Below, piece by piece: positions 1 to 50,135 of a stretch of 50,135 nt of DNA (positions within the stretch are counted from its first letter, which is position 1; the number at the start of each line of letters is the position of its first letter). The translations under genes were made by a program, and so were the position numbers. This DNA is from Christensenellales bacterium (GTDB taxonomy: Bacteria; Bacillota; Clostridia; Christensenellales; CAG-138): NCBI GenBank assembly GCA_045224495.1, contig JBGVAK010000071.1, positions 1-50,135 on the forward strand. The letters are read 5' to 3'. The notes beneath the pieces are model-generated. The model saw nothing but the letters and a program-made list of their open reading frames with translations, ran no database searches and was not told where the DNA came from.

Positions 1-338
1 TAGCGGCGGTAGAAACTGCCCACGGCCTTGTGGCGGCAAATGACCTCCAAGCCTTTGCCGAAGACCTTGGCGGGCAGGACCTCCATAGTGGTGTTTTTAA
101 GATCTGCGGACACGTAGTGGGTCTTGATGCCGGCGGCGTTGATCTTCTCGAAGAAGTAGATGGACATCCTGAGGTTCACGTCGCCCACGCCTTCGATGGT
201 CAGGCCGATGCTGTTTTCGCCGGGATCGAACACGCCGTCCTTGCCGGTGCAGTCGTCCTTGAACTTCAGAAGGTAGTTGCCGTTTTCGAGGGCGTAGACG
301 TTCTTGGTCTTGCCAGTGTACACGAGTTTAGGTTCCAT
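1..338 (-). CDS. purC: SAICAR synthase, N-terminal part (gene runs off the left edge)
   Basis: Absent from the ORF track because it has no stop in the window. Reverse translation from ATG at 338 gives [76 protein letters not shown]..., a typical PurC N-terminus. AAGGAG at 345-350. Lies 28 nt downstream of purE. Confidence 0.85.
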
Positions 339-366
339 GGTGATCTCCTTTACAAAATAAGTATAG

Positions 367-858
367 TTATTGCAGCGCGGCCATGATCGCCGCGTTCTTT
401 TTCAGCACGTTTTGGGCGTCGGCCCGGCGCTTTTCGTCCAGCTTCTGGGCCAGGGCCCCGTCCTCGATGGCCAGCATCTCCAGGGCCAGCAGGGCGGCGT
501 TGGCACCCCCGTTCAGGGCCACCGTAGCCACCGGGATGCCGCTGGGCATCTGGACCGTGGAGAGGAGGGCGTCCAGGCCGTCCAGAGCTCCGCCCTTGCA
601 GGGGATGCCGATGACGGGCAAGGTGGTGTTGGCTGCAATGGCGCCGGCCAGGTGGGCGGCCATGCCCGCCGCGGCGATGATGACGCCGAAGCCCTGCGCC
701 CGGGCGTTCCGGGCGAAATCCCGGGCCTCGTCGGGGGTCCGATGGGCCGAGAACACATGGGCCTCGAAGGGGATGCCGAAGGCCTTGAATACGTCCACGG
801 CCTTCTGGACCACGGGCAGATCGCTGTCGCTGCCCATGACGATGGCAACTTTTTTCAT
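367..858 (-). CDS. purE: N5-carboxyaminoimidazole ribonucleotide mutase
   Basis: ORF 367..1269 trimmed to the internal ATG at 858, preceded by GGGGAGG. The 163-aa product [17 protein letters not shown]...[11 protein letters not shown]...[19 protein letters not shown] carries the PurE signature. Confidence 0.93.
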
Positions 859-874
859 GGTGGTGCACCTCCCC

Positions 875-920
875 AAAAAGAAATATGGGCATATTGAATC
901 CAGCGGGTTCAACAATGCCC
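875..920 (-). terminator. Intrinsic terminator forming the riboswitch expression platform
   Basis: On the minus strand, GGGCATTGTTGAA (908-920) pairs with TTCAATATGCCC (887-898) and is followed by ATATTTCTTTTT. The 5' arm overlaps the CUGGGCA 3' end of the aptamer, as in a typical ON switch. Confidence 0.65.
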
Positions 921-989
921 AGACGGTCGGCAACATATACGCTCCCTGTTCCTCTGCGGTGCTCCGCATTCTTCCGTCAGTCGCAAGGG
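916..989 (-). promoter_or_regulatory. ZTP (pfl-motif) riboswitch aptamer
   Basis: The minus strand reads CCCUUGCGACUGACGGAAG-AAUGCGGAGCACCGCA-GAGGAACAGGGAG...GCCGACCGUCUGGGCA. P1 is CCCUUG/CAGGG and P2 is the UGCGG/CCGCA hairpin. The conserved GACUGACGG and CCGACCGUCUGGGC blocks can form the GACGG/CCGUC pseudoknot. It lies upstream of purine genes, the usual ZTP context. Confidence 0.75.
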
Positions 990-1011
990 GCGGCGTTGAA
1001 AAACACACGTA

Positions 1012-1040
1012 TTTATACCATATCCCGCGCCTCGTGTCAA
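1012..1040 (-). promoter_or_regulatory. SigA-type promoter of the riboswitch-purE-purC unit
   Basis: Minus strand has TTGACA (1035-1040), a 17-nt spacer, then TATAAA (1012-1017). It lies about 20 nt upstream of the aptamer. Confidence 0.6.
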
Positions 1041-1214
1041 GGAACATGGGGGCGGGAACAGTGGGTTTTTCCGGCTTTTTTCGTGATTTGAAATAATATA
1101 TGTCGGCAAGGCCCGGAGACCTTGGCAGAAACGCTTCCCACGCCATCCACAGCCATCTGACCGTCAACGCCATCGACGGCAGCATCGTCCAGCGGCAGTA
1201 GGAATGTCCGCGGA

Positions 1215-1246
1215 CAAAAGGAGGGCCGCTGCCAAAAAAGCAGCGG
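1215..1246 (-). terminator. Candidate terminator after the 189-aa gene
   Basis: Minus strand has CCGCTGC-ttttttg-GCAGCGG followed by CCCTCCTTTTG. The U tract is weak. Confidence 0.4.
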
Positions 1247-1265
1247 TCATTTTGCTGTGTTGTGG

Positions 1266-1835
1266 TCAATCCTGCAGGATGTCCGGGAAATTGCCCTTCA
1301 GAAAGTATCGGTACTCGGGATGGTCCCCGGCGGCTGCGTATTCCTCCCGGATGGTTTTCCGGTTCCAGGCCTGCATCCGCTCGGGCATGTCCTCATACCG
1401 CAGGACGGTCAGCAGTCCCGCCTGCTCCGCCTGCAGGATGGCCTCGTAGGCGTCCGGTACGAACTCCACCCCGTCCACGTCCACGGGCGTGCGGCTCACC
1501 GCCGCGTCCGGGATGTGCAGTTCAAAGTCGGCTTCCTTGATGCGGTCCGCCCGGTAGATATAGCCGGACACGCCCCGGTACGTCTTTTCGAGAGCGTTGG
1601 GGTAGTACTCCTCCAGCCGCTGGACGCCGTTTTTGTCGAAGCCGTAGGGCCCCCACTTCTGCCATCGGGCGTCGTAGACAAAGCCTGTCTCCCGGCAGTA
1701 CTTCTCCACGGCGTTGCTGAGGTACACCAAAACGTTCTCCCGCTTCCGGGAGAAGTAGATGAGCGGGACCCCGTGGTTGGACACCCGGGGCTCCAGCCGC
1801 TTTATGCCGCCCGTGGGCGACGCGTGATAGTACAT
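1266..1835 (-). CDS. Conserved hypothetical protein (189 aa)
   Basis: ORF 1266..1841 has GC3-rich codon usage. ATG at 1835 sits 5 nt after AAGGAG; GTG at 1841 is an alternative start. No family recognised. Its RBS lies inside the end of the upstream CAT-like gene. Confidence 0.8.
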   Translation of the reverse strand: MYYHASPTGGIKRLEPRVSNHGVPLIYFSRKRENVLVYLSNAVEKYCRETGFVYDARWQKWGPYGFDKNGVQRLEEYYPNALEKTYRGVSGYIYRADRIKEADFELHIPDAAVSRTPVDVDGVEFVPDAYEAILQAEQAGLLTVLRYEDMPERMQAWNRKTIREEYAAAGDHPEYRYFLKGNFPDILQD

Positions 1836-1837
1836 AT

Positions 1838-2488
1838 TCACTCCTTTACGAACAGCTCCATCTCCCGCTGCAGCAGGCGGAACACGTTGGCCACCAGGAA
1901 CCCGTCGGCGATGGCGTGGTTCATGCGGACGGTCACGGGCATCATGAGCCGGCCGCCCTCGTCCCGGTACTTGCCCCAGTTGACGATGGGCGCAAGATAC
2001 AGATACCCGTCCGGCAGTTCCAGGTGCAGCGCGTCGTAGGAGACCCAGGGGATGTAGGAGGCGTCGAACCAGTTGGGGTGGTTCGCGTCGTCCAGCCCGA
2101 AATCCCGGGTCCCCTTGCCCGCCTCCAGATCCCGGAGAGCGGCGGCGTAGAAGGTCTCGTAGTCGGGGTCGTACCGGGAATAGACCTGGGTAAAGGTCTC
2201 CGTGTCCTCGTGGAAGACGTACTGGACGGGGTGGATCACGTCGTAGCAGATCAGCTCGCCGGTCTGCCAGCGGTAGTCCATCCGGTAATCCTCCCGAGAA
2301 TTCAGGGCTCGGCAGAGGATATAGAGAAAGTCCAAATAGAACTTCCGCCCCCTTGCCTTAGAGTGGGCGACGAGCTCCGTCACGTCCACCCGGGCCGTCA
2401 TGGACAGGGAGCACTTGCAGTCCTCCGAAAAGCGGCGGAACGTCCCTTTCCTATAATAGGTCTCCTTGTCGATCACGCGGTAGTTCAT
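1838..2488 (-). CDS. Type-A chloramphenicol-acetyltransferase-like (CatA family) O-acetyltransferase
   Basis: The 216-aa product has a CAT-like layout: FYLDFLYILCRALN, HPVQYVFHEDTETFT, and the catalytic-His segment VTVRMNHAIADGFLVANVF (canonical motif is HHAVCDG[FY]H). Its ATGA start overlaps the iadA stop. Confidence 0.8.
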   Translation of the reverse strand: MNYRVIDKETYYRKGTFRRFSEDCKCSLSMTARVDVTELVAHSKARGRKFYLDFLYILCRALNSREDYRMDYRWQTGELICYDVIHPVQYVFHEDTETFTQVYSRYDPDYETFYAAALRDLEAGKGTRDFGLDDANHPNWFDASYIPWVSYDALHLELPDGYLYLAPIVNWGKYRDEGGRLMMPVTVRMNHAIADGFLVANVFRLLQREMELFVKE

Positions 2489-3624
2489 ATGTTTCTCTCA
2501 TCCCGTTCTTCGTAATACCCGACTTGTAGGACTTTGCCGCCCTGCATGAGCTTCTGTCCGTTCGCGATCACGGCGTCCGGCGTCAGGTCCTCCCGAAGAA
2601 GCAGCAGATCCGCATCGCTCCCCACACGGACCGCCCCTTTTCTCGGATACATCAGAAGTCCCTTCGCCACGTTTTCCGTGAGGAACGGGAGCGCCTGCTC
2701 CAGTGCGAATCCCTCTTTGACGAGGCCCCGGAGCGTTTTGAGCAGGGAGGTCATCCTGCCGACGCCCATGCCGATCACATGCTGGTGAGCGGCGTCCCAC
2801 TTCGGCATGGACCCGTTCGAATCGGAGCTGATCGTGACGAGGCTCAGATCCAGCCGATCGCGGTATGCGTACAGCAGCGGCGATAGGGAATCGTGGGCCG
2901 TGAAGTCGGCGTAGCCGCCCATTTTGTTGAATGGGACAGCCTGCTCGATATGGCGCGCCATGTGGGTCGGGCGGAAATGAAAGACCGGGATATCCGTCGT
3001 TTGGACGATGTCCATCAGAGGCTCGATGCCGGCGGGGTCCGCTCCCACGTGGATGTGCAGCACGCCCGGTTTGCCGCCGATCAGGCCGGCCATGCGGACC
3101 TCGGATACGAGGCGGATGATCTCGTCCCGGGAAGGATGGCTTGCCCGGTGGTCCGAGATCGCCAGTTTGCACCCCAGGACCTCCGACAGGAACACGATAT
3201 CGCGCATGACCGAGCCGGTCAGCGTGACGGGAGGGTAGTTGTAGGCACTGGTGAGACACCGGGCCGTTACGCCCTCCTCGTTCAGAGCTTTCGTTTTCGC
3301 GAGCAGCGTTTCGACGTCCCGCGTCACTCCATCGGTCCCGAGCACACCGACGAGCGTCGTGACCCCGGCTTTTACGATATCGGAGAAGACGAGCTCAGGC
3401 ACGCGGGATTTGGGCCCCTCTTCGCCGCCACCGCCGATCACATGAACGTGCTGATCGATGAGCCCCGGAACGAGGATCATGTCGGACGCGTCGATCACTT
3501 CCGCGTCGTATGCCGACGGCGCGATGGAATCCTCCACAGCGAGGATCCGGTCAAAAGCGATCAGCACGTCCTTCTTTCCCCGGTAAGCGGGATCGTACAG
3601 GACCGCGTTTTTGATCAGCAGCAT
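2485..3624 (-). CDS. iadA: Isoaspartyl (beta-aspartyl) dipeptidase
   Basis: Amidohydrolase motifs PGLIDQHVHVIGGGGE, KLAISDH, VLHIHVGA and SSDSNGS are present. ORF 2485..3696 was trimmed to ATG 3624 (MLLIKNAVLYD), preceded by GGAAGGA. The longer start at 3696 cannot be excluded. Confidence 0.85.
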   Translation of the reverse strand: MLLIKNAVLYDPAYRGKKDVLIAFDRILAVEDSIAPSAYDAEVIDASDMILVPGLIDQHVHVIGGGGEEGPKSRVPELVFSDIVKAGVTTLVGVLGTDGVTRDVETLLAKTKALNEEGVTARCLTSAYNYPPVTLTGSVMRDIVFLSEVLGCKLAISDHRASHPSRDEIIRLVSEVRMAGLIGGKPGVLHIHVGADPAGIEPLMDIVQTTDIPVFHFRPTHMARHIEQAVPFNKMGGYADFTAHDSLSPLLYAYRDRLDLSLVTISSDSNGSMPKWDAAHQHVIGMGVGRMTSLLKTLRGLVKEGFALEQALPFLTENVAKGLLMYPRKGAVRVGSDADLLLLREDLTPDAVIANGQKLMQGGKVLQVGYYEERDERNI

Positions 3625-3892
3625 GCGGAAGCCGTCCTTCCGTTCCTGCGGTTTTGCGGTCAGACCCGAATTGGAAATCATATGCAACACCCCCATATCT
3701 CTACTGATTATAATAGAACCCTACGGAATAGTAAAGATTTCCTGATCCAGTCAGGTCGAACCTTGCGCCGTTTTTCGTATCGTTCGGACATGACCGAAGC
3801 CCCGCGCCGGCAGGAAACAAAAGGATCGGCGATACCGGAGGCGGCATCGGACGATCCTGTTTCGACGGGGCGTGTTTTCGTACAGAACAAAA

Positions 3893-4732
3893 TCAGATCA
3901 TACCGGTCGATTTGAGGACGTCCTCGATTTGATTCATCCGTTCGAACATGTTGGTCTGGGCGCCGGCGCTGGTGGCGATGCAGAAGTAATCTACCAGGCA
4001 GGCAGGCGCGATGTAGGAGTTTTTGATGCCGCCGATATCCAGATAGCAGGGGATCAGCGCGTCCGCGTATGGGGCGAGGGCATCGTACGGATAGGAGGTG
4101 ACCAGGATGATGTTAGCCCCCTGTTTTTTCAGGATCGGCAAAGCGCGGACGGTCAGATCGGTATACCGGCGAAACACGAATACCAGACACGCGTCGTCCT
4201 CGTTCAGGCTGAGGAGAGATTCTACCATACCCCGGTCTCCGGCGCCCAGATGGAACACATTGTCTCGCACCGTGATGAGCCGGGAATAGGCATAGTGACA
4301 TAGGGAAGTGGATTCGCGCATGCCGAAGATGAACAATCTCTTTTTGTTGGAAAGCAGATCGACCGCGCGGGTCAAAGCTTCCTGAGGCACTTCGTTGAAC
4401 GTCCGGTAGATATTATGAACGGCCCGCTGCACGGTGCGCTCCAGAAGATCGCTGTCCGCATTGTCGTCCGAGATGCTCAGAAGCTTGTCCGGCAGTTTGG
4501 CGAGGGGCTTGAGCTCCTGCCGGATCGCATACTGAAACTCCTTGTACCCCTCATAGCCGAGCGTGCGGCAGAACCGGATGATGGTGGTCGTACTGACCCC
4601 GATCTCCCGAGATACCATGTCCAGCGTGGAAAAAGCAAAGCTGTCAAACTTATTTAAGAAAGCATCTGCAACCTTTTGCTCAGCTTTCGTCATGTGGCGA
4701 TAGTGCTCCCTGACCAAGCGCAACAGTTCCAA
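3893..4732 (-). CDS. RpiR/MurR-family transcriptional regulator (HTH plus SIS domain)
   Basis: N-terminal HTH_6 pattern MTKAEQKVADAFLNK...VSREIGVSTTTIIRFCRTLGYEGYKEFQ, with a C-terminal SIS-like part. TTG start at 4732 follows GGGAGGAGGG. Confidence 0.85.
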   Translation of the reverse strand: MELLRLVREHYRHMTKAEQKVADAFLNKFDSFAFSTLDMVSREIGVSTTTIIRFCRTLGYEGYKEFQYAIRQELKPLAKLPDKLLSISDDNADSDLLERTVQRAVHNIYRTFNEVPQEALTRAVDLLSNKKRLFIFGMRESTSLCHYAYSRLITVRDNVFHLGAGDRGMVESLLSLNEDDACLVFVFRRYTDLTVRALPILKKQGANIILVTSYPYDALAPYADALIPCYLDIGGIKNSYIAPACLVDYFCIATSAGAQTNMFERMNQIEDVLKSTGMI

Positions 4733-4811
4733 AAGGATCGCCCTCCTCCCTCAAAAGATGACCACAACATAATTAGTATACGCTGTCTTATGTCGCTTTT
4801 CAAGAAAAAGA

Positions 4812-4823
4812 ATGGAATTCCAT
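4812..4823. promoter_or_regulatory. Perfect 12-nt palindrome ATGGAATTCCAT in the divergent control region
   Basis: Read directly from the sequence. Sits between the RpiR gene and the ABC operon promoter and is a candidate operator. Confidence 0.3.
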
Positions 4824-4893
4824 GCGATTTTCAGTAAACCTCATATTTTTATGAGTTTTTATCGAACTTTTTTGCATAATAATGAAATCCGCC

Positions 4894-4922
4894 TTGACAA
4901 TAAAAATACAAAATAGTACAAT
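4894..4922 (+). promoter_or_regulatory. Consensus SigA-type promoter of the peptide ABC operon
   Basis: TTGACA (4894-4899), exactly 17 nt, then TACAAT (4917-4922), inside an AT-rich spacer. Confidence 0.65.
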
Positions 4923-5010
4923 TTATATGTAATCTTCTGAGGAAATGTACCATTTAATACATTTTCCGAAGAGTACAGAATACTATCACAAACGAAAAAG
5001 GAGAGTCAAG

Positions 5011-6519
5011 ATGAAAAGATCAGCAAGTATGTTCCTCGTCGTTCTTATGCTCCTATGCCTCCTGGCACCGACCGCCATGGCCGCGCCGAAGGAAGACCTC
5101 ATCATCGTCATGCCGGAAGATCTTACATCCTTCGATCCTCTCGGCGGCACCGGCGTTCCCACCCAGAACATCATTCGTATGATCTACACCCGTCTGTACA
5201 TCGACAGCGACGACGGCTCCATGGATCCCGTAGCATGTCTTGCCAAGGACCTGTACGCCGTCTCCGACAACGAGATCGATGTGAAGATCTACACCGGCTG
5301 GAAGTATTCCGACGGCAGCGAGATCACCGTGGACGATGTGGTGTTCTGCCTCAACCGGGCCAAGGGCAGCGCCACCTTCGCCACCACGCTGAAGATGGTC
5401 GACGGCTTTGAGAAGATCGATGACGAGACCATCGCCATCAAGACCCAGGCTCCCGTTCCCTCCATCAAGCACACCCTCAAGCACGTGGGCACCTCCATCC
5501 TGCCCCAGGCCTACGTAGAGAAGGCCCTGGCCGACAACGACTGGAGCAACCCCATCTGCTCCGGCCCCTACAAGGTGGCTGAGCGTTCCATCGGCGAGTA
5601 CACCAAGGTCGTGAAGAACGAGTACTATGGCGGCAGCATCGCCATTCCCCAGAACAACAGCCTGACCTTCAAGTATGTGCCCGAATCCACCAGCCGCACC
5701 ATCCAGATCGAGACGGGCGAAGCTGATCTGAACTTCTCCTTCGGCACCGCCGACTATGCCCGTTGCAAGGAGAATCCCGAGCTCAAGGTGTACGAGAAGG
5801 CCGGCATCAACACCTTCCATATCGCGGTGGACACCACTCGGGCGCCCTTCGATGATGTCCGGGTCCGCCAGGCTCTGTGCTATGCCATCGACCGTGACGA
5901 TCTGCTGCTGGCCGCTGCCGAAGGCATTGGCGTCACCGCTTACTGCGTAGTCCCGCCCACCACCATCGGCCATTTGGACAACCCCGGCAACTACACCTAT
6001 GATCCCGACAAGGCCCGCGCCCTGCTGGCAGAGGCCGGCTATGCCGACGGCTTCACCACCAGCCTGCTGGCTTTCAACGAGAAGAACAAGAACGTTGCTG
6101 AGATCGTGGCCATGTTCCTCGCTGAGGTGGGCATCACCGCCAACGTCGACCTGTATGACGCCAGTACCCGCGCCGGCATGGTGGCGGATCACCAGGTGCC
6201 CATGCTGATCAACACCTGGGGTGCCAGCCCTGACGCCGATCTGGTGCTGCCCCGTCTGTTCACCGAGAGCGCCATCGGTGCCTCCAACCTGACTTTCTAC
6301 CACAACGACGAACTGGATGTGCTCCTGCAGAAGGCCGGCTCCATCTATGACGAAGCGGAGCGCACCGCCCTCTATGAGGAAGCCGTCAAGATCCTGGCCG
6401 AGGAAGCCCCCTGGTGCCCCCTGTTCATCCAGAACTCTCTGGGTCTTGCAAGGGCCGATCTGCAGGGCGTGGTCATGAGCCCAGAGAGCCCCCGTAACTT
6501 CTGGGGCCTGCATTATTGA
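5011..6519 (+). CDS. Peptide/nickel (family 5) ABC substrate-binding protein
   Basis: ORF 4945.. trimmed to ATG 5011 after AAAGGAGAG. Signal peptide MKRSASMFLVVLMLLCLLAPTAMA, followed by SBP_bac_5-like sequence. Confidence 0.9.
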   Translation: MKRSASMFLVVLMLLCLLAPTAMAAPKEDLIIVMPEDLTSFDPLGGTGVPTQNIIRMIYTRLYIDSDDGSMDPVACLAKDLYAVSDNEIDVKIYTGWKYSDGSEITVDDVVFCLNRAKGSATFATTLKMVDGFEKIDDETIAIKTQAPVPSIKHTLKHVGTSILPQAYVEKALADNDWSNPICSGPYKVAERSIGEYTKVVKNEYYGGSIAIPQNNSLTFKYVPESTSRTIQIETGEADLNFSFGTADYARCKENPELKVYEKAGINTFHIAVDTTRAPFDDVRVRQALCYAIDRDDLLLAAAEGIGVTAYCVVPPTTIGHLDNPGNYTYDPDKARALLAEAGYADGFTTSLLAFNEKNKNVAEIVAMFLAEVGITANVDLYDASTRAGMVADHQVPMLINTWGASPDADLVLPRLFTESAIGASNLTFYHNDELDVLLQKAGSIYDEAERTALYEEAVKILAEEAPWCPLFIQNSLGLARADLQGVVMSPESPRNFWGLHY

Positions 6520-6566
6520 TCATAAGACACATAGCGGCGTCTTTGTTCAGGAATAGTTGAAACCGC

Positions 6567-6605
6567 AACCTCAGGGGCGCTCATTCGATGAGTACCCCTG
6601 AGGTT
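6567..6605 (+). promoter_or_regulatory. Intercistronic stem-loop between the SBP and permease genes
   Basis: AACCTCAGGGG (6567-6577) pairs with CCCCTGAGGTT (6595-6605), enclosing an inner CTCAT/ATGAG stem. No U tract follows. Plausibly an mRNA-stabilising or attenuating hairpin. Confidence 0.45.
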
Positions 6606-6623
6606 ATACGCAAGGAGATTAGT

Positions 6624-7559
6624 ATGTTACGATATATTGCACGTAGGCTCCTCGCTTTGATCCCCATCGTATTGGGCGTCGTTTTGATCGTTCAGCTCAT
6701 ATTCTATTTCTCGCCGACGGACCCTGCGGTGGTCATTCTCGGTAACGACTTCACGGTGGAGGGCGCCGAGCAGGTGAGGGAGGAGCTGGGACTGAACGAA
6801 CCGTTCATCACCCAGTATCTCACCACCATAGGGAAACTCGTCCGGCTCGATTTCGGAACGTCCTATATGTCCCATGAGCCGGTGGTCAATCAGCTGGCCA
6901 AACGCTTCCCCAACACATTGATTCTCAACTTGTTTTCGGTGGCCCTGTGCGTCATCGTCGCCATCCCCATAGGCATCCAATCCGCCGTAAAACCGAATTC
7001 TGCATTATCCAACATCTCCTCTGCCTTTGCCATGATCGGCGTCGCCATGCCGACGTTCTGGATCGGGCTGATGTTGATGTTGCTGTTCTCCGTGAAGCTC
7101 AGGTGGCTGCCATCTGCAAGCGATATGAGTTTCAAGGGATTGTTGATGCCGGCCATTACCCTGGCGCTCAACTTCATGGCTTCGAATATGCGCACCACAC
7201 GCTCGGCGATGCTCGACTGTCTGAATGCAGACTATGTGCGCACCGCGCGGGCCAAGGGTGTTTCGAATATGAGCGCGATCTACAAGCACGCCCTGGGAAA
7301 CGCAAGGCTCCCGATCATCACCGTTATCGGTATGAACATCGGCACCCAGATGGGCGGCTCCGTCATCACGGAGACGGTCTTCTCCTTCCCGGGCCTGGGC
7401 ATTCTGATGACCAACGGCATCAGCCAGAAGGACACCCCCGTCGTCATCGGCTCCTTGGTCGTCATGGCGCTGTCGGTGGGCGTCTGCAACCTGCTGGTGG
7501 ACCTCATCTTCGCCTTTGTGGACCCGCGCATCAAATCTCAGTATAAGAAGAAGGGGTAA
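6624..7559 (+). CDS. Dpp/Opp-type ABC permease (DppB-like)
   Basis: Trimmed to ATG 6624 after AAGGAG. MLRYIARRLLALIPIVLGV is the typical DppB/OppB start, and the protein has multiple TM segments. Confidence 0.9.
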   Translation: MLRYIARRLLALIPIVLGVVLIVQLIFYFSPTDPAVVILGNDFTVEGAEQVREELGLNEPFITQYLTTIGKLVRLDFGTSYMSHEPVVNQLAKRFPNTLILNLFSVALCVIVAIPIGIQSAVKPNSALSNISSAFAMIGVAMPTFWIGLMLMLLFSVKLRWLPSASDMSFKGLLMPAITLALNFMASNMRTTRSAMLDCLNADYVRTARAKGVSNMSAIYKHALGNARLPIITVIGMNIGTQMGGSVITETVFSFPGLGILMTNGISQKDTPVVIGSLVVMALSVGVCNLLVDLIFAFVDPRIKSQYKKKG

Positions 7560-7563
7560 GAGC

Positions 7564-8469
7564 ATGGAGACAGAAAAGAAAACACATGTTTCCCGCAGGG
7601 AAATCTTGAAGCAATATAAGAAGAAAACGCCCATGCAGGAGGTGCTGAGCCGCTTTATGCACAACCGGCTGGCCGTTCTGGGGCTCATCATCTTCACCAT
7701 CATCCTGCTGCTTGCCATCTTCGCGGATCAGATCGCGGATTATCAGAACGTTGCCCTGAAGATGAATATCAGGAGCCGACTGCAGGGCCCCAGCGCCGAG
7801 CACTGGTTCGGAACGGATGAAGCCGGCCGGGACGTATTCGCCCGGGTCATCCATGGGTCCCGGACGTCCCTGTGGATCGGCTTTGCCGCCACCTTCATGG
7901 CGCTGCTGGGCGGCGGGACGTTGGGCGCCATCGCCGGGTATTTCGGCAAATTCATCGATGAACTCATCATGCGGATCATGGACATCATGATGTGTCTGCC
8001 GGGCGTGCTCCTCGCCATGGCCATCGTGTCCGCTTTCGGCAGCAGCGCGTTGAACATGATCATAGCGATCGCCGTTTCACGATTGCCAAGATTTGCGCGT
8101 GTGGTCCGCTCCTCCGTGCTGACGGTCCGCACGGAGGAATACATCGAATCGGCCAGGGCTATCGGCGCAAAAAGCCCCCGGATCATCACCCGGCACATCC
8201 TGATCAACTGCATGGGCCCCATCATCGTGCAGATCGCCTTGGTGTTCGCCAGCAGCGTTTTGGCCATCTCCGCTCTGAGCTTCCTGGGCCTGGGCATCAA
8301 GCCCCCGGCTCCGGAATGGGGCAACATGCTGGCGGCAGGCCGGGCACAGATGCGCGATCATGCCAACCTGGTCCTTGCGCCGGGCCTTGCGTTGTTCTTC
8401 AGCATATTCTCTCTGAACCTCCTTGGCGACGGCCTTCGGGACGCATTTGACCCGAAGATGAAGAAGTGA
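7564..8469 (+). CDS. Dpp/Opp-type ABC permease (DppC-like)
   Basis: Trimmed to ATG 7564. [24 protein letters not shown] is the DppC/OppC N-terminal signature. Confidence 0.9.
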
Positions 8470-8480
8470 GGAGGGCGGAT

Positions 8481-9485
8481 ATGGAAACGAAACTGCTGCA
8501 AATCAAGGATCTGCGGATCGAATTTCACAGCGACGGCGAAGTCACATACGCCGTCAACGGAGTCGACCTGGAGATCGAAGAAGGAAAGACCCTGGGGCTG
8601 GTCGGAGAGACCGGCGCAGGAAAGACGACGACGGCTCTTTCCGTTCTGGGCATGGTCCCCAAACCCGCAGGCAAGGTCCGCTCCGGTGAAGTGCTGCTCA
8701 ACGGCGTCGATATCCTCAAACAAAGCGAAAAGCATCTGGAGGACATCCGCGGCAATCAGGTCGCCATGATCTTCCAGGACCCCATGACAGCACTGAATCC
8801 TGTCATGACGGTGGGCAAGCAGATCGCGGAGGCGATCATCGTCCATGAACATATCGGCAAGGGGGAAGCCATGGAGCGCGCCCGCGCCATGTTGGAAACG
8901 GTCGGTATCCCGGGGGAGCGGGCCAATGAATATCCGCACCAGTTCAGCGGCGGCATGAAACAGCGCGTGGTCATCGCCATGGCCCTTGCCTGCAAGCCGA
9001 AGCTCCTGCTGGCGGACGAACCGACCACCGCGTTGGACGTGACGATCCAGGCCCAGGTGTTGGAGTTGATGCGGAACCTCCGCAAACAGTTCAGCACGGG
9101 CATGCTGATGATCACCCATGATTTCGGCATCGTGGCCGAGGTCTGCGATTCTGTCGCCGTCATGTACGCCGGCAAGATCGTGGAGAGCGGCACTCTGGAA
9201 GACGTGTTCGATCACAAGCGTCATCCCTATACCGAAGGTCTGTTCAACTCCCTGCCCGACGTATCCGACAGAAAGAGCGAGCTCAAGCCCATTCGCGGCC
9301 TGATGCCGGATCCCACGAACCTGCCCACCGGCTGCCCCTTCCATCCGCGCTGCGACTATTGCATGGATTGCTGCTCCCAGCAGGAGCCGCCTAAGGTTTG
9401 GATCAACGATACCCATTATACTCGTTGCTGGCTATATCAGAACACCACGGAAAACCAACTTCACAGCAAGGAGGTGGCTCCATGA
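8481..9485 (+). CDS. Oligo/dipeptide ABC ATP-binding protein (DppD-like)
   Basis: Walker A GETGAGKT, signature FSGGMKQR, Walker [13 protein letters not shown], and a C-terminal oligopeptide-type Cys cluster. Confidence 0.92.
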
Positions 9486-10450
9486 GCGACATTTTGCTGG
9501 AGGTCAAAAACCTCAAAAAATATTTCAAGACGCCCAGAGGTATCCTGCATGCTGTGGATGACGTGAGTTTTGCGCTGGAGCGGGGCAAGACGTTGGGTGT
9601 GGTGGGAGAATCCGGCTGCGGCAAAACCACCACAGGCCGGGCGATCCTTCGCCTGGTGGAGCCCACCAGCGGAGAGGTGATCTTCGAGGGCAGGGACATC
9701 ACCAAGATCTCTGCAAACGAGATGCGGCTCATGCGCAAAGAGATGCAGCTGATCTTCCAAGACCCGTTCTCCTCCCTTGATCCGCGCATGACGGTCAGCG
9801 AAGCCATCGAGGAACCGTTGATCCTCTCCAAGCTCCACAGGAATAAGGATGAACGCTTCGAACGGGTCCTGGAGCTGATGGACACCGTCGGCCTGGCTCG
9901 CCGCCTCCTGAACGCCTATCCTCACGAGTTGGACGGCGGTCGCCGCCAGCGTATCGGTATCGCCCGGGCCCTGTCGGTCCGGCCCAAATTCATCGTCTGC
10001 GACGAGCCGGTGTCCGCGTTGGACGTTTCCATCCAGGCACAGATCCTGAACCTGATGAAGGAGGTGCAAAAGGAATACGGGCTCACATACATATTCATCA
10101 CGCACGATCTGTCCGTTGTAAACCACTTCTCTGACGACATCGCCGTCATGTATCTGGGACGGTTGATCGAAAAAGCGCCTACCGAGGCGCTGTTTGAAAA
10201 GCCCTTGCATCCGTATACGCAGGCGTTGCTTTCCGCCATCCCGATCCCGCGGCTGCACGACAGGGGGACTCGGATCCCCATCAAGGGCGAGATCACGTCG
10301 CCGATCGACCCCAAACCGGTTTGCCGGTTTGCCAACAGGTGCCCCTATTGTACGGAAAAATGCCAAACTGTCGAACCGGAATTGGTCGAAGTGAGCCAAG
10401 GGCATTTCGTCGCCTGTCACAAGGTGATGGAAGATCTGAAACTGAATTGA
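9482..10450 (+). CDS. Oligo/dipeptide ABC ATP-binding protein (DppF-like)
   Basis: ATGA overlap with the preceding gene. Walker A GESGCGKT, signature-region LDGGRRQR, Walker [13 protein letters not shown]. Confidence 0.92.
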
Positions 10451-10531
10451 TCCTTTCCCTGTCGAAAGCGGTTTTGGACAGGACCTCACGAAATAATACA
10501 AGCAGCTTTTCACTGCAGAAAGGGAAAAAAG

Positions 10532-11650
10532 ATGGGTAAATGTACGGAATTCTTGTATTTGAACGAGCAGGAGATGATCCAGGCGGGCGTCCTTGATTAT
10601 GCCCGCTGCATCGACGTGGAAGAGGAGATATTCGGCCTTCTCAGCAAGGGCGATTATGTGATGGGCGGGGACAAGCACAATTCCCACGGCATCATGATCA
10701 AGTTCCCGAAGGAGAGCGAATTCCCCAACATGCCGCTGGAGGGACCGGACCGTCGCTTCATGGCCATGCCGGCGTACCTGGGCGGCCGGTTCAACGTATG
10801 CGGCGTCAAGTGGTACGGTTCCAATATCATCAACCCCCAGCGCGGCCTGCCCCGCTCCATCCTGATGGTGATGCTCAACGACCCGGACACCTGTGAACCC
10901 ATCGCCCTCATGTCAGCCAACCTGATCAGCTCCGTGCGGACGGGCTGCGTGCCTGGCGTGGGGACGCGCTACCTGGCCAGGAAGGACGCGGCGGTGTGCA
11001 CCTGCATCGGCGCCGGCCCCGTGAGCAAAGCCTGCTTCGATGCCATTGTGGTTGAGGCGAAAAACCTGAAGGAGGTCGTCATCTTCGATATCGTCAAGGA
11101 AAAGGGGGAGGCCTTCGCCCGGGAGGTCACGGAGAAATACGGTCTCAAAGCGCGGGCTGCGGATTCCCTGGAGGAGGCCGTCCGTGCAGGCGATATCGTG
11201 AACGCGGCCACCTCGTCGGTGGTGCCTCTCAAGCTGGACGGAGAATGGCTCAAGCCCGGTTCCCTGGCCCTGTTCTCCGGCCGTTTCACCATCGATGAAC
11301 CCTATTTCCAGTCCGCGAAGATCTTCTGGGACAATCCTAAGATGCACGAGGAGTACTTCGAGGAGCACCTGCTGCTGCCGGAGGATCAGCGGTTCGTCAA
11401 CGGCATCGGTGTCCAGATCTATAGGATGATGTACGAAGGGAAGCTTCCTCCGGTCACGGAAGCGAAAGGACTTGGCGACGTGATCAATGGTACGATACCT
11501 GGCCGTGAGTCGGAGGACGATCGGATCTGCTTCATTGCCGGAGGCATGCCCGTCTGGGATGTGGGCTGGTCCTTCGATCTGCTTCAGAACGCAAAGGCCA
11601 TGGGCCTTGGGCAAACGCTCAAGATCTGGGATTCTCCCTACCTCAACTGA
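10532..11650 (+). CDS. Ornithine cyclodeaminase / mu-crystallin family protein
   Basis: 372 aa with a Rossmann segment CTCIGAGPVSKA and the overall OCD_Mu_crystall layout. Substrate unknown. Confidence 0.75.
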   Translation: MGKCTEFLYLNEQEMIQAGVLDYARCIDVEEEIFGLLSKGDYVMGGDKHNSHGIMIKFPKESEFPNMPLEGPDRRFMAMPAYLGGRFNVCGVKWYGSNIINPQRGLPRSILMVMLNDPDTCEPIALMSANLISSVRTGCVPGVGTRYLARKDAAVCTCIGAGPVSKACFDAIVVEAKNLKEVVIFDIVKEKGEAFAREVTEKYGLKARAADSLEEAVRAGDIVNAATSSVVPLKLDGEWLKPGSLALFSGRFTIDEPYFQSAKIFWDNPKMHEEYFEEHLLLPEDQRFVNGIGVQIYRMMYEGKLPPVTEAKGLGDVINGTIPGRESEDDRICFIAGGMPVWDVGWSFDLLQNAKAMGLGQTLKIWDSPYLN

Positions 11651-11701
11651 ACCCTGTGGCTGCATACCGGCTCAAACTGAACGCATAAGGGGATTATCGA
11701 G

Positions 11702-12427
11702 ATGAAAAAAACTGTTTTGATCACCAGTACATGTACGTTCGATGCGAGCAAAAGCAGGTATTATTACAAACTCGATCAAGCCTATGGGGATGCCGTCGCT
11801 GCGGGCGGCGGCATCCCTGTCATCGTCAGCACCGAGAAGATCCCGGAAGACTATGCCGATATGGCGGACGGTCTCCTGCTTACGGGCGGGGAAAGCGTCC
11901 ACCCGGCATACTACGGCGAAACCTTCGATCACCTCGCCAACGACAAAATGGACACGATCCTGTTTCTTCGCTATGGATGCAACGCCGTGCGGGATGAAAC
12001 GGAGATGGCGCTCTTTAGGGCATTCGCCCAGCGCGGCAAACCGATCCTGGGCATCTGCCGGGGCATGCAGGTCATCAACGCCGCCACCGGCGGAAAGAAC
12101 GATCTGGATTTCCCCCGCAGGCATCCTGTGGAGCACAATCTGGGCGTCTCCCATGAAGTCGTTGCGGAGCCGGATTCCCTGGTGGGACGCCTTTTCGGTG
12201 AGCGATTCATCACCAACAGCTATCATAGGGATTGCGCTGTTTCCCCCGGCCCGGACATGCGGGTGACGGCACGATCGGTCGATGGCATCATCGAAGCGAT
12301 CGAACATATACGGCAGCCCATCTGGGGCGTCCAGTTTCACCCGGAGCGCATGCGCGGGGATCATCCGAATCCGATCTTTGGACAGGACGCTACGGAGCTG
12401 TTCCGCTTCTTCGTCGATCGCTGCTGA
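11702..12427 (+). CDS. Peptidase C26 / gamma-glutamyl-gamma-aminobutyrate hydrolase family (class I glutamine amidotransferase-like)
   Basis: Carries GICRGMQVIN (nucleophile Cys) and GVQFHPE (His/Glu) motifs. Confidence 0.88.
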   Translation: MKKTVLITSTCTFDASKSRYYYKLDQAYGDAVAAGGGIPVIVSTEKIPEDYADMADGLLLTGGESVHPAYYGETFDHLANDKMDTILFLRYGCNAVRDETEMALFRAFAQRGKPILGICRGMQVINAATGGKNDLDFPRRHPVEHNLGVSHEVVAEPDSLVGRLFGERFITNSYHRDCAVSPGPDMRVTARSVDGIIEAIEHIRQPIWGVQFHPERMRGDHPNPIFGQDATELFRFFVDRC

Positions 12428-12456
12428 CGGCATTAGGATAGAGCACAGGCAAGATT

Positions 12457-12487
12457 GCCCGCGCCTTGCGCGCGGGGCGTGGTTTTT
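12457..12487 (+). terminator. Intrinsic terminator or attenuator
   Basis: GCCCGCGC-cttg-CGCGCGGGG followed by CGTGGTTTTTG. Confidence 0.55.
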
Positions 12488-12521
12488 GCAGGCTGAAATA
12501 GCATCGTTTGAGGGAAAGATC

Positions 12522-13919
12522 ATGAAAAGCAATCCGACGCATAACAGCAAAGGTGTCAGCGTAGTCGATTTCTTCTGTATCGGCTTTGGAGCGATCGTCG
12601 GCGTGGGTTGGGCGGTCTCCATCAACTCCTGGATGGTGAATTCCGGCGGGCCTTTACCGGCAGCGCTGGGGTTCATCTTGGCCCTGGTGATGATGATCCC
12701 CGTTTCCCTGGCCTACTGCGAGCTGGTCCCCATGTATCCGGAGGCAGGCGGCGGCATGGTCTTTGCCCTGCAGGCGTTCGGCCGGCTGTTAGCCCTGTTT
12801 TCGGGCTGGGCGGCTTTCGGCGCGTTCGTCGCCATCATTCCCTGGGAAGCCATCCAGATCACCACCATGCTGGGGTATCTCATCCCGGGGCTCGTTTCGG
12901 GGGAGCCGCTGTACACCCTGGCGGGGTCCGGGATCTATCCGGCGACCATCATCATCGGCACGGTCTTTTCCGTGGTGCTGTTTCTGCTGAACCGGAAGGG
13001 GCTTGCCATGGCCGCCAAGGTCCAGAAGGTCCTGTGCTTCTTTTTGATTGCGACCGCGCTGATCGGCGCCGTAGCCTCCGTGTGCGCCGGCAGCCTCCAC
13101 AACCTGGAGCCGTCGTACAAAAACGTTTCTGACACCTCGATGCACGGGTCCTTCTTCGGCGGTATGCTGGCGGTGATCGCTTCCGCGCCGTTCTTTCTGG
13201 CTGGATTCGAAACCATACCCCAGGGCATCGAAAACGCCTCCGGGAGCGTGAAGTCCGTCGGGAAGACCGTCGTCTTGTCGGGCCTGTGCTCCTGCCTGTT
13301 CTATGCTCTCTTGCTGTTCTGTTTCGGCATGGCGATGCCGTGGCAGACCTTTGTCACCCTGGAGAAACCGGCAGCGGCGGTCATGATGCGCGAAGTGTAT
13401 CCCGGTACCACGGGCAGGCTGCTGTACGGGGTCCTGGTCGTGGGTGCCATCGCCGGACTGGTCACCACGTGGAACGGCTTCTTCACAGCGTCCGCAAACC
13501 TGCTCATGGCCATGGGGCGGAAAAAGCTGGTGCCGTCCGCGCTTGCCAAGCAGGATGAGAACGGCATCCCCGTCAACGGATTATACATCTGCCTGGGACT
13601 GTCCCTTTTGGGGCCTTTGCTGGGCGACGGCCTGATCGATACGCTGACCTGCTTTTCCACGGCTGCGTTCGTGCTTTCCTGGTTGATCACGGCCATGTGT
13701 CTGGTCAAGCTTCGCTATGCGCAGCCAGACCTGCCGCGTCCCTACAGCATCCCGGGCGGGCTGAAGATGGGCTGGTTCGCCGTCATCGTAGCGGCTATAG
13801 TGTTCCTGCTTCTGCTCATTCCGGGCAACCCGGCTTTTGTGGGGACCAAGTCGTTGATCACCTTCGCGGCCTGGATGGGCATCGGTCTGCTGCTATACGC
13901 GCTCAACAACAGATCATAG
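12522..13919 (+). CDS. APC-family amino acid permease
   Basis: ORF 12282.. trimmed to ATG 12522 (MKSNPTHNSKGVSVVDFFCIGFGAIVGVGW). About 12 hydrophobic segments. Confidence 0.88.
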   Translation: MKSNPTHNSKGVSVVDFFCIGFGAIVGVGWAVSINSWMVNSGGPLPAALGFILALVMMIPVSLAYCELVPMYPEAGGGMVFALQAFGRLLALFSGWAAFGAFVAIIPWEAIQITTMLGYLIPGLVSGEPLYTLAGSGIYPATIIIGTVFSVVLFLLNRKGLAMAAKVQKVLCFFLIATALIGAVASVCAGSLHNLEPSYKNVSDTSMHGSFFGGMLAVIASAPFFLAGFETIPQGIENASGSVKSVGKTVVLSGLCSCLFYALLLFCFGMAMPWQTFVTLEKPAAAVMMREVYPGTTGRLLYGVLVVGAIAGLVTTWNGFFTASANLLMAMGRKKLVPSALAKQDENGIPVNGLYICLGLSLLGPLLGDGLIDTLTCFSTAAFVLSWLITAMCLVKLRYAQPDLPRPYSIPGGLKMGWFAVIVAAIVFLLLLIPGNPAFVGTKSLITFAAWMGIGLLLYALNNRS

Positions 13920-14005
13920 AAGGACACGTCGAGCGAGGGAAGCGTTCGACAGGCTGATGGAAGGCATGACTCTTTGGTACCCGTTCGAATCCATTCTTGT
14001 ATTAA

Positions 14006-14040
14006 AACGACCTCCCAAAACCTTGGGGGGTCGTTCTTTG
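14006..14040. terminator. Bidirectional terminator between convergent genes
   Basis: ACGACCTCCC-aaaacc-TTGGGGGGTCGT has T-rich runs on both strands. Confidence 0.6.
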
Positions 14041-14092
14041 GTATGGAGGCCCAGTTGTTACCAATGGGTGATTTCCTATCTTAGTGCACTTT

Positions 14093-14389
14093 TTACTCGA
14101 TGGTCAGGATGTCCAGGAAGCCTGTGACCTCGAAGATTTCCATGACAACCTCGTTTACATGGACCAGCTTCATGCTCCCCTGCTTGTTCATCTGCTTCTG
14201 CGCCGACAGCAGCACCCGCAGGCCGGCGGAGGAGATGTACTCCAGCGCATCAAAATCCAGCGTCAGTTCCTTCACGCCGCTGAGGCAGCTCTTGAGCTCC
14301 TGCTCAAGCTGAGGCGCGGTCATGGTGTCGAGTCTGCCCTGCAGAGCGATCTCTAGCACGTTGCCGTTCTCTTTTTTTATGATGTTCAT
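14093..14389 (-). CDS. STAS-domain protein (anti-sigma-factor-antagonist/SpoIIAA-like)
   Basis: Trimmed to ATG 14389 after AAGGAGA. The segment LDFDALEYISSAGLRVLLSAQK is the STAS core. Confidence 0.85.
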   Translation of the reverse strand: MNIIKKENGNVLEIALQGRLDTMTAPQLEQELKSCLSGVKELTLDFDALEYISSAGLRVLLSAQKQMNKQGSMKLVHVNEVVMEIFEVTGFLDILTIE

Positions 14390-14402
14390 TCCAGAATTCT
14401 CC

Positions 14403-14684
14403 TTAATCAAAGCTCTTGAAAACAGTCATGTCGACGGTGCCGCCGCGGATGCCGATCTTCACCTCGTCGGCGACCCTGCGCAGGATGGACTGCTCGTATT
14501 CGTCCCATTCGGGGATCTCGATGTTGCGGTTGACCATATCGTCCATGGCACGGTTTCAGCAGCAGCCGGGGACGCCCTTGGCGCGGTGGTGCTTGACGCA
14601 CGCCACACAGTTGCCGTGGCGGGGGCAATTTCGGGTGCAGGGACGGTCTTCGGTGAGGACGGGCAGGGGCTTGGTTTCTATGAT
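14403..14684 (-). CDS. Cys-rich small ORF with no canonical start and an in-frame TGA (14556-14558): selenoprotein or readthrough candidate, or a recent pseudogene
   Basis: Manual translation after AAGGAG (14694-14699): (ATC)IETKPLPVLTEDRPCTRNCPRHGNCVACVKHHRAKGVPGCC-TGA-NRAMDDMVNRNIEIPEWDEYEQSILRRVADEVKIGIRGGTVDMTVFKSFD-TAA. GC3-rich codon usage continues after the TGA, and the downstream half has no RBS of its own. Confidence 0.4.
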
Positions 14685-14702
14685 GCGATGTTTCTCCTTG
14701 AC

Positions 14703-15683
14703 TCAGTCGAATTGACGGGAATACTGGGTGACGTTGGCGGTGAGAAGCTTCAGGGACTTCACGTAGAGGCGGGCGACCTCCTCTGTCACGGCGATGAAAT
14801 CCCGGGCGAACTGGGGCATGGGATCGTCCCGCCGATAGACAAGGGACATGGCGTTCTTTTGGAGGGAATGGCAGATAGGGAAGGAGATCATGCCGTCCAG
14901 CTCCTGCTGCCGGTCGAAGAGGGCGATGGGCGAGATGACCGCGAGGCCCATGTTCCGCCGGGCCAGCTCGTAGAGAAGGAGCTGGGAGTTGGATTCAAAA
15001 TAGATGTAGGGGCGGACGCTGCCGTCCAGATAGTATTTGTCCAGTTGGCGGCGGATGCGATTGGAGGGCTGGGTGACCAGCAGGGGCAGGCCGTGGAGGG
15101 TGCGGATGTCTCGCTCGTTGTTTAGGAAGTGCTGCATCTCCGATTCCTCGGAGAACTGCGCCCGGAAAAAGCTTTGGGAGGAGCAGCCCCAGATCTCCTC
15201 CTCCACCAGAGGCACCTGGACCTCGTTCATGCCGGTCTCCACGTTGACGCCCACGTACATGTCCACCTTGTTCTCCAGCAGCAGTCCCTGTAGCACGTCC
15301 GTACTGCCGTCCACCAGCTCGATGGTCACGTTGGGGTAGGCCTTCCGATATCGCTCCATGATGTCGGGCATCATAGCGTTGGCCCTAAGCCGGGCGATGC
15401 CAATGCGGATGCGGCCCCGGCAATTGATGCTGATGTCGTGGAGGTTGGCCCGGAGGGCCTTTTCGGCGGACAGGATCTGCTGGGCCCAGTACCGCAGTTC
15501 CTCCCCCTTTTGCGTCAGGGACAGGACGGGCTTGCGGTGAAAGAGCTCCGCGTCGTATTCCGCTTCCAGCCGCTGGATGTGGCTGCTGAGGGCTTGCTGG
15601 GTGATGAACAGACGCTCCGCCGCCCGGGTGAAGTTCATCTCCTCCGTGACCACCAGAAAGTATTCCAGACTCCGCAGGTTCAT
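14703..15683 (-). CDS. LysR-family transcriptional regulator
   Basis: N-terminal HTH MNLRSLEYFLVVTEEMNFTRAAERLFITQQALSSHIQRLE with a LysR substrate-binding-like C-terminus. Confidence 0.92.
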   Translation of the reverse strand: MNLRSLEYFLVVTEEMNFTRAAERLFITQQALSSHIQRLEAEYDAELFHRKPVLSLTQKGEELRYWAQQILSAEKALRANLHDISINCRGRIRIGIARLRANAMMPDIMERYRKAYPNVTIELVDGSTDVLQGLLLENKVDMYVGVNVETGMNEVQVPLVEEEIWGCSSQSFFRAQFSEESEMQHFLNNERDIRTLHGLPLLVTQPSNRIRRQLDKYYLDGSVRPYIYFESNSQLLLYELARRNMGLAVISPIALFDRQQELDGMISFPICHSLQKNAMSLVYRRDDPMPQFARDFIAVTEEVARLYVKSLKLLTANVTQYSRQFD

Positions 15684-15820
15684 AGAACCACCTCACAAGA
15701 TAAATAATGAACAATATAAAATATAGACTCAAAAGGTCTCAAGCAGCTGGAAAAATCTTTCTCCGGCTGCTCGTTTTTTGTGCAAATTCTGAAGAAAAAA
15801 GACAGGGTGAAGATCAGCCG

Positions 15821-15851
15821 TGTTGTCAATTTGTTGTCAAAATGTTGTCAA
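15821..15851. repeat. Three phased direct repeats of TGTTGTCAA (11-nt period)
   Basis: Copies at 15821-15829, 15832-15840 and 15843-15851, read directly. The reverse complement contains TTGACA. Confidence 0.9.
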
Positions 15852-15900
15852 AACCCGAAATGAGTGCAAATTCGAGCCGTTTTTCCCGATCGCTAAATAC

Positions 15901-15925
15901 GAAAAAAGCCCGATTTCTCGGGCTT
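15901..15925 (-). terminator. Intrinsic terminator downstream of the tRNA 3' fragment
   Basis: On the minus strand, AGCCCGA-gaaa-TCGGGCT is followed by TTTTTTC. Confidence 0.6.
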
Positions 15926-15931
15926 CTTGAG

Positions 15932-15952
15932 TGGTAGCGGCGACGGATTTGA
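15932..15952 (-). other. Orphan tRNA 3' end (T-loop to CCA), a probable att remnant
   Basis: The minus strand reads TCAAATCCGTCGCCGCTACCA (T-loop, T-stem, acceptor strand, CCA). Upstream sequence cannot fold into the rest of a tRNA: there is no matching 5' acceptor strand or T-stem. Confidence 0.55.
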
Positions 15953-16057
15953 TCGTTCACATAAGACAGCACCTGCCCATCCTGCTGGGAACGCATTTTT
16001 CGGTCCCTCGGGAGAACACATCACACAGAGTAGCTATATAAAAAGGAGGCAATATCC

Positions 16058-16411
16058 ATGGAACTGACATACACGGAGAAAGACGGACTCCTATTCCCAA
16101 ACCTTGAACTTGACGAGCAGCCAGAAGGCAGCATCGGCAAGTATGGCCGGATGCGCAAGCGCTACCTGGAGCAAAAGCACGACGGCACTTTCACCGCCCT
16201 GGTCCTCTCCGGCAAACTGACGGAACACTTACTAGAAATCGACCACACGGCCAGGGAACAACTCGAAGTCACAGTCGTTCAAATGGCAGCCGCAGAGGGC
16301 ATCACCGAACAGCTAAAAGCCACAGACCAAATGGAGTGGCTCCGTCGCACGAACAGCATCCGCAACCGGGCGGAAGAGATCGTCATCCGGGAAGTGGTTT
16401 ACGTGGAATAA
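16058..16411 (+). CDS. tnpV: Transposon-encoded TnpV-like protein
   Basis: MELTYTEKDGLLFPNLELDEQPEGSIGKYGRMRKRYLEQ... is the characteristic TnpV N-terminus seen on clostridial mobilisable and conjugative transposons. AAAGGAGG RBS. Confidence 0.8.
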   Translation: MELTYTEKDGLLFPNLELDEQPEGSIGKYGRMRKRYLEQKHDGTFTALVLSGKLTEHLLEIDHTAREQLEVTVVQMAAAEGITEQLKATDQMEWLRRTNSIRNRAEEIVIREVVYVE

Positions 16412-16432
16412 CGGATAACGGTTATACACAGC

Positions 16433-16471
16433 ATTTAACCCCTTTAGCCTATAAGTCTAAAGGGGTTAAAT
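16433..16471. terminator. Perfect 15-bp hairpin between convergent genes
   Basis: ATTTAACCCCTTTAG (16433-16447), a 9-nt loop, then CTAAAGGGGTTAAAT (16457-16471). Confidence 0.6.
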
Positions 16472-16499
16472 CGTTATCAATAAATGTGATTTGTTCGAT

Positions 16500-17600
16500 T
16501 CAGTCTGCCAATGCTTTGGGTTCATCCTCTACAACTTCGATTGTCGTTTTCAAGAAACGTGTATCACAGTTACATATTGTCGAAATAAAGTAATCCATTT
16601 TTTGAACTGATCTGCAAACACGATTGTGATAAGCCATCACCCAAATATATTTCTTTAGGATCTTTTCTCGTGTTTCTGCCTCTTTGATATTCTCCAATGC
16701 AATATCAACATAGTTCCCAAATTCTTTTAACTTATTTTGCACTATTCTTTTATGCGCTTGCAAAAACAACTCCTGTGTTTGCTTTTGCTGATCCTGGATA
16801 TTTGCTTTAGGCATAAACATTTCAGCATCCTTGGGAGAAGCTGTGAGCACTGCTTTACTGAACTGTTCAATAACATCAGGAGCTATAATACTGGACAAAT
16901 CAATGATATACAGATAGTTTACAACCCAACAGTTATCATCCCACGATACCATAATATCTTTGTTCAGATATTGAAATAATTGATCAAGAAAGCAATTGTT
17001 GTTCGCAACAGCACATTGCTTAGCATCTTCCTCTGAAACATTTTCTCCATTCTTCATTTTTTCTACGATTTTCAAAGCGTGCTCATACGCTTTGTGAGAA
17101 CAGAATCTCGTATTATTAAGCTCGTTGACTATATCTTTGCTAATAAGAATACGAGGATATTGTGCTGTTCCTTCCATTGAAACCGCATCTATTACTCCTT
17201 GGCCAAAGACATAGTCATCATTGAAGGACAATTGTCCTTTGACAATTCCTCCCCTAACAAATAAACCATAATCCAGCACAAAGCCACGTTGGATATCGGA
17301 AACCGCCTTGATAAAAGCGAGCGATCTAACCGGTTCCAACCTATCATCACTGGTTTCCATGCAGAGTAATATGTTGTCCGAAAATAATCTTTCCCTAATA
17401 TCTATTTGAGCAAACTCTCCCAGCAACGGTGACTGTCGTAGGATACTGATATGCTCCTTGGTCCTTTGGATCGCATTGTGAATCGAGTTCAACAGTTCCG
17501 GAACTTTATCAGGATGTTGCCGGAAAAACTCTTTATATCCTAGAATATCGAAATAAGCAATATAATACTCTTTAATCAGATTCGGTACCGAATACGCCAT
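16500..17600 (-). CDS. Orphan protein with a nucleotidyl-cyclase-like (class III cyclase/GGDEF-type palm) N-domain and an unknown C-terminal domain
   Basis: Trimmed to ATG 17600 after GGAAAGGA, giving 366 aa. Strongly AT-rich. Motifs are AYFDILGYKEFF (D18), RLFSDNILLC (D75) and FVRGGIVKGQL...GQGVIDAVSMEGTAQYPRILIS. The fold assignment is by eye only. Confidence 0.85.
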   Translation of the reverse strand: MAYSVPNLIKEYYIAYFDILGYKEFFRQHPDKVPELLNSIHNAIQRTKEHISILRQSPLLGEFAQIDIRERLFSDNILLCMETSDDRLEPVRSLAFIKAVSDIQRGFVLDYGLFVRGGIVKGQLSFNDDYVFGQGVIDAVSMEGTAQYPRILISKDIVNELNNTRFCSHKAYEHALKIVEKMKNGENVSEEDAKQCAVANNNCFLDQLFQYLNKDIMVSWDDNCWVVNYLYIIDLSSIIAPDVIEQFSKAVLTASPKDAEMFMPKANIQDQQKQTQELFLQAHKRIVQNKLKEFGNYVDIALENIKEAETREKILKKYIWVMAYHNRVCRSVQKMDYFISTICNCDTRFLKTTIEVVEDEPKALAD

Positions 17601-17670
17601 GTTTACAGTCCTTTCCAGATGCAAACAGAAATTGCATCACATATAACAAATTAATATGTGCAATTACGCT

Positions 17671-18627
17671 TTATTTCAGCCGCGTGCAACGCGAGCAGAT
17701 CAGCTTTTTCAGCGCGTCTTTCATATCTTGCGGCAAATAGGAATTGTCGCACAGCTTGAAATAGTCTTCCTCGGCGGCAAGCACCTTTTTGATGATCTTC
17801 TCCGCCGCTGCTCTGGCAATGCCGCATTGTTCCGCAAAATGCAGGAAGTCGTTGAGGCGAAGATGGGTTTTCTTTCCATTCATCGTCAACGCAAACTCCT
17901 CCTGATCCTCCGGCAAAAGGAGATTGACCGGAAGTAGGTCATATGCCGCTGAAAGCGCATAGGTCCCGCTGCCAGGCGCGGTCTCGATCAGCGAAAAGTT
18001 CTTCAGGTGCATGTCCGAATTGCCGGTGACGAATGAGATCACCAGCCGCATAAACAGCTCCGACAGGTCCAGACCCGTTCGCACGGAATATCGCGTAATG
18101 ATTTTAGCGCAGCGCTCGTAGGAGCCGCGATACTTGTCCTCTGTCAATCTGCCATCCAGCTGACAGAAATCCTCCATGGCATACTTCTGCACGCGAAGGC
18201 GTTGTTTTCCGGTGATCTTCCGATCGATTCGCTTGGTGATATAGGCAAACTGCCCGTTCATCTGCAGCAGGCCATGGGGGACGGTCTTGACGCCCGCCCG
18301 CTCCGCGATCCGCATGGCCAGGTCCTCCGCCTCCGGCATATTGCGGAATTCCGGCGTTTGCGGCTTCAGGATATACCCCGTGGGATAGTTCACCAGCGTG
18401 AGCCGCGGCGTATCCTGCTGATCCAAATGCAGCGACATCTTCCGCTGCACGCCCGGCACAGTGAGGCCCTTGAACACCGTCTCCGTCACATATGCCTGCA
18501 GCGCTTCTTCCCTCAGGTCCAGCTCGGGCAGCACATCCGTCCCAAAAAACTTTCGGATGCAGCGCGCATGCCAGCCCTGGTTGCTCTCCTCCGGTAGGAT
18601 CGGTTTTCCGCAGCACAGACACTTCAT
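17671..18627 (-). CDS. hipT: HipA-family Ser/Thr kinase toxin, C-terminal kinase part only (HipT-like)
   Basis: Trimmed to ATG 18627, an ATGA overlap with the upstream gene. P-loop-like VPGVQRKMSL, catalytic GNSDMHLKNFS, and an N-terminal Cys/His segment MKCLCCGKPI...WHARCIRKFFG. Confidence 0.85.
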   Translation of the reverse strand: MKCLCCGKPILPEESNQGWHARCIRKFFGTDVLPELDLREEALQAYVTETVFKGLTVPGVQRKMSLHLDQQDTPRLTLVNYPTGYILKPQTPEFRNMPEAEDLAMRIAERAGVKTVPHGLLQMNGQFAYITKRIDRKITGKQRLRVQKYAMEDFCQLDGRLTEDKYRGSYERCAKIITRYSVRTGLDLSELFMRLVISFVTGNSDMHLKNFSLIETAPGSGTYALSAAYDLLPVNLLLPEDQEEFALTMNGKKTHLRLNDFLHFAEQCGIARAAAEKIIKKVLAAEEDYFKLCDNSYLPQDMKDALKKLICSRCTRLK

Positions 18628-18953
18628 TGGGCATCCTCCTCGATCCGCACCGCACCGATGCAATCCCTGCAGGCGACCAGAAGCAGTCCAAAGCGATCCT
18701 TCTGATCTATCTTCCAGTTTTTGCTCACGATGTGCAGGAGCCATCCCTCCGGGATCAGCCCATCGAAGAAGGAGAACAGTGTCTTTGATTCAAAGGGAGC
18801 TTTTTGGAGGGGAAGCGTCAGGGAGACCGGCGCGGCGTCCGGCGACGCCAAGTAATTCGCATCGTAGGCAAACGCATAGCCATTGTCTGTTTCCATCAGG
18901 ATGCCGGCGAAGGTATCCCGCACATACACGGAGGCTTTTCGAAATGCACTCAT
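18624..18953 (-). CDS. hipS: HipA N-terminal-subdomain protein (HipS-like)
   Basis: 109 aa with the HipA N-terminal (couple_hipA) pattern: VYVRDTFAGILMETDNGYAFAYDANYL...FDGLIPEGW. Has 4-nt overlaps with both neighbours. Confidence 0.8.
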   Translation of the reverse strand: MSAFRKASVYVRDTFAGILMETDNGYAFAYDANYLASPDAAPVSLTLPLQKAPFESKTLFSFFDGLIPEGWLLHIVSKNWKIDQKDRFGLLLVACRDCIGAVRIEEDAQ

Positions 18954-19153
18954 TCGTCATCCGCCTTCCCCGGCACGGCCTTCATGCCGAACATGGCCAG
19001 CGCCTGATTGACCTTGTCCATGCGCACCGTTTCCTTGCCCTGTTCCAGATCTCGGACGAAGCGCAGCCCAAGCCCCGCCCGGATGGCAAACTCCTCCTGG
19101 GTGAGTCCCGCTGCTTTTCTATTCTCTTTGATAAATGTCCCGATATTTTTCAT
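18950..19153 (-). CDS. hipB: XRE-family HTH protein (HipB-like)
   Basis: 67 aa. IKENRKAAGLTQEEFAIRAGLGLRFVRDLEQGK is an HTH_3 motif. It is the first gene of the three-gene unit. Confidence 0.85.
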   Translation of the reverse strand: MKNIGTFIKENRKAAGLTQEEFAIRAGLGLRFVRDLEQGKETVRMDKVNQALAMFGMKAVPGKADDE

Positions 19154-19159
19154 AGGCCA

Positions 19160-19188
19160 ATTTTATACCTTATCGGGTACATTGTCAA
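19160..19188 (-). promoter_or_regulatory. Candidate hipB promoter giving a (near-)leaderless mRNA
   Basis: Minus strand has TTGACA (19183-19188), a 17-nt spacer, then TAAAAT (19160-19165). Only 6 nt separate the -10 from the ATG, and there is no Shine-Dalgarno sequence. Confidence 0.5.
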
Positions 19189-19263
19189 CCTGCTTTCTTT
19201 ATTTTATACCATATCGGGTATATTTTAAACGATGCTGTTTAGGATTATACCCGTTAAGGTATA
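19164..19263. promoter_or_regulatory. Three 18-nt palindromic operator-like sites, TATACC-N6-GGTATA, spaced 41 nt apart
   Basis: tataccttatcgggtaca (19164-19181), tataccatatcgggtata (19205-19222) and tatacccgttaaggtata (19246-19263). The first sits in the promoter spacer. Confidence 0.6.
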
Positions 19264-19319
19264 TTTTTCAAGGGTTATCAATTGTAAATAACGATTAGCT
19301 ATGTTTTCATCAAATTTGT

Positions 19320-19794
19320 CTATTCAATGGGAACCGATCTGAGATCAAATGCCCAAAGACAGAGGCGGGAAATCGGTTAGTGCCTTTGCCGGATATGTTG
19401 GTCCCAATCCTTCGCGATGCAAAGAAAAAAGGTTCTCTCTATGTATGTCCTTCGGCGGACGGGCAGAGAATGACGGAAACTGCCTGGAACACGTCCTGGA
19501 ATTCTTATCTCCATTTTCTGAACATCCAGGCAGGCGGCAGAGACGCCAGTCGAAGCAGGCCTAAACTCGTCGTGGTAGACAGATTCACCGCTCACCAACT
19601 GCGGCATACGTATGATGCTCTACGACGCTGGTGTGGATGTAAAGTCTGCTCAGGACATGCTGGGGCATGCCGATGCTTCCGTGACCATGGGCATATACAC
19701 CCATCTGTCAGCACAGAAAAAAGCGAAGGCCGTGGCTGCATTGAATCAACATATTACGGAAAACGTAACTCCGATCGTAATGAACGCACAGTAA
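19320..19794 (+). pseudogene. Tyrosine recombinase/integrase, 3' fragment with a frameshift
   Basis: One frame gives ...EIKCPKTEAGNRLVPLPDMLVPIL...FTAHQLRHTY. The motif then continues in another frame from 19612: MLYDAGVDVKSAQDMLGHADASVTMGIYTHL. The frameshift is near 19610, and the N-terminal roughly 200 aa are absent. Confidence 0.8.
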
Positions 19795-19814
19795 GGTATG
19801 GGCCAATTATCCCT

Positions 19815-19844
19815 GGGCACCCAAGAAACCTCTCTTGGGTGCCC
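19815..19844 (+). repeat. Perfect 12-bp inverted repeat after the integrase remnant
   Basis: GGGCACCCAAGA (19815-19826), a 6-nt loop, then TCTTGGGTGCCC (19833-19844). No U tract follows. Confidence 0.5.
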
Positions 19845-20037
19845 ACACCCGGAGTCGCCAGGGCTAGGGCAATAAGACCGAGGATCACGGCGCGGACCTT
19901 CTGCCGCTGGAACGGGGGTAAAAGGGATCGGAACAAGCAAAGCGAATGGGCGGACGAAAACGCAAATGCGCTTCTCGGAAAGAATTTGTGTTCCCGTATA
20001 ATGGAAGCAGAAACAATGAGGAAAGTGGGGAGAAACT

Positions 20038-21282
20038 ATGACCATACCGGAACGGATCGACGCGGCGAATCAGAAGGTGCTGGATATCTTCACCAAGGCT
20101 AAGCCCATTTGGAAGGATGTGTTGCCTGCGGGACGGGTGGTGCCGGGCTTGACGAAGAACATGGTGCTGATCCCCGGCCCGCCCATCGCTTTGGATAAAC
20201 TGCCCATCCCCTTGAAGACGGCGGCCTGCGGCGCGGCGGTCCATGAGGGATTGGCCAAGGATATAGACGAAGCCTGGCAGATGGCGCTCAGGGGGGAGAT
20301 CGTCATCGAGCCCGCCCAGAACCACAACTGCTCCAACGCCGCCTCCATGGCCACCTCCTACAGCATGCCCGTGTTCGTGGTGGAGGACGCCACCTACGGC
20401 GGCACCGGCTTTTGCACCATCCATCCCGGTCCGTCCCCCCGCGTGCTGCGTTGGGGCCTCTACGGGCCGGACGTGGAGGAAAACCTGCGGTGGCTTCGGG
20501 ACGACTTCGGCCCCATCCTGGGCGAAGCGGTCCGCGCTTCCGGGGGCATCGATCTTGTCGCCATCCTGGCCAAGACCGCCGGTATGGGCGACGAAAATCA
20601 CAACCGGCAGCCTGCCTCCTCCATGGCACTGGCCCTGCAGCTCATTCCCTGGATGCTGGAGGTGGACCATCCTCGCATCAAGGAGAACATCGCGGCCCTG
20701 GCGAAGAACGACCGCTTCTTCCTCCAGCCCCTGATGGCGGGCGTGGAAGGCATCATGGCCACGGCCAAGCAGGTGCCCCTTTCCACCGTCATGGTGGGCA
20801 TGGGCGGCAACGGCGTGGAGTTCGGCATCCAGATCGCCGCCACCGGCAACGCTTGGTACACAGCGCCCGCGCCGCTGATTCTGGGCACGTTTTTGAACCC
20901 CACCTACACGGTGAAGGACATGCTGGGCTACATGGGCGACAGCTGCGTCACAGAGGTCTACGGTCTGGGCGGCATGAGCGCCATCGCCGGGCCGTCCTAC
21001 CTGCGCATGACCGGCTCCACCTTCGCCGAGGCCAAGGAACGTACGGAGAAAGCCCGCCGGGTCTCCCTGGGCGAGCACAGCTTCGACCCGGTCCCCTGGG
21101 ACGGGTATCGGGGCTCCCCGGTGTGCGTGGACGCCCGCAAGGTGGTAGGTCTCAACGTGCTGCCCATCAGCCACGGCGGCTCAGGGTTGAAGACAGGCGG
21201 CCAGGCAGGGGCCGGGGCGGCGGAACTGCCCTTCGAGTGCTTCAAAAAGGCGCTGATCGCCGTGAGCAAACTGGTGAAATAA
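20038..21282 (+). CDS. DUF1116 (YlbE-like) protein
   Basis: 414 aa. Blocks MGDENHNR, MGDSCVTEVYGLGGMS and GAGAAELPFECFKKAL line up with E. coli YlbE as I recall it. Confidence 0.8.
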   Translation: MTIPERIDAANQKVLDIFTKAKPIWKDVLPAGRVVPGLTKNMVLIPGPPIALDKLPIPLKTAACGAAVHEGLAKDIDEAWQMALRGEIVIEPAQNHNCSNAASMATSYSMPVFVVEDATYGGTGFCTIHPGPSPRVLRWGLYGPDVEENLRWLRDDFGPILGEAVRASGGIDLVAILAKTAGMGDENHNRQPASSMALALQLIPWMLEVDHPRIKENIAALAKNDRFFLQPLMAGVEGIMATAKQVPLSTVMVGMGGNGVEFGIQIAATGNAWYTAPAPLILGTFLNPTYTVKDMLGYMGDSCVTEVYGLGGMSAIAGPSYLRMTGSTFAEAKERTEKARRVSLGEHSFDPVPWDGYRGSPVCVDARKVVGLNVLPISHGGSGLKTGGQAGAGAAELPFECFKKALIAVSKLVK

Positions 21283-21294
21283 AAGGAGACAGCC

Positions 21295-22833
21295 ATGTAC
21301 TGGATCATTGAAAAAGGACACTATATCGATTCTTTGGAATCCCTGTTCGCCACCACCGTTTTGAACGAGCAACCCGGCATTCAGCGGGCCCTGGTGGGCA
21401 TGGCCACGGGGCCGGCGAAACTGATATTGAAGGACGTGGGCCTGGTGAACGAGGAACTGCTCTCCTGCAGCGACGCCGATTACGTGATCGTGGCCGAGGC
21501 GGATTCCCAGGAGGCCTTCGAAGCCGCTGTGGAGGAGATGCGCCGGGTCATGAAGCAGAACAACGCCGTGGAGGCGGAGGAAAGCTATGCCACCGTGGCG
21601 GAGGCCGTGGCGGCCCACCCCAAGGCCAATCTGTGCTCCATCGCCGTCCCCGGGGAATATGCCCTGGAGGAGGTCAAAAAGGCCCTGAACGCCGGGCTCC
21701 ACTGCTGCGTGTTCAGCAACAACGTGCCTTTGGAAGACGAGCGGCAGATGAAAGAGCTGGCCCGGGAGAAGGGGCTTCTTTGCATGGGGCCGGACTGCGG
21801 TGTGGCCAACATCAACGGCGCCGCCCTGGTCCTCTCCAGCATTAACGCCCGGGGACCCTTCGGCATCGTAGGCGCTTCAGGCACGGGCATCCAGCACGTG
21901 GCCGCCATTCTGCACGAGGCGGGCAGCGGCGTCAGCCAGACCATCGGCACCGGCGGCAACGATTTGAAGGAGCCGGTGGGCGGGCTCATGATGCTCTGCG
22001 GCATCGACGCCCTGGAGGCGGACCCTGAAACCAAATACATCATCCTCATCTCCCGCAAGCCGGCGGAATCCGTGCTACAAAAGGTTCTGGATCGGATCAG
22101 CCGGTGCAAAAAGCCCCGGGTGGTCCTGTTCATGGGCTGCGAGCGGGCGCGGATCGAAGCCACCGGCGCCATCTGGGCGGAAAATCTGGACGACTGCGGC
22201 CAGAAGGCCCTGGAGCTCATCGGGAAGTCCGCCGAGTTTGAGACGGAGGCGCAGCTGGACGCCATGGCCGCCGAGGCCGTCAAGGGCATGGCCCCCGAAC
22301 AGAAGTACGTCCGGGGCGCTTTCTCCGGCGGCACCTATATGGACGAGGCGGTCCACGCCATGGAAGCCGTCATCGGCCCCATCTACGCCAACAATCCCAA
22401 CGCCTCCCCCCTGCAGCTCCCCGATCTGAACAAGAGCATCGAAAACACCTGCATCGACTACGGCGAGGAGGAGTTCACCCAGGGGCGTCCCCACCCGGCC
22501 ATCGACGCCGGGGTACGCAAGCCCGCCATTCTCAGGGAGGCCGCCGACCCGGAGGTGGCGGTCATCCTGCTGGACTTCATCCTCACCCCGCCGGGCCACC
22601 CCGACCCCGCAGGCTATGTGCTGGACGACGTTCGTCGGGCCCAGAAGCTGGCCCGGCAGCGGGGCGGCCGAATCGCCTTCGTGGCCTCCGTGCTGGGGAC
22701 CACGGCGGATTTCCAGAACATCGACGACCAGCGCCGCAAGCTCATGGAGACCGGCGTGCTGGTGTGCTCCACCAACTATAAAGCCGCCCAACTGGCGGCC
22801 AAGATCATTCGCTTGAAGAAGGAGATCGGATAA
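21295..22833 (+). CDS. fdrA: FdrA-like protein (succinyl-CoA-synthetase-alpha-like CoA-binding and ligase folds)
   Basis: 512 aa with AVPGEYALEEVKKALNAGLHCCVFSNNV, CMGPDCG and FGIVGASGTGIQ motifs. Confidence 0.8.
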   Translation: MYWIIEKGHYIDSLESLFATTVLNEQPGIQRALVGMATGPAKLILKDVGLVNEELLSCSDADYVIVAEADSQEAFEAAVEEMRRVMKQNNAVEAEESYATVAEAVAAHPKANLCSIAVPGEYALEEVKKALNAGLHCCVFSNNVPLEDERQMKELAREKGLLCMGPDCGVANINGAALVLSSINARGPFGIVGASGTGIQHVAAILHEAGSGVSQTIGTGGNDLKEPVGGLMMLCGIDALEADPETKYIILISRKPAESVLQKVLDRISRCKKPRVVLFMGCERARIEATGAIWAENLDDCGQKALELIGKSAEFETEAQLDAMAAEAVKGMAPEQKYVRGAFSGGTYMDEAVHAMEAVIGPIYANNPNASPLQLPDLNKSIENTCIDYGEEEFTQGRPHPAIDAGVRKPAILREAADPEVAVILLDFILTPPGHPDPAGYVLDDVRRAQKLARQRGGRIAFVASVLGTTADFQNIDDQRRKLMETGVLVCSTNYKAAQLAAKIIRLKKEIG

Positions 22834-23013
22834 ATGGATTGCAGCAAGATTTTGGAACTCTTTCAGTCGGAGCTGGTGGTGGTGAACGTGGGGCCCAAAT
22901 CCTTTGCCAACGCCCTCATTCGCCAGGGCTACCAGGCCGTGCAGGTGGATTGGACGCCGGTGGCCGGGGGCGACAAGGAGGCCCAGGCCCTCATCGAGCT
23001 GCTGGGGATGTGA
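22834..23013 (+). CDS. Small conserved-looking ORF (59 aa)
   Basis: Below the ORF-track length cutoff. Manual translation: MDCSKILELFQSELVVVNVGPKSFANALIRQGYQAVQVDWTPVAGGDKEAQALIELLGM. TAAATG junction with fdrA, 4 nt before the kinase gene, and GC3-rich. Confidence 0.55.
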   Translation: MDCSKILELFQSELVVVNVGPKSFANALIRQGYQAVQVDWTPVAGGDKEAQALIELLGM

Positions 23014-23017
23014 AGCG

Positions 23018-24202
23018 ATGATCGTATTGGCCTGCAACGTGGGAAGCACCTCCCTGAAATTCAAGGTGTACGACATGCCCCGGGGCAAGGTTTTGGCCCG
23101 GGGTGCCGTGGAGCGGGTAGGCTCCCGGGACGACGCCCTGTTCCGCTACAGCAACGAGGATACAGGGGCTGGGACGGACCTCGATCATCAGGATATCCCC
23201 ACCTATGAGGTGGGCATCCGCAAGTTCCTCGCCTGCCTGACGGACGAGGGGATGGGAGCGCTCGGCTCTGTCACCGAAATAGAGCGGGTGGGCTTCAAGA
23301 CCACCCTGTCCAAGGGCTACTTCGGCGTCCACGAGCTGACGCCTGAGGTGATGCAGGGCATGGAGGACTGGATCAGTCTGGCGCCGCTCCATAACCGGGC
23401 ATATCTGGATGCGGTCCGGGTCATGCAGAGCATACTGGCCGACGCCCGGTTCATCGGCGTGTTCGAGACCGCATTTCACCGGGATATCCCCCTGGAACGG
23501 AAGATCTTCGGCGTGCCCTACGAATGGTATGAACGATACGGTGTCCAGCGGCTGGGCTACCACGGGGCTTCCCACGGCTATATCGCGGACGTGCTCAACG
23601 GCAAGGGGAAGGAGTACGCCGCCATCTCCTGCCATCTAGGGGGCAGCTGTTCCATCTGCGCCATCGAAAACGGCAGGAGCGTGGACACCAGCTTCGGCAT
23701 GAGCCTGGAATCGGGGCTCATCCACGCCAACCGGGTGGGCGACATCGACACGGAGATCAGCTATTTCCTGCGGGATCAGGGCTTGTCCGACCAGGAGATC
23801 TTGGCGGGCCTGCAGAAGAAGGGCGGCCTTTTAGGCATCTCCGGCGTCAGCAACGACCTTCGGTACGTGCTGGAGGCCGCCGAAGCCGGAAACGAGCGGG
23901 CTCAGCTGGCGGTGAACGTGTTCGTCACCGGCATCCTCCACTATATCGGCGCGTTCTATATCGACCTGGGCCGTCTGGACTACCTGGTGTTCACCGCGGG
24001 CATCGGGGAACATTCCGCCCTCATCCGCCGCCGCATCTGCGAAAAGCTGAAGGCCATCGGCGTCATTCTGGACGGGGAAAAGAACCTGAATCCCCCGGCA
24101 GACGGCTGCATCAGCGCCGCCGATTCTAAAGTGAAGGTGCTGGTCATCCCCACGAACGAGGAGCTGGGGATCGCCCGCCGGACTTACGAATACGAAAACT
24201 GA
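23018..24202 (+). CDS. Acetate/propionate/butyrate kinase family protein
   Basis: Trimmed to ATG 23018. Motifs MIVLACNVGSTSLKFKVY, GYHGASH and TAGIGEHS, with a C-terminal PTNEEL. Confidence 0.88.
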   Translation: MIVLACNVGSTSLKFKVYDMPRGKVLARGAVERVGSRDDALFRYSNEDTGAGTDLDHQDIPTYEVGIRKFLACLTDEGMGALGSVTEIERVGFKTTLSKGYFGVHELTPEVMQGMEDWISLAPLHNRAYLDAVRVMQSILADARFIGVFETAFHRDIPLERKIFGVPYEWYERYGVQRLGYHGASHGYIADVLNGKGKEYAAISCHLGGSCSICAIENGRSVDTSFGMSLESGLIHANRVGDIDTEISYFLRDQGLSDQEILAGLQKKGGLLGISGVSNDLRYVLEAAEAGNERAQLAVNVFVTGILHYIGAFYIDLGRLDYLVFTAGIGEHSALIRRRICEKLKAIGVILDGEKNLNPPADGCISAADSKVKVLVIPTNEELGIARRTYEYEN

Positions 24203-24218
24203 TGGAAAAGTAAAGACA

Positions 24219-24266
24219 AAAAAGCGCTCGCCGGTGAAAGCCGACGGGCGCTTTGCTTTTTGTTTT
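24219..24266. terminator. Bidirectional terminator
   Basis: AAAGCGCTCGCCGG-tgaaag-CCGACGGGCGCTTT is flanked by an A run on one side and a T run on the other. Confidence 0.65.
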
Positions 24267-24968
24267 TTACCCGATGAGACGCAGCACCAAGGGGAAGACG
24301 ATGGCCGTGACGAGGCCCGCCACGGTCAAGGAAAGGCTGGACGTCGCTCCGGCTAAGGGGTCCTCCGCCAATGCCCGGGAGGTGCCGATCACATGGGCCG
24401 CCGTACCGTAGGCCGCGCCTCTGGCTAAGGGGTCGGACAGGCGGAACAGGCGACACAGGACCGGTCCCAGCAGATATCCCACGTTTCCCGTGAGGATGAT
24501 GGCCGCCGTGGTCACGGAAGCGCTGCCTCCGTTCTCCTCGCTGAGGACGCTGCCGATGGCTGTGGTCACGCTTTTGGGGAGCAGGGATACGGACAGGGCC
24601 CCGTTCAGCTGAAAGAGGCGGCACAAAAGGACCGTCACCAGGAGGCTGGAAACGGTGCCCGCCAGGATGCCGGCAAGGAGGATCGGCAGCTCTTTCTTCA
24701 GCTTCTGCAGCTGCTCATAGAGGGACAGGCCCAGGCAGATGGTGGCCGGGGTCAGCAGATAGGCGAGGAACCGGTTTTCCCGGGTATACGCGGCGACGGG
24801 CATACGGATAAGCTTCAGCACCAGGAACACAGCCGCTGCCGCCAGGATGATGGGGCTCAAAAAGCCCCAGCCCGTCTTCTTCTGAACATAGACGGCCAGT
24901 AGATAGCATCCCACCGTCAGCATCACAGGAAGGTAGGTCAAAGAGGAAAAGAAATCGGTCAGGTTCAT
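24267..24968 (-). CDS. lrgB: LrgB/CidB family membrane protein
   Basis: 233 aa and polytopic. LLPKSVTTAIG and RGAAYGTAAHVIGTS are LrgB-type blocks. Confidence 0.88.
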   Translation of the reverse strand: MNLTDFFSSLTYLPVMLTVGCYLLAVYVQKKTGWGFLSPIILAAAAVFLVLKLIRMPVAAYTRENRFLAYLLTPATICLGLSLYEQLQKLKKELPILLAGILAGTVSSLLVTVLLCRLFQLNGALSVSLLPKSVTTAIGSVLSEENGGSASVTTAAIILTGNVGYLLGPVLCRLFRLSDPLARGAAYGTAAHVIGTSRALAEDPLAGATSSLSLTVAGLVTAIVFPLVLRLIG

Positions 24969-25315
24969 CTTTGCCTCCGCTTCAGAAGCCCCTGGACCAC
25001 CGCGCCGGACACGCCGAAGGTGATAAGAAGCCCCAGGGCGATGATGACGAGGATGGGCACAAGGTCGCCCTTGATAAGGTCGAAGCTGTCCGCCAGGCCC
25101 ACCAGAGGCCCCACGAAGAACAGCGGCAGCAGCCCCACCAAAAAGCCGGAGGTCTCCCGGATCTGTTCGGGTTTGACGAGCTTGGAAAAAAGCGCCAGGA
25201 ACAGCAGGATGAGGCCGTAGACCGCCGCCGGTATAGGCAGGGGCACGAGGGCGTGGAGCGATTCGCCCAGGAGGGTGAAGGCCAGGATGACGGCAAATTG
25301 TTTCAGGTATCTCAT
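24965..25315 (-). CDS. lrgA: CidA/LrgA holin-like protein
   Basis: 116 aa with 4 TM segments. Has a 4-nt overlap with lrgB. Confidence 0.85.
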   Translation of the reverse strand: MRYLKQFAVILAFTLLGESLHALVPLPIPAAVYGLILLFLALFSKLVKPEQIRETSGFLVGLLPLFFVGPLVGLADSFDLIKGDLVPILVIIALGLLITFGVSGAVVQGLLKRRQR

Positions 25316-25321
25316 AATGCG

Positions 25322-25348
25322 AAAAAAGGCGGGGTCTGAGGCCCCGCC
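25322..25348 (-). terminator. Intrinsic terminator of the upstream minus-strand operon
   Basis: Minus strand has GGCGGGGCC-tcaga-CCCCGCC followed by TTTTTTCG. Confidence 0.65.
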
Positions 25349-25360
25349 GTTGGTCCGTGG

Positions 25361-26245
25361 TTATCGACCGATCAGGATGCCGGCCAGGTATTCGTAATAC
25401 TGGGCGATGGCGCTGTGGTCCTTCTGACCGCCCTCACGGTTGTGCATCCACTGAAGGACCTCCTGGACCTGGGCCGTCATGGGCACGGGCGCACCCACGG
25501 AATGGGCACAGTCGAGAGCGTTGTTCAGGTCCTTGATGTGCAGGTCGATCTTGAAGCCCGGCTTGTCGTTGCCCGCGATCATCATGGGGGCCTTGGCGTT
25601 CATGACCGTGGACCCGGCAAGGCCGCCCCGGATGGCCTCGAACACCAGCTGGGGGTCCACCCCCGCCTTCTGCGCCAGGGTCAGGGCCTCCGCCAGGGCC
25701 TGGATGTTGCAGGCCACGATGATTTGGTTGGCCAGCTTCGTGGTGTTGCCCGCGCCCACCTCGCCGCAGCGGACCACGGAAGCGCCCATGGCGGAGAGCA
25801 GGGGCTTATAGGCGTCGAAGACCTCCTGCTTGCCGCCCACCATGAAGGACAGCGTCCCGTCGATGGCCTTGGGATCACCGCCGGACACGGGGGCGTCCAG
25901 CATCTCCACGCCCACCTTCTGCAGCTCCGCCGCGATCTCCTGGCTGGCGATGGGGTTGATGGAGCTCATGTCGATGAACACCTGGCCGGGACGCATATAG
26001 GACGCGATGCCGTTCTCCCCCAGCATGACCGACTTCACATGGGGGGAGTTGGGCAGCATGGTCATGACCACGTCACAGGTCCTGCCGATCTCCTCGTTGG
26101 TGGCCGCCTTCGCGCCGCAGGCCACCAGCTCCGCCACGGGAGCCTGGTTATGGTCGTTCACCAGCAGATCCGTGTAGCCCTTTTTCAGCATGTTCTTGGC
26201 CATGGGCTTGCCCATGATGCCGAGACCGATCAAACCGATTTTCAT
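25361..26245 (-). CDS. 2-hydroxy-3-oxopropionate (tartronate semialdehyde) reductase-like NAD(P) oxidoreductase
   Basis: MKIGLIGLGIMGKPMAKN Rossmann segment, with DAPVSGG and GAGNTTKLANQ motifs of the beta-hydroxyacid dehydrogenase family. Confidence 0.85.
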   Translation of the reverse strand: MKIGLIGLGIMGKPMAKNMLKKGYTDLLVNDHNQAPVAELVACGAKAATNEEIGRTCDVVMTMLPNSPHVKSVMLGENGIASYMRPGQVFIDMSSINPIASQEIAAELQKVGVEMLDAPVSGGDPKAIDGTLSFMVGGKQEVFDAYKPLLSAMGASVVRCGEVGAGNTTKLANQIIVACNIQALAEALTLAQKAGVDPQLVFEAIRGGLAGSTVMNAKAPMMIAGNDKPGFKIDLHIKDLNNALDCAHSVGAPVPMTAQVQEVLQWMHNREGGQKDHSAIAQYYEYLAGILIGR

Positions 26246-26267
26246 ATCAAAATCTCCTTTTCAAGTA

Positions 26268-27191
26268 TTATTCCTTCACGCCGCCCCGGGCCATGCCCTT
26301 CTCCAGCCGCTTGATGAACAGGGGGAACATCAGCAGGATCGGGAGCGTCGCCAGGATGATGACGCAGTATTGGATGAGGTAACGGGTGTAGTCCGGGTTG
26401 GTCCAGTTGAGGAAGTCCTGATTGCTGGCCACCAGGTCCCGGATCCAGAGCTGCAGCGGCCACCGGGTCTTGTCCGTGGGCACATAGATGGAGGCGGAGA
26501 ACCAGGCGTTCCAGGCGATGATGGCCGTGTTCACCATGGTCACCAGACAGAAGCTGAAGCACTGGGGCAGCATGATCTGAAACATGACCCGAAGGTGGCC
26601 GGCGCCGTCCATGCGGGCGGCCTCCACCGTGGATTCGGGCACGGAGTCGAAGGCCTTGATCATCATGACCATGAAGGCGCCGTTGGTGCAGTGGGGCAGG
26701 ATCAGCGCCCAGCGGGTGCCCACCATGCCGAGCCTCCGCACCACCATGTATAGCGGGATGGTGCCGCCGGTGAACAGCATGGTGATGGCCACCATGGTCA
26801 TGAGAAGGGAGCGCCCCTTGACCTTCCGGCTCAGCACATACCCGCCCAGCACGTTCAGCACAAACCCAAAGGCGGTGCTGCCTGTTACATAGATGAGGGT
26901 ATTGCCGTAGGCCCGCAGGATGCTGCTGTCCCTGAGGGCCAGCTTATAGCCGCCCAGGGTGGCATTGCCCACGGGCAGGATCACCAGACCTTCCGTCCGA
27001 AACAGGGTCTGTCCGTTGGATATGGAGCTCATGAGGGTGTGCCACAGGGGCACGATGGCGCAGATGGCGACGAGGAGCAGGAACAGGCAGATCAGCACAT
27101 CCACTAAAATGCTCACCGGCGAGGAGCTTTCGATCATACCGGACTTCAAATTCTTGCGCTTGCGGAGCGCGGCTTTTTCAGCGTGCGTCAT
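26268..27191 (-). CDS. Carbohydrate ABC permease (LplC/YtcP-like)
   Basis: 307 aa. The segment AARMDGAGHLRVMFQIMLP belongs to the EAA loop region. Confidence 0.88.
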   Translation of the reverse strand: MTHAEKAALRKRKNLKSGMIESSSPVSILVDVLICLFLLLVAICAIVPLWHTLMSSISNGQTLFRTEGLVILPVGNATLGGYKLALRDSSILRAYGNTLIYVTGSTAFGFVLNVLGGYVLSRKVKGRSLLMTMVAITMLFTGGTIPLYMVVRRLGMVGTRWALILPHCTNGAFMVMMIKAFDSVPESTVEAARMDGAGHLRVMFQIMLPQCFSFCLVTMVNTAIIAWNAWFSASIYVPTDKTRWPLQLWIRDLVASNQDFLNWTNPDYTRYLIQYCVIILATLPILLMFPLFIKRLEKGMARGGVKE

Positions 27192-27204
27192 TGTCGTTTC
27201 CCCC

Positions 27205-28167
27205 TTAGATCATGGAGCTGCCGGTGAACTTCTTGCTGAGCTTGTTGGAGACCAACAGAAGCGTTGTGCCGATGACGGACTGGAACAGGCCCGAAGCGGT
27301 GGACAAACCGTAGTTGACCGTCTGACCGAAGGCCATGCGGTAGGTGTAAGTGTACAGGCAGTCGGAAACCTCGTAGGTGGCGGGCATGTAGAGCAGCAGC
27401 ACTTTGTCGAAGCCCTGGCGGAACACGAGACCGATACGCATGATGAACATGACGATGATGAGGGGCAGGATGCTGGGGAAGGTGACCCGCCACATGCGCT
27501 GCCAGCGGTTGGCGCCGTCGATGGCCGCCGCCTCATGGAGATCTCCGTTGACGTTGGAGATGGCGGCAAAGTAGATGATGGACCCCCACCCGGCCCCCTG
27601 CCAGATCTCGATGAAGGTGTTGATGAGCCAGAACACGGGGATATGGGGATTGGCCAGCCAGTTCTGCCGATCGAAGCCGAACCAGCTGAGCACCATGGTC
27701 AGCGCGCCGGTGCTTGACAAAAATTCGCTGGCCAGGGTGGTGACCACCACGGCGGAAACGAAGTAGGGCATATAGGAGATGACCTGCACCGTCCGGGAGA
27801 AGCGGCGGATGCGGACCTCTGAAAGGAGCATGGCGAGGATGACCGGCGCGGCGAAGCCAACCGTAAGGTTGAGCAGCGCCATGGCCGTGGTGTTCCGAAG
27901 CACCAGCAGGAACGTATCGCCCACGAACAGGTCCTTGAAGTTGTCGAACCAGATCCACTGGCTTCCAAAGATGCCTTTGGTGGGCTTGAAGCGCTCGAAG
28001 GCCATGGCGAGGCCGAACATGGGCGCATAGTGGAAGGTGATGAAGTAGATCGCCACGGGAATGAACAGCAAATAGATCTGCCAGTTCCGCCTGAGATCAT
28101 ACCGCCAGGTCCCTTCCTGCAGCCGAATGGGCTTCTTGGGGGAAGAGTGCTTTGTCAACGATTCCAT
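27205..28167 (-). CDS. Carbohydrate ABC permease (LplB/YteP-like)
   Basis: 320 aa. AAAIDGANRWQRMWRVTFP EAA loop, with an N-terminal pattern typical of LplB. Confidence 0.88.
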   Translation of the reverse strand: MESLTKHSSPKKPIRLQEGTWRYDLRRNWQIYLLFIPVAIYFITFHYAPMFGLAMAFERFKPTKGIFGSQWIWFDNFKDLFVGDTFLLVLRNTTAMALLNLTVGFAAPVILAMLLSEVRIRRFSRTVQVISYMPYFVSAVVVTTLASEFLSSTGALTMVLSWFGFDRQNWLANPHIPVFWLINTFIEIWQGAGWGSIIYFAAISNVNGDLHEAAAIDGANRWQRMWRVTFPSILPLIIVMFIMRIGLVFRQGFDKVLLLYMPATYEVSDCLYTYTYRMAFGQTVNYGLSTASGLFQSVIGTTLLLVSNKLSKKFTGSSMI

Positions 28168-28184
28168 CCTGCGTTTCCTCCGTT

Positions 28185-29642
28185 TTATGCTCCTAAATAC
28201 ACGCCGTCCTCTAAAAGCTGCGCTTTCAGGGCAGCGAAGGGGACTTGACGCGGCGGTACGTTTTGTTGGGCGGCCATGGCCGCCAGGGTGCCCGCCGCCT
28301 GGCCCTGGGCCATGCAGCTGACCGTGTTGCGGGTAGACATATAGGCGTAGTAGTCCGAAGAGATCATCATGCCCACGGCGAAGAGGTTGTCGATCCCCTT
28401 GACCAGGATGGCCCTAAGGGGGATGCCGTAGCTGCCGTCGCCGCCCACGTGCATCTTGGGGGCGCAGTCGTGGAAGCCGAAGAGGGCGATATCGTCCTCG
28501 TGATGGACGCCGTCTAAAATCTCGCTGTTGGGGATATCGTAATCGCAGACGATGGTGCGGCCGCGGCGGGTGCAGAGGGTGGGCGACGTGCGGGCAATGA
28601 AGGCGTGTTCGCAGCCGGGGATGTTTTTCTTCAGCAGCTCCAGGCTTTCCCGCTGACGGCGCCTGAGCTCGATTTCGGCCTTGGTCATCTCCGCCTGGCT
28701 GGTGACGCCCTGCTTCATCACGTAATTGACCTTCAGGTACATGAAGTAGTTGTCATGGAGGGTGGTGAAGCCCATGGTGAGGGCCAGCCGGGCCATCTCC
28801 TTCTGGACCTCCAGGGGGATATGGTTGTCTTCGTTCGTTTCCAGGTTCAGCAGATGGGGGTTGCTGCCGCCCTTCGTCCGTGCGTGCTGCTCCATGAGGG
28901 TGGACAGGACCTTGTGGAAGGGAACGCCCACGCGCAGTATCTGGTCCTCCTTCCCGTCCCGAAGCCCGTAGGTGATGCCGGAAACGCCGCCGTTCTCCTG
29001 CAGATACCGGGTGTATCTCTCCACGTCGATCCCGGCGACGCCTACGCTGTTGGCCACGGAGTATTCCTGGGGCAGGGTGTATTCGGCGTCTGCACAGGCG
29101 GAAAGGTCGCCCCAGCCCGTGGCGTCGATGAAGGCGCCGGCTTCAAAATACAGCCGCCCTTCCACCCGGCTTTGCACGATGACGCCCTTCACATGGCCGT
29201 TCTCCACGTCCGCCCCGGCGACGAGGGTGTTGAAATAGATGGTGACGCCGGCTTCCTGGAGCATCTCGGCGGCCACGATCTTGTACACTTCCACGTCGAT
29301 CAGGGTGCAGTGCTCGTCGTAATCGATACCCACCTCATCGACGAGATGACCGGAGCAGCCGCCGGCGGCCACCAGCCGGTCCACGATCTCCTGGGGGATG
29401 CCCTTCACGATCTGCCGGGATTCCCGATTGAAGAACTTGCCCAGGGTAAAGAAGCTGTGCATGGTGGTGCCGCCCTCCAGCAGGGTGCCACCCACATACC
29501 CTTTCTGCTCGATGAGCACTGTTTTTGCGCCGGTACGGGCGGCGGCGATGGCGGCCACCACGCCGGCGGTGCCGCCGCCTGCCACGACCACGTCGAAGCA
29601 GCGGACCGGAAGCTTTTGCGCTTGTTCGGTAAAGGTTTTCAT
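28185..29642 (-). CDS. FAD-dependent oxidoreductase (FAD_oxidored-type)
   Basis: N-terminal FDVVVAGGGTAGVVAAIAAARTGAKTVLIEQ dinucleotide fold. 485 aa. Confidence 0.85.
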   Translation of the reverse strand: MKTFTEQAQKLPVRCFDVVVAGGGTAGVVAAIAAARTGAKTVLIEQKGYVGGTLLEGGTTMHSFFTLGKFFNRESRQIVKGIPQEIVDRLVAAGGCSGHLVDEVGIDYDEHCTLIDVEVYKIVAAEMLQEAGVTIYFNTLVAGADVENGHVKGVIVQSRVEGRLYFEAGAFIDATGWGDLSACADAEYTLPQEYSVANSVGVAGIDVERYTRYLQENGGVSGITYGLRDGKEDQILRVGVPFHKVLSTLMEQHARTKGGSNPHLLNLETNEDNHIPLEVQKEMARLALTMGFTTLHDNYFMYLKVNYVMKQGVTSQAEMTKAEIELRRRQRESLELLKKNIPGCEHAFIARTSPTLCTRRGRTIVCDYDIPNSEILDGVHHEDDIALFGFHDCAPKMHVGGDGSYGIPLRAILVKGIDNLFAVGMMISSDYYAYMSTRNTVSCMAQGQAAGTLAAMAAQQNVPPRQVPFAALKAQLLEDGVYLGA

Positions 29643-29710
29643 TTTTCCCCCGTAAACAGTCTTTTTGCTGATCTCATCTTATCTTGATTGGGGCCGGCGG
29701 GGAATGAACA

Positions 29711-29738
29711 GATTTGCTTTCCTGTAAACTGATTCGCT
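29711..29738. promoter_or_regulatory. Tandem GATTYGC half-sites, 20-nt period (shared operator-like motif, copy 1)
   Basis: GATTTGCTTTCCTGTAAACT followed by GATTCGCT. Lies 69 nt upstream of the FAD-oxidoreductase start. Confidence 0.4.
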
Positions 29739-30810
29739 ATCCTTCGGAAAAAGACGACAGCAGCCGGCTCGTCAGGCCGGACAGGACCTTCTCCGCTTTT
29801 TCCCTTCCCTGGGGAGCCAGGGCCAGCAGATACCGTTCCTCCCGCGGCACGGCCACCCAGTCGATGAGGGCGTGGAACCGGGCGGAATACTCCTCGTCCT
29901 GCGGATCGTACAGGACCACGGCCACGGGCTTTCCGTCCGCGTTGAACACGAAGCGAAGAGTAGCGCTATCGGGCATGGTTTCCGTCGGCAGCGCGGGCAC
30001 GTCGCCGTCGAACACAGCGGAAAACACGCCCTCGGGCAGCAGGAGACATTCCGCGTCCAGGGCCCCGTAGGTGGCAAAATACTGATAGACTGTTTCGTTG
30101 TCCAGGGTGTTCGTGTAGCTGAAGGCCAGCCGAGGCAGTTCATTCTCCTCGAACCAGGCGATGATGTCCCGTTCGCTCTCCTGCCGATAGGCAGGCGTGC
30201 ACACAGCCACGGCTACCGTCGGCGTCCGGTGCGCCCGTTCGTAGAGGGCATAGCCGCCGCCCAAGCCCACCGCACACAGCAGGATCACCCCGCCCAGCAC
30301 CAGGGGGGAGACGGCATAGCAGCCGCCCTGGGGCTGCACCCGGCAGCATGAGCAGGGGTACAGGCTCAATGCGACGCCCTCCCGGGCCATGATCCGGACC
30401 GTTTCTCCCATCGGGATCTTGGGCAACAGAACGGCGGGGACGTTCACTTCCCTGGGGGCCGGTTCTCCCCGGACCGTTTCTCCCGTATCCAGGATGAGGA
30501 TCCGCGTCATGACGCCGCGCAGGGTATTCTTTTCCTCTTTCCATCCGAGAACGACGCCCTCTATGGTTTCGGAAGGCTCCGTGAGAAGGCGGGCATAGAG
30601 GCGTCGGGTCAACAGCAGCGGCAACGCGACGCGCTGACCATACACATACAGGGCGCACAGCAGGGCAGCGGACCCGAGACCGGCCCAGATCACGCCTGCT
30701 CGGCACAGCCATGGGGCGACGACCGCCCCGATCGCCGCCAGCAGCACCGGAACGGCCACGAGATACAGACAGATCTGCTTCCTGTCGATCTGTTCGTACA
30801 GGTCCATCAT
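29737..30810 (-). CDS. Hypothetical membrane protein (357 aa)
   Basis: GC3-rich ORF with two N-terminal TM segments, a central TM and a soluble C-terminal domain. No family recognised. Confidence 0.75.
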   Translation of the reverse strand: MMDLYEQIDRKQICLYLVAVPVLLAAIGAVVAPWLCRAGVIWAGLGSAALLCALYVYGQRVALPLLLTRRLYARLLTEPSETIEGVVLGWKEEKNTLRGVMTRILILDTGETVRGEPAPREVNVPAVLLPKIPMGETVRIMAREGVALSLYPCSCCRVQPQGGCYAVSPLVLGGVILLCAVGLGGGYALYERAHRTPTVAVAVCTPAYRQESERDIIAWFEENELPRLAFSYTNTLDNETVYQYFATYGALDAECLLLPEGVFSAVFDGDVPALPTETMPDSATLRFVFNADGKPVAVVLYDPQDEEYSARFHALIDWVAVPREERYLLALAPQGREKAEKVLSGLTSRLLSSFSEG

Positions 30811-31373
30811 ACGTCCTTACGGCGGAGCGCCTTTTTGAAGGCCTCCTCCAGCCGTTCCTCCGGTTCCAGCAACAGGGCTCTAGGGCCGCGAACGCAGCCG
30901 ACCACGAGATCATCCACATACGCCAGCGCGAGGGCGGGGCTGTCGCTGTTGCAGCAGGCGAACAGGGCCTTTTTGAGCAACAGGAGCTCCTCGTCCGTGA
31001 GTTCGCTGTATCTTTTGTACCAGCGCACATCCTTCAGAGAGAAATGGCAGAAGAGCTTTCGCCGGTTGTGGGCGACTCGGTACACGGCGAAGCTTTCGCC
31101 GGAAAGTTCGTAATCAAACTCCGCGCCGATGCGGCCGATCATGACCTCCAGAATGCCGATGAGAGCCAAAATGGGCGTCCCCAACAGCAACAGCTGCAGC
31201 GTTCCCGCCCAGAAGGCGCTCCTGTCGCTCTCCCACAAAGCGGAAAGCAGCGTGAACCCCAGCACATAGCCCAACACCAGCGCCGCACCCAGCAGTATCT
31301 GCCCGATCCGGTAGATGCGTTTGCGCCGCTGCTCCGGCCCGTTGTTCAGCTTTGAAACGGTCTGCTCGATCAT
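30807..31373 (-). CDS. Hypothetical membrane protein (188 aa)
   Basis: Two TM segments followed by a soluble domain. Has a 4-nt overlap with the downstream gene. No family recognised. Confidence 0.75.
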   Translation of the reverse strand: MIEQTVSKLNNGPEQRRKRIYRIGQILLGAALVLGYVLGFTLLSALWESDRSAFWAGTLQLLLLGTPILALIGILEVMIGRIGAEFDYELSGESFAVYRVAHNRRKLFCHFSLKDVRWYKRYSELTDEELLLLKKALFACCNSDSPALALAYVDDLVVGCVRGPRALLLEPEERLEEAFKKALRRKDV

Positions 31374-31382
31374 GGGACGGCC

Positions 31383-32624
31383 TCACATCTTCAGCTCGAT
31401 GGCCCGGTAGTTGGAGGGCCACATACCTGTGACAGACTCGAATACCTCGGAAAAATAGCTGCGGGAGCAGTAATTGAGCTTGTCGCTCACGTCCTGGATC
31501 GTCAGCGTGGGATCGGCCAGCAGGACCTTGGCCTCCTCCACCTTGCGTTCGTTGATATAGTCCCAGATGCTCATGCCCATCTCCTGCTTGAATTTGCGGG
31601 AGAGATAATACTTGGTGTAGCCGATCATCTTGCCCAGCTGCTCCAGCTCGATGGTATCATAGATGTGCATGTCGATATAATCGCAGCACACCTGGATGGG
31701 CTTGGAGATGTCCGCCCGCTTCTTCAGCTTGTGGACCCGGTTGATGAAGTCCGCATACATGGTATCCAGAATGTGCTTGCGTTCCGCGGTGCTCTTGACG
31801 CTGGCGATCTGGGTCTCATAGTAATCCCCCACGGAGTAGGCGATGACCGGGGACAGCCCGCCGCGGATCGCCGCAGCCACTGACAGCGTGATGAACTTGA
31901 TGGCGTAGGTATAGGCCTTCTCGTTTGGATTCCCAAAGTTCTTTGCGCCGTAGGACGCCTTGCTGACGGCGTGGTTCAATGCGCCGGCGTAGTTCAGATC
32001 CCCCCGCTCGATCTTGCCGAACAGCTCCTGCTGGGTCTGATAGACGCCGGCATGATCGCTGGAGTGTTCGTTTGAGGATTCGTCGGGGACCAGCGAGTTC
32101 TTTTTCTGGGGTTTCTTTTCCTTGGCGGTGGTATACCGGAAAGCTTCGATGCCGATCTTTTCCTCATTGACCGCAAAGTGCAGCATCTGCACATAGGGCC
32201 AAAAGCGCGTGGCGCTCAGCACCGGCTGCCCCGCCAGCATGTTGAGGGCCCGGCGGCGGAAGCGGGAGGACATATAGTGGCGGTCCAGCTCCTTCTCGAT
32301 GCTGTCCACGGTGATATCGCTTTGATACAGTGGGCCGAGGATATGCAGGCGATACAGGGCGGCGTCGGTATACTCGAACACGAAGGCCGAGCACAGGTCG
32401 ATGTCGTTATAGGAGATCACGGGCGTGCGCATGGCTTCGCCCAGGGCTTTGACCTTGGCGAACGTGGTTTCGTCGCCGAACACCAGCCGCACGAAGGTCT
32501 TCTCATCCTGATAGGGGCTGGTGGACCGAAGGAGCTTCCGATCCATGTCGAAGCACCAGTACCCGATGTTCTGGCTGCAGCTCATCAGCTCCAGAAAGTA
32601 GTCGACCCGCTCCGAAATATCCAT
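31383..32624 (-). CDS. AraC-family transcriptional regulator
   Basis: C-terminal double HTH (LEQLGKMIGYTKYYLSRKFKQEMGMSIWDYINERKVEEAKVLL...CSRSYFSEVFESVTG). Trimmed to ATG 32624 after GAGGAGG. Confidence 0.88.
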   Translation of the reverse strand: MDISERVDYFLELMSCSQNIGYWCFDMDRKLLRSTSPYQDEKTFVRLVFGDETTFAKVKALGEAMRTPVISYNDIDLCSAFVFEYTDAALYRLHILGPLYQSDITVDSIEKELDRHYMSSRFRRRALNMLAGQPVLSATRFWPYVQMLHFAVNEEKIGIEAFRYTTAKEKKPQKKNSLVPDESSNEHSSDHAGVYQTQQELFGKIERGDLNYAGALNHAVSKASYGAKNFGNPNEKAYTYAIKFITLSVAAAIRGGLSPVIAYSVGDYYETQIASVKSTAERKHILDTMYADFINRVHKLKKRADISKPIQVCCDYIDMHIYDTIELEQLGKMIGYTKYYLSRKFKQEMGMSIWDYINERKVEEAKVLLADPTLTIQDVSDKLNYCSRSYFSEVFESVTGMWPSNYRAIELKM

Positions 32625-32676
32625 GTTGGCCTCCTCGCTGTCCTTTGAGATACACTCATTATACATTGCGTTCTGT

Positions 32677-32722
32677 GATTTGCGAATATGCTATTTGGTT
32701 ATTACGTCAGCTGATTTGCTTT
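32677..32722. promoter_or_regulatory. GATTTGC motif copies upstream of the AraC gene (shared operator-like motif, copy 2)
   Basis: GATTTGCGAA at 32677 and GATTTGCTTTT at 32713. The first lies 53 nt upstream of the AraC start. Confidence 0.35.
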
Positions 32723-32775
32723 TATCCGGAAATAAAAGACCAGCCGATCCGGAAAACGCGGTTTTTTTAGCGACT

Positions 32776-32803
32776 TTCGCAAAGCAGTATACGCGTTCGC
32801 AAA
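32776..32803 (+). promoter_or_regulatory. Direct repeats of TTCGCAAA (20-nt period) upstream of the dehydrogenase gene
   Basis: Copies at 32776-32783 and 32796-32803, with an inverted copy TTTGCGAA at 32679-32686. A candidate -35/-10 pair (TGTCAA, 17 nt, CATAAT) lies just downstream. Confidence 0.35.
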
Positions 32804-32888
32804 AGGGGATGCTGTCAAAAAGGGGGCAGCCGTGCCATAATAGATCATGGTATTTCGTGGAAGACACGGGAGAAAGGAGTATCGCCCC

Positions 32889-33995
32889 ATGCCGAAGATC
32901 CGCAAGGTCGTGACCACCGTTTGGTACAACAAAAAGAACATGTATGCTCTGCGCCGGGTGTTCCCGGAGGCCCAGTTCGTCTACGTTCCCTTCTATGACA
33001 AGGACGCCCTTGAACGGGAAGCCCGGGACGCGGACGTGGCCATCCTGATGGGCGACGTGGACCCCGTTTTGCTGGGTGAGAACACGCTGAAGTGGATCTT
33101 CTGCGACCACGCCGGCCTGAACGGCTCCGCGAGGCCGGAGGTATTCGCCCGCGGCATCCCCGTCACGGGCGCCGCCGGACGCAGCGCCCCGGTGCTGGCC
33201 GAGCATTGCATCTACTTCATGCTGCAGGGCTGCTATCACACCCGGGAGCTCCTGGCCGCCCAGGAAAAGGGCCAGTGGGGCGTGGACGGGATGCAGACCT
33301 GGCGGGGCCTGTACGGCAGGACCGTGGGCATCGTGGGGCTGGGCAACAACGGCAGGCACCTGGCCGACCGGCTCAAAGCCTTCGGGATGCACATCATCTC
33401 CTACAACCTCGCTCCGGTTAAGGGCTACGATTTCATCGACCGGCAGCTGACCATCGAAGGCGGCGATACCATCGAGCCCCTGCTGCGGGAATCCGATTTC
33501 ATCGTCCTCACCATCGCGCTCACCGATCAGACCTTCCACATGCTGAACAAGGAGACCTTCAAGCAGGTCAAGAAGGGCGCGTTCCTGGTGAACATGGCCC
33601 GGGGCGGCGTAGTCTGTACGGAGGACATGATCGAAGCGCTGAAGGACGGCACCCTGTCCGGTGCGGGATTGGACGTGTTCGAGGAGCAACCCCTGTCCCC
33701 CGATTCACCCCTGTGGACCATGCCCAACGTGTACATCACCCCCCACTCCACCCCCCAGGTCCCGGACCGGGCGGCGGCCAGCATCGAGATCATCCGGGAG
33801 AACGCCAGGCGTTTCGAAGCCGGCGAACCGCTGCTGAATCTGCTGCGCCCCTCCGACGCGATGGACAACAACAAAGCCGAGGGCGGCTGGGCCAAGATGC
33901 TGCACGCGAAGCTGACAAAGGAACAGATCGCCCAGATCGACTTTGACAAGTATTTCGGCAAACGGGACTGGACGGACCCCTCCGAATGGATGTAG
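32889..33995 (+). CDS. D-isomer-specific 2-hydroxyacid dehydrogenase family protein
   Basis: Trimmed to ATG 32889 after AAAGGAG. Motifs GIVGLGNNGRHLA, NMARGGVV and TPHS, plus a C-terminal extension of about 45 aa. Confidence 0.85.
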   Translation: MPKIRKVVTTVWYNKKNMYALRRVFPEAQFVYVPFYDKDALEREARDADVAILMGDVDPVLLGENTLKWIFCDHAGLNGSARPEVFARGIPVTGAAGRSAPVLAEHCIYFMLQGCYHTRELLAAQEKGQWGVDGMQTWRGLYGRTVGIVGLGNNGRHLADRLKAFGMHIISYNLAPVKGYDFIDRQLTIEGGDTIEPLLRESDFIVLTIALTDQTFHMLNKETFKQVKKGAFLVNMARGGVVCTEDMIEALKDGTLSGAGLDVFEEQPLSPDSPLWTMPNVYITPHSTPQVPDRAAASIEIIRENARRFEAGEPLLNLLRPSDAMDNNKAEGGWAKMLHAKLTKEQIAQIDFDKYFGKRDWTDPSEWM

Positions 33996-34016
33996 AATAA
34001 TAGCATCGAACAAGCG

Positions 34017-34045
34017 CAGCCGAGCCTTCGGGCTCGGTTGTTTTT
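34017..34045 (+). terminator. Intrinsic terminator
   Basis: CAGCCGAGCC-ttcg-GGCTCGGTTG followed by TTTTT. Confidence 0.7.
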
Positions 34046-34051
34046 GATGAA

Positions 34052-34090
34052 TAAGCAAATAAACAGCGGCGTCGCGTTTCGACGCCGCCA
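34052..34090 (-). terminator. Intrinsic terminator after the SBP gene
   Basis: Minus strand has GGCGGCGTCG-aaacg-CGACGCCGC followed by TGTTTATTTGCTTATT. Confidence 0.55.
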
Positions 34091-34103
34091 TATGGGTTTG
34101 ACC

Positions 34104-35933
34104 TTATTTGAACTGATCGCAGATGCGCTGATAGGCGTCCGTGATCTTGCCGGGGCCGTACTTCTTAATCATCTTGCAGTAATCGTTCCAGGCCGTGTCG
34201 TCCTTGATGTTCAGCTTACCGGTGATGAACTGCGGGATCTGGGTGGACATATAGGTGTCGATGTTGGCCTTGGTCTTGTTGTACTGCGCGGATTCATCCG
34301 CCGTAAACTGGTCGTTGGTCTGCTTCTGGATGTAGCCGTAGTTCTGATAATGATCCCAGGCCAACATGCACTGGACGGCTTCGGGGGTGTAGCTCTGGTT
34401 CAGCGCCGGGACGAAGCCCCAGTCATAGAGGCCGATGGACATGCGCTTGCCGGCCACGGCGGAGGCCAGGTTGTTGTCCTCCCGGGTGGCGGGATTGCGG
34501 ACATAGACGGGGACGCCCTTCTCATCCACGCCGTCGGCATAGTAGCCGTACTCCAGGTTGAACTTGGCGTAGACGGGATCTTTGACTTCCTGGACCTCCT
34601 CTTTGGTCAGGCCGAAGCACAGTTTCAGCCCGCCGTCGGTGGTGAAGAGGTAATCCATGAACGTCAGGAGGGTCGGCAGGTCCTCTTCGGACACCTTCTT
34701 GGTGATGACCTGGGCGTTGCGCACGTGGCTGTACTGATACATGCTGTAGGGGACCTGGAGCTTGACGGCGTCGGAGCCGTAGACGTCGTTGATGGGCTGA
34801 TAGGCGCCCTGGATCATGATGCCCTTCGTCAGGGGCATATCGGCCACCTCCAGCAGGTCGCCGGTCTCCGCCCGGCGGCCTACGAACATGCCGATCTTGC
34901 CTGCGTGGGACGCGGAGGTGTTGATGGAATAGGCCTGATCGGTGGTCCGCTCGGCAAACTGCTTGTCCAGCCAGCCCTTGGTATACCAGTTGTTCAGGCA
35001 TTCGAGATAGGCCCGCATGGATTCAGAATCTCCGCCGAAGCCTGCGTTGTTGTCAGGAGTCAGGTACCACAGAGGCGCGCCGCCGCCAAAGGCCGTGAAC
35101 AGAGAGCCGTCCTCGTTGTATCCCTTATAGAAGATGGAGAGGCAGTATCCGTCCGTGATGCCCAGGTCAGCCTGAGCCTTGGTGAAGATGTCGAACATCC
35201 ATTCCCAGTCGGAAATGAATACGGGGCAGGTGCCGTCCCAGTCGGGATCGACGGTCAGATAAAAGGCCTTCAGTTGCTCGTTGTACCAGCTGGGGAACAC
35301 TACGTCGTCATGCCAGCCGTTCTCGTCCTTGGACCAGGTGAAGGCGGCGCCGGTTGAGGGGTTCACCCCGTACTTGGCGATCCAGTCCCGCCGATAGAGC
35401 CAGCCCATGAAGTTGTTCAGCGTCTCGTTGGTGATGGAGGAGATGGCCAGGATCTTCTGCTCCCCGTCCACGTTGGAATACAGGAACTGCCTGCTTTCAG
35501 GGTGGGCCTCCAGCGCCTTCTTGTAGTTGGGCATATACTGGTCGATATAGGGCGTGAGATCATAGATCACGTCGTCTTCATAGAGCTCGGAGGCGCTGGT
35601 GGTGGAGCGGCTCATGTCCATGATCATGGCATAGTCCTCGGTGGCCAGGAGCGTATTGAAGTTGTCCAGCTCCGCGCCGGAGATGGGGACCTGGAAACGG
35701 AACTTTAGCTTGCGCCCGTTGAAGTCCATGGTCTCGAAATATTTCACGACGGGGTTCTGCTCATAGGAATCGTAATAGGTGGAATCCTCACCCGCCGGGA
35801 TCCACCAGGTCACTTCCAGGGGCTTGGTGCCGTCGCCGCCGGCGGAGGCGTCCTCTTTGCCGCCGCAGCCCATGAGCAGCGCGGTGGACAGCAGCATCAC
35901 GAGACACAGTATCAGGGAAATCGCGCGTTTCAT
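34104..35933 (-). CDS. Large extracellular solute-binding lipoprotein (LplA-like sugar SBP)
   Basis: Lipoprotein signal MKRAISLILCLVMLLSTALLMGC. 609 aa. Confidence 0.88.
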   Translation of the reverse strand: MKRAISLILCLVMLLSTALLMGCGGKEDASAGGDGTKPLEVTWWIPAGEDSTYYDSYEQNPVVKYFETMDFNGRKLKFRFQVPISGAELDNFNTLLATEDYAMIMDMSRSTTSASELYEDDVIYDLTPYIDQYMPNYKKALEAHPESRQFLYSNVDGEQKILAISSITNETLNNFMGWLYRRDWIAKYGVNPSTGAAFTWSKDENGWHDDVVFPSWYNEQLKAFYLTVDPDWDGTCPVFISDWEWMFDIFTKAQADLGITDGYCLSIFYKGYNEDGSLFTAFGGGAPLWYLTPDNNAGFGGDSESMRAYLECLNNWYTKGWLDKQFAERTTDQAYSINTSASHAGKIGMFVGRRAETGDLLEVADMPLTKGIMIQGAYQPINDVYGSDAVKLQVPYSMYQYSHVRNAQVITKKVSEEDLPTLLTFMDYLFTTDGGLKLCFGLTKEEVQEVKDPVYAKFNLEYGYYADGVDEKGVPVYVRNPATREDNNLASAVAGKRMSIGLYDWGFVPALNQSYTPEAVQCMLAWDHYQNYGYIQKQTNDQFTADESAQYNKTKANIDTYMSTQIPQFITGKLNIKDDTAWNDYCKMIKKYGPGKITDAYQRICDQFK

Positions 35934-35961
35934 CTTTTTTCTCCTTAATATGCTGTATTGT

Positions 35962-37920
35962 TCATTCGGTGATTATCACGCAGGCGTGAGCGCCCAGGCG
36001 CGGCACAGTGATGGTCAGCACGCCGTTTTGCAGCGTGTACACGAGATTCCCCGGTTCATCCATATTTTCGCATACCGCGGTATCCTTTGTCCAGGGGATT
36101 GCAATGGTCTGGTCCGTCAGCAGGGCGGGGTCGAAGAAGCTGTTCCCGAAGTGGCCGCTGCCGTTGACGAAGTGGATCGTCTCAAAGCCTGCGCCACGGC
36201 CGCGGGTGATCTCCACCATGGGGCTGAGGGAGACCGCCGGAGAGATCAGACCGCACAGGCTCTCCAGCACGTCCTCCATGAACAGCAGCCAGTTGTCGAA
36301 GCCGTTCTGGTAGTAGGCCGTCCCCGGATACCAGGGAACGTACAGGACCTGCCCCTGTCCATAGGGGCGGCTGGTCGCGGCGGGGAAGGATGTGGCCTCG
36401 GCCGTGGGATAGCACAGTTCCGGCGGGCCGAAGGGTTCCGGCGGCAGCAGGACGCCGTACTTCTGCGTATCCTCCGCATATTCCGCTTCCCAATAGCTCT
36501 TGCCCAGCATGACGAAGGGCCTGTTCGAAAAATGGGGGAAGGCCGCCTGCTCCTCCCGGCGGATATGGAGCATGGCCCCCAGCAGCCGGTCGTTTCGCTT
36601 CGCCGTTTCCGCCAAGCCCAGGCAGGACAAAGCGGGAGGCTGGCCGATGCAGAGGACCGTGCCGCCCTCTTGCACAAACCTATCCAGCCGTTGGGCGGCT
36701 TCCGGACTGAGGCGGGGCTTCTCCGGCAGGACGATGGCCTTGTACCTGCCAAGCTCGATCTTGCCGAGGCCCCCCAGCAGCGTCTCGTCGAAGGGGATGT
36801 GCAGCTCCGTCAGCGCCCGGATCCAGCCCCGCTCCTCCGGGTTGGGGATCACGTAGGCGTCCCGGACCAGCAGGACATCCGCCAGAGACTGTACGTTATA
36901 TAGGTGCTTCTCATGGGCGGCGGCGTAGGCGAACACCTTCTTGACCCGATCGTAGGCCGAGGCATCCGCCTTGTTCTCGGGTCGGCCCATGATGTAGTAA
37001 TCGAGACCGGCGAAGTTAGAGAGGGTCTGATAGAGCCGCAGCTCCTGCAGGGCGAGCGTCGCCGCCACATGGCGATAGGAGAAGCCCATGAAGTCCACGT
37101 CGGCGCTGGTGCCGTTCACGCCCATGCCTCGAATGGCCCGGGCGTTGGAAGAAGCCTGATACTGCCAGTGGGGCAGCTCCCGGCCGTACTCCGAATTGGC
37201 CTCCTGGCGCACATAATCCACGGAGCAGTAGGCAAGCTCCGGCCGGATGCTCCGAAGGAGCTTCGTCACCCGCTGCTTCTGGGCGGCGGCCAGCTCCTGC
37301 TGGAAGCGGAAATAGATCATGCTGGCCTTGTCCCCGGGTCGGAGGGTCTCCGGTATGGACATGCCATACTTTTCCCGGAACGCTCGGCGGCAGTTCTCGC
37401 AATGGCAGGGACCGTGACGGTTCATGCTGTAATCCACGATGTACCCCGTGGCGGTGCCCATGTTGCAGTAGATGCCGTCGAAGGGGATGGCGGTCAGCAG
37501 CTCCTTCAGTATCTCGTCCATATAGCCGCCCTGGTAACCGCCTGAAAGGCAGGTCTGCACATATCCATTATAGATAAGGGGCGTTCCGTCGGCGTGGCGA
37601 TAGGCCCAATCCGGATGGCGCTCGAACACGCTTTCGTCGATCTTGGAGAAATCCGTCCGAGCGATGACCCGGATGCCCGCCTCATGGCAGCGGTCCACCA
37701 AATGCTTCAGATCGAATCCGTCGAGAAAGGCGCTCCGGGGCTGGTCGGCAAGCTCGGTCGGGTAGCTGGCGATAAGGCCGGCCGCGTTGAGCATGACGGC
37801 GTTGCAGGAGAAGGAGACCAGCTCCTCCATGAATCGATCCTCGTCAAATTCCCGGGTGTCGATCTCCCGGAAATTGGGCTGGATCATGCGCCAGGGGTAA
37901 TTTGTCCACCAACCGTCCAT
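35962..37920 (-). CDS. Putative glycoside hydrolase (GH42-like TIM barrel plus trimerisation-like domain)
   Basis: ORF 35962..38124 trimmed to ATG 37920 after AGGAG (MDGWWTNYPWRMIQPNFREID). The functional call is tentative. Confidence 0.7.
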   Translation of the reverse strand: MDGWWTNYPWRMIQPNFREIDTREFDEDRFMEELVSFSCNAVMLNAAGLIASYPTELADQPRSAFLDGFDLKHLVDRCHEAGIRVIARTDFSKIDESVFERHPDWAYRHADGTPLIYNGYVQTCLSGGYQGGYMDEILKELLTAIPFDGIYCNMGTATGYIVDYSMNRHGPCHCENCRRAFREKYGMSIPETLRPGDKASMIYFRFQQELAAAQKQRVTKLLRSIRPELAYCSVDYVRQEANSEYGRELPHWQYQASSNARAIRGMGVNGTSADVDFMGFSYRHVAATLALQELRLYQTLSNFAGLDYYIMGRPENKADASAYDRVKKVFAYAAAHEKHLYNVQSLADVLLVRDAYVIPNPEERGWIRALTELHIPFDETLLGGLGKIELGRYKAIVLPEKPRLSPEAAQRLDRFVQEGGTVLCIGQPPALSCLGLAETAKRNDRLLGAMLHIRREEQAAFPHFSNRPFVMLGKSYWEAEYAEDTQKYGVLLPPEPFGPPELCYPTAEATSFPAATSRPYGQGQVLYVPWYPGTAYYQNGFDNWLLFMEDVLESLCGLISPAVSLSPMVEITRGRGAGFETIHFVNGSGHFGNSFFDPALLTDQTIAIPWTKDTAVCENMDEPGNLVYTLQNGVLTITVPRLGAHACVIITE

Positions 37921-37981
37921 ACCTTGCTCCTGTGTTTGATGCCTATATTGTAAAAAACCGATGGGCCATCGTAAATCTGAC

Positions 37982-38011
37982 GATTTGCTTTTGGGTCCGT
38001 CCATTTGCTTT
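37982..38011. promoter_or_regulatory. Tandem (G/C)ATTTGCTTT sites, 20-nt period (shared operator-like motif, copy 3)
   Basis: GATTTGCTTTTGGGTCCGTC followed by CATTTGCTTTCGTGTGCAG. Lies 62 nt upstream of the GH42-like start, in the divergent region shared with GH2. Confidence 0.4.
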
Positions 38012-38147
38012 CGTGTGCAGAAAAAAGGATCTTCGGCCGAAATAACACCGTGACAATCAGCAGACAGCAACGCAAATCCACGGATAGAAAAGCAGAAACA
38101 TGGCTGGTATCCTTGTGGCAGCAAACATCAAAACGAGGAGGAGAACC

Positions 38148-40325
38148 ATGCGAAGGATCATTCCTTTACAGGATCAGTGGCTGTTTACGAAGGAAGGCGA
38201 AACCGCTTCGGTCACACTGCCTCATACGTGGAATGCAATCGACGGCGCGGACGGCGGCAACGATTACTACCGCGGCGTATGCACCTATCGCAGAACAGTG
38301 AAAAAGCCGCCGATGAACGAGCTGGATCGAGCGTACCTGGAGTTCCTGGGCGTCAACGCCTCGGCCAGCGTCTACTGCAACGGGATCCTGTGCGGGACCC
38401 ATGGCGGGGGGTATTCCACCTTCCGGGTGGATATCACGGATGCGCTTCAAGCCGAGAACGAGCTGTGCGTCAAGGTGGACAATCGGTTCAACGACAGGGT
38501 CTATCCCCAGCGGGCAGATTTCACCTTCTACGGCGGCATCTATCGGGACGTCAATCTGATCGTGGTTCCTTCCTGCCACTTCGCATTGGATCACGACGGC
38601 TCGGCGGGCCTGATCATCCATACCGAAATGGAAGGCGACGACGCCGTGATCCGGCTGCACGCCACGGTGGACGATCTGTATGATCGCATCATCTACAGGA
38701 TCACGGAAGAGAAAAGCGGAAACCCGGTGGCTGAAGCAGAGGGAGAGCGGGCTGAGGTGCGCCTGTCTTCGCCCCATCTCTGGGACGGCGTACGGGACCC
38801 GTTCCTCTACCGCGTCACCGCCACCGTGTATCAGGATGAGACGGCAGCAGATGAAGTCTCCCTTTGCTTCGGGTGCCGCAGCTTTGCCTTCGACGCCGAA
38901 AAGGGCTTTTTTCTGAACGGACGCTCCTACCCGCTGCACGGCGTCAGTCGCCACCAGGACCGGGAGGGCGTGGGCAACGCACTGACGAAAGCTATGCACG
39001 AGGAGGACTTCGCCTTGATCATGGAGATGGGCGCCAACGCTGTGCGCCTTGCCCACTATCAGCACGATCCCTATGTCTACGACCTGTGCGACCGGCTGGG
39101 CCTCATCGTCTGGGCGGAGATCCCGTACATTTCCGAGCATATGCCCAACGCCAAGCGCAACGCGGAGCAGCAACTGTGCGAGCTGATCCATCAGCATGAG
39201 CATCACGCCTCCATCGCCTGTTGGGCCCTGTCCAACGAGATCACCGCTTCGGGGTATTCCCAGGACCTGTACGAAGCTCACCTGTATCTCCATGATCTGG
39301 CCCGCTCGCTGGATCCCACCCGTCCCACAGCCGTGGCCAACGCATTCATGCTGCCCCAGGATTCACCGCTGCTGGAGGTGCCGGACGTGATCGGATACAA
39401 CCTTTACTTCGGGTGGTATCTGGGAACAGCGGAGCAGAACGGAGAATTCCTGGACAGCGTCCACGCCAAGCATCCTGCGAAGCCTCTGGCCTTGACCGAA
39501 TACGGCGCCGATGCGTTCCTGGCCTGGCAGACGGCAAAACCCCGGCGGGGTGACTACACCGAGCAATACCAGGCGGCATATCACAAAGCGCTTCTGGAGA
39601 TATTGGAGAGCCGTCCGTATCTTTGGGGCGGATTCGTCTGGAACATGTTCGACTTTGCCGCCGACGCACGCAACGAGGGCGGCATGCCCGGGCGCAACGG
39701 CAAGGGCCTCATCACCTTTGACAGAAAAACGAAGAAGGATGCGTTCTATCTCTATAAGGCCTATTGGTCTTCCGAGCCCTTCGTCCACATCTGCGGACGG
39801 CGCTATGTGGATCGGATCGAGGACATGACGACGGTGACAGTCTATTCCAATCAGCCCTCTGTTACCCTGTATCGAAACGGTGAACGGTATGAAGAGCAGA
39901 TCGGACGGCGCATCTTCACTTTTGCGGTGCCGAACACGGGCGTGACCGAGCTGAAAGCCGTGGCCGGCGATCAAACCGATTCGATCCGGTTCCGGAAGGT
40001 CGATGAGCCGAACCCGGCGTATACGCTGCCCGGGCAGGAGATCATCAACTGGCTGGATCAGGAAGTGCTTCCCCAGCCGGAAGGCCGATTCTCGGTGTAT
40101 GACACCATAGGCAATCTATGTGCCGTGCCGGAGGGACGAGCGTTTGTGATGGGCATGATGGGGCGCAGCAACGGAACGAACATCCATGTCAAATTTGATG
40201 ACGCCATGCTGCAGATGACCAGATCTGAAACCATCGCCGGCATCGTCGTCCGCAAAAATGTTCCTGATCCCAAAGCGACCCTGAAAGAGCTGAACGCAAA
40301 GCTGAATCGGATCGCCAGGACGTAA
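38148..40325 (+). CDS. Glycoside hydrolase family 2 (beta-galactosidase/beta-glucuronidase-like)
   Basis: Trimmed to ATG 38148 after AGGAGGAG. Motifs VTLPHTWNA, GGIYRDV, NAVRLAHYQ, WALSNE and LTEYGAD (acid/base and nucleophile regions). Confidence 0.9.
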   Translation: MRRIIPLQDQWLFTKEGETASVTLPHTWNAIDGADGGNDYYRGVCTYRRTVKKPPMNELDRAYLEFLGVNASASVYCNGILCGTHGGGYSTFRVDITDALQAENELCVKVDNRFNDRVYPQRADFTFYGGIYRDVNLIVVPSCHFALDHDGSAGLIIHTEMEGDDAVIRLHATVDDLYDRIIYRITEEKSGNPVAEAEGERAEVRLSSPHLWDGVRDPFLYRVTATVYQDETAADEVSLCFGCRSFAFDAEKGFFLNGRSYPLHGVSRHQDREGVGNALTKAMHEEDFALIMEMGANAVRLAHYQHDPYVYDLCDRLGLIVWAEIPYISEHMPNAKRNAEQQLCELIHQHEHHASIACWALSNEITASGYSQDLYEAHLYLHDLARSLDPTRPTAVANAFMLPQDSPLLEVPDVIGYNLYFGWYLGTAEQNGEFLDSVHAKHPAKPLALTEYGADAFLAWQTAKPRRGDYTEQYQAAYHKALLEILESRPYLWGGFVWNMFDFAADARNEGGMPGRNGKGLITFDRKTKKDAFYLYKAYWSSEPFVHICGRRYVDRIEDMTTVTVYSNQPSVTLYRNGERYEEQIGRRIFTFAVPNTGVTELKAVAGDQTDSIRFRKVDEPNPAYTLPGQEIINWLDQEVLPQPEGRFSVYDTIGNLCAVPEGRAFVMGMMGRSNGTNIHVKFDDAMLQMTRSETIAGIVVRKNVPDPKATLKELNAKLNRIART

Positions 40326-40346
40326 GGACACAACGTGTTTATCCTG

Positions 40347-40368
40347 CCGCCCACGTGGGCGGTTTTTT
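40347..40368 (+). terminator. Intrinsic terminator
   Basis: CCGCCCAC-GTGGGCGG followed by TTTTTT. Confidence 0.7.
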
Positions 40369-40372
40369 GTGC

Positions 40373-40406
40373 GCAAAGGCCGCTCCCCATGGGGAGCGGC
40401 CTTTGC
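40373..40406. repeat. Perfect 34-nt palindrome/hairpin between convergent genes
   Basis: GCAAAGGCCGCTCCCC paired with GGGGAGCGGCCTTTGC. No U tract on either strand. Confidence 0.5.
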
Positions 40407-40444
40407 ATAGGAGGAACCGTGCATGAAAAAGAGTGGTAAATTCT

Positions 40445-41392
40445 TTATTTCACAAGATTGATGGGATCGCCGTCCAGCCAATGCCGGAGATTATCGAACA
40501 CGATTTCGGCCCGCAATGTCATGGATTCCTGGGTGGCAAAGGCGATATGGGGTGTGAGGATGGTGTTCTTCGCCGCCAGCAGGGGCTCGGAAGCGTCCAG
40601 GGGCGGCTCCTTATCGAACACGTCCAGGGCCGCGCCGGCGATGACACCGGTATTCAGCGCGTCTGCCAGGTCCTGAGATTTCACCACCGGACCACGAGCC
40701 AGATTGATGAGCACCGCGGTGGGCTTCATCTGGGCGATGGCCTCCCGATCGATCATGCCGCGGGTGGAAGCGTTCAGGGGGCAATGGAGCACCACGATGT
40801 CGGAACGCTCCAATAGAGCTTCCTTCGTCACCTGCTCGATATAGGCAGGCGCATCGGAATGGACCGAGCGGCTGGAAGCGAGGATGCGGCATCCGAAAGC
40901 ATGGAACAGCTCCGCGCTGCGGGAGCCGATCTTGCCGAGGCCGATGATGCCCACGGTCTTGCCCCTGAGCTCGTTCCCCACCAATCCGGCCTTCGTGCCC
41001 AGGGCACGGCAGCGCTCGTCCACCTTTGGCACGTTCCTGAGCAGCGAGATCGCCAGCCCGACGCCCAGCTCGGCAACGGATTCGTTGGAGTAACCGGAGG
41101 CGTTGGAGGCAACGATCCCCTTATCCCGGACCACGTCCATGGCCACGTGATCGACGCCGGTAAAGGCGATATCGATGTATTTGAGCCTGTCGCAGGCACG
41201 CAGCACTTCGGCGGGCATGGGCATGTTGGCGAGGATCATCACGTCCGCGTCCTTTGCCTCCTCGATCAGTGCGGGAACATCGGTCCTTTTATCATATTCG
41301 ACAAAGCTGTGGCCTTCCTTTTCAAAAGGAAGCTTCCGCGCCGCCAGCTCCTCAGCGCTGATCCCCAGGGATTCCATAATTGCTATCTTCAT
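40445..41392 (-). CDS. D-2-hydroxyacid dehydrogenase (phosphoglycerate/glycerate dehydrogenase-like)
   Basis: 315 aa with GIIGLGKIGSRSA, NLARGPVV and TPHIAF motifs. Confidence 0.88.
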   Translation of the reverse strand: MKIAIMESLGISAEELAARKLPFEKEGHSFVEYDKRTDVPALIEEAKDADVMILANMPMPAEVLRACDRLKYIDIAFTGVDHVAMDVVRDKGIVASNASGYSNESVAELGVGLAISLLRNVPKVDERCRALGTKAGLVGNELRGKTVGIIGLGKIGSRSAELFHAFGCRILASSRSVHSDAPAYIEQVTKEALLERSDIVVLHCPLNASTRGMIDREAIAQMKPTAVLINLARGPVVKSQDLADALNTGVIAGAALDVFDKEPPLDASEPLLAAKNTILTPHIAFATQESMTLRAEIVFDNLRHWLDGDPINLVK

Positions 41393-41458
41393 TGGATACC
41401 TCCCGCCTGAATTTGATACTCACAGTATACCTTGATCAGCCGTCAAATGTCATCCCAT

Positions 41459-41486
41459 GATTTGCTATCCTGTTTGCTGATTCGTC
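41459..41486. promoter_or_regulatory. Tandem GATTYG half-sites, 20-nt period (shared operator-like motif, copy 4)
   Basis: GATTTGCTATCCTGTTTGCT followed by GATTCGTC. Lies 67 nt upstream of the dehydrogenase start and overlaps the MATE stop codon. Confidence 0.4.
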
Positions 41487-42832
41487 ATGTTCGTCCGAGC
41501 ATTGACGATCTGCCGCCGACACAGCAGGACGCCTGTCGCCGCACAGAGGATCGTCGTAGCGGATGCAGAAAAAACCAGGCCAATGAATCCGAACAAGACG
41601 TTCATCCCAACGAGCAGAAGGAGGTGCGCGATCTGCCGAAACACGGCAAAACCTGTAGCGGCTGAAACGTTCCCTGTTCCTTGCAAATAGACGATGGACA
41701 GCTGGAGCACGCCCTGAAACGGGCCCCCGGCCAGGGAACCCAGTACCATGACGCTGCCGTAGCGGATCACCTCTGCGTCGTTGATAAACAGGGCGATCAA
41801 CGGGTTACGGAACACTGCTCCAGCGACGGAAAGCAGGATCCCGATGGCAGTCGTGGAAAGGAGCGCAACGCGTAAAATGCGCCGCATCCGATCCCGATCT
41901 TTTGCCCCGTGATAATAGGAAATAGCCGGCTGGATCCCCATGCAGACCCCCATGATCAGCATATAGACAACCATTCTGAGTTTTGAGGAAACGCCGTTGG
42001 CGGCCAGGAACAAATCTCCGTACTGTGTCAAAAACCGATTGTTTATCACACCGGAAAAGCTGGTCAGCAGCGTGTTGACCATCATAGGCAAACCCAGGAG
42101 CAAAACGGCGCCGGTCAGATCCCATATGAAGCGAATATCCCGGGGAGAAACCGAGAACAAACCCCGTTTCCTATATAAAAGGCCCACCAGCCATGCGGCG
42201 TTGAGTATATTGGCGATCACCGTCGCTTCCGCCGCGCCTCGGACGCCTCTGCCCAGGAGCAGGATAAAAAGCGGGTCCAGGATGATATTGGAAAGGGAGC
42301 CGATCATGTTCCCGTACATGGGTGCGCGGACCTCTCCATCCGCACGAAGGAGTGCGGACATGGATTGGCAAAACAGCATCAGCGGGATCCCGCATGCCAT
42401 GACCGTAAGATAGGATCGGGCAGGAGCGAATGTGTTTTCCGATGCGCCGAGCAGCGAAAGGACCCGGGGCAGAAACAGAAGCATCCCGACAGAAAGCAGC
42501 GTGCCCATAACGATCACGCCCCAAAAACAGAAAGCCGAAGCCGCTCGCACCTGCTCTCGCTTTTGCTCTCCCAGGAGCGTGGCGCAGCGGATGCTTCCAC
42601 CGTTTCCGAACAGCATACCGACGGCGGACACCAGGGAAAAGATCGGGGAACACAGGGACACGGCGGCCACCTGCATCCGATCGTTCAGCTGCCCCACGAA
42701 GAATACATCTGCCATATTGTAAAGAAGCATAATGAGCGTGGTCAGCACAGAAGGGATGCTGAGCGTCAGCAGCAGCCTCCATGGCCGATTCGTTTCAAAC
42801 ACGGTTGATTGTATGGCGCGTCCTGATTTCAC
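41465..42832 (-). CDS. MATE-family efflux transporter
   Basis: 455 aa and polytopic, with the MATE N-terminal pattern LLTLSIPSVLTTLIMLLYNMADVFFVGQL. Confidence 0.88.
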   Translation of the reverse strand: MKSGRAIQSTVFETNRPWRLLLTLSIPSVLTTLIMLLYNMADVFFVGQLNDRMQVAAVSLCSPIFSLVSAVGMLFGNGGSIRCATLLGEQKREQVRAASAFCFWGVIVMGTLLSVGMLLFLPRVLSLLGASENTFAPARSYLTVMACGIPLMLFCQSMSALLRADGEVRAPMYGNMIGSLSNIILDPLFILLLGRGVRGAAEATVIANILNAAWLVGLLYRKRGLFSVSPRDIRFIWDLTGAVLLLGLPMMVNTLLTSFSGVINNRFLTQYGDLFLAANGVSSKLRMVVYMLIMGVCMGIQPAISYYHGAKDRDRMRRILRVALLSTTAIGILLSVAGAVFRNPLIALFINDAEVIRYGSVMVLGSLAGGPFQGVLQLSIVYLQGTGNVSAATGFAVFRQIAHLLLLVGMNVLFGFIGLVFSASATTILCAATGVLLCRRQIVNARTNMTNQQTG

Positions 42833-42885
42833 CTTCGGTCTTCCTCTATAAAAGTATACGTCCTCCCTTTTTTTGACGCATCAGG

Positions 42886-42911
42886 CCATTCGCTTTCGTG
42901 TTCAGCCATTC
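42886..42911. promoter_or_regulatory. CCATTCGCTTTCGTGTTCAG plus CCATTC (shared operator-like motif, copy 5)
   Basis: Matches 38001-38020 (ccatttgctttcgtgtgcag) at 18 of 20 positions. Lies 54 nt upstream of the MATE start. Confidence 0.4.
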
Positions 42912-43119
42912 CTGACAGATGAACGTTCCGGAGGAGATCCTGTGTCCGCCTGCCGTTTCCGTAAAAGAGGATAGCCAAAATCTTCACAAAAGACAGCGAA
43001 TCATCCGACAGGTAAGCGAATGGTCTAACTTCATTGAAAGCGGAAAGCAAGTACAATACGATCAAGAGGAAGGGAATGACTCCTCAATACACACAGAAAT
43101 ATTAGATCAGGAGGATACT

Positions 43120-44901
43120 ATGAAGAAGATTTTTGCTCTGCTGCTCGTGGCTGCCATGCTGTTCAGCCTCGCCGCGTGCACCCAGTCCGCTGCGCCCGCC
43201 TCCGAAGCCCCTAAGGCCGAGGAGCCCGCGAAGGCCACCGAAGCCCCCAAAGCCGAAGAGCCGAAAGCTGCTGAAGTCCCTGCCGCTGCAGAACCCGCGT
43301 ATACGGACGGCGTCTGGATGTGCTCCAGCGATGCGACCCATTTTGTCCTTCTCAAACTGAAGGAGGACGGCACCTTCTACGCCCGCGGCCTCATGGGCCA
43401 GCAGGGTTTCTTCGGCAAGTACGAGGTGGTGGATATGGCCGTCGAGTATTACGATGCCAAGGCGGACGGCGTTCTCAAGCAGGAGGATATGCCCTTTGAC
43501 GTGCTGAAGTCCGAAAAGGCTGTGAAGTTCATGCACGAGGACGGCACGCCCTACGAAGTTCGTCAGGAGCCCGCTTCCGTAAAGATCGACGGCAATCCAA
43601 CGCCCATCGACGCCATCAACGACGGCCTCGGCAAGGAGTATGTGGCGCTGGCCGGCGAGATGCTCCATCACGTGGCTTTCGACGATTACAGCCGTTCCCT
43701 GACCCACAAGCCCAATGAGAAGTTCTCCGAAGCCGACGAGATCCGGAACCTCCTCTACAAGTTCATGGTGGCTGAAGTCTCCGAGAAGAACGCCGCCGAG
43801 GGCTGGAAGCAGCAGGAACTGACGTTGGAGCTGTATCACAACGGCTATGTGGATATGGCGACCGGCGATGAGCTGGTGGACGAGTCCTATCAGAAGATCG
43901 AGGGCAACGTCTATACCCTGGCCGACGGTGCCACCGTCACCGTGGACCCCGATGCCTACACCGCCGTTTACCAGAAGGGCGATGTGAAGATCGACTTCGT
44001 GAAATTCAATGAGAACGGCTCCGAGGCTGCCGCCGCTGTCAAGGCCCAGTATGAGGGCGAAGCCTTCAGCGGCAAGGTCAAGCTGGTGGCCAAGATGTTC
44101 GACGACGGCACCATCGTGATCTACGGCAACGACAAGGAGCTCTCCAAGGGCACCTATGAAGGCGCCGGCCTCCCCACCATCACCCTGGACAAGGGCACCG
44201 CCAAGATCAAGGCCACCTCCGCCACCGACGTGAAATTGATTTTCACCGCCGATCTTGGCAACGGCTCCGAAGCCGACTACGAGTTGGCTAAGGTGGAAGT
44301 CACCGCCGAAGCCCCCGCTGCCCCCGCCGTGGTCGCTCGCTATGAAGGGGAAGCCTTCAGCGGCGCCGTGAAGCTGGTCGCTGAGATGTATGACGACAAC
44401 TCCATCGTCATCTGCGGCAACGACAAGGAACTGACCCGCGGCACCTACGAGGGCCAGGGTCTGCCCAAGATCACCCTGGACAAGGGTACGGCCGAAATCA
44501 AAGCCACCTCTGCCACCGACGTGAAGCTGGTCTACACCGCGGATTTGGGCAACGGCAAGGAAGACAGCTATGAGCTTCCCAAGGTGGAGATCGTCGCCGA
44601 GACCCCGGCCGCTGCGCCCGCTGTGGTCGCCCGGTATGAAGGAGAAGCCTTTGGCGGCGCGGTGAAGCTCTTCGCCGAGATGTATGACGACAACACCATC
44701 GTCATCTGCGCCAACAAGGGCGGCGAGGACGTGGAGCTGGCTCGCGGCACCTACGAGGGCCAGGGCCTGCCCACCATCTCCCTGAACAAGGGCACTGCCG
44801 AAATCAAGGCCACCTCCGCCACCGACGTGAACCTGGTCTTCAACGCGGACATCGGCACCGGCTCCGCTGCCGATTACATTCTGGCCAAGGTGAACAACTG
44901 A
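43120..44901 (+). CDS. Lipoprotein with an Ala/Pro/Glu/Lys linker and three C-terminal tandem repeats
   Basis: ORF 42919.. trimmed to ATG 43120 after AGGAGGA. Lipobox MKKIFALLLVAAMLFSLAAC. No family recognised. Confidence 0.85.
   Translation: MKKIFALLLVAAMLFSLAACTQSAAPASEAPKAEEPAKATEAPKAEEPKAAEVPAAAEPAYTDGVWMCSSDATHFVLLKLKEDGTFYARGLMGQQGFFGKYEVVDMAVEYYDAKADGVLKQEDMPFDVLKSEKAVKFMHEDGTPYEVRQEPASVKIDGNPTPIDAINDGLGKEYVALAGEMLHHVAFDDYSRSLTHKPNEKFSEADEIRNLLYKFMVAEVSEKNAAEGWKQQELTLELYHNGYVDMATGDELVDESYQKIEGNVYTLADGATVTVDPDAYTAVYQKGDVKIDFVKFNENGSEAAAAVKAQYEGEAFSGKVKLVAKMFDDGTIVIYGNDKELSKGTYEGAGLPTITLDKGTAKIKATSATDVKLIFTADLGNGSEADYELAKVEVTAEAPAAPAVVARYEGEAFSGAVKLVAEMYDDNSIVICGNDKELTRGTYEGQGLPKITLDKGTAEIKATSATDVKLVYTADLGNGKEDSYELPKVEIVAETPAAAPAVVARYEGEAFGGAVKLFAEMYDDNTIVICANKGGEDVELARGTYEGQGLPTISLNKGTAEIKATSATDVNLVFNADIGTGSAADYILAKVNN
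44050..44898 (+). repeat. Three in-frame tandem repeats of about 97 aa (291/294 nt)
   Basis: Units start at 44050, 44341 and 44635. Each reads YEGEAF(S/G)G.VKL.A.M(F/Y)DD..IVI.....EL..GTYEG.GLP.I.L.KGTA.IKATSATDV.L....D.G.G....Y.L.KV. Confidence 0.9.
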
Positions 44902-45094
44902 ACGGACCATACGACGTAATCCCAAACGATTTACCGGCCGGGGCGCTCTACTCCACAGACAATAGACGCCCCGCCTGAAAAAAAGGAGGAAAGACCGGCA
45001 TCTCCCGGTGCGGCAGTGTGGAGACCTGTCGTAATGCAGAGTGACATCTGCGAGGACGCCCCTTGCGGAGGCAGAGCGTTCAGAGACAAGCAAA

Positions 45095-46273
45095 ATGGCA
45101 ACCGTACAACTCAAGAACATCAAGAAGGTCTACCCCTACATCAGCGGCGAACAGAAGAAGTCCAAGAAGAAGGAAGACCAGCCGGAAAAGAAGAAAGTCA
45201 ACCTGCAGATCACCGATGAGGGCGTCGTCGCCGTCCAGCAGTTCAGCCTGGACATCGCCGACAAGGAGTTCATCGTCCTCGTCGGCCCCTCCGGCTGCGG
45301 CAAGTCCACCACGTTGCGCATGGTCGCCGGCCTCGAGGAGATCACCGACGGCGAGCTCTTGATCGACGGCAAGCTGGTGAACGACATCCCGCCCAAGGAC
45401 CGGGATATCGCCATGGTCTTCCAGAACTACGCTCTGTACCCCCACATGACCGTGTACGAGAACATGGCCTTCTCTCTGAAGCTCCGCCATGTGCCCAAGG
45501 CCGAGATCGACAAGAAGGTGAAGGAAGCAGCGGAGATCCTCGACATCACCCAGTATCTGAACCGGAAGCCCAAGGCCCTGTCCGGCGGCCAGCGGCAGCG
45601 TGTGGCCATCGGCCGCGCCATCGTCCGGGCCCCCAAGGTCATGCTCATGGACGAGCCTCTTTCCAACCTGGACGCCAAGCTCCGCAACGAGATGCGGGCC
45701 GAGATCATCAAGCTCCGCAAGCGCATCGACACCACCTTCATCTACGTGACCCACGACCAGACCGAGGCCATGACCTTGGGCGATCGGATCGTCATCATGA
45801 AGGACGGCTATATCCAGCAGATCGGCACCCCCCAGGAGGTATTCAACCATCCCGCGAACCTGTTCGTGGCCGGATTCATCGGCATGCCGGTGATGAACTT
45901 CTTCGACGCGAAGCTGGTCCGCGAAGGCAGCAAGTACTTCGTGGAGGTAGGCGGCTATCGCCAGGAGCTCTCCCCCGAGAAGGAGGAGCGCCTTTACAAC
46001 AAGGACGTCCAGAGCCAGGACATCACCCTGGGCGTGCGTCCGGAGCACACGGACGTGGCGGACGAGGGCGTGGAGGCCCGGGTGGACGTGGCCGAGATGA
46101 TGGGTTCCTCTGTCCATCTGCACGTGAACGCCGAGGGCCGGGACGTGATCATCATCGTGCCCACCACGGACATGAAGGGGAACTACGAGATGGGCGACAC
46201 GGTCCGCTTCTCCTTCCAGGGCAACGTAGCCCACGTCTTCTCCAAGGAAAACGATCGGAATTTGGAGTTCTGA
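45095..46273 (+). CDS. MsmX/MsmK/UgpC-type sugar ABC ATP-binding protein
   Basis: Trimmed to ATG 45095. Walker A GPSGCGKST, signature LSGGQRQR, Walker B LMDEPLSNLD, and a Lys-rich insert SGEQKKSKKKEDQPEKKKVN near the N-terminus. Confidence 0.9.
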   Translation: MATVQLKNIKKVYPYISGEQKKSKKKEDQPEKKKVNLQITDEGVVAVQQFSLDIADKEFIVLVGPSGCGKSTTLRMVAGLEEITDGELLIDGKLVNDIPPKDRDIAMVFQNYALYPHMTVYENMAFSLKLRHVPKAEIDKKVKEAAEILDITQYLNRKPKALSGGQRQRVAIGRAIVRAPKVMLMDEPLSNLDAKLRNEMRAEIIKLRKRIDTTFIYVTHDQTEAMTLGDRIVIMKDGYIQQIGTPQEVFNHPANLFVAGFIGMPVMNFFDAKLVREGSKYFVEVGGYRQELSPEKEERLYNKDVQSQDITLGVRPEHTDVADEGVEARVDVAEMMGSSVHLHVNAEGRDVIIIVPTTDMKGNYEMGDTVRFSFQGNVAHVFSKENDRNLEF

Positions 46274-46310
46274 CCAATAGCTTTTTCGTGCTAACCTCCT
46301 TAGCATCGCA

Positions 46311-46352
46311 GGAAAGCCAGCCGAAAAGAACCGGCTGGCTTTCCCATTTTTT
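46311..46352 (+). terminator. Intrinsic terminator
   Basis: GGAAAGCCAGCCG-aaaagaa-CCGGCTGGCTTTCC followed by CATTTTTTG. Confidence 0.75.
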
Positions 46353-46374
46353 GATCAGGTTTCTGCCCGTTTTC

Positions 46375-47218
46375 TGGCTCTTCAACAAAAAGTGTGGAAT
46401 GGTCTTCTGACAGAAGGCAGAGACAGATATTTGATCAAGGTGAAAAAGTAGTCGTCGTTGCGGAACCCGTAACCGATACGCTTGGCAACCTTGATCTTGT
46501 TATTGAACCCTTCCAGCTTGCCGGTGCTGATCGGATAAACAGCGTGGGAGATCAAACCTTCCAACCGCTTTTCCTTCAGCTCCGCGAATTTGACCAGCTG
46601 CGGGATATGGCTCGCTTTCGCGGCGTTGAACCAGGCAGTCCATCTCTCTTCAGCGATATCCGGATCGTCCAGCTCAAACAATTCGGACATCTCTTCCTTC
46701 ATTGCATAACATAAAGCCAGGCTGCTGTGATCCGACAGGATCTGTTTCAAAGATTCGGCCTTGCTGCCCTTCAGCTTCCGTCCGGACATCAGCAGATTCC
46801 ACCGGCTGGACTTGATCGCGGAATATGTATGAAGTTCCTCTCTGGCGGCTGCTTTGGTCTCTTTCCTCTTCGCAGGGTCTGCCTCCCGGAGAAGAGCGTC
46901 CTGATACTCGTGTGACCGCGCCTGATGCGCCTTTGCTTCCTCCAGCCTGACGGAACCAAGAACATCCTTCCCGAACTGCGCCTGCATATGGTATCTGTCG
47001 TACACGATCCTTGCCTGCGGCAGATGTTTTTCGACCAATATATGGTAGGACGCATTCATATCCATGGCGATTGCCTTTACTTCTGAAAGAAGGGAAAGGT
47101 CATATTCCTCAAAGAACTTTCGAAAATGCAGAGTATAATCTCTAAATCGAGGGAAGAATTGTCGCATGACATGCGACCTCCTTTGTTCGTGCTCTGCTAT
47201 ACTATGACCATCAACCAA
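46375..47218 (-). mobile_element. ISL3-family insertion sequence remnant (right end plus DDE part only)
   Basis: The transposase C-terminus is present and GGCTCTTCAACAAAAAGTGTGG at 46375 looks like a terminal inverted repeat. No N-terminal half or left end is found in the window. Confidence 0.6.
46382..47167 (-). pseudogene. ISL3 transposase, C-terminal fragment
   Basis: AMDMNASYH, IVYDRYHM and TGKLEGFNNKIKVAKRIGYGFRNDDYF are DDE_Tnp_ISL3 blocks. The zf/HTH N-terminus and the first catalytic Asp region are missing. ATG 47167 is preceded by AAGGAGG. Confidence 0.7.
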
Positions 47219-47232
47219 GCAAGGAGGTTACC

Positions 47233-47889
47233 ATGAGGACCATTCGAGTAAAAGGTAAAGGACAAATTCGCGTTAAGCCTGACGAGACCCGGATCACCCT
47301 GTCGTTGGAGGGGCTCTATCCCGAATATGGCGAGACCCTTCGCCGGTCCGCGGAGGATACGGAAAAGATCAAGGATCTCCTGACGGGGTTGGGGTTTGCG
47401 CGGACAGACCTGAAGACCCTGAACTTCAACGTGGACACGGAGTACGAGAGCTATCAGGTGAAGAACACCTATAAGCAGCGCTTCGTGGGTTACAAGTACC
47501 ACCATCAGATGAAATTGGAGTTCGATTCCGACAACCATCGGCTGGGGAAGGTGCTCTACGCTCTGGCCAATTGCCCGCTGCAGCCGGAGTTTCGCCTGAG
47601 CTACACGGTGAAGGACCCGGAAGCCGCCAAGAACGAGCTGCTGGGCAAAGCGGTGGCGGACGCCCAGGCGAAAGCCCAGACTCTGACCCAAGCAGCGGGC
47701 GTCACACTGAAGGACATCCAAAGCATCGACTATTCCTGGGCCCAGGTCAACTTTGAGGTCGAACCCATGAGCCGGATGCTCATGAGGTCGGACTGCGCCG
47801 CCAAGGGCGTCGACAGCTACGACATAGACATCGAACCTGACGACATCCAGGTTTCCGATACCGTGGCGATCCTGTGGGAAATCGGCTAA
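47233..47889 (+). CDS. SIMPL (DUF541) domain protein
   Basis: 218 aa. The start IRVKGKGQIRVKPDETRITLSL and the segment KNELLGKAVADAQAKAQTLTQAAGVTLKDI match the SIMPL pattern. No signal peptide seen. Confidence 0.75.
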   Translation: MRTIRVKGKGQIRVKPDETRITLSLEGLYPEYGETLRRSAEDTEKIKDLLTGLGFARTDLKTLNFNVDTEYESYQVKNTYKQRFVGYKYHHQMKLEFDSDNHRLGKVLYALANCPLQPEFRLSYTVKDPEAAKNELLGKAVADAQAKAQTLTQAAGVTLKDIQSIDYSWAQVNFEVEPMSRMLMRSDCAAKGVDSYDIDIEPDDIQVSDTVAILWEIG

Positions 47890-48186
47890 GTTGACACCTT
47901 CCCTCACAAAATGAGCTCAGCTTCAATCGGTGTCATTTTATCATCAGTTGCGCATGCCCGGATTATTCGGCTAAACATTTGCACACTTTTTTCAGCAGTC
48001 CTCTGAAAAAGAGCAATAAAAAGCGGAACGGGGTGCATATTGTACCCTGCTTCGTTTATAGTAAAGTTTTGTGAAAACACTGCCTCTGGCATGCTGATTG
48101 GCCTTTGTTCTCGGCAGATATTTGTTCTTATCAAAGATTGGCCGAAAAATGATTGACCGTCATGATGTAATTGAAAACATAATACA

Positions 48187-49143
48187 TTAATTCTGTATGG
48201 TATCTTTGATTATTGACTCTGCAAAATCTTTTGCCCCTGATAACAATTTGTGACAAAGCGCTTTTTTGTTCTGCTCATTCTGCGTAGAAGTAAACATACT
48301 TTTGTTACGTTTGAAGACGCCATTCACCTTGTCATAATCTGCTGGCACTTCAAATACATTTACCAAAAGATAAATGACATCATCTACAGTGAACCACTCG
48401 CCTTTATTCTCGTTAGTCACAATGTACATCGCCATGATGACCTGCTCCTTTGCGCCTGAGAGTGATTTTACTGCAGGGTAGTTTCCCACATTGAGGTCAT
48501 CAGCAGTTACAGAAGCATAAGCAGAAGGCGCTTTGTTTGTAGCCTTCCGTGTCTTCGTATGGGGTTTCTTGTCTGTATTATTCTCTTTCGGTTTATAATC
48601 CTTAATATAGGCTATACCAGCATCTGTCAACATATAGTACTTACCCGCTTTTGCACCTTCTGGCGGTTTAGTGTCCATTATATGACCTTTTTCAACAAGT
48701 CTGTATAATGACACACTTGGATTTTTAGGGGGTGTTCGCCTTGCCTCGGAATAATATCTTTTTACATCATCAATAAAGAACTCTTTCATCCCGTTTTTCA
48801 TTTCGTCAAAATAGGCAGCAAACAAAGTAAAATCCAGTTCAGATAGCGCCCCATACTGTTTCAAAAAGGCGGACAAATTGGTGCGAGAAAGATCATTTTC
48901 CGGTGAAGGTACAATCGTTTCCAGCTTCGACTCTTCACCCGCTTCAAGCATTGGTGCTTGAGATGCAGTTCCAATAAAATCTGACTGTACAGACGCTGTC
49001 TGCGTCCGAACCATTGCCTCAACAGCAGCGGGAAGAACGGCGTTCATGAAGTTTACACGCTGCTGCTCAACGACATCAGCTGGCCCCTCAGCTTTAAATT
49101 CAATAGCCCCAACCTTATATTCCAGTTTCAAAGTATCCTTCAT
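48187..49143 (-). CDS. Hypothetical protein (318 aa) with two similar winged-helix-like modules joined by a Lys/Thr-rich linker
   Basis: AT-rich ORF starting 12 nt after the upstream gene, with AGGAGGAATAATA preceding ATG 49143. No family recognised. Confidence 0.8.
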   Translation of the reverse strand: MKDTLKLEYKVGAIEFKAEGPADVVEQQRVNFMNAVLPAAVEAMVRTQTASVQSDFIGTASQAPMLEAGEESKLETIVPSPENDLSRTNLSAFLKQYGALSELDFTLFAAYFDEMKNGMKEFFIDDVKRYYSEARRTPPKNPSVSLYRLVEKGHIMDTKPPEGAKAGKYYMLTDAGIAYIKDYKPKENNTDKKPHTKTRKATNKAPSAYASVTADDLNVGNYPAVKSLSGAKEQVIMAMYIVTNENKGEWFTVDDVIYLLVNVFEVPADYDKVNGVFKRNKSMFTSTQNEQNKKALCHKLLSGAKDFAESIIKDTIQN

Positions 49144-49155
49144 TATTATTCCTCC

Positions 49156-49893
49156 TTACATTAAACCTGCACGGTTATATAGGTCTTCCAACATAACCCG
49201 ATACTCTCGGGCTATTCTATCAATATCAAGCTTCCCGGCAGTATAGGTTATCGAATGAGCTGAATAGTTCCCTACATCACGAAAAGCATCAAAGTTATTA
49301 GAGATTCTCGAAGGAATCCCCAAACTGGGGTTTTGACGTGCATCCTTAACGATTCCTTCAAGCATTTTGTGTGTTCCATCAGGTCTTGTTATGGCTGCTT
49401 CTACACCCTTGTTTTGATAAGTCAAAACGAGCAGCACTTCAAACAGTCGCCGCATAAGAACAGCACATGCATCGTAGCAGTTTTGCCCATAGCAGTGATT
49501 AATCTGATGAACTAACTTATCCAAATAGGGTTGTTTTCCGCAGAACTTTACTTCTTCTAACAACTCGTTATTTGATTCAATAGTTACCGTATCTTGCCAC
49601 AGTTGCCCGTATTCACGATCCAATGCCTGCAGCACTGCCGGTACAAATTCGAGTGCGTTCTTATCAGTTTTTGAGAAACAAAACGCTTTTCCCTTACCCT
49701 TTGTGAGATTGGTTTTCAATCTAGAAGTGTTCGGTTTACTGAAATTACACTCTTCCATCCAGGTTGCAATACTGGATACTTTGAACGCAACATCTCCCTC
49801 CTCCTTATAGTGAAAATAACACAGCATCTTCGCACGATCGACTTCAAGCATTTCTTTAAGTTCAGTAGTTTCCATATATTCTAATAGTTTCAT
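49156..49893 (-). CDS. Hypothetical protein (245 aa) with a DUF4145-like C-terminal domain
   Basis: Trimmed to ATG 49893 after GAGGGGTGA. The C-terminus CYDACAVLMRRLFEVLLVL...MLEGIVKDA...FDAFRDVGNYSAHS resembles the DUF4145 pattern as I recall it. AT-rich. Confidence 0.8.
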   Translation of the reverse strand: MKLLEYMETTELKEMLEVDRAKMLCYFHYKEEGDVAFKVSSIATWMEECNFSKPNTSRLKTNLTKGKGKAFCFSKTDKNALEFVPAVLQALDREYGQLWQDTVTIESNNELLEEVKFCGKQPYLDKLVHQINHCYGQNCYDACAVLMRRLFEVLLVLTYQNKGVEAAITRPDGTHKMLEGIVKDARQNPSLGIPSRISNNFDAFRDVGNYSAHSITYTAGKLDIDRIAREYRVMLEDLYNRAGLM

Positions 49894-49912
49894 CGAATCA
49901 CCCCTCATCTAA

Positions 49913-50135
49913 TTACCCTATCACTAATTTGTTCGTCTTCTTCAGATACTTCGCCGGGATCGGTTGATCGAGGCGCCAGGTGATGTTCATGGGGCGGGAG
50001 CCGTCGTGCTTCACATAAGTGGCCGTGCCCAGGAAGGTGTAGGCTGCTGCGCCGCCGGAAAGGCGATCCGATTTGAATTCGCGGACGAACAGGAGGACGC
50101 GGCTGCCGCGCTCCTGATGGTGGATGTACCGTTGA
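49913..50135 (-). CDS. C-terminal end of a DUF3427-domain protein, probably a helicase/nuclease fusion (5' part is beyond the window)
   Basis: Manual translation: ...QRYIHHQERGSRVLLFVREFKSDRLSGGAAAYTFLGTATYVKHDGSRPMNITWRLDQPIPAKYLKKTNKLVIG-TAA. The LFVR...YxFLG...G.KPM.I.W.L..PIP pattern typifies DUF3427 C-termini. High G+C. Confidence 0.6.
   Translation of the reverse strand, partial: QRYIHHQERGSRVLLFVREFKSDRLSGGAAAYTFLGTATYVKHDGSRPMNITWRLDQPIPAKYLKKTNKLVIG

Follow-up and report, generated by a model that had tools for sequence, protein, structure and literature searches.

A class III cyclase-fold protein downstream of a HipBST operon belongs to a large unnamed family and is a candidate single-protein phage-defence enzyme

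Introduction

A complete hipB-hipS-hipT toxin-antitoxin operon in a 50,135-nucleotide stretch of DNA from a Christensenellales bacterium (contig JBGVAK010000071.1; hereinafter the window) is followed on the same strand by an AT-rich gene, here called X, and the locus thus raises the question of what X encodes and whether it belongs to the toxin-antitoxin system that it trails. A preliminary description, made from the DNA letters alone, took it for an orphan gene coding for a nucleotidyl-cyclase-like domain fused to a domain of no recognisable kind, and offered two readings: a self-contained abortive-infection-type protein or a fourth component of HipBST. In this work, we bring together comparative sequence analysis, structure prediction and the genomic contexts of the relatives of X. 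We give an even chance to the explanation that X is a self-contained, horizontally mobile NTP-using enzyme of the phage-defence or abortive-infection type and not a HipBST subunit. The alternatives are weighed below, each alongside the evidence that bears on it.

Results and Discussion

Composition and selection of gene X

Gene X (16500..17600, reverse strand), as delineated from its ORF and translation, codes for a 366-aa predicted cytosolic protein combining a cyclase-fold palm domain with a family-specific helical C-terminal half. Its homologues begin at the ATG, while an in-frame TTG at 17624 would yield an alternative product of 374 aa. Its G+C of 0.377 is lower than that of any other ORF of 150 aa or longer across the entire window, in agreement with the initial by-eye estimate of well below 40%. 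The same estimate had placed it in surroundings of more than 60% G+C, which fits only the wider flanks (59–64%), the immediate neighbors hipBST and tnpV being at 55–56%. The difference is starker at third codon positions, with a GC3 of about 0.35–0.373 for X as compared to 0.65–0.73 for hipBST. This bias extends to the relatives of X: across 35 loci, the gene is more AT-rich than its flanks in 33, with a mean G+C difference of −0.11. The gene is under purifying selection (dN/dS 0.11–0.16), and a protein identical to its product is found in 37 blocks of the collection. We considered and rejected a membrane protein, there being no hydrophobic segment (maximum KD19 of 1.48); going by its sequence, the product is soluble.

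The palm domain and its active site

The N-terminal palm domain (residues ~9–165; 17106..17576, reverse strand) was delineated using Foldseek, hhalign and column counts. The AlphaFold2 model of the full-length protein (pLDDT 88.6, pTM 0.87) retrieves class III adenylyl/guanylyl cyclases as every one of its top 50 Foldseek matches in the PDB (E 3e-5 to 2e-3, probability 1.00, target TM 0.5–0.68), with not a single GGDEF or Cas10 entry among these 50. Likewise, hhalign of the X family against five solved cyclases recovers 147 colinear columns (P = 0.0025). At the level of sequence profiles, Pfam PF00211 covers only residues 14–47 of X at 18.3 bits, below its gathering cut-off of 21.9, and matches just one of 89 distant relatives at E <= 0.01; two family profiles run against the sequences of solved structures find no cyclase, their best matches (E 0.22–0.59) being helical noise. 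Pfam detects no GGDEF or mCpol domain in X or the 89 relatives, and the motif at the corresponding position reads FSDN. On the strength of the model, the palm domain of X is a class III nucleotidyl-cyclase fold, as the preliminary description had surmised from three motif blocks.

The hhalign mapping places D18 and D75 at the metal-binding aspartate positions, R71 at that of the purine-specifying lysine and R116 at that of the phosphate-binding arginine of the RxGxxxG motif, with the placement of D18, D75 and R116 being by profile alignment and Foldseek scores, not by measured distances. These three residues are invariant in 62 of 62 relatives, and hold across the more distant set as well (22–43% identity, n = 89): D18 and D75 each in 88 and R116 in 87. 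The earlier assignment of the three to cyclase catalytic positions is thereby upheld by both the alignment and the column counts. G21, S74, G117, G133 and K317 are each present in all 89, and two more polar residues of the palm, N76 and Q104, are nearly invariant. Position 71, four residues ahead of D75, is a lysine in 52 and an arginine in 31 of the 89, the window copy having the latter. The second base-specifying position is non-polar across these relatives (Y/F/I/L). Judged from these columns, the two-metal NTP site made up of D18, D75, K/R71 and R116 looks intact.

The third of the motif blocks proposed earlier stands in part. Its R116 is placed and conserved, but the catalytic asparagine and arginine that its consensus (G-x-x-V-N-x-A-x-R-x-E) calls for are I137 and S141 in X. 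The former position is I/V in 86 of 89 relatives, while the latter varies among E, K, N, S, T and Q. By alignment, then, the transition-state Asn/Arg pair is missing across the whole X family. Because these canonical residues are replaced, it is uncertain whether X performs cyclase chemistry, and its palm domain could bind NTP without catalysis.

A two-part C-terminal half

The initial description found nothing recognisable in the C-terminal ~200 aa. That region indeed matches nothing solved, but it is not a single unit, and resolves instead into two parts. The first, at residues ~166–270 (16791..17105, reverse strand), emerges from a domain table of 265 relatives as a variable helical insert that is short or missing in the 250–290-aa members of the wider family. 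It evolves faster than the N-terminal domain (dN 0.14–0.20 versus 0.07–0.12), and the identities of the C-terminal halves of X relatives are lower than those of the whole proteins. The second, at residues ~271–356 (16533..16790, reverse strand), is seen in the model and the alignment of relatives as a conserved module of two long helices and a β-hairpin, with K317 invariant and W320, N326 and C329 near-invariant. Modelled by itself (pLDDT 88.3), the C-terminal half has a best PDB fold match of E 0.86 and probability 0.08, with nothing assignable. We also tried and discarded two further candidates, namely a second, degenerate cyclase domain in the last 97 residues (hhalign P = 0.7) and a zinc site formed by H325, C329, C343 and C345, of which C343 and C345 are not kept beyond the close clade.

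The above features bear on whether X is an enzyme in its palm domain at all. It might be an inactive pseudo-cyclase, serving as a scaffold or sensor that binds NTPs or nucleic acids, with any real activity residing in the C-terminal module. In its favor, the canonical Asn/Arg pair is lost family-wide, and the strongest family-specific invariants, K317, W320 and N326, do lie in the module without a solved relative. Against this, the metal aspartate pair, R116 and the glycine loops persist in 87–89 of 89 diverged members, and the Lys/Arg before D75 is retained, a pattern to be expected of catalysis and not of binding alone; N76 and Q104 of the palm are near-invariant as well. We regard an inactive palm domain as quite unlikely.

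A mobile cassette and the relationship of X to HipBST

The operon upstream of X comprises three genes on the reverse strand: hipB (18950..19153), encoding a 67-aa HTH protein (TIGR03070 6.1e-22); hipS (18624..18953), encoding a 109-aa antitoxin corresponding to the HipA N-terminal domain (Pfam Couple_hipA 2.7e-26; TIGR03071 1.4e-31); and hipT (17671..18627), encoding the 318-aa HipA_C kinase toxin (Pfam HipA_C, E 2.4e-44; also called as a gene in identical contigs). A promoter scan finds two strong sigma-70-like sites (11/12 matches) 5′ of hipB at 19271–19244 and 19188–19160. Downstream, X converges with tnpV (16058..16411, forward strand), coding for the transposon-encoded protein TnpV (Pfam TnpV 3.9e-42). 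Comparison of the window by blastn with three other loci (L007, L014 and L015) delimits a mobile hipBST-X-tnpV cassette of 3.1 kb (16132..19269, reverse strand), which shares 77–82% nucleotide identity with them amidst otherwise unrelated flanks. In two further loci (L001 and L005), the tnpV-side flank changes at 15897/15932. At its hipB-side edge, the island retains the C-terminal remnant of a tyrosine recombinase (integrase; 19612..19794, forward strand; Pfam Phage_integrase 3.3e-6), with truncated integrase calls in identical contigs.

The spacer between hipT and X (17601..17670, reverse strand) is, as noted at the outset, exactly 70 nt long. It contains a ribosome-binding site, GGAAAGGA, at 17616–17609, which is kept in the diverged cassettes. 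A consensus scan of the spacer detects no promoter- or terminator-like sites, consistent with what the preliminary description had reported of this gap. The hairpin that it had noticed near the end of X is likewise real: a perfect 15-bp stem (16471–16457 paired with 16447–16433) between the convergent X and tnpV (16433..16471), with a folding energy of −26.3 kcal/mol (z = −2.9). Its stem is kept in two diverged cassette copies, including a compensatory A:T to T:A swap. No U-tract accompanies it, and it is probably a terminator common to both genes that operates without one.

The arrangement invites the interpretation of X as a true fourth HipBST component, i.e., a partner, target, co-toxin or regulator of HipT that is co-transcribed and co-adapted with it. 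The shared strand, the short gap with no detected promoter or terminator, and the retention of the order hipB-hipS-hipT-X-tnpV in three diverged cassettes (HipT 83–86% and X 72–80% identical) are all in its favor. However, whereas hipB, hipS and hipT overlap one another (hipS and hipT by 4 nt), X has no start/stop overlap with hipT, and its GC3 is far below theirs. Moreover, the linkage is limited to the clade of the window (the window, L007 and L014/L015, at >=72% identity), amounting to about 3 of about 41 distinct contexts, with no hipBST linkage in the other ~38. This clade nests inside relatives encoded between hsdM and hsdS, the genes of type I restriction-modification (R-M) systems, and all six of its nearest outgroups (46–54% identity) occupy that interval. 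The synonymous divergences within the cassette are also discordant: between L007 and L014, dS is 0.04 for hipS, 0.36 for hipT and 1.41 for X, while the window and L014 differ by a dS of 1.38 in hipS and 0.65 in X. Because of this discordance, we invoke recombination between hipT and X and not co-evolution. A survey of Hip operons (PMC8262856) also makes no reference to such a gene. Taken together, the clade-restricted linkage, the nesting and the discordant dS lead us to set aside the fourth-component proposal of the preliminary description, to which we assign only a slim likelihood.

X in type I R-M operons and other defence-related contexts

We found eight independent hsdM-X-hsdS loci among the relatives of X, the window copy itself not being part of an hsd operon. 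In six of the eight, the hsdM stop and the X start overlap as ATGGTRA and X overlaps hsdS by 17–26 nt (mostly 17), while in the remaining two (L030 and L043) the junctions are tight or overlapping in another form. Across these loci, HsdM is 57–85% identical and X 40–63%. The hsdM/hsdS slot is constant for X, whereas the position between hsdS and hsdR is a second, variable slot taken by other defence genes. Proteins of 223–235 aa encoded after hsdS in R-M operons were compared as possible short paralogues of X, and are related to it in L008 only. In the literature, we found no report of a cyclase-like gene associated with either HipBST or the hsdM-hsdS interval.

These couplings could mean that X assists or regulates a co-translated machine as one of its subunits, primarily in the HsdM2S1 complex and secondarily in HipBST. 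It would then function as a PrrC-like guardian, kept silent by the complex until a phage inhibitor disables the latter and frees it, or as a restriction modulator, and not as an autonomous sensor-effector. The eight independent placements exactly between hsdM and hsdS, the overlaps kept in six of them, the constancy of the slot and the precedent of PrrC (PMC2610378; PMC12707154) speak for this possibility. On the other side, X resembles PrrC/RloC in neither sequence nor fold, and many family members lack any R-M or TA neighbor, as in the rpsI-X-integrase arrangement (eight loci), Bacillus plasmids and L064. On balance, we hold a subunit role to be unlikely.

More generally, a type I R-M system lies in the same cluster as X in about 12 of 35 genome loci, and Dsr1 adjoins one plasmid copy. 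The commonest neighbor families are integrases, type I M, S and R subunits, HTH proteins, recombinases, Schlafen/AlbA and Fic, and X is throughout carried by mobile DNA or borders on it, be it the tnpV cassette, integrases, serine recombinases or plasmids. By guilt by association, these contexts suggest a role for X in defence. What does not accompany it is a receptor: none of the 115 genes flanking 31 loci codes for a CNB-domain, cNMP-binding, TIR, TM, CARF or SAVED effector, and neither the window nor 10 loci annotated with Pfam contain a nucleotide-receptor effector. The earlier remark that no cyclic-nucleotide-binding gene adjoins X thus holds for the window, and its self-contained, abortive-infection-type reading fits well with the occurrence in type I R-M operons, defence islands and element edges with no receptor among the 115 neighbors.

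The same data speak to a conventional signaling cyclase of the Pycsar/Pucsar type, whose receptor-effector would be encoded elsewhere in the genome. The class III fold and the metal-binding aspartates are what one would expect of it, as in PycC (PMC11224242). Yet the flanking genes and the window offer no effector, no PADLOC PycC model matches X, and the transition-state Asn/Arg pair is missing. Further, an unlinked receptor is unlikely to have been conserved across Clostridia, Bacilli, Rhizobiales, Bacteroidota and Rickettsiales. In light of these points, we see little prospect of X being such an enzyme.

Size and spread of the X family

Contrary to its first appearance as an orphan, X has 206 homologues by word index, and 7,012 representatives of clusters defined at 50% identity match it at E <= 1e-3, with members in Clostridia, Bacilli, Rhizobiales, Bacteroidota and Rickettsiales. 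X is covered by none of the models in Pfam (run on the 89 relatives as well), NCBIfam or PADLOC, and its lone PADLOC-DB match, BrxA at E 0.0095, is at chance level. This very large family goes unnamed in domain and defence databases. All 89 distant members match PHROG 23933, a family of "unknown function" built from (pro)phage proteins. Searches by tblastn against 50,697 phage GenBank records and two scans of IMG/VR found no relatives, and the BFVD fold matches of X are solely giant-virus cyclase domains. As these phage GenBank and IMG/VR scans came up empty, a phage-borne (anti-defence) origin of X is neither supported nor needed.

This distribution also helps to assess whether X serves the mobile element instead of the host, as an anti-defence, addiction or element-regulation cargo. 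Its constant presence on or beside mobile DNA, its AT-richness relative to the host and the PHROG match are compatible with such a function. Its coupling inside intact type I R-M operons is hard to square with an anti-restriction role, and the above scans of phage genomes and IMG/VR gave no X match. Consequently, we think it improbable by a wide measure that the element is the main beneficiary.

A proposed mode of action and its implications

Returning to the self-contained enzyme that we favor, we posit the following scenario. The closest outgroup relatives of X have their home in the hsdM-hsdS slot of a single type I R-M family, where they are translationally coupled, and in the clade of the window the gene has moved into the 3.1-kb hipBST-X-tnpV mobile cassette. 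Here, transcription probably reaches X from the autoregulated hipB promoter and stops at the conserved hairpin. Its distal position in the operon, together with an AT-rich codon usage against the GC-rich background of the host, might keep the protein scarce. A trigger could then act via the variable helical part of X or via loss of the co-expressed complex, upon which the palm domain would consume NTP to generate a cyclic or linear nucleotide product. Either the product or the NTP drain might arrest the cell, with no dedicated receptor protein being called for. The data establish the fold, the conserved residues, the size of the family, its contexts, the purifying selection and the modular recombination, while the enzymatic activity, the defence role and the trigger are inferences from them. 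We present X as an uncharacterised variant of the defence cyclases and a candidate new single-protein phage-defence enzyme.

A bolder version of this proposal would make X the founder of a new receptor-free class of cyclase-fold, NTP-consuming defence enzymes. Each would be co-translated with a complex that it guards (HsdM2S1 in the relatives, HipBST here) and would be freed as soon as the guarded partner is inactivated by an anti-restriction or anti-TA factor of a phage; K317 and N326 of the C-terminal module would complete the active site in lieu of the Asn/Arg pair, and arrest would follow from nucleotide depletion or a toxic product. The conjunction of all these elements strikes us as rather improbable.

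Should X prove to be an enzyme of defence, bacterial immunity would gain a cyclase-fold effector that dispenses with a receptor. The family comprises about 7,000 clusters, ranging from Clostridia to Rhizobiales and Rickettsiales, that have gone unnamed. Its active site is recognisably that of a cyclase, though an atypical one, and the family could account for an unannotated gene that accompanies numerous type I R-M systems in Firmicutes of the gut and rumen. For annotation, the labels of orphan and fourth HipBST component can be replaced by a defined family with domain boundaries and candidate catalytic residues.

Comparison with known systems

The closest structural parallels of X are the class III cyclase domains (PF00211; e.g., Ma1120, Rv1900c, CyaB and Rv1625c), which it resembles in fold and in the order of secondary structure elements. 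They have the metal aspartate pair, the Lys/Arg four residues before the second aspartate and the arginine of RxGxxxG at positions equivalent to those of X. In contrast to X with its I137 and a variable residue, they possess the transition-state Asn/Arg; further, their xGDx motif corresponds to FSDN in X, with the Asn after the Asp being near-invariant in its family. X additionally differs in falling below the Pfam threshold and in bearing a helical extension of about 200 aa with invariant residues of its own.

Among defence systems, Pycsar and Pucsar deploy cyclase-fold enzymes with two catalytic aspartates, PycC and PucC (PMC11224242; bioRxiv 10.64898/2026.08.12.744502). Both pair the cyclase gene with a second gene for a CNB-TIR or CNB-TM effector, whereas X has none nearby. 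PycC also keeps the full set of class III catalytic motifs, which X does not, and X has no PADLOC PycC match. The mCpol of Panoptes and the Cas10/GGDEF enzymes are related palm-type nucleotide-joining defence enzymes that, like X, display a small-small-Asp-polar motif on the β-hairpin, albeit as GGDD/GGDEF in Cas10 and GGDEF enzymes versus FSDN in X. While mCpol systems come with 2TM/CARF effector partners (PMC12657218), X lacks such a partner, and differs further in that its top folds are cyclases and in having no Pfam mCpol or GGDEF match.

The guardians PrrC and RloC offer a parallel in genomic organisation, being like the hsdM-X-hsdS relatives in supplying an extra, potentially toxic gene within a type I hsd operon. 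PrrC sits in a type I locus and is activated upon inhibition of the R-M enzyme (PMC2610378; PMC12707154). It combines an ABC-ATPase with an anticodon nuclease, to which X is unrelated in sequence and fold, and its slot differs from that of the X relatives between hsdM and hsdS. Finally, HipBST is defined as a system of three genes, and the survey of Hip kinase operon organisation makes no mention of an X-like gene (PMC8262856). In the window and in two diverged cassettes, X is appended to a complete hipB-hipS-hipT; nonetheless, it recombines independently of hipBST, and its closest outgroup relatives reside in a type I R-M operon instead.

The palm domain of protein X

Protein X (366 aa) is encoded 3′ of hipT on the reverse strand, from an ATG at 17600 to a stop ending at 16500 (-). 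We favor this start over an in-frame TTG 5′ of it (17624) because a ribosome-binding site, GGAAAGGA, lies 8 nt upstream of the ATG and the same start Met position is common to diverged homologues. Pfam returned only a sub-threshold Guanylate_cyc match (18.3 bits against a cut-off of 21.9, residues 14–47 only), NCBIfam returned none, and PADLOC, proposed in the preliminary description as a check for a known defence system, gave BrxA as its sole match, at chance level (E 0.0095). The AlphaFold2 model built from 62 homologues is confident (pLDDT 88.6, pTM 0.87), and its best 50 PDB matches in Foldseek are, without exception (50/50), class III adenylyl/guanylyl cyclase catalytic domains, among them Ma1120, CyaB, Rv1625c, Rv1900c, soluble GC and mammalian AC (best E 3e-5, probability 1.00, target TM-score ≤0.68, ~160–180 residues covered), bearing out the cyclase-like N-terminal fold that had been proposed from motifs. 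The BFVD matches are giant-virus cyclase domains only.

A profile alignment of five solved cyclase sequences with the N-domains of 89 distant relatives comprises 147 colinear columns (P = 0.0025). It equates D18 and D75 of X with the first (F-x-D-I-x-G-F) and second (G-D) metal-binding aspartates of class III cyclases, R71 (Lys in most relatives), four residues before D75, with their purine-binding Lys, and R116 with the Arg of R-x-G-x-x-x-G. At 22–43% identity, both aspartates, on which the cyclase reading had hinged, are conserved (D18 and D75, 88/89 each), as are K/R71 (83/89) and R116 (87/89). The third motif block previously read by eye holds for R116; however, the transition-state Asn and Arg of G-x-x-V-N-x-A-x-R-x-E are replaced by I137 (I/V in 86/89) and S141 (variable in the relatives). 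The family has palm invariants of its own, namely S74 and N76 ("FSDN"), Q104, G117, G133, E143 and P149. The palm of X is a cyclase fold in which the two-metal, phosphate and purine site is conserved. As the retention of the metal aspartates and glycine loops in 87–89 of 89 relatives would be unexpected for a mere scaffold, X is most likely an NTP-using enzyme. Because the canonical Asn/Arg pair is missing, its product could be a cNMP or that of another nucleotidyl transfer.

The C-terminal half

Predicted by itself, the C-terminal half is also modeled confidently (pLDDT 88.3). Nothing in the PDB resembles it structurally (best E 0.86), in line with the preliminary description, which recognized no match for it, but it is not the single unit envisaged there: a variable helical insert (residues ~166–270), shortened or absent in many 250–290-aa family members, precedes a conserved module built from two helices plus a β-hairpin (~271–356), with K317 (89/89), W320 and N326 as its top invariants. 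This module is novel; profile comparison gave no similarity of the C-terminal half to cyclases (P = 0.7). Sequence change in the C-terminal half is faster than in the palm domain, and no hydrophobic segment was found in X. We infer that a trigger-sensing surface would most obviously be sought in the variable insert.

Family size and composition

X had been considered an orphan. This is refuted by 206 homologues in a word-index search, all without names, and by 7,012 family representatives at E ≤ 1e-3 (2,022 at E ≤ 1e-10) when 1.84 billion cluster representatives were searched exhaustively with a profile. No Pfam family covers the 89 diverse relatives, all of which (89/89) match PHROG 23933 ("unknown function"); the RefSeq plasmid copies, from Bacillus, Rhizobium, Agrobacterium, Spirosoma and a Rickettsiales symbiont, are without exception labeled "hypothetical protein", and our literature search found no description of the family or of a gene in the hsdM–hsdS interval. 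The family is huge and unannotated; with a dN/dS of 0.11–0.16, X is under purifying selection.

With a G+C of 0.377 and a GC3 of 0.373, X is the minimum among all ORFs ≥150 aa across the 50-kb window. While its AT-richness was correctly noted, its immediate neighbors hipB, hipS, hipT and tnpV lie at 0.55–0.56, rather than above 60%, and the wider flanks at 0.59–0.64. In 33/35 loci the homologue has a lower G+C than its flanks (mean difference −0.11): AT-richness is a family trait and no orphan signature. Across the 35 loci, homologues remain at 24–42% G+C regardless of host composition (flanks 33–59%), even after synonymous-site saturation in the cassette, which suggests that AT-richness is maintained or that replacement is frequent. 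The window's right end carries a second AT-rich patch (G+C 0.41) with two ORFs, 48187–49908 (-) and 46382–47167 (-), next to an ISL3-family transposase; one of the two ORFs carries DUF4145, a domain frequent in R-M and defence loci.

Type I R-M operons and mobile-element borders

The six nearest placeable outgroup relatives (P0006, P0007, P0008, P0014, P0017 and P0020; 46–54% identity) are all flanked by hsdM and hsdS within a type I R-M operon, as are two more distant relatives (loci L030 and L043). In the six, the junctions are conserved: the stop of hsdM and the start of X overlap (ATGGTRA), and hsdS starts 17–26 nt within X. The layout is hsdM-X-hsdS-[variable defence cargo]-hsdR-ygjP (seen at L062 3241–8247, L063 3169–7929, L057 4321–9051, L059 1669–6423 and L008 7371–12308), and the cargo slot holds AbiTii with an OLD-like ATPase, GmrSD with FRG, SIR2 (SIR2_2) or a HATPase protein. 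Across seven operons with related HsdM (that of L043, only ~25% identical, falls outside the comparison), HsdM is 57–85%, HsdR 69–90%, X 40–63% and HsdS ~30–35% identical; X is thus a stable part of this operon family. L008 also encodes, at 17745–18437 (-), a short palm-only paralogue (223 aa; E 8e-19 to the family HMM) that shares the R-M island with the long homologue.

The fixed and translationally coupled hsdM–hsdS slot raises the alternative that control of X may lie with the methyltransferase complex, by analogy with PrrC under the control of EcoprrI (PMC2610378; PMC12707154).

At eight further loci (L010, L024, L026, L027, L029, L031, L032 and L034; about 9400–12200 in each), X immediately follows rplM-rpsI and is followed by an integrase, marking the edge of an integrated element. 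Here X is the inserted element's first gene, convergent with its integrase; integration 3′ of rplM-rpsI recurs across Ruminococcus and Oscillospiraceae genomes. Other copies adjoin serine recombinases, a type ISP enzyme or Dsr1 (Agrobacterium plasmid). Sirtuin-type defence genes occur beside or near X relatives in two unrelated hosts: Dsr1 (L054 1253–5837, Agrobacterium plasmid pAtG3_79a) and SIR2_2 (L008 12385–13746). Integrases, ribosomal S9/L13 (the insertion site), type I M/S/R subunits, HTH proteins, recombinases, Schlafen/AlbA and Fic are the most frequent families among 115 proteins flanking X at 31 loci, and no CARF, SAVED, cNMP-binding or TIR effector is present, in agreement with the earlier observation that no cyclic-nucleotide effector is adjacent. 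Thus, X is mobile and recurs within defence operons and at mobile-element borders with no receptor partner.

The hipBST-X-tnpV cassette

In the window, X follows a tight operon of hipB (TIGR03070), hipS (Couple_hipA) and hipT (HipA_C, E 2.4e-44) with overlapping stop and start codons. HipT residues 1–30 (18540–18627, -), starting MKCLCCGKPILPEESNQGWHARC, form a Cys/His-rich, zinc-ribbon-like N-terminal extension. hipT ends at 17671, leaving a spacer of exactly 70 nt in which a consensus scan found neither a promoter-like site nor a terminator, as had been judged by eye; strong promoter-like sites (11/12 matches) are confined to the 5′ side of hipB. The perfect 15-bp hairpin described earlier is likewise present (16471–16457/16447–16433), 29 nt 3′ of the X stop and common to the convergent tnpV (−26.3 kcal/mol, z = −2.9). 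It lacks a U-tract; its retention in two cassettes of only ~80% identity, with a compensatory A:T to T:A exchange, argues that it is functional. X is probably transcribed by low-level read-through from the autoregulated hipB promoter, ending at this hairpin.

Contigs encoding a protein identical to X keep the hipBST-X-tnpV order with at least three kinds of tnpV-side flanks, and three diverged versions (X 72–80%, HipT 83–86%, HipS 77–78%, TnpV 66–74% identical) keep it in otherwise unrelated surroundings, defining a ~3.1-kb mobile cassette (16132–19269). Just past the hipB promoter, at the island's other edge, lies what is left of a tyrosine recombinase (19380–19800, +): a frame-disrupted C-terminal part, annotated as a 59–139-aa integrase fragment in identical contigs.

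X had been offered as a possible fourth HipBST component, which two observations do not support. First, the HipBST-linked clade is nested within the hsdM-X-hsdS clade in a neighbor-joining tree, making the association derived. Second, dS is discordant: between the diverged cassettes L007 and L014 it is 0.04 for hipS (nearly identical), 0.36 for hipT and 1.41 (saturated) for X, and the corresponding window–L014 values are 1.38 (hipS) and 0.65 (X), pointing to a recombination breakpoint between hipT and X and hence a mosaic cassette. The window X is nearer to that of L014 than to that of L007, its hipS and hipT being equally distant from both. The recurrent HipBST linkage expected among homologues is absent beyond the window's own clade, with defence-operon and mobile-element contexts in its place; X as a HipBST component in the family-wide sense is rejected.

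Comparison with known systems

X is most likely a self-contained conflict or defence module. As no receptor was found, we speculate that the effector step might be NTP depletion or the product itself. This defence hypothesis is concrete and cheaply testable.

X resembles the class III cyclases in fold and metal site but differs in the Asn/Arg pair and in scoring below the Pfam threshold; it would work like them, while membership itself is not demonstrable. With neither an effector nor a profile match, it is not a Pycsar/Pucsar system (PMC11224242); GGDEF, Cas10 and mCpol enzymes were also rejected, and no counterpart appears among the surveyed Hip operon types (PMC8262856). Judging from structure prediction and genomic association, X would be best described as a variant among defence-associated cyclase-fold enzymes, belonging to a large uncharacterized family.

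Follow-up and report, generated by a model that had tools for sequence, protein, structure and literature searches.

A mobile winged-helix and HEPN gene pair that is probably an undescribed back-up anti-phage module

What does a pair of strikingly AT-rich genes do immediately behind a restriction gene, and does it belong to that gene? The pair lies near one end of a 50,135-nt stretch of a Christensenellales bacterium genome (the window). An initial annotation, made from the letters alone, had left two options: an accessory or specificity module of the DUF3427 helicase-type gene upstream, or an independent two-gene system. To address this question, we examined the structure of the locus, the predicted folds of the two proteins and the company that their homologues keep in other genomes.

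A low-G+C insertion behind a SauUSI-like gene

Gene 1 (49156-49893, 245 aa) and gene 2 (48187-49143, 318 aa) are consecutive ORFs of the minus strand. An upstream in-frame ATG at 49908 would lengthen gene 1 to 250 aa; we place the start at 49893 because both the homologues and the ribosome-binding site AGGGGTGA favour this position. The site lies inside a 19-nt spacer (49894-49912, minus strand) that separates gene 1 from the stop codon of the upstream gene (49913-49915). A 12-nt spacer on the same strand (49144-49155) separates gene 1 from gene 2 and contains GGAGG, a sequence that indicates translational coupling of the two genes. No terminator-like or promoter-like site was found on the minus strand between 47700 and 50135. 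Both spacings and the missing terminator thereby stand as initially annotated, as does a nearby IS remnant, a truncated ISL3 transposase at 46382-47218.

The upstream gene enters the window with its last 73 codons and stop codon (49913-50135, minus strand) and continues beyond it. This fragment is the 3' end of a SauUSI-like type IV restriction gene, matching Pfam DUF3427 (30.6 bits) and PADLOC mREase_IV (7e-15). The rest of the gene, out of reach of the initial annotation, is supplied by two more extended copies of the same locus (L026 and L027), which carry PLDc_2/RE_NgoFVII, ResIII/Helicase_C and DUF3427, that is, the PLD nuclease, SF2 helicase and DUF3427 of a SauUSI-like enzyme, as two ORFs in L026 and as a single ORF of at least 874 aa in L027. 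L001 is again the same locus, merely 255 bases longer; a minus-strand gene call upstream in L001 was rejected as an artefact.

The G+C content drops to 41.2% over 48187-49908, against 58.2% in the rest of the window and 57.7% in the DUF3427 fragment. The sharp break seen by eye is confirmed, although the initial estimate of 35-40% was slightly too low. The break begins with the 19-nt spacer, precisely where the DUF3427 gene ends with its stop codon, so the cassette was joined to a gene already in place. At the other end, the low-G+C block terminates in an AT-rich 3' tail (47900-48186, minus strand), which is not conserved across the other loci compared and whose 76-aa ORF (47904-48134) has no Pfam or PHROG match. 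A search for inverted repeats or att-like sites around the cassette returned repeats at chance level only. Among homologous loci, no flanking DNA is conserved downstream, and upstream conservation is confined to about 15-20 nt including the ribosome-binding site.

A predicted HEPN RNase and a tandem winged-helix partner

The AF2 model of gene 1 (pLDDT 80.8) contains two domains. Residues 1-100 (49594-49893, minus strand), whose first 90 or so had been left as unknown, are a predicted winged helix (H-H-E-H-H-E-E-H) with weak MarR-type Foldseek matches; this is the more variable half of the protein, with a mean pairwise identity of 54%. Residues 121-245 (49159-49533, minus strand) form an all-alpha HEPN domain (helices 121-241), predicted to be an RNase and, at 72% mean pairwise identity, the most conserved part of the cassette. 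The initial DUF4145-like call for this C-terminus was correct: residues 145-223 match Pfam DUF4145 (PF13643) at 27.1 bits, above the cut-off of 23.1, and many gene 1 homologues carry a precomputed PF13643 annotation. Foldseek matches to HEPN structures include 2hsb (TM(target) 0.71, probability 1.0), 2q00 (0.73) and the HEPN toxins 7bxo_G and 7ae8, with weak E-values (0.12-1.9).

The predicted catalytic motif, R-x3-N-x3-H, occupies codons 205-213 (RDVGNYSAH; 49255-49281, minus strand). R205, G208, N209, A212 and H213 are invariant in 30 sequences with identities down to about 49%. The R205-x7-H213 spacing differs from the canonical x4-6 and had been judged not to fit HEPN. That judgement has to be corrected, since DUF4145 is an accepted HEPN family whose members sit in restriction-modification operons (PMC3710099), and the validated defence RNase RAZR has R-x7-H (PMC13017515). 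We infer that gene 1 is a HEPN family RNase with an intact catalytic motif, and the invariant R/N/H residues argue for an active enzyme. Gene 1 has 646 homologues, and among the 120 matches listed all are at least 59% identical and nearly all are 245 aa long. In PADLOC-DB v2.0.0 no model matches it (only a weak Csx1 similarity, E=0.02), and in PHROGs its DUF4145 part has weak matches to a phrog labelled 'DNA binding protein'.

Gene 2 belongs to no Pfam family, in keeping with the initial failure to recognise one; PadR alone appears, at E=0.024 and 15.1 bits against a cut-off of 27. Its 234 homologues are likewise free of Pfam domains. The family comprises 398 clusters at 50% identity, the best 150 of which are all at most 325 aa long and include no fusions. 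PADLOC-DB v2.0.0 has no model for gene 2, and NCBIfam and profile searches against PDB sequences returned nothing for either gene.

The AF2 model of gene 2 (mean pLDDT 73.7) begins with a beta-hairpin (4-21) and a long helix (22-49). This N-terminal segment (aa 1-48; 49000-49143, minus strand) is the most conserved part of the protein (68% mean pairwise identity), and the invariant columns cluster there; it is our candidate for the contact with gene 1. Residues 49-82 are predicted to be disordered. A first MarR-like winged helix (about 90-181) follows within aa 86-183 (48595-48888, minus strand; pLDDT 83-91, domain pI 8.75), with Foldseek matches to BpsR, MarR, MepR and PefR at probability 1.0. 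A basic, Lys/Thr-rich disordered linker (aa 184-212; 48508-48594, minus strand; pI 10.2, pLDDT below 50 for 187-205) connects it to a second winged helix (about 231-317) within aa 213-318 (48190-48507, minus strand; pLDDT 82-92). Foldseek matches for gene 2 are of MarR/SarA type, with weak E-values (2e-3), and include the tandem winged-helix protein SarS. The model agrees with the small N-terminal beta segment and the linker described initially. The two-module pattern proposed at the same time holds as a duplication at the fold level but not as a sequence repeat (hhalign E=0.11, very low probability), and paralogy between the winged helices of gene 1 and gene 2 is suggestive at best (hhalign E=0.008, very low probability). 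Over the cassette as a whole, conservation is highest in the HEPN domain and the gene 2 N-terminus, and the winged helices are more variable.

Strict pairing, mobility and a preference for restriction operons

In other genomes, the two genes form a unit of their own. Whichever gene serves as the query, each complete locus has gene 1 immediately upstream of gene 2. The 29 distinct homologous pairs are adjacent without exception, their gaps ranging from -4 to +34 nt. This strict pairing answers the initial question of co-occurrence for the loci compared and supports the option of an independent two-gene system. The pairs come from Bacillota, Spirochaetota, Synergistota and one Sutterella-labelled element, with identities of 60-85% across phyla; the cassette is common in gut Bacillota and is found under at least four phylum-level labels. 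Within the loci, conservation is confined to gene 1 and gene 2, and no general third gene accompanies the homologous pairs. Locally, an 85-aa zinc-ribbon ORF stands 3' of gene 2 in L011 and L020 alone, and DUF3800 and a 271-aa ORF stand downstream of the pair in two loci.

The pair is AT-rich in all loci, usually with a G+C content below that of the flanking DNA, and it travels on integrative mobilisable elements that encode relaxase, recombinase and TnpV; a TnpV-DUF6809-HTH_17 group that recurs near the pair is part of the carrier element. The cassette is thus horizontally mobile. No match was found in 50,697 phage records, 72,556 plasmids and IMG/VR contigs, and readings as a prophage structural unit or a plasmid Rep protein are therefore rejected. 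An iteron-type replication initiator (Rep_3, which also has two winged-helix domains) was considered for gene 2 and set aside: it gave no Pfam match, the plasmid set lacks the gene, and RepE/RepA are not among the Foldseek matches.

Where does the cassette insert? In 10 of about 19 independent contexts, the pair sits behind a type I, II, IIG, III or IV restriction-modification or Dnd operon. Upstream on the same strand, mostly at distances of 11-130 nt (628 nt in L007), are HsdR-M-S, DndBCDE, type III Mod/Res, a type IIG enzyme, Dcm with DUF4928 and Vsr, Dcm with Eco47II, and a methyltransferase with a PstI-type REase. In L011 and L017, the gene for an AbiLi-like ATPase (1e-63) overlaps gene 1 by 4 nt. 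Other neighbours are Avs5, PDC-S41, a retron-type RT and AEP-TOTE. The defence-island setting proposed initially is supported by these neighbourhoods. About 7 of the 19 contexts have no recognisable defence operon upstream (guaA, smpB, rlmH/ParA, IS3 and unknown neighbours), so the linkage to restriction is a preference and not a rule; the housekeeping-gene contexts lie at integration hotspots. DUF3427 itself is directly upstream only at the window's own locus, and L002 carries its SauUSI-like gene on the downstream side, after a type I system. The pair is thus not specific to DUF3427, and its position behind a DUF3427 gene is limited to one locus type.

A proposed back-up RNase module and its rivals

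Like the initial annotation, we could match the pair to no described system: no PADLOC-DB v2.0.0 model fits it, and nothing in the literature searched corresponds to it. Several known systems share some of its parts. RAZR (PD-T7-4) is a single-protein DUF4145/HEPN abortive-infection RNase that is activated by assembling around phage ring proteins; the purified protein cleaves ssRNA in the presence of the phage trigger, and changing R146 or H154 to alanine abolishes defence (PMC13017515). Gene 1 has an effector domain of the same Pfam family with the same R-x7-H spacing (R146/H154 in RAZR, R205/H213 here), a similar order of small N-terminal recognition domain and C-terminal DUF4145, and a similarly wide horizontal spread. 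However, RAZR begins with a Cys4 zinc finger and needs no partner, whereas gene 1 begins with a winged helix, is tied to an obligatory 318-aa partner and gives no PADLOC PD-T7-4 match. Other DUF4145 proteins, namely the HEPNs of restriction-modification operons (PMC3710099), the BREX-associated BxaP (PMC10799925) and the anti-plasmid Ishtar (bioRxiv 2026.07.06.735840), also live in defence-operon neighbourhoods and have predicted or shown abortive or back-up roles. These are single proteins or fusions to REase, helicase, HEAT or a beta-rich C-domain, and none has the two-gene architecture of winged helix-DUF4145 plus tandem winged helix.

For the two-protein arrangement, retrons of type IX offer a parallel: there, a HEPN RNase has its active site ringed by a winged-helix partner, from which a phage nuclease frees it (bioRxiv 2026.07.14.738597,.737667). 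The likeness would lie in a two-protein unit whose HEPN RNase is wrapped and kept silent by a winged-helix-containing partner up to the moment of phage attack, with tRNA/rRNA cleavage and growth arrest as the output. Yet these retrons require a reverse transcriptase and msDNA, both absent here: no RT is found among the conserved neighbours, and an Rfam scan detected no retron RNA in the window. Their HEPN is without the canonical motif (H64/R122), and their partner (WH / KH-HTH) consists of two alpha-beta-beta-alpha-beta domains and one HTH, in contrast to the beta-hairpin and two MarR-like winged helices of gene 2. Retron type IX is an analogue of the cassette and not a detectable homologue. 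Among individual loci, L049 has a non-recurrent RVT_1 gene, encoded on the other strand some 2 kb away from the pair.

HEPN-MNT toxin-antitoxin systems of type II/VII likewise combine a HEPN RNase toxin with a co-transcribed neutralising partner, and 7bxo_G and 7ae8 are among the Foldseek matches of gene 1; their partner, however, is a minimal nucleotidyltransferase that AMPylates the toxin, whereas gene 2 folds as a tandem winged helix with no nucleotidyltransferase match in Pfam, NCBIfam or PADLOC. In AbiL (AbiLi ATPase plus AbiLii), the resemblance is one of position: the pair in L011 and L017 fills the effector-partner slot beside the AbiLi-like ABC ATPase, but this arrangement is not that of the window, and both genes are unrelated to AbiLii. 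PrrC and RloC are anticodon nucleases linked to type I restriction-modification loci that act when restriction is defeated, PrrC being physically held by EcoprrI. They too place a HEPN-type RNase in a back-up role inside or beside a restriction operon. Their N-domain is an ABC ATPase with no separate winged-helix partner, however, whereas gene 1 begins with its 100-aa winged helix and has no P-loop or ABC ATPase-family match in Pfam or PADLOC, and the cassette is found behind many restriction types as well as apart from them. HEPN domains as back-up suicide effectors beside BREX and restriction-like systems are an established paradigm of comparative genomics.

To explain these observations, we propose that the always-paired genes are probably an undescribed back-up anti-phage module. 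In its full form, an abortive-infection-like mobile HEPN RNase with a regulator or sensor, appended to defence operons, this is the reading that we favour with moderate confidence. Gene 2, produced stoichiometrically with gene 1, would bind it in a physical complex and keep the RNase off. Its more variable winged helices may sense an infection cue, upon which the HEPN domain would cut cellular RNA (tRNA, rRNA or mRNA) and the infected cell would stop growing, as in abortive infection. On this view, the module has repeatedly been captured behind defence operons, at their 3' end, and is transcribed by read-through from the operon promoters; it would form a second line behind DNA-level immunity, here behind the SauUSI-like type IV gene, and an anti-phage phenotype is what this model predicts. 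Residence in defence islands alone falls short of proving immunity, and most of these data would also be expected of a simple toxin-antitoxin addiction module.

A more specific and rather doubtful idea is that the module guards the restriction system upstream and fires once a phage disables that immunity, as PrrC does with EcoprrI and Stp, or as PARIS does in sensing Ocr. In one scenario, DNA-mimic anti-restriction proteins (Ocr/ArdA-like) would titrate the winged helices of gene 2 and so free the HEPN RNase. The frequent placement directly behind many types of restriction-modification and Dnd operons, with operon-like spacing, is what a guard would show, as are three winged-helix domains of DNA-binding type in one pair and their greater variability compared with the effector domain. 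One could even imagine, as a long shot, a universal tripwire for DNA-level immunity, a portable PrrC-like guard compatible with any restriction system: the gene 2 winged helices would be decoy DNA-binding surfaces, or sensors of anti-restriction factors or of restriction-generated DNA ends, and their engagement would release the gene 1 RNase. This would explain the grafting behind type I, II, IIG, III and IV restriction-modification, Dnd and the AbiLi-like ATPase. The difficulty for a guard is that these partners (type II, type IV, Dnd, AbiLi-like ATPase) are mechanistically unrelated, so that one common trigger is hard to imagine; about a third of the contexts have no adjacent restriction system, and a physical coupling to restriction proteins is unsupported.

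Could the pair simply be selfish? Gene 1 would then be a HEPN toxin and gene 2 a winged-helix antitoxin or autorepressor, stabilising islands and mobilisable elements with no dedicated immunity. HEPN toxins are common in toxin-antitoxin systems, and the pair is bicistronic, apparently translationally coupled, AT-rich and carried on integrative mobilisable elements. In addition, three decayed loci (L020, L022 and L023) retain a gene 2 fragment and have lost gene 1, a pattern that is biased because gene 2 was the search query. We nevertheless consider this reading improbable. The toxin-first order and the sizes of 245 and 318 aa are atypical of type II pairs, and most loci leave no room for an autoregulated promoter, as the pair starts 11-22 nt past the upstream gene or overlaps it. 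The cassette is also absent from the plasmids searched, where addiction modules abound, and the bias toward restriction operons would be left unexplained.

That the two proteins are transcriptional regulators of defence operons, with the HEPN domain serving as a non-catalytic ligand-binding or dimerisation domain, is very unlikely. Three MarR-like winged helices and a weak PadR match point this way, and regulators of restriction-modification and defence islands do exist, such as RptR. But the catalytic R/N/H residues never vary within the family, the pair comes last, at the 3' end, instead of standing promoter-proximally, and the unrelated upstream operons have no common DNA and hence no common operator; the PadR match is below threshold, and gene 2 has two winged helices per chain plus an extra N-domain. 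RptR itself, a small promoter-proximal Gammaproteobacterial repressor, is unrelated. Finally, the initial option of an accessory or specificity module of the DUF3427 enzyme is largely refuted and hardly credible: the 19-nt spacing without a terminator makes co-transcription likely in this genome, and the layout recurs unchanged in five further metagenome contigs of this locus, but the G+C break falls at the DUF3427 stop codon and, apart from the downstream gene in L002, DUF3427 is missing from all other contexts.

If the back-up module reading is confirmed, a compact and widely transferred two-gene RNase defence module would join the catalogue, and a function would be assigned to the gene 2 family, which has no Pfam model. 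Its winged helix-HEPN plus tandem winged-helix design would provide a reverse-transcriptase-free comparison to the retron type IX mechanism. Moreover, a module that has been grafted time and again onto the 3' ends of restriction or modification operons of nearly every class would offer a clean system for studying how DNA-level immunity is coupled to an abortive, RNA-level back-up.

The cassette and its defence island

Gene 1 (49893 to 49156, 245 aa) and gene 2 (49143 to 48187, 318 aa) lie on the minus strand, separated by a 12-nt spacer that contains GGAGG. The ORF upstream, which leaves the window, ends in a TAA codon (49915-49913, minus strand) 19 nt 5' of gene 1, and no terminator-like or promoter-like site was found on the minus strand between 47700 and 50135. 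An in-frame ATG at 49908 would give an alternative 250-aa gene 1, but we take the start to be 49893, since nearly all homologues are 245 aa long and the AGGGGTGA ribosome-binding site points there too. The cassette has 41.2% G+C, against 58.2% in the remaining window and 57.7% in the upstream fragment; thus, the composition break coincides with the upstream gene's stop codon, from which a low-G+C block runs to near 47900. The initial annotation had read both the layout (two same-strand genes, 12 nt apart, 19 nt behind a DUF3427 stop, no terminator) and the AT-richness correctly.

The 73-codon upstream fragment matches Pfam DUF3427 (30.6 bits) and the PADLOC model of SauUSI-type type IV methyl-directed restriction enzymes (7e-15). 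Metagenome contigs with an identical gene 1 (L026, L027) lengthen the locus and reveal the whole gene that the initial annotation had wished to see: a PLD nuclease, an SF2 helicase and DUF3427. In L027 it is a single ORF of at least 874 aa (2-2626), whereas in L026 (6834-9981) it is split into a 281-aa PLD ORF and a 716-aa helicase-DUF3427 ORF, which may reflect pseudogenisation or phase variation. [quoted passage not shown] Downstream of the cassette, a SIMPL/DUF541 gene (47233-47889, plus) adjoins a truncated ISL3-family transposase (46382-47218, minus; 278 aa, profile positions 40-239 of 240); in other samples of this locus, SIMPL is followed by TnpV in place of the ISL3 transposase. The setting is a defence island, as first proposed.

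Elsewhere in the window, a malK-I RNA motif (Rfam RF03069, 44932-45100, plus, 124.6 bits) lies directly 5' of a MalK-like ABC ATPase ORF (45041-46273) and overlaps its annotated start. A 660-aa lipoprotein-like ORF (42919-44901, plus) combines an Ala/Pro/Glu/Lys-rich linker with three tandem ~100-aa repeats (YEGEAFSG.VKL.A.M.DD..IVI.GNDKEL..GTYEG.GLP.I.L.KGTA.IKATSATDV.L...ADLGNG...), and a ZMP/ZTP riboswitch (RF01750, 56.6 bits) occupies 910-994 of the minus strand.

A HEPN protein and its tandem winged-helix partner

The C-terminus of gene 1, suspected from the start to be DUF4145-like, matches Pfam DUF4145 at aa 145-223 (27.1 bits, cut-off 23.1), a family placed in the HEPN superfamily and noted either as a fusion to restriction enzymes or as their operon neighbour (Anantharaman et al. 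2013, PMC3710099). In the AlphaFold2 model (pLDDT 80.8), aa 1-100 form a winged-helix-like region, and a linker of low confidence leads to a C-terminal domain made entirely of helices. Its top Foldseek match is the HEPN protein 2hsb (target TM 0.71, probability 1.0). Csm6, 2q00 and two HEPN toxins (7bxo_G, 7ae8) are matched as well, and the N-terminus matches MarR-type proteins; E-values are weak throughout. The R-x7-H spacing had seemed to misfit the HEPN Rx4-6H motif. In fact, R205/H213 of gene 1 share this x7 spacing with R146/H154 of RAZR (PD-T7-4), a DUF4145 abortive-infection RNase with demonstrated ssRNA cleavage, in which changing either residue to alanine abolishes defence (PMC13017515). 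R205, G208, N209, A212 and H213 do not vary among 30 sequences with identities as low as ~49%, and this invariant catalytic motif argues for gene 1 being an active RNase.

Gene 2 was initially assigned to no recognised family, and we found none in Pfam, NCBIfam, PADLOC or PHROGs, the sole match being PadR (E=0.024), under the cut-off. Its model (pLDDT 73.7) begins with a beta-hairpin and long helix (aa 1-49) and a disordered acidic linker, followed by winged helices at ~90-181 and ~231-317 joined by a basic Lys/Thr linker (187-205); Foldseek matches are MarR, MepR, PefR, BpsR and the tandem winged-helix protein SarS. The pattern proposed to be shared by the two modules is alignable but not significant (hhalign E=0.11), and an alignment of the winged helix of gene 1 with the first of gene 2 is suggestive at best (E=0.008). 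An exhaustive profile search recovered gene 2 relatives in 398 clusters (50% identity); of the 150 best listed, none exceeds 325 aa and none is a fusion.

Pairing, contexts and mobility

Homologues number 646 for gene 1 and 234 for gene 2 (at least 59% identity among the best 120 of each), with many contigs common to both lists. GTDB genomes yielded 24 loci, from Spirochaetota, Synergistota and Bacillota (Oscillospiraceae, Lachnospiraceae, Peptococcaceae, Virgibacillus, Listeria), and one cassette-bearing element is labelled Sutterella. Whichever gene served as query, each complete locus has gene 1 directly 5' of gene 2 (29 distinct pairs, gaps of -4 to +34 nt), and clustering of all neighbours found no third conserved gene. 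The earlier idea of an independent two-gene system thus holds. Three loci retain only 3' fragments of gene 2, gene 1 being lost: behind an Avs5 (SIR2-STAND) gene (L020, 10001-10615), after an unrelated ORF (L022, 10001-10339) and cut by an IS5/IS1182-like transposase (L023, 9967-10252). An 85-aa zinc-ribbon ORF (CPLCG...CSDCK) follows gene 2 only in L011 (5988-6245) and L020 (10634-10786).

In 10 of ~19 independent contexts the pair immediately follows, in the same orientation, a system based on DNA modification, at 11-130 nt (628 nt in L007). These systems are type I HsdR-M-S (L002, L032-38, L046-47), a second type I arrangement followed by a 358-aa gene (L039-42, L048), DndBCDE (L003, L049-51), type III Mod/Res (L004), a type IIG enzyme of 1359 aa (L007, where gene 1 still adjoins the 3' remnant of an HsdS gene), Dcm+DUF4928+Vsr (L008), Dcm+Eco47II (L015), a methyltransferase with a PstI-type restriction enzyme (L018) and the type IV SauUSI-like enzyme of the window's own locus. 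The genes wedged between such operons and gene 1, of 358 aa (L039 6123-7199, L048 5123-6199) and 111 aa (L049 6640-6975), match nothing in Pfam or PADLOC and may be further embedded defence candidates. In L011 (2825-4264) and L017 (2603-3976), the first 4 nt of gene 1 lie within an AbiLi-like ABC ATPase gene (PADLOC 1e-63 to 1e-65), so the HEPN pair occupies the AbiLii partner position, in a possible three-gene variant; in L017, a Schlafen-type helicase (PDC-S41) lies upstream as well. The remaining neighbours are guaA (L005/L013, L010, L012), smpB (L014), rlmH with a ParA-like gene (L019), an IS3 element (L053-55) and unannotated islands (L043-44, L052); guaA, smpB/ssrA and rlmH are hotspots at which islands integrate. 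A PrrC-like guard of restriction systems would account for the placement bias but leaves the diversity of partners and the restriction-free contexts unexplained, and we consider it unlikely.

Integrative mobilisable elements, equipped with relaxase, recombinase and TnpV genes, make up many of the carriers, and the pair has 31-43% G+C across all loci, usually below its flanks. We found no transposon-like ends, since the loci have in common only ~15-20 nt upstream (the ribosome-binding site) and nothing downstream. In L007, an HsdS 3'-end remnant (~9160-9248) 5' of gene 1 shares homology with the junction between HsdS and gene 1 in L002/L032/L036; this remnant beside an intact type IIG system is the footprint of a cassette that moved with a piece of its former operon. 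A TnpV - DUF6809 - HTH_17 trio recurs on the opposite strand, 3' of gene 2 in L036, L037, L039-42 and L048 and upstream in L026, and marks a common family of mobile elements bearing the cassette. A 271-aa gene follows gene 2 in L046 (DUF3800/PDC-M04A-like), and an equally long unannotated ORF does so in L048. Pairing, mobility and remnants would all suit a plain addiction module; this explanation is as improbable as the guard, for it does not account for the lack of own promoter space, the placement bias or the absence from plasmids (phage, plasmid and IMG/VR collections gave no match).

A proposed effector held by its partner

A purely regulatory role is very unlikely, as it conflicts with the invariant catalytic residues and with the pair's 3' location. 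Least probable of all is the accessory of the DUF3427 helicase initially suggested, which fails on the distribution of the pair across loci.

None of the searched papers that mention DUF4145 describes the pair, and it is absent from the guilt-by-embedding study and PADLOC v2. BxaP (PMC10799925) and Ishtar (bioRxiv 2026.07.06.735840) are further DUF4145 defence proteins, and comparative genomics accepts as a paradigm that HEPN domains serve restriction-modification and BREX-like systems as back-up suicide effectors (PMC3710099). In retron type IX, a winged-helix partner blocks the active site of the HEPN protein, and a phage nuclease lifts the block (bioRxiv 2026.07.14.738597,.737667). This effector pair is a solved precedent for a winged-helix-silenced HEPN, although it is not homologous to the cassette and requires a reverse transcriptase and msDNA, both absent here. 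We infer RNase activity, a gene 1-gene 2 complex, a trigger and a phenotype: gene 1 would be an effector held by gene 2, whose DNA-binding-type domains would sense some cue. Such an arrangement fits the cassette because pairing is strict, with translational coupling, and because the HEPN domain (72%) and gene 2 N-terminus (68%) are the most conserved parts, whereas the winged helices (54-58%) are more variable.
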